A stretch of DNA of 15,724 nucleotides. It comes from Chlamydiota bacterium (GTDB lineage: Bacteria > Auribacterota > Tritonobacteria > UBA1439). A program made the position numbers and the translations under genes. Each line of letters begins with the position of its first letter. The first letter of the stretch is position 1. The notes under the pieces are model-generated. The model saw only the letters and a list, made by a program, of their open reading frames with translations. It did no database searches and was not told where the DNA came from. Shown piece after piece: positions 1 through 15,724 of the stretch. The stretch is taken from the NCBI GenBank assembly GCA_037133055.1, contig JBAXOY010000074.1:1-15724 (forward strand), given 5' to 3'.

Positions 1-525
1 CGGCGCTCCGGCGGCTGCCGGCGCTATCGCGGGGGCGGGCCCGCCCGCGCCGCTCTGCCCGCCGTAGGGAGCGACCGCCTCGGACGGCGCGGCCTGCCCG
101 GGGGCCATCGAGCCGCCCGGGGTCTCACCCTTCCGGTTGACGACCTTCTGCGGCCCGTCGAGGAGCGAGCCGCTCGTCATGATCGGGATCTTCACCGACT
201 TGGTGGACTTCTCTCCGGCCGTATCCACGAACTTGAGCTTGATCTTGTCGCCGGAGGTCCCGTCCACGGTGATCGTGAAACTCCCGTCGGGGTTGACCGG
301 CGCCTCGCCCTTCTCCGCCGTGTCCTTGTCGAGCGCCACGACCTTGATCGGGGCGGCGCCCATGACCGTGCCCGGCGGGCCCTGGATGACGTACCTGCCC
401 GTGTTGCTTACGGGGGTGAAGGTGAAGTTGTCCTTGTTCACCTTCGGCCCCGCCGCAAGGAGATCGCCCGCCGCGCACGAGAGCGCGAGGACGACCGCGA
501 AAGCGACGACGATTCTCGACTTCAT
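1..525 (-). CDS. Secreted protein with probable Ig-like beta domain and Pro/Ala/Gly-rich tail; 3' end lies outside the window
   Basis: Not in the ORF track; translated by hand from ATG 525 (SD GGGGAGGAAGAG): MKSRIVVAFAVVLALSCAAGDLLAAGPKVNKDNFTFTPVSNTGRYVIQGPPGTVMGAAPIKVVALDKDTAEKGEAPVNPDGSFTITVDGTSGDKIKLKFVDTAGEKSTKSVKIP... The frame is open to position 1. It has a signal peptide, and the 'PDGSFTITV...GDKIKLKFVDTAG' pattern is typical of bacterial Ig-like domains. Confidence 0.8.
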   Translation of the reverse strand, partial: MKSRIVVAFAVVLALSCAAGDLLAAGPKVNKDNFTFTPVSNTGRYVIQGPPGTVMGAAPIKVVALDKDTAEKGEAPVNPDGSFTITVDGTSGDKIKLKFVDTAGEKSTKSVKIPIMTSGSLLDGPQKVVNRKGETPGGSMAPGQAAPSEAVAPYGGQSGAGGPAPAIAPAAAGAP

Positions 526-592
526 CTCTTCCTCCCCTGATGATTCCCCGCACCGCGCGGGGGATGATGGTGACGGGGGCCTGAAAACCCCC

Positions 593-1837
593 CTATTCCG
601 GCTTCACCCCCGCGGGCGCCGGCGGCGCTTCACGCGGCGGGGCGGCTCCCCCCGCAGCCTTGTCGGCGAGCGTGCAGTCCACCCGGTTGCCGGTCTTGCC
701 GGTGAGCTCGACCCCCACGTTGGGGAGGGTCTCCATCAGTGTGTCGAAGTCGCTCCAGATCGCCCCGTCCACCTCCGCGTCGAGCTCGAGGACCTCGTTG
801 GCCCAGCTCCGCTCGGAGACGTTCTTGACGCCGCGTATCGCGGCGAGGTCCTTCTCGATGGCCCGCCGGCGGTCGTTCGTGGCGTGGATGGCGATGATCT
901 GGATGGAGACGGTGTTGAACGCCTCGCTCCGCCACTTTTCAAGTATCTGGTCGCGCATCGCCGAGGCGAGCTTCTCGCCGGCGATCCTCAGCGCCTCCTT
1001 CGCGGCGGTCGAGCGCCCGCCCTTCACCACGCGGCCAGAGGTGACGCTCTCGCTCGCGATGATCTGGGCGTTGTCGGTCTTCACCGCCTTGGCCGATATC
1101 TGCGCGTCGCAGTGGAAGACCGCGACCCCGTGGGGGCTGCTCTGGTCCATCTGGGCGCTCGTCGCCTCGCCGATGATCACCACCTCCGCGCCGAAGCGCT
1201 TGCCGAGCGTGGCGGCCTTGTTCGGGTCGTTGTAGGCGGTCTGCTCGTCGCGCGCATTGATGGCGCTCATCTGGCCCCGGTCCACGAGCGGAAAATCAAG
1301 CCGCAGCAGCTCCTTCTCCATCGCCGTCTGCGCCACCGAGCCGCCCTTCTGGAAATCGGCCCCGTAAACCGGGTCCTCGAAGAACTCCCGGATCATCACC
1401 ATCATCCGCGGGTTGTTCTTCTTCGCCTTGATGATGTTCAGGGCGCGGACGTCCTTCTCGAGCTGGGCGAGCGCCACCGTCGCCTGGATCGTGACGCGGT
1501 AGATCCCCTCCTCGCCGTTGTTGTCCTTGACGACCTTGAAGCCGGTGATGTACCCCTTCACCTGCGTGAGCACCTTGTCGTCGATGAGCTGGAAGTTCTC
1601 GACCATGGTCTCCGAGTCGACGAGCGTCCCGACGCTCTGCTCGATCGCGCGGCGCTGGGCGCGGTTCGTCGCCTCGTCCTTCGCGCGGAGCAGCGCGTCC
1701 GGCCCGCTCCCCCGCACCGCGGCCTCGCCGGTCGCCACGACCTCCTTCTCCGGGACCGCGGCCGCGCCGGCGCAGAGCGCCACGCTCAGGACCGCCGTCG
1801 CCGCCCAGAGGACATCCCGCCTCGCACGATTTGTCAT
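593..1837 (-). CDS. Exported FlgT N-terminal-domain-like protein (LPP20-related N domain, CsgG/TolB-N-like middle domain, small alpha/beta C domain), 414 aa
   Basis: Strong SD (GGAGGAGG) and signal peptide. 'VVATGEAAV...AKDEATNRAQRRAIEQSVGTLVDSETMVENFQLIDDKVLTQVKGYITGFKVV' matches the FlgT_N pattern, and 'AATLGKRFGAEVVIIGEA' matches CsgG/TolB-N-like folds. Confidence 0.75.
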   Translation of the reverse strand: MTNRARRDVLWAATAVLSVALCAGAAAVPEKEVVATGEAAVRGSGPDALLRAKDEATNRAQRRAIEQSVGTLVDSETMVENFQLIDDKVLTQVKGYITGFKVVKDNNGEEGIYRVTIQATVALAQLEKDVRALNIIKAKKNNPRMMVMIREFFEDPVYGADFQKGGSVAQTAMEKELLRLDFPLVDRGQMSAINARDEQTAYNDPNKAATLGKRFGAEVVIIGEATSAQMDQSSPHGVAVFHCDAQISAKAVKTDNAQIIASESVTSGRVVKGGRSTAAKEALRIAGEKLASAMRDQILEKWRSEAFNTVSIQIIAIHATNDRRRAIEKDLAAIRGVKNVSERSWANEVLELDAEVDGAIWSDFDTLMETLPNVGVELTGKTGNRVDCTLADKAAGGAAPPREAPPAPAGVKPE

Positions 1838-1952
1838 GAACCCGTCTCCTCCTCCCCCGCTCCCGCTTCACCCGGAACGGGCGGGCCCGGCGCCGGGCCC
1901 GCGCCGGCGCACCGTACCGGGCATCCACCCCCGCGCCGCCGGGGAGCATGTT

Positions 1953-2309
1953 CTACTGCACCACCGTCCCCTGCTCGGTCACCGTCCCCGTGTTCTCGAT
2001 GACGCCGGGGCCCGGCCCGATCGGCCCGGCGGGCGGCGGCACCATCACCCCGTGCACGCCCACGTCCCCGCCGCTCTCGACCGTGAGCGGCGCCATCCGC
2101 GGCTGCCCGCCGATCCCGCGCGCCCCCTTGACCGTGACCGTGTCGCCCCTCGCCTTGATCTTCATCGTCCTGTCGGGCGATTTCATTTTCACGATCTCGC
2201 CGTTCGGGCCGTACATCACGTCCGTGCTCTTCAGCGTGGGAATCTTGCAGCCGGCGGCGAGCGCCGCCGCCAGGCAGACGCAGACCGCGACCAGCGCCGT
2301 CCTTCTCAT
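1953..2309 (-). CDS. Small lipoprotein, 118 aa, Pro/Gly-rich
   Basis: SD GAGGAGG; MRRTALVAVCVCLAAALAAG-C lipobox; co-oriented within the operon. Confidence 0.8.
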   Translation of the reverse strand: MRRTALVAVCVCLAAALAAGCKIPTLKSTDVMYGPNGEIVKMKSPDRTMKIKARGDTVTVKGARGIGGQPRMAPLTVESGGDVGVHGVMVPPPAGPIGPGPGVIENTGTVTEQGTVVQ

Positions 2310-2322
2310 GAGTGCACCCTCC

Positions 2323-2505
2323 TCACTTGTACTCGACCCGCTCCGCCGGACGGTAGATGACCTTGTTCCCGCCGTCCTTCGTCTCCTGCTCGACCCATCC
2401 CTGGGGAGTCGGGACGAGATACGACTCCTTCTTGAACATCCCGCAGCCGCACGCGAGAAGAGCCGCGGCGACCGCCAGTACCCCCCGCACCATCGTCCTG
2501 CTCAT
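2323..2505 (-). CDS. Small lipoprotein, 60 aa
   Basis: Likely true start is ATG 2505, inside the 2323..2775 ORF, with a purine-rich SD (GAGGGGGAAGG): MSRTMVRGVLAVAAALLACG-CGMFKKESYLVPTPQGWVEQETKDGGNKVIYRPAERVEYK. Lipobox LACGC. Confidence 0.75.
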   Translation of the reverse strand: MSRTMVRGVLAVAAALLACGCGMFKKESYLVPTPQGWVEQETKDGGNKVIYRPAERVEYK

Positions 2506-2546
2506 GCCTTCCCCCTCTCTCGCGGGACCTCGCCCGGGGCGGGTCC

Positions 2547-2696
2547 CTATTCCACCACGGTATCCTGCGAAATCGGCACGCCCGGATCTGTGATCTCCTC
2601 GGAGACCCTCGGGATGTACCGCTTCTTGCAGCCGCCTGCCGCCGCCGCGCCGCACACCACCAGCGCCACCGCGAACCACGTGATCGCGCGTCTCAT
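2547..2696 (-). CDS. Very small lipoprotein, 49 aa (absent from the ORF track)
   Basis: Hand translation: MRRAITWFAVALVVCGAAAAGG-CKKRYIPRVSEEITDPGVPISQDTVVE*. SD AAGGGGAGG upstream; lipobox AGGC; fills the gap between 2505 and 2733. Confidence 0.75.
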   Translation of the reverse strand: MRRAITWFAVALVVCGAAAAGGCKKRYIPRVSEEITDPGVPISQDTVVE

Positions 2697-2732
2697 AGCT
2701 CACGCCTCCCCTTAATGCGCCCTCCCGCCGCG

Positions 2733-4067
2733 TCATTCCCCCTGCGCAAGCTGGGTGCCGCTCACGATCTGCCACAGCCCCTCGAGCGGCAGCTCCATCG
2801 TCACCTCGATCGTGCCGTCCGGCATGATCGTCGGCTCGCCCACCACCTGCGCGCCGGCCATGTACCGGCTCACCTGGGCCTGCACCTGATCGTGCACGGT
2901 CACGTAGTCCTTGACCGTGGTGCTCGAGTCGATGTGGACCCCGTACACCTTCTCGACAAGATTCCTCCGCGCCACCGCCTCAGCCGCACGCTCCGTCTCG
3001 AGCCGCGCGGCGGTGCCGAGGGACCCCTCCTTCGGCACCCCGGTGCCGTTCGCCTTCACCGTCTGGCTGACCCAGGGCGGCACGGCCTGCGCGGCCCCGC
3101 CGGGCTGCATCGCCGCGCCGGTCGAGCCGGTCGCGGAGCTCTTCAGGTACCCCTTGCCCGGGACAGCGCCGTTGCCGGTCGCCTTGATGACCTTCGGGGG
3201 GCCCCAGTCGATGATCTTCTCAAACTGCACGTCGTGGAAGACGCACTGTGCCGGGAAACCGGCGTGGGTGTGCGTGCGGATCGTGTTGAGCTGTTTGATT
3301 ACGTCCTGGATCGTCACCTCGACGTCCACCTCGCAGATGCCGTCCGGCATGTAGCGGTACTGGCTCGCCTCCTTGATCCCGCTGATGAAGGTGTTCAGGC
3401 TCGTCTGGACCTGGTCGTTCAGGACCGCGAAATCCCTGACATACGTGCTCCCCGAGATCCTCAGTCCCTTCACCGTCTCGGCGAGGTTGCGCCTCGCGTC
3501 GGTGAGCGCCCCGCGCTCCGCGAGCAGCCGGCCCTGGGTCGTCACGTTCTCCCATCCCGGGATGCCCTGGGTCTTCACGCTCACGTTCTTCGGGACGTTT
3601 GACTCGGCCTTCTGGCTCGGCGGCAGCCCGACGCCGGTGGCCCTGAATACGGTCTTCTTGGTGTACTGCCCCATCTGATCGAAACTCATCCGCGTCCGCT
3701 TCTTGTTCGGGTAATCCAGGTTGATCCTCTTCAGGCACTGCATGACCTGCTGGAGCGTCACCTGGACGTCCACCTCGCAGGTGCCGTCGGGCAGGTAGCG
3801 CGGCATCCCGTCGACCTTCAGCCCCTTGATGAAGCTGTCGAGCGAGGACTGTATCTGGTCGCTTTCAGCGACGTAGTCGCGCACGTAGGTGCTGGCGCTG
3901 ATCTGCAGCCCCTTGATCTGTTCCGTGAGCTTGCGGTAGGCGTCCACCTGGGCGGCCCGCTTCGCCATCAGCTTGTCCTGCCCCGCCGTGAGCGGCTGGG
4001 ACAGGGCGGGCGACGCCGCGGCCACTGCCGCGAAGCACACCCCCACTGCCAGTGCTCTCATTTTCAT
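2733..4067 (-). CDS. Exported protein with three LPP20/FlgP-like repeats, 444 aa
   Basis: SD AAGGAGG and Sec signal peptide. Three repeats: LMAKRAAQVDAYRKLTEQIKGLQISASTYVRDY / LLAERGALTDARRNLAETVKGLRISGSTYVRDF / LETERAAEAVARRNLVEKVYGVHIDSSTTVKDY, each followed by PDGx[CI]EVx[VM]. Confidence 0.8.
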   Translation of the reverse strand: MKMRALAVGVCFAAVAAASPALSQPLTAGQDKLMAKRAAQVDAYRKLTEQIKGLQISASTYVRDYVAESDQIQSSLDSFIKGLKVDGMPRYLPDGTCEVDVQVTLQQVMQCLKRINLDYPNKKRTRMSFDQMGQYTKKTVFRATGVGLPPSQKAESNVPKNVSVKTQGIPGWENVTTQGRLLAERGALTDARRNLAETVKGLRISGSTYVRDFAVLNDQVQTSLNTFISGIKEASQYRYMPDGICEVDVEVTIQDVIKQLNTIRTHTHAGFPAQCVFHDVQFEKIIDWGPPKVIKATGNGAVPGKGYLKSSATGSTGAAMQPGGAAQAVPPWVSQTVKANGTGVPKEGSLGTAARLETERAAEAVARRNLVEKVYGVHIDSSTTVKDYVTVHDQVQAQVSRYMAGAQVVGEPTIMPDGTIEVTMELPLEGLWQIVSGTQLAQGE

Positions 4068-4127
4068 TCCCTTCCTCCTTTCGTCCGCTTTCGTGTACGT
4101 CCGTTTCGTCCGCTATCCCCACGGCGG

Positions 4128-4661
4128 TCAGGGCCTGCGCAGGTCCCCGCCGCCGAGAATTTCCTTCCACTCCTCCTCGCGCATCGGCCCCCTTCCCTTC
4201 TCCACGAGGAGTAATCCATCATCGCTCCCGGGGGCAACGGCCCCCTGCGCCGGGGGATGCGCGGGCACCATGAATTCGACGTCGACCTCCACATCCCCGT
4301 CCCGGTAATAGCGGGTCTCCATGACCTCGACGCCGCGGACAAACCCGCTCACCGCCTCGTTTCCGGTCCCGGCGATAATGCCCGACCGCGACTGCCCGAG
4401 CGTCTTCGCCGCGCGCTTGTACGCCTCGACCACGGCGGCGCGCTTCGCCATGAGCCTCTGCTTCGCCGCCGATCCCGTCCGGCCAGGCGCGCGCCCCCTG
4501 CCGGTCGTTCTCACGCGGCCCATCGCGGCCGACGGGACCGGGGGCGTGAGCTCGACGGCGCGCGGGGGGGGCGGCGCGGGCGTGCGGCCCGCTCCCGCGG
4601 CGCACGCCGCCGCGAACGCCACCGCCGCGACAATCATAGTAGAGCCCGTTGCCCGATGCAC
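4128..4661 (-). CDS. LPP20/FlgP-like lipoprotein, about 177 aa, first gene of the operon
   Basis: GTG 4661 with SD GGGGGAGGGG. ATG 4706 lies upstream of the predicted sigma-54 +1 (about 4704). Lipobox FAAAC, poly-Pro linker, 'VRTTGRGRAP...QRLMAKRAAVVEAYKRAAKTLG...VSGFVRGVEVMETRYYRDGDVEVDVEF'. Confidence 0.75.
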   Translation of the reverse strand: MHRATGSTMIVAAVAFAAACAAGAGRTPAPPPPRAVELTPPVPSAAMGRVRTTGRGRAPGRTGSAAKQRLMAKRAAVVEAYKRAAKTLGQSRSGIIAGTGNEAVSGFVRGVEVMETRYYRDGDVEVDVEFMVPAHPPAQGAVAPGSDDGLLLVEKGRGPMREEEWKEILGGGDLRRP

Positions 4662-4714
4662 GTTAAAAATCCCCTCCCCCGTCCCCCGCGCACGTTTCCA
4701 TCTCACTTTAGTCT

Positions 4715-4730
4715 AGCAAGTCGAGTGCCG
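4715..4730 (-). promoter_or_regulatory. Sigma-54 (-24/-12) promoter of the LPP20/FlgT-like operon
   Basis: Minus strand reads CGGCAC-TCGAC-TTGCT, against consensus TGGCAC-N5-TTGC(A/T), with exact GG-N10-GC spacing. It lies about 55 nt upstream of the first gene and next to a sigma-54 activator gene. Confidence 0.85.
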
Positions 4731-4869
4731 AATATGTACTAAATTGCGCCATTCCTCCTGTCATCTTATCGTTCTTTCCCGCAGCATATTATGGCCTTCG
4801 TCCGCGGCTCATCCGTCCCGCCCCTTTTCCCGCGTTGCTCCATTACGGCCCGCCCCCGCGGGCACCTGA

Positions 4870-4911
4870 TGCAAAACGCTGCAAAACGCTGCACACGTTG
4901 CGTTCGCCGCA
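4870..4911. promoter_or_regulatory. Candidate upstream activator (enhancer) sequences
   Basis: TGCAAAACGC-TGCAAAACGC-TGCA gives two overlapping TGCA-N6-TGCA dyads with 10-bp period, followed by TGCG-N5-CGCA. About 165-205 bp upstream of the predicted sigma-54 start site. Confidence 0.5.
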
Positions 4912-4927
4912 CGCGCTGTGGTATAGT
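4898..4927 (+). promoter_or_regulatory. Sigma-70-type promoter of the activator gene
   Basis: TTGCGT-N18-TATAGT with extended -10 TG (TGgTATAGT); ends 9 nt before ATG 4937. Confidence 0.55.
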
Positions 4928-4936
4928 GAGCGCGCT

Positions 4937-6442
4937 ATGTCGGCGAAACCCGAGAGCGCCCACCTCAAGCTCCTCGACAGGGAGCAGCTCATCGCCCTGC
5001 TCGACGCCAGTTCCCTGCTCACCTCCACCCTCGATTCGCGACGGGTGCTGAACTCGCTCATGGAGCTCACGAACCGCCTGCTCCACACCGAGGCGAGCTC
5101 CCTCCTGCTCATCGACGAGAGGGGGAAGCGCCTCATGTTCAAATCCACCGCGGGCGCGAAGGCGAACGAGGTCATGCGCTTCACCATCGACGCGGACAAA
5201 GGCATCGTCGGGTGGGTGATCCGGAACAAAAAGCCGTATATCGCGCACGATGTGGCGGCGGACGCCGAGTGGTCGCACGAGGTTTCGGAGATGCTCGGCT
5301 TCCCGACGCGCTCCATCCTCTGCGTCCCGATCATCCTGCGCGACCGGCTGCTGGGGGCGCTCGAGGCGATCAACAAGAAGGACGACGGGACCTTCGGCGC
5401 CGCCGACGTCGCGCTCCTCACCACGCTCGCCAACCACGCCGCGCTCGCCCTCGAGAACGCCCGTCGGCACACCGAGCTCGAGGCCGACGCCCGGAATATG
5501 CTTGACCAGATCCGCCGCGCGCACACCCTCGTCGGCGCGGGCCCCCTGATGAAGGGGCTCCTGGAGACCATCCGGAAGGTGACGCCCTCCGACTCCACCC
5601 TCCTCATCCGGGGCGAGAGCGGCACGGGCAAGGAGCTCATCGCGAGGACCATCCACTACGACTCCCCGCGCCGGGCCAAGCCGTTCACCTGCGTGAACTG
5701 CACGCTCTACAGCGAGACGCTCATCGAGAGCGAGCTCTTCGGCCACGAGCAGGGCGCGTTCACGGGCGCCGCGAAGCGGCGGATCGGGCGATTCGAGCAG
5801 GGCGACGGCGGCACGATCTTCCTCGACGAGGTGGGCAGCATCTCGCCCGAGGGGCAGATGAAGCTCCTCCGCGTGCTCCAGGACCGGGAGTTCGAGCGCC
5901 TGGGGGGGTCGGAGACGATACGGGTGAACGTCCGCATCATCGCCGCCACGAACGAGGACCTCGAGAAGGCGATCGCGGGAGGGAAATTCCGGGAGGACCT
6001 CTACTACCGGCTGAAGGTCATCGAGATCACGGCCCCCCCGCTGAGGGAGCGCGCGGCCGACATTCCGGCGCTCATCGCGCACTTTCTGGAGGGGCATTCC
6101 GCCCGCGGGGGGCGCGGGTTCGCGCGGGTGAGCCCCGGGGCGATGGAGCTGCTCAAGGCCTACCGCTGGCCGGGGAACGTCCGCGAACTCAATAACGTCA
6201 TCGAGCGTGCCGTCGTCCTCGGGAGCGGCGACACGCTCCTCCCGGAGCACCTGCCCCCCGAGATCGCGGCCCCCTCGCCGGAGAAGCGGGGCGGGCTTAC
6301 GCTCGAGGATGCGGAGCGGGAACGCATCGTGCAGACGCTGGAGAGCGCGGGCGGGAACAAGAGCCTCGCCGCGAAGACGCTCGGCATATCCCGCAACCGG
6401 CTCGACCGGAAGCTCAAGTCTTACGGCATCGCCCAGCGCTGA
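4937..6442 (+). CDS. Sigma-54-dependent enhancer-binding protein, GAF + AAA+ + Fis-type HTH (NifA/FhlA-like architecture), 501 aa
   Basis: GAF domain (KGIVGWVIRNKKPYIAHDV...TRSILCVPII...LGALEAINK), Walker A GESGTGKEL, ESELFGHEQGAFTGA, Walker B IFLDEV, RFRED-like KFREDLYYRL, WPGNVREL, HTH NKSLAAKTLGISRNRLDRKLK. Start set at ATG 4937, just downstream of the promoter. Confidence 0.95.
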   Translation: MSAKPESAHLKLLDREQLIALLDASSLLTSTLDSRRVLNSLMELTNRLLHTEASSLLLIDERGKRLMFKSTAGAKANEVMRFTIDADKGIVGWVIRNKKPYIAHDVAADAEWSHEVSEMLGFPTRSILCVPIILRDRLLGALEAINKKDDGTFGAADVALLTTLANHAALALENARRHTELEADARNMLDQIRRAHTLVGAGPLMKGLLETIRKVTPSDSTLLIRGESGTGKELIARTIHYDSPRRAKPFTCVNCTLYSETLIESELFGHEQGAFTGAAKRRIGRFEQGDGGTIFLDEVGSISPEGQMKLLRVLQDREFERLGGSETIRVNVRIIAATNEDLEKAIAGGKFREDLYYRLKVIEITAPPLRERAADIPALIAHFLEGHSARGGRGFARVSPGAMELLKAYRWPGNVRELNNVIERAVVLGSGDTLLPEHLPPEIAAPSPEKRGGLTLEDAERERIVQTLESAGGNKSLAAKTLGISRNRLDRKLKSYGIAQR

Positions 6443-6453
6443 CTCTCACACCC

Positions 6454-7476
6454 TCAACCTACAACCGTTTTTATCCATTGCGCGGCGTCCGCGGCCCAGT
6501 AGGTCACGATGATGTCCGCCCCCGCGCGCCTGATCCCCGTGAGAAGTTCCATGACAACCGCTCGCTCATCAAGCCACCCCTTCTCCGCCGCCGCCTTCAC
6601 CATCGCGTACTCGCCGCTCACGTTGTAGGCCGCCACCGGGATGCCGAACGCGTCCTTCACCCTGCGGATGACATCGCCGCAGGCGAGCGCCGGTTTCACC
6701 ATGACGATGTCCGCGCCCTCCCCGATGTCGAGCGCGGCCTCGCGCAGCGCCTCGTCCGCGTTCGCGTGGTCCATCTGGTAGGAGCGCCGGTCACCGGACT
6801 GCGGCGCCGACCCGGCCGCCTCGCGGAACGGGGCATAGAGGGACGAGGCGTACTTCGCCGCATACGACATGATCGGGAGATCCGTGAACCCCTCCCGGTC
6901 GAGGGCCGCGCGGATCGCCGCCACGCGCCCGTCCATCATGTCGCTCGGCGCCGCCATATCAGCCCCGGCGCGAGCGTGGGCGAGCGCCATCTTCGCGAGG
7001 AGTTCGAGCGTCGCGTCGTTGTCGATGATCGGCCCGGTGACGCTTTGGGGATTTGGGATTTGGGATTTTGGATTTTTAATAACCCCGCAGTGCCCGTGGT
7101 CCGTGTACCCGCACAGGCACACGTCCGTGATCACCACAAGCCCCGGAAGCGCGCGCTTCACAAGGCGCACGCTCTCCGGGACGATCCCGTCGTCGGCGTA
7201 CGCGCGGCTCCCGAGGGCATCCTTCCTGTCGGGGATACCGAAAAGGAGCACCCCCCCGATGCCGAGCGGGGCGATCTCCCGGCACCGCGCGACGAGCCGG
7301 TCGGTGGAGAGCTGGAACTGTCCCGGCATCGCGGGGATCGGCAGGGCGACGCCCTTCCCGGGCCTGACGAAGAGGGGCATCACCAGCGACGCCGCATCGA
7401 GGCGCGTTTCGCGCACCATCCGGCGCAACCCCTCGTGCGCGCGCAGTCGCCTCATCCGCTGTTCGGGAAACGCCAT
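6454..7476 (-). CDS. hemB: Porphobilinogen synthase (delta-aminolevulinate dehydratase), Zn-type
   Basis: MAFPEQRMRRLR start with SD GGGGAGG; DVCLCGYTDHGHCG zinc ligands; APSDMMDGRV; IMSYAAKYAS; GADIVMVKPAL (Schiff-base Lys); AYNVSGEYAMVK. Confidence 0.97.
   Translation of the reverse strand: MAFPEQRMRRLRAHEGLRRMVRETRLDAASLVMPLFVRPGKGVALPIPAMPGQFQLSTDRLVARCREIAPLGIGGVLLFGIPDRKDALGSRAYADDGIVPESVRLVKRALPGLVVITDVCLCGYTDHGHCGVIKNPKSQIPNPQSVTGPIIDNDATLELLAKMALAHARAGADMAAPSDMMDGRVAAIRAALDREGFTDLPIMSYAAKYASSLYAPFREAAGSAPQSGDRRSYQMDHANADEALREAALDIGEGADIVMVKPALACGDVIRRVKDAFGIPVAAYNVSGEYAMVKAAAEKGWLDERAVVMELLTGIRRAGADIIVTYWAADAAQWIKTVVG
7048..7075. repeat. Heptamer tandem repeat inside hemB
   Basis: GGGATTT x3 plus TGGATTT; AT-rich compared with the rest of the gene; part of the segment encoding KNPKSQIPNPQS. 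Confidence 0.85.
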
Positions 7477-7491
7477 CGCGCACCTCCCCGC

Positions 7492-7570
7492 GTCATTTCG
7501 TCCAATGGCCGTGTCGCGCTGCGGCCCGTTCCGCGTCCGCCTTCGCGTTGCTCGGCGTCTCCGCAATGAC
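7492..7570. repeat. Possible degenerate REP-like element bounded by GTCATT...AATGAC
   Basis: Ends GTCATTTCG and CGCAATGAC are inverted at 8/9 positions. Minus strand reads GTCATTGCGGAGACGCCGAGCAACGCGAAGGCG, resembling the GTCATTGCG class of intergenic repeats. Confidence 0.35.
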
Positions 7571-7620
7571 ATGTTCCATGACCATTTTTTCACGCCTTCT
7601 CTGCGCCGCGGGGGCGGCCA

Positions 7621-8130
7621 TCAGTCCACGAGGACCAGCGCGAAATAATCCTGCCGGTCTTCATGCGTCCTGACGACGTCGATCCGGAACCCGCTCCTCC
7701 TCGCGGTCTCGAACACATCTACGCCGCACGCCTCCATCGCGGGCCGCGCATGGTACGGGTGCCTGCACCCCTTGTCGAAGGCGCAGGACTTGCAGAGGCG
7801 GCACGGCCCCGATCCCAACGCCCAGGCCTTGTAGTAGCCGGCGAGAAAGAGCGTGCGCTCGAGCGATACGGCAACCCTGTTGATGCGCCGATGCTCCGTG
7901 CTGTGGAGCAGGATCGCCCGGCGATAGCAGCGCACGACCTCCGCGGTCTCGGCGGACGTCGGGGAATGCGGCGGGCACATCAGCGTCCATCCGTAGCCGG
8001 GGCATCCCCATCGGCATTTGAACCGCACCCACGCGCCGGTCGCCACGTTTGAGGCGGGAATGACAACGGCGTGGTCGCATCCCTTCGCGATCGCCGAATC
8101 ACAATGGCGCTTCAGATCGGTCTTCTTCAC
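7621..8130 (-). CDS. DUF2284-like Cys-rich putative metal-binding protein, 169 aa
   Basis: WVRFKCRWGCPGYGWTLMCPPHSP...LERTLFLAGYYKAWALGSGPCRLCKSC...CRHPYHARPAMEACGVDVFETAR; GTG start with SD GGGAG. Confidence 0.85.
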   Translation of the reverse strand: MKKTDLKRHCDSAIAKGCDHAVVIPASNVATGAWVRFKCRWGCPGYGWTLMCPPHSPTSAETAEVVRCYRRAILLHSTEHRRINRVAVSLERTLFLAGYYKAWALGSGPCRLCKSCAFDKGCRHPYHARPAMEACGVDVFETARRSGFRIDVVRTHEDRQDYFALVLVD

Positions 8131-8172
8131 GGCTCCCGCAGGTCTCCGGGCACGGGGCCCATGCCCTTTTCC

Positions 8173-8210
8173 CCCTCCCCCCTTGAGGGGGAGGGTCGGG
8201 GTGAGGGGGG
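8173..8210. repeat. REP-like hairpin repeat, copy A
   Basis: CCCTCCCCC-CTTGA-GGGGGAGGG-TC-GGGGTGAGGGGGG: perfect 9-bp stem plus GGGGTGAGGGG tail. Confidence 0.7.
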
Positions 8211-8269
8211 TGAAAGCACCCCCTATAACCGACCCCGTATTAGTTCTGCGCTATTTGGCAATATTTTCC

Positions 8270-8298
8270 TTGCGCAATAGCGCCTGTTATGCTACCAT
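8270..8298 (+). promoter_or_regulatory. Sigma-70-type promoter of the LysM protein gene
   Basis: TTGCGC-N17-TACCAT with extended -10 TG, in an AT-rich divergent intergenic region. Confidence 0.55.
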
Positions 8299-8422
8299 TC
8301 TACCGAATCTTGAATCAGTAGGATAGTGTTGTTCGGATTTCAAGTTTCAGACCGGTGCCCCCTAACACCGCTCCCCTGATTCTCCTTACCTGTGTGCCTC
8401 CCGACAAGGAAGGAGTCCCGCC

Positions 8423-10015
8423 ATGGAAGATCTGATGCAGGACCAGGACACGGTCATCCAGCAGCTCCGGCTTCTCCTCGCCGCCAAGGATGAGGAGATG
8501 CACGCCCTCAAGGGCCGGGCGGGACATGACTCCGGCGACGGGCACACCGACTCCATCACCGACCGGCTGCTCAAGGAGATCGAGGACAAGAAGCGCGAGA
8601 CCGCCGACCTCAAGGCGCGGCTGAAAGAGGTCGAGGCGAAGGCGAAGGAGAAGCTCGCCCGCATGGCCGCCGCGCTCGAGGAAAAGGCGGAAATGATCGC
8701 CGTGCTCCAGGATCGTCCCGCGCAGGCCGTCGTCGAAGACGAAGAGGCGCGGAGGAGGATCGCGGAGCTCGAGGAGCGGCTGGAGGACCAGGAGGCGCTC
8801 CTCGCGGAGGCGCGCGAGGCCCTGGAGCAGGCCGAGGCGCGGAGCGCCACGCCGGCGGAGGGGAAACCCGCCGGGGCCGTACGCGCGCACGCCGGCGGCG
8901 CGCGGGAAGGAGAGATCCAAAAGTCGATCGACGAGGCGCGGGCGGAGATAGACAGCCTCCATGAGGAGCTCCGGGAGTCGCGCATCGTCCGCGCAAACCT
9001 CGAGCTGGCCGCCGAGGAGCGAGACCGCGCGCGGGAGGAGGAAGCCAGGTTAGCCGCGGAGCTCGCCGCGGCGCGCAAGAAACTGGATGAGTCCGAGCGC
9101 GGGCACGCGGAGCGCGTCGCCGAACTCCAGCAGCGGCTCGACCTGCTCCAGGGGAGCCTCGACGCGGCGGAGGCGGCGGAGGCCGCCGGGAAAGACGGCG
9201 AGGGATCCGGGGCCGAGTCACTCCCCGTCTTCCAGCGGATACGCACCCTCGAGGCCGAGCTCGATGAGCGCGAGCTTTCCTACCGCACCACCCAGACCAA
9301 GCTGCACCGGATCACGCAGAACCAGCAGATACTCCGGGGCCTTTGCGCCGGCCTGTGCGTGTTCCTCATCTTCATCATATCGATGAAGGCGCGCCAGCCG
9401 TCCAACCCGAAGGCTGTGATCGCACGCGAGACGTCCCCCCCGGGAGCACGGGCGGCGGGGCGCGAGGCAGCGCCCGCGGTCGACGTCGCAAAGGGCGGCG
9501 CGCTCCGTGACAGCGATTTCCTGCCCGCCCCGGAGGCGGAGCTGACCGGCATAGGCGCCCCGACGGGCGGGCCCGTCCCCGCACCCGCGATCGCGGAGGC
9601 CCCTGCCGCGCCGCCCGCGAATGCGGCCGGACCCGCCGAGCCCGCGGCGGAGTCGCAGGTCGCCGCGAAGGAGCCCGCGCACACGGGCGCCCTTCCCGTG
9701 GACGTTCAGTTCGTGGAGGCTTCGACCCTCGCCCTCGGCCCGGCCGCGGCCCCGGTTGTGGCTTCCGCGCGGGACAACGCAAAAACCTCCATTGCGAAGG
9801 GCTCCGCTGAAACCCTCCCCGCGGAGAACCTCGCCGGCTCCCATCCCGCCGGCGGGCGTGTTCCCTACACGGTGAAGAAGGGCGAAAGCCTCTGGACCAT
9901 CTGCCAGCGCGAGCTGGGCAACGGCGGCGCGATGGGCCGCGTCGCGCGCGAGAACAAGATCACAAACCCGAACACGGTCAAGGCGGGCGACGTGATCTAT
10001 CTCACCCGACAGTAA
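8423..10015 (+). CDS. Bitopic membrane protein: long N-terminal coiled coil, single TM, Pro/Ala-rich linker, C-terminal LysM domain, 530 aa
   Basis: SD AAGGAG; about 300 aa of E/A/R/L-rich heptads; hydrophobic segment LCAGLCVFLIFIISM; LysM YTVKKGESLWTICQRELGNG...VARENKITNPNTVKAGDVIYL. Confidence 0.88.
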   Translation: MEDLMQDQDTVIQQLRLLLAAKDEEMHALKGRAGHDSGDGHTDSITDRLLKEIEDKKRETADLKARLKEVEAKAKEKLARMAAALEEKAEMIAVLQDRPAQAVVEDEEARRRIAELEERLEDQEALLAEAREALEQAEARSATPAEGKPAGAVRAHAGGAREGEIQKSIDEARAEIDSLHEELRESRIVRANLELAAEERDRAREEEARLAAELAAARKKLDESERGHAERVAELQQRLDLLQGSLDAAEAAEAAGKDGEGSGAESLPVFQRIRTLEAELDERELSYRTTQTKLHRITQNQQILRGLCAGLCVFLIFIISMKARQPSNPKAVIARETSPPGARAAGREAAPAVDVAKGGALRDSDFLPAPEAELTGIGAPTGGPVPAPAIAEAPAAPPANAAGPAEPAAESQVAAKEPAHTGALPVDVQFVEASTLALGPAAAPVVASARDNAKTSIAKGSAETLPAENLAGSHPAGGRVPYTVKKGESLWTICQRELGNGGAMGRVARENKITNPNTVKAGDVIYLTRQ

Positions 10016-10039
10016 CCGCGGGGTTACCGCACGCACCGG

Positions 10040-10070
10040 CGCACAAGAGGATTCTCCTCCGTCTTGTGCG
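10040..10070 (+). terminator. Stem-loop after the LysM gene, possible terminator
   Basis: CGCACAAGA...TCTTGTGCG 9-bp perfect inverted repeat about 25 nt after the stop; no clean U tract. Confidence 0.3.
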
Positions 10071-10082
10071 GGTGATTCTCTT

Positions 10083-10121
10083 CCATCCGTCTCCCCTTTG
10101 ATGGGGGGAGGATGGGTTGAG
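10083..10121. repeat. REP-like hairpin repeat, degenerate copy B
   Basis: CCATC-CGT-CTCCCC-TTTGATGG-GGGGAG-GATGG-GTTGAG; stem and loop resemble 8173-8210. Confidence 0.45.
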
Positions 10122-10160
10122 CCCCCCGCATAACGCGAAAGACAAAGCGCGCGAGGACCC

Positions 10161-10496
10161 GTGGCCCGCACGTACTACCGCAAGCTCATCAGGGACCGCA
10201 TCCCCGAGATCGTGGCGGCACGGGGGCTGCGCTGCCGGACGCGCCGCCTTTCCCCGGCGGCCTACGCCCGCGCGCTGAAGGAGAAGGTCATCGAGGAATC
10301 CCGCGAGCTCCTCGGCGCGCGCGGGCGCGCCGCGGTCCTCAACGAGCTCGCGGACCTCCGGGAACTCCTGGACGCGTGCCGGCGCGCGCTCGGCGTCGGG
10401 CCGAAAGCGTTTGCGCGGCTCGTGCGCGGGAAACGCCTCGCGCGGGGCGGGTTCAGGAAGCGGCTTTTCCTCGAATACACGGAAAAGCCGCGCTGA
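10161..10496 (+). CDS. MazG-like (all-alpha) nucleoside triphosphate pyrophosphohydrolase, 111 aa
   Basis: YRKLIRDRIPEI...LKEKVIEESRELL...NELADLRELL...RGGFRKRLFL, including the EExxE...ELAD metal motif; GTG start with SD GAGGA. Confidence 0.88.
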   Translation: MARTYYRKLIRDRIPEIVAARGLRCRTRRLSPAAYARALKEKVIEESRELLGARGRAAVLNELADLRELLDACRRALGVGPKAFARLVRGKRLARGGFRKRLFLEYTEKPR

Positions 10497-10562
10497 CCAC
10501 GCGTTCACTCCCGCTGCCCCGCTTCGCCCCTCTCTCCGGACTGTGGGGGGCGGCGGGGGAAC

Positions 10563-10584
10563 GGCGGGCTAAAGCCCGCCCTGC
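10563..10584 (-). repeat. GTAG-class REP-like palindrome
   Basis: Minus strand GCAG-GGCGGGCT-TT-AGCCCGCC: a GTAG-like tetranucleotide foot plus a perfect 8-bp stem, between convergent genes. Confidence 0.6.
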
Positions 10585-10597
10585 GGATGGAGGACTA

Positions 10598-11299
10598 TCA
10601 ACCTATCCAGAGGCCCTCGACCCGGACGGAAAGGCCCTGCGCGGTCCTGTTGATGAAATTGACGAGGCCGCTGTGCCTCCACTGCAGCATGCAGCGGTGG
10701 GGCATGAAGAAGTAGCGCATCCCGATCTTCAGTTCCGCTCGCGTACTCCTGACCAGCCCCTCGTACGCCTCGGCGGAGTAGTAGCCGATATCCTTGTGCG
10801 CGCCGCGCCGCGGCCCGAGCGGCCCCGTAACACACCAGACCATGACCCCGGTCTTGTAATCCGCGTCCATCACCACGCCGCAGTGCGTGATCGGACAACC
10901 GCACGACATCCCGAGGGGCCTCCCGATCAGGATGTCGCCTTTTTTGATCTCCATCTCTTTCGTCATGAGCGGGTTGCGGGGCAGGATGGTCTCGCGGGGG
11001 CCCGGTTCGTGCGGAAACATGTCCAGGATGAAATCATACTCCCTGCCGAGCGAATCCCTCCACTCCTCCCGCGGTCCTCCCGCGGACGATGGGCACACGC
11101 TGCACCCGGCGGGCGCCGCCGCCTTCCGCCCCGCCGGCGCGCCGCACGCCTTGCGTGGGCTCAGGTGTATGCACCGCTTCAGTTCCTCCGGCTTCGCGGC
11201 GGCGATCACCGCGAACTCCGCGCACGTCTTCACCCCGCACATCCCGCAGTCGAGGCCGGGGAGTTCCCACGCGCCCCTCTCTCCGTCATTCACCGTCAC
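10598..11299 (-). CDS. Fe-S-binding protein with N-terminal FeS domain and Cys-containing C-terminal domain, 233 aa
   Basis: LPGLDCGMCGVKTCAEFA...KRCIHL (RnfB/CdhE-type FeS domain); further CxxC, SCGCPITHC and PHRCMLQWRHSG motifs; SD AGGAGG. Confidence 0.85.
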   Translation of the reverse strand: MTVNDGERGAWELPGLDCGMCGVKTCAEFAVIAAAKPEELKRCIHLSPRKACGAPAGRKAAAPAGCSVCPSSAGGPREEWRDSLGREYDFILDMFPHEPGPRETILPRNPLMTKEMEIKKGDILIGRPLGMSCGCPITHCGVVMDADYKTGVMVWCVTGPLGPRRGAHKDIGYYSAEAYEGLVRSTRAELKIGMRYFFMPHRCMLQWRHSGLVNFINRTAQGLSVRVEGLWIG

Positions 11300-11311
11300 A
11301 CCCCCCTCCTG

Positions 11312-11351
11312 CCCCCCCCACCCCGCCCTCCCTCTTCAGGAGGGGAAAGGG
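11312..11351. repeat. REP-like hairpin repeat, copy C (inverted relative to A)
   Basis: CCCCCCCCACCCC-G-CCCTCCCTCT-TCAGG-AGGGGAAAGGG aligns to the reverse complement of 8164-8210 (CCCCCCTCACCCC-GA-CCCTCCCCC-TCAAG-GGGGGAGGGGGAAAAGGG). Confidence 0.55.
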
Positions 11352-11391
11352 AATATCAGTGCTGCCCGCACAGAACGGAAGAAAACCCTCC

Positions 11392-12093
11392 TTACTCGCC
11401 CTGGTAGAAGATGTCGCCCTCGAGCGGCCGGACGACCCCGAAGTGCTGCTTCCACCCTATCTCCTTTTTCCCCACGCAGATGGTGCAGGTGCCGATGGGC
11501 GGGTTTCCCCTCAAGAAAAGCGGGAACTCGATCTCCCGCGCCTCCTCGATCTTCTTCACGAGGCGATCGATCCCGATCCCGTAGAGGGCGTTCGACTCGA
11601 TGACGAAGATGTCGCGCGCGGCGTCGAGGATGCGCGCCCTGAATACCTCGCGCTCCGCCTGCGAAATCAGGTCGATCTTCGTCACCACCGCGATGTCGGC
11701 GAGCGAAAGCATCGGGCCGATCTTTCGGGGCAGGTTCATCCCGCTCGTCGCCTCGAGCACGACGACGCCGAGCAGCCCCTCCACGTACGGCGAGCACCTG
11801 AGGCAGAGCCCGGCGGTCTCCACCAGGAGCACCTCGGCGCCTTTCCCTTCGGCCCACTCGATGGCATCCCCGAGCACCATCACGTTGCAGTGGTCGGGGC
11901 AGAGCTCGCCCGAGTAGACCTTCCTCGCCGGGATGCCGAACTCGTTCCGGAAAAGCTCGTCCTCGTCGGCGTACTGCACGTCGATTTTCACGTAGGAGAG
12001 CGCGCGCCCCTTCGCCTTCAGCCTCCGCGCGGCCTGTTTGAGCACCGTCGTCTTGCCGGTCGTCGGCGGCCCGGCGCATATGACCAGCTTCAT
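11392..12093 (-). CDS. G3E-family (HypB/UreG/CobW-like) P-loop GTPase, putative metallochaperone, 233 aa
   Basis: Start ATG 12093 (MKLVICAGPPTTGKTT); ELCPDH metal motif; LLVETAGLCLRCSP; VVTKID (G4); C-terminal CTIC. Confidence 0.88.
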   Translation of the reverse strand: MKLVICAGPPTTGKTTVLKQAARRLKAKGRALSYVKIDVQYADEDELFRNEFGIPARKVYSGELCPDHCNVMVLGDAIEWAEGKGAEVLLVETAGLCLRCSPYVEGLLGVVVLEATSGMNLPRKIGPMLSLADIAVVTKIDLISQAEREVFRARILDAARDIFVIESNALYGIGIDRLVKKIEEAREIEFPLFLRGNPPIGTCTICVGKKEIGWKQHFGVVRPLEGDIFYQGE

Positions 12094-12110
12094 GGTTCGC
12101 CCCCTTCCGC

Positions 12111-12914
12111 TCACGCGATATAGCCGAGAGCCCGCAGCCGGTCCTTGAGCACCTTGTCCGTGAGCTGCTCCCCGTCCCTGATGCGGTTCCTGAAGTCCAC
12201 CAGGAGGTCGTCGAGCTTCCTCAGCTCCGCGGCGACCCCCTTCTCCTCGTCGCCCGTGACGATCACGCGCTGCATCGCCCCCCCCTTCATGGTGATGCGG
12301 AAATCCGAGAGGAGCGCAATCCGCGGGTCGTGCGTGACGAAGACGAAAATCTTCTCGTACCTGCGCAGGAGCTCGAGGGCCTTCGTCCTGTGGATGCCCG
12401 CGTTCTCGATCTCGTCGAGCAGGATGATCGGGGAGTTCCCGATGATGACGGCGTCCGCGATGAGGAGCGCGCGCGTCTGCCCCCCCGAGAGCTCGGTCAT
12501 GGCGCTCTCCATGATGATCGGCTCGCCCGTGAGCTGGTTGGCGAACTCGATCGTTTCCCCCACGGCCTCCTCGCTCCCGCGGGACTGCCGTATCCGCGCG
12601 TGCGTGTCGAGAAATGCGCGGACCGGGAGGTCCGAGAGAAAGTTCGTGTGCTGGGAGATCAGGGCGATCGGGTTCCTCGACGGGTCGTACATGAACTCCT
12701 CGGGGCTGGGGACCCCGTTGATGAGGACCTTTCGTTTCGAGGGGGTGTTCTCGTCCGCGAAGAGCTCCACGTCGTTGATCAGGGTCGTCTTGCCGCACCC
12801 GGTCGGGCCGACGATGCTTACGACATCGCCCATCGAGAGCGTCACCTCGCCCACCGGCTCCCTCTGCCCGTTTCTTCCGCGCCCGCCTATGAGTGTCAGC
12901 TTCTTGATATCCAT
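12111..12914 (-). CDS. Stand-alone ABC-family ATPase, about 267 aa
   Basis: Walker A GPTGCGKTT, Q-loop LISQ, signature LSGGQ, Walker B ILLDE, H-loop VTHD. Start ATG 12914 (ATG 12929 is an alternative). Confidence 0.9.
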   Translation of the reverse strand: MDIKKLTLIGGRGRNGQREPVGEVTLSMGDVVSIVGPTGCGKTTLINDVELFADENTPSKRKVLINGVPSPEEFMYDPSRNPIALISQHTNFLSDLPVRAFLDTHARIRQSRGSEEAVGETIEFANQLTGEPIIMESAMTELSGGQTRALLIADAVIIGNSPIILLDEIENAGIHRTKALELLRRYEKIFVFVTHDPRIALLSDFRITMKGGAMQRVIVTGDEEKGVAAELRKLDDLLVDFRNRIRDGEQLTDKVLKDRLRALGYIA

Positions 12915-13086
12915 CGCGCCCCCTTCCATCCCCGCGAGACCGCGGCGCAGGCCCCGCGAAGACCCGCTCAGAGATACCCGAGCGCCTTCAGCCTGGCCCT
13001 GACCTGAATATCACCACACAGGCTGCATTCAAACACAATTTTCGAACCATGCGGAATTGAGGGCCGGCAGAAAAAAGCGCGGCGTT

Positions 13087-14205
13087 TCAGAAGGGGCCGA
13101 ACGCGGCGAGCACGGCGGGTATCTGGGACGAGGCGATGATTCCCTTCGCGGCAAGGCCGAGGAGATTCGCCTTGTCGAGGACCACCCGTATGTCGAGCCC
13201 GGGCACGGCGATGTCCGCGGGGGCGGCGTCGCCCACGATGACCGTATTCGCCGGGGATATCCCCTTTTCGCGCGCGATGCTGGTGACGAGCGCGCGCCTC
13301 CCCGCCTCGTCGCGGACAAGCTGTTCGACCCTTCCCGTGAGCTTCCCCTTGTCGGTGAGGAGCCGGTCGCTGCAGATCCGGTCGATACACTGGTGCCCGC
13401 GCAGCGGCTCGAGGAAAAGGTCGAGCCCGTTCACCAGGAAGACCACGACCCAGCCCATCGCCTTCAGGGCGTGGAGGAGGTCCTCCCCCTCGGAATTGAG
13501 GCGGAGGCCCGCGGTGATCCTGGCGACCGTCTCGATCCTGAGGCCCTCGAGGGCCGCCGCGCTTTTCTTTCGCGCCCCCGCTTCTTTCCCCGCGCCGGCG
13601 AGGAGTTCTCCGCGCAGCGACTCCTCCACGAGATTCCGCCCCGCGGTGAGGACCAGGAGGCGGGGACGCGTGTGGTAGACGTCCTCGCGCTGGAAGAAAC
13701 AGTGTATGCCCACCTTTTTCATGTCCGCCGCGACGCTTCGCTCGATCAGGGGGCCGGAGCACGGCGAGGAGCCCCAGTCGAGGTCCATCTCCATGGCGAA
13801 GAGGGTGCCGCGCGAGATCATCTTCGCGCCCTCGATGTTCACGCCGTTGTTGGCGAGGACGAACGTCGCGCAGGAGACGATGCCGGGGCGGTCCTGCCCG
13901 AGGAGGAGGAGCCGCATCACGCGGCGCGCCTTCGGGCGCGGGAGGAGGCGCTGCTTCTCGGCGATGATCTGGAGGCCCGACTGGTGCGCGACCGCCTGCA
14001 TCTTCGCGATGAACTGGAGGCCTCTGATGTTCGCCGCGGTGAGGTCGACGGTGAAGAAGATGGAGAAGAGCCCGTGGAAGACGTTCTCCTCGAGGTCGAG
14101 GATGTTCGCGTGCGTGTCGGAAACGATCGAGGTGACCAGGGACACGAGGCCCGTGACGTCGCGCCCCATGCCGCTCACCACGTAGATCTCGCGCTCGCCT
14201 TCCAT
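13087..14205 (-). CDS. ACT-ACT-HAD protein, phosphoserine phosphatase (SerB)-like but with degenerate catalytic motifs, 372 aa
   Basis: ACT1 'YVVSGMGRDVTGLVSLVT...HANILDLEE', ACT2 'LLLGQDRPGIVSCATFVLANNGVNIEG', then a HAD-like core ('KGKLTGRV', 'GISPANTVIVGD'). Start ATG 14205 with SD GGGGAG, downstream of the promoter. Confidence 0.8.
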   Translation of the reverse strand: MEGEREIYVVSGMGRDVTGLVSLVTSIVSDTHANILDLEENVFHGLFSIFFTVDLTAANIRGLQFIAKMQAVAHQSGLQIIAEKQRLLPRPKARRVMRLLLLGQDRPGIVSCATFVLANNGVNIEGAKMISRGTLFAMEMDLDWGSSPCSGPLIERSVAADMKKVGIHCFFQREDVYHTRPRLLVLTAGRNLVEESLRGELLAGAGKEAGARKKSAAALEGLRIETVARITAGLRLNSEGEDLLHALKAMGWVVVFLVNGLDLFLEPLRGHQCIDRICSDRLLTDKGKLTGRVEQLVRDEAGRRALVTSIAREKGISPANTVIVGDAAPADIAVPGLDIRVVLDKANLLGLAAKGIIASSQIPAVLAAFGPF

Positions 14206-14227
14206 GCCCGGCTCCCCGTGAAGACCC

Positions 14228-14256
14228 ATTCTAACAGCAGCCCCCCGCTGCGTCAA
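14228..14256 (-). promoter_or_regulatory. Near-consensus sigma-70 promoter of the SerB-like gene
   Basis: TTGACG-N17-TAGAAT with extended -10 TG. Confidence 0.75.
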
Positions 14257-14298
14257 AAGCAAATACCGCGCCCGCGGGAACGCGGTGAAAACTCTGTT

Positions 14299-14327
14299 TT
14301 TGAGGCGACCGCCCCGCATGGTATCAT
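14299..14327 (+). promoter_or_regulatory. Sigma-70-type promoter of the glycosyltransferase gene
   Basis: TTTGAG(G)-N16/17-TATCAT with extended -10 TG, ending 23 nt before ATG 14351. Confidence 0.5.
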
Positions 14328-14350
14328 ATCCGACGAGAAAGGCGGCGGGG

Positions 14351-15460
14351 ATGAGAATCGGGATCGACATACAGACCGTCATCGTGCGGCCCACGGGGGT
14401 GGGGCGATACACGGCCGGCCTTGCCAGGGCGCTGGCGGCTCTCGGCGGCGAGGAGTCCTACCGCCTTTTTTACTTCGACTTCAGGCGGAGGGGGGGCACC
14501 CTCGGCATCACCGATCCGCGTTTCGACGTGAGGCCCATCAGGTTCATCCCGGGCAGGGTCTATTGCTCCCTCGCGGAAAATTTCGGCCTCCCGGACATCG
14601 CCCTCTTCGCGGGCCGGTGCGACCTCTACCATTTTCCTAATTTCATCATCCCCCCGTGCGCCAGGGGGAAGGCGGTGGTAACCGTCCACGATCTTTCCTT
14701 CGCCCGGTTTCCCCAGTACGCCGAGGCGGGAAACCTGAAGCGGATCGAGAAGCGTTTCGGCGTGACCCTCGCGCGGGCGGATGCCGTCATCACCGTCTCC
14801 CAATTCTCCAAGCGCGAGCTCGTCGAGCTCTACGGGCTGTCCCCCGACAGGGTAATGGTGACGTGCCACGGCGTGAGCATTCAGCCGCGGCCGAGGCCCG
14901 CGCGGCCGCTCCCCTTCCCCTACTTCCTTTTCATCGGCACCATCGAGCCGCGGAAGAACCTCGAGACGCTCCTCGAGGCCTGGCGTATCCTGAAGGGGAG
15001 AAGCGGCGCGCACTGGACGCACCGGCTCTTCGTGGTCGGCCACCACGGCTGGCGCTGCAAGCCGGCGAAGGAGCAGGCGAGGGAAAAGGGCGTGGACGCC
15101 GACGTGATCGTGCTCGACTACGTGCGGGACGAGGAGCTCCCGGACCTCTACGGGGCGGCGGAGGCGCTCGTCTACCCGTCCCTCTACGAGGGGTTCGGCT
15201 TCCCGCCGCTCGAGGCGATGGCCTGCGGGACGCCGGTGATCGCCTCAACCGCCCCCGCCATACCGGAAGTGGTCGGGGACGCGGCGATCCTCTGCGACCC
15301 GCTTGACGCGGAGGGGTTCGCTGAGGCGATGCTCCGCGTCCGCGACGACGCGGCCCTGCGGGAGCGCCTGACGACGCGCGGGCGCGCCCGCGCGGGGCAG
15401 TTCACCTGGGAGAGGACGGCACGGGAGACGCTCGCGCTGTACCGGAAACTCCTGAGCTAA
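14351..15460 (+). CDS. Glycosyltransferase family 4 (GT-B, mannosyltransferase-like), 369 aa
   Basis: MRIGID...TGVGRY; VVTVHDL; VITVSQFSKRE; FIGTIEPRKNL; YPSLYEGFGFPPLEAMACGTPVIAS (EX7E); FTWERTA. Confidence 0.95.
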   Translation: MRIGIDIQTVIVRPTGVGRYTAGLARALAALGGEESYRLFYFDFRRRGGTLGITDPRFDVRPIRFIPGRVYCSLAENFGLPDIALFAGRCDLYHFPNFIIPPCARGKAVVTVHDLSFARFPQYAEAGNLKRIEKRFGVTLARADAVITVSQFSKRELVELYGLSPDRVMVTCHGVSIQPRPRPARPLPFPYFLFIGTIEPRKNLETLLEAWRILKGRSGAHWTHRLFVVGHHGWRCKPAKEQAREKGVDADVIVLDYVRDEELPDLYGAAEALVYPSLYEGFGFPPLEAMACGTPVIASTAPAIPEVVGDAAILCDPLDAEGFAEAMLRVRDDAALRERLTTRGRARAGQFTWERTARETLALYRKLLS

Positions 15461-15473
15461 ACGCTTCAACGCC

Positions 15474-15724
15474 GGGACGCAGATGAACGCGGATCGTCAG
15501 GATAGGCAGGATACAAAAAGGGGACAAAAGCGGCTGGATACCAAAATCGGACGCAGATTTCGCAGATGAACGCAGATACTATAGAGGATATTTTGGGAGG
15601 CGTACCTCCTTGAGAGCAGATGGGACGCGGATGAACGCGGATTAATAACGCAGCGTGATTCAATCTTGAACCTTCAATCTTGAACCATTGTGGTATCTGC
15701 GTGCTCTGCGTTCATCTGCGTCCC
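15474..15724. repeat. Array of 9-bp (A)ACGC[AG]GAT units with a terminal inverted repeat; non-autonomous repeat element
   Basis: Forward clusters at 15474-15494, 15549-15577 and 15622-15642; inverted cluster at 15695-15724. GGGACGCAGATGAACGC (15474-15490) is the exact reverse complement of 15708-15724. Internal TTCAATCTTGAACC x2 at 15659-15686. Confidence 0.8.

Follow-up and report, generated by a model that had tools for sequence, protein, structure and literature searches.

A predicted sigma-54-controlled operon of non-flagellar FlgP, FlgT and CsgG relatives in Auribacterota

Introduction

Proteins of the FlgP, FlgT and Lpp20 types have been described either as accessories of flagella or, in Helicobacter, as proteins whose function is unclear. 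The window analyzed here, a stretch of 15,724 nt from an Auribacterota genome (GCA_037133055.1, contig JBAXOY010000074.1), begins with a run of genes for such proteins. The locus raises the question of what these proteins build, and under which control, in a host whose genome (92% complete) yielded neither flagellin, FlhA or FlgI nor curlin or CsgF. The literature on FlgT, FlgP and CsgG homologs, judged by the titles among the matches listed, is flagellar, motility or comparative-genomics work. A literature search of titles and abstract openings, mainly of papers outside subscription journals, returned nothing on this system and no paper joining LPP20 and CsgG.

Results

Operon structure and domain composition of the products

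In the ORF listing, positions 1-4661 are occupied by a minus-strand run of seven genes, arranged from the promoter in the order A-B-C-D-E-F-G:

4128..4661, minus strand: gene A, one LPP20-type domain whose insert is shorter (matched to the B family alignment by hhalign at 96.7%, E 3.4e-10)
2733..4067, minus strand: gene B, 444 aa with three LPP20/FlgP-type domains and without a lipobox
2547..2696, minus strand: gene C, micro-lipoprotein of 49 aa with a VVE tail
2323..2505, minus strand: gene D, micro-lipoprotein of 60 aa with a tail unlike the VVE type
1953..2309, minus strand: gene E, lipoprotein of 118 aa with a VVQ tail
593..1837, minus strand: gene F, 414 aa, FlgT-like (FlgT_N/LPP20, FlgT_M/TolB-N-like and a C-terminal alpha/beta domain), no lipobox
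1..525, minus strand: gene G, N-terminal portion, consisting of a signal peptide, an Ig-like domain and a linker rich in Pro/Ala/Gly
C175:2175-2987: gene G, remainder of the split gene (CsgG-like and FlgT_C/TsaP-like domains)

The preliminary description of this DNA had assigned export signals to all seven co-oriented genes, and N-terminal hydrophobic stretches, judged by eye, are indeed present in each product. Its five LPP20/FlgT_N-type domains were recovered as well (three in B, one each in A and F). Of its four lipoboxes, three hold up, namely those of C, D and E, whose Cys is retained in orthologs; in the alignments, A, B, F and G do not retain the Cys of their signal peptides, so that these four are not conserved lipoproteins. 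The start of gene A, read from the sequence, is either GTG at 4661 or ATG at 4637, and the gene was found in 33 of 80 loci.

The left edge of the window is the end of the contig. The operon had been expected to continue past it, which holds for the remainder of G, located on contig C175, and not for any gene beyond G. The piece on C175 corresponds to residues 207-476 of the G ortholog in a related genome (G002; 82% identity), while no exact overlap was found between the two contigs. Since the ORFs that follow this piece lie on the opposite strand, G is the last gene of the operon. Contigs of related strains from two RNA runs (word share 0.10 and 0.07) cover pieces of the operon, one of them spanning C-D-E; they do not demonstrate transcription and were left out of the evidence.

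Folds matching FlgT, FlgP/Lpp20 and CsgG, as anticipated in part by the preliminary description, were obtained for the large products by profile, Foldseek and structural searches. Pfam LPP20 matches B in three stretches (E 4.7e-18), its top PDB sequence matches are FlgP chains, and the insert that follows its main helix can be aligned gap-free with that of FlgP, being equal to it in length. The model of the B monomer combines a pLDDT of 84.7 with a pTM of only 0.54, and its insert is helical, unlike the beta-hairpin of FlgP. Foldseek gave no match for B at E <= 0.001 (the best, a weak one, had E 0.02), a BLAST of B against itself gave nothing besides the full-length match, and the ESM Atlas returned LPP20 clusters only, with Planctomycetota as the most frequent taxon. 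A wide structural search, which covered mainly repeat 3 and barely sampled repeats 1 and 2, placed repeat 3 nearest to Lpp20 (Z 8.7, rmsd 3.2, 94 aligned), HP1454 (Z 6.9) and Tp0624 (Z 6.9), all of which outscored FlgT. Read from the secondary-structure string alone, the first beta-strand of repeats 1 and 2 seems to follow the helix rather than precede it.

For F, the model (pLDDT 86.6) has FlgT as its top Foldseek match (8z5n_0, E 5.4e-10; 3w1e, E 1.3e-8). Its insert region is of low confidence, and its third domain is of the alpha/beta type and is not FlgT_C. FlgT_N was detected in 34 of 77 members of the F family and FlgT_C in none of the 77; the latter domain sits on G instead. The N-terminal part of G has a weak Pfam match to Big_6. 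Orthologs of G match Pfam CsgG at E values between 1e-29 and 8e-33, the range across the G family reaches from 1e-29 to 2e-41, and the family profile matches CsgG (E 2e-14) and TsaP (E 2e-12) in the PDB. The alignment of the G family to CsgG runs gap-free over a Gly-rich hairpin region, which we take to be the first membrane hairpin of CsgG, and ends ahead of the second hairpin; a second Gly/aromatic segment is conserved within the family. LpoB profiles also match G-family proteins.

Micro-lipoproteins as putative tethers

All three small genes show third-position-biased changes among relatives. In gene C, the G-C pair and the penultimate V are invariant over 18 aligned relatives, and the orthologs of E carry the lipobox Cys. 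Micro-lipoproteins with tails of the VVE type occur downstream of B in 35 of 80 loci, compared with 2 of 73 in the background, and in 17 of these 35 loci F does not directly follow the micro-lipoprotein. This linkage to B, which is new here, suggests that the micro-lipoproteins are likely membrane tethers, with gene C as the predicted tether of B. No precedent for lipopeptide tethers provided in trans was found among the titles and abstract openings searched.

Sigma-54 promoter, predicted enhancer and activator

The intergenic region upstream of gene A and the divergent gene contain the following features:

4715-4730, minus strand: sigma-54 -24/-12 promoter, an exact consensus match that is kept upstream of gene A in relatives
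4836..4852: predicted enhancer, differing at three positions from the palindrome TGCTCC-N5-GGAGCA and lying 122 nt upstream of the -24 element
4867..4893: one or more further, weaker sites resembling the enhancer, with four mismatches, within a 10-bp tandem repeat
4937..6442, plus strand: GAF-AAA+-Fis sigma-54 activator, 501 aa, identified by Pfam, with Walker A/B and GAFTGA motifs

A sigma-54 gene is present in the genome, which has eight exact -24/-12 sites, the operon promoter among them. The palindrome was found upstream in all 13 activator-adjacent loci, the same loci from which the motif was derived, and only with a spacing of 5; approximate dinucleotide shuffles (60 rounds) gave a mean of 0.52 and a maximum of 3. 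None of the five loci without an adjacent activator has it. All four held-out loci carry it, with one mismatch in two loci from two unused families (L040 and L048) and two mismatches in L052 and L056; L023 and L027, which also carry the palindrome, were omitted from this count as probable duplicates of L072 and L095. A copy with two mismatches lies at another sigma-54 site of the genome, on contig C181. An earlier candidate, TGCA-N6-TGCA, matched 8 of 16 loci at one mismatch and gave way to this palindrome. In one flagellated family (f9), the promoter is kept, while the adjacent activator and the enhancer are both absent, and in planctomycete and verrucomicrobial loci the sigma-54 site is mostly absent.

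The promoter and divergent activator had been pointed out before, and the palindromic enhancer beside activator-adjacent loci is new here. Taken together, these sequence features indicate that the operon is likely transcribed from the sigma-54 promoter under the divergent GAF activator.

Distribution of the operon and its relation to flagella

Gene order, whose conservation had been left as a point to check, is conserved in at least eight Auribacterota families, and relatives of the operon extend to Phycisphaerae and Verrucomicrobia; the hosts are uncultured. The phylum set comprised 61 genomes, 29 of them with B, and includes kin that are not independent. Within it, 27 of the 29 B carriers also have F, and 27 of 29 have a FecR-LPP20 protein, which occurs in none of the 25 genomes without B and F. 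F-G is the most widespread gene pair, and five genomes from three families have F adjoining a CsgG-like G without a full B. In planctomycetes, the place of the partner is taken by a CsgG-like/TPR protein that scores weakly against CsgG.

The cluster is not confined to flagellar loci. FlhA is absent from 22 of the 29 B carriers and present in 7, and none of the 100 operon loci was matched by the 21 ORFs of a relative's flagellar region. Seven flagellar stretches were scanned and contained no operon gene besides a sigma-54 activator, and in non-flagellated families the operon frames are open and conserved. Together with the folds, these results support the earlier proposal of a non-flagellar reuse of FlgP/FlgT building blocks.

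A possible link to cAMP

Cyclic-nucleotide-binding GAF domains are characterized by the NKFDE motif and by ligand-helix residues. The GAF domain of the activator keeps N-K...F...D and has lost the Glu; the Asp/Thr helix residues of the Lcd1 type are absent from the GAF of the host family and present in some orthologs only. Its closest structural relatives are cyclic-nucleotide binders, with Lcd1 as the best PDB match (5w10, E 3e-24), followed by 4mcw, CyaB (1ykd) and PDE2A. Structure 5W10 is reported as the GAF domain of Lcd1 (PMC11800159), a protein described as binding cAMP (PMC8846402).

A CHASE2 adenylate cyclase and the FecR-LPP20 protein are operon-linked in four other families, and a CHASE2 cyclase lies within the examined stretch in 8 of 20 relatives. 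In the host, which has three class III cyclases, this module is found on contig C10, and it is not adjacent to the operon in the host family. The profile of CHASE2 genes (46 of 61 phylum genomes) is too common to discriminate. Since the single cNMP_binding match genome-wide lies in a 1051-aa membrane protein, no CRP was found. These observations hint, more weakly than for sigma-54 itself, that cAMP may control the operon via the activator GAF; titles and abstract openings provided no precedent for a cAMP-sensing sigma-54 activator.

A similar pairing of a CHASE2 sensor with a FecR-domain protein is reported for a Burkholderia operon of LysM-FecR and a CHASE2 kinase (PMC5192318), and for CyaD1/Clr of Sinorhizobium meliloti it is reported that exported proteins, one of which has FecR, are induced in a cAMP-dependent manner (PMC5498481). 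In the present case, FecR and LPP20 domains are fused in one protein, and the signal is likely received by the sigma-54 activator through its GAF domain, along with a GAF-SpoIIE phosphatase, rather than by a CRP protein.

Discussion

Proposed assembly and alternative readings

We tentatively propose, with a confidence that stops a little short of even, that the products of A-G are non-flagellar relatives of FlgP, FlgT and CsgG that form a ring or lattice on the side of the outer membrane facing the periplasm, with the micro-lipoproteins as its tethers and with expression driven by sigma-54 and the GAF activator. The CsgG-like G, with its Gly-rich hairpins, and F would form the center, by analogy with FlgT in the Vibrio H-ring, and around it A, B and F would pack their LPP20 domains next to one another. 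Through their tails, the lipidated C and E may add a beta-strand to B, replacing FlgP's own lipid anchor. More weakly, the CHASE2 adenylate cyclase and the FecR-LPP20 protein might sense the envelope and produce cAMP, which would bind the GAF domain of the activator.

The operon resembles the Vibrio H-ring (FlgT, FlgP, FlgO; 3w1e, 8z5n, 9yds) and the Campylobacter FlgP basal disk (9hmf) in its LPP20/SHS2 domains and FlgP-length insert, and the H-ring in the order of FlgT_N and FlgT_M in F and the presence of FlgT_C, on G. It differs from both in that no flagellin, FlhA or FlgI was found in the host and no match to flagellar genes in the 100 loci compared. Three LPP20 repeats are united in one chain (B), the FlgT domains are divided between F and G, and separate micro-lipoproteins and a CsgG-like member are present; unlike the lipidated FlgP and FlgO, the large proteins have no lipid anchor, and A and B have no conserved Cys. 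In Vibrio, FlgT, FlgP and FlgO are described as concentric rings, with the loop at the FlgP C terminus inserting along FlgT (bioRxiv 10.64898/2025.12.02.691832), and ring oligomerization in the LPP20/FlgP family is reported to correlate with the FlgP-type insert (PMC12222027).

An export channel is rather doubtful; in it, G would be a CsgG-like outer membrane pore for some cargo, and the other products (A, B, F, micro-lipoproteins) would serve as a collar or plug on the periplasmic side. The gap-free alignment over the CsgG hairpin region, the second Gly/aromatic segment and the wide spread of the F-G pair speak for it. However, G lacks a conserved lipobox and, unlike curli CsgG (which acts with CsgE/CsgF), carries extra Ig and FlgT_C/TsaP-like domains; its alignment stops short of the second hairpin, the planctomycete partner scores weakly against CsgG, curlin and CsgF were not found in the genome, and the scanned neighborhoods gave no conserved cargo gene.

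We regard as distinctly unlikely that the products maintain the envelope as small periplasmic complexes that form no ring, comparable to the Lpp20/HP1454 locus of Helicobacter, to Tp0624 or to activators of the LpoB type. Lpp20 (5ok8), HP1454 (4kzs) and Treponema Tp0624 (5jir) are the proteins that repeat 3 of B matches best in structure, are likewise exported LPP20-fold proteins outside flagella, and are not, to our knowledge, ring formers; the LpoB matches on the G family point the same way. Nevertheless, the sequence matches of B are FlgP chains, the best folds of F are FlgT, and a peptidoglycan synthase is absent from the conserved neighborhood. Partners and domain numbers also differ from those of the three proteins, as do the sigma-54/GAF control and the predicted micro-lipoprotein tethers. 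The C. jejuni cj0089-0091 operon (PMC3100323) was considered as a possible analog.

That the products add a collar to a type II secretin or a type IV pilus, to which the TsaP match of the G C-terminal domain, the two secretins of the genome and the type IV pili reported for Auribacterota MAGs (PMC9324843) would be suited, is improbable, given that no secretin or pilus gene was found among the scanned conserved neighbors; co-occurrence is uninformative here, because every one of the 61 genomes has secretins, whether it carries the operon or not. That the locus encodes a flagellar H-ring or basal disk, or is left over from one that did, is already largely refuted and hardly tenable despite the FlgP and FlgT homology and the seven B carriers with FlhA, in view of the missing flagellar genes, the unmatched flagellar regions and the conserved open frames described above.

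Implications

A wider scheme, which we consider unlikely, would place a PVC-wide outer membrane machine of a CsgG-like pore, an LPP20 lattice and interchangeable lipopeptide clips at the origin of H-rings and basal disks, which would have been co-opted from it; in Auribacterota, a self-reporting loop would lead from FecR-LPP20 through the CHASE2 cyclase and cAMP to the GAF sigma-54 activator, which would then raise production of the machine. Sensing of cAMP by a sigma-54 activator would be unusual, if true, and so would lipopeptide tethers acting in trans. A conserved, flagellum-free operon equipped with a promoter, an enhancer, an activator and candidate anchors makes the ancestral job of FlgP/FlgT/Lpp20-type proteins testable.

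Operon Layout and Domain Content

The window covers contig C74 in full, its left edge being the contig end, and belongs to a genome of 2.99 Mb that is 92% complete. Homologues with names are from Candidatus Aureabacteria/Auribacterota, and the host is placed in that phylum accordingly. The seven co-oriented genes claimed in the preliminary description were found on the minus strand, from A through G.

Genes of the operon (window positions)
4128-4661, minus: gene A, one domain of LPP20 type whose insert is shorter (profile alignment to the B family)
2733-4067, minus: gene B, three LPP20 stretches (Pfam)
2547-2696, minus: gene C, micro-lipoprotein
2323-2505, minus: gene D, micro-lipoprotein
1953-2309, minus: gene E, lipoprotein
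593-1837, minus: gene F, FlgT-like (structure model)
1-525, minus: gene G, cut by the contig end, N-terminal part only

The operon had been thought to run past the left edge. This holds for G, whose remaining 270 residues were found on contig C175, but not for further co-oriented genes: the next ORFs on C175 lie on the opposite strand, and the seven genes thus constitute the whole operon. All five expected LPP20/FlgT_N-type domains were recovered, three in B, one in A, and one, of the FlgT_N type, in F.

The anticipated kinship with the LPP20, FlgT, and CsgG folds was borne out for B, F, and the G family. The top PDB sequence matches of B are FlgP chains, and the structure model of F is best matched by FlgT (Foldseek). 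In the F family, FlgT_N was matched in 34 of 77 members and FlgT_C in none of the 77 (profile scan). Intact G orthologues consist of Ig, CsgG, and a C-terminal domain recognized as FlgT_C in most of the scanned members of the family; the G family profile matches CsgG (E 2e-14) and TsaP (E 2e-12). Judging by this domain content, the three domains of FlgT are divided between F (N and M) and G (an M-like CsgG domain and C). The Ig-like N-terminal domain of G also occurs in two other genes of the genome (G000:C31:13584-13961 and C104:7904-8257).

Elsewhere in the window, a 7-bp unit repeated four times (7048-7075) forms a short in-frame repetitive insertion in hemB (ALAD), and positions 8423-10015 encode a coiled-coil protein of 530 aa that has a single hydrophobic segment and carries a LysM domain at its C-terminus. 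A minus-strand cluster (10598-12929) comprises an Fe-S-domain protein, a GTPase-like ORF (~11392-12095), and an ATPase of the ABC type, beside which no permease was seen.

Conservation of the Gene Neighborhood

Matches to B (E <= 0.001) were found in 35 of 61 Auribacterota genomes. Of these, 29 were taken to carry an orthologue (27 with a strong, one with a partial, and one with a diverged match), and six whose matches were short and single-domain were left out. F occurs in 34/61 genomes of the phylum (one weak match dropped) and accompanies B in 27 of its 29 carriers. In a GTDB scan, 345 B-related stretches were confirmed; locus counts use the best 80, many of them short. These 80 loci come from Auribacterota, Omnitrophota, Verrucomicrobia, and Phycisphaerae/Planctomycetota, and the recurrent neighbors of B in them are F (34), A (33), CsgG-like matches (31), the activator (13), FecR-LPP20 (7), and CHASE2 cyclase (5). 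A protein family encoded upstream of B in planctomycete loci is present in 40 of the best 80 of 345 loci, with TPRs in 8/8 scanned members and a CsgG match in 5/8.

A lipoprotein-like TPR protein with weak DUF6340 similarity (L034:5062-6204; genome G002, same genus) lies ~4 kb downstream of the operon; the protein itself is laid out like the CsgG-like/TPR partner of planctomycete loci. Between the promoter and A, loci of family f6 and Ca. Theseobacter have an additional gene for a small exported protein that matches nothing in Pfam (L046:15879-16232, L053:5113-5463, L072:9450-9851). F is interrupted by a stop in G004 (L038:5034-6548), as is B in G016 (G016:C84), which may be assembly errors or decay.

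Predicted Regulation by Sigma-54

The -24/-12 site of the operon matches the consensus exactly, which taken alone is modest evidence; the genome contains eight strict sigma-54 sites. The proposed promoter is supported by the recurrence of a strict site upstream of B in 17 of the best 80 of 345 loci, nearly all of Auribacterota type. The divergent GAF-AAA+-Fis protein proved to be a sigma-54 activator as claimed, carrying GAFTGA and both Walker A and Walker B motifs, and the sigma-54 gene is present in the genome.

Since the genome contains 14 strong sigma-54 activator matches, adjacency by itself is not enough to tie this activator to the promoter. A tandem repeat upstream of the operon led us to the palindrome TGCTCC-N5-GGAGCA. 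With up to three mismatches, it was found in 13/13 loci with an adjacent activator vs. 0/5 without (best 80 of 345), the palindrome being derived from the same 13 loci; shuffles gave a mean of 0.52 and a maximum of 3, and other spacings 0-2. Among held-out loci, it occurs with one mismatch in L040 and L048, from two further families, and with two in L052 and L056. The copy in the window (4836-4852) has three mismatches. On this motif evidence, the palindrome is a predicted enhancer tying the divergent activator to the operon promoter. Four of the eight strict sites (C24, C120, C154, C181) have very similar flanks; the C24 and C120 sites are followed by related exported proteins, and that on C181 has a two-mismatch copy of the palindrome.

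In 8 of 20 relatives' stretches, a CHASE2 class III cyclase is encoded near the operon and points away from genes for FecR-LPP20 and DUF3307; two of these eight continue with genes for a GAF-SpoIIE phosphatase and an anti-sigma kinase. In the genome under study the module is on another contig (L033 covers part of it):

G000:C10:32792-38932: anti-sigma kinase, GAF-SpoIIE phosphatase, CHASE2 cyclase divergent from FecR-LPP20 and DUF3307

With three FecR-only matches dropped, FecR-LPP20 was counted in 31/61 genomes, every one an F carrier, and in 0/25 genomes lacking B and F. Functional roles in class III cyclases are assigned to Asp, Lys, and Thr/Asn/Arg motifs; among the checked cyclases, both metal-binding Asp motifs and Lys are kept in 8/8, and the pattern used for the Thr/Asn/Arg motif was matched in 5/8. 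The phosphatase and activator GAF domains are 41% identical, so both proteins may sense one ligand. In PDB comparison the activator GAF is closest to Lcd1, a GAF protein activated by cAMP according to the accessible part of PMC8846402. Control of the operon by cAMP is a tentative reading, falling a little short of probable: the ligand motif of the activator is kept only in part, the genome has three class III cyclases, and CHASE2 genes are widespread (46/61 genomes of the phylum).

Micro-lipoproteins as Candidate Anchors

Four lipoboxes had been reported, whereas the lipobox Cys is kept in orthologues of only C, D, and E, and not in those of A, B, F, or G. In C, D, and E, third codon positions account for most nucleotide changes. 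Within the best 80 of 345 loci, 28 have B and F adjacent, and 22 of these carry small lipobox ORFs between the two genes. Such ORFs with a VVE-type tail ([VILM][VIL][EQKR]) follow B in 35/80 loci, vs. 2/73 among the remaining small lipobox ORFs of these loci. The tail tracks B, since 17 of these 35 loci have no F directly behind. Genome-wide, 7 of 158 candidates have such a tail, C and E being two of them. In Vibrio, as described in the accessible text of bioRxiv 10.64898/2025.12.02.691832, FlgP and FlgO are themselves lipidated and the FlgP tail inserts along FlgT, whereas here A, B, F, and G lack a conserved lipobox and separate lipoproteins are present. By analogy, the micro-lipoproteins would provide the lipid anchor and binding tail in trans.

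Proposed Assembly and Relation to Known Systems

Neither FlhA, flagellin, and FlgI nor curlin and CsgF were matched in the 92% complete genome. FlhA is present in 15/61 genomes of the phylum and in just 7 of the 29 B carriers. Of 21 ORFs common to the flagellar regions of two relatives (17 scanned; those named include FliG, FliI, FliM, FliP, FlhA, FlhB, and FlhF), none matched the 100 operon loci. These counts favor the non-flagellar reading of the preliminary description. In the accessible part of PMC9324843, no Ace Lake Auribacterota MAG encodes flagella and Ca. Auribacter fodinae does, a picture that the absence of flagellar genes here fits.

Most likely, the activator on the enhancer would open the sigma-54 promoter; of the exported products, C, D, and E would be lipoproteins and the other four soluble; G and F would make up the centre, with LPP20 domains packed around it; and the lipopeptide tails would keep the assembly under the outer membrane. 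The main rival has an open CsgG-like pore as the centre. For the assembly around G and F, a ring is likely: in the accessible part of PMC12222027 ring formation is tied to an insert that follows the SHS2 helix, and the B insert has FlgP length (sequence alignment), which is offset by its helical form in the monomer model and by repeat 3 of B, in structure closest to Lpp20, HP1454, and Tp0624.

The component folds are already known, and a literature search covering mostly open-access text without supplements found no account of the operon system. The operon is real and conserved, and undescribed in the searched literature; its assembly falls outside the H-ring and curli systems, although it may function in a similar way.
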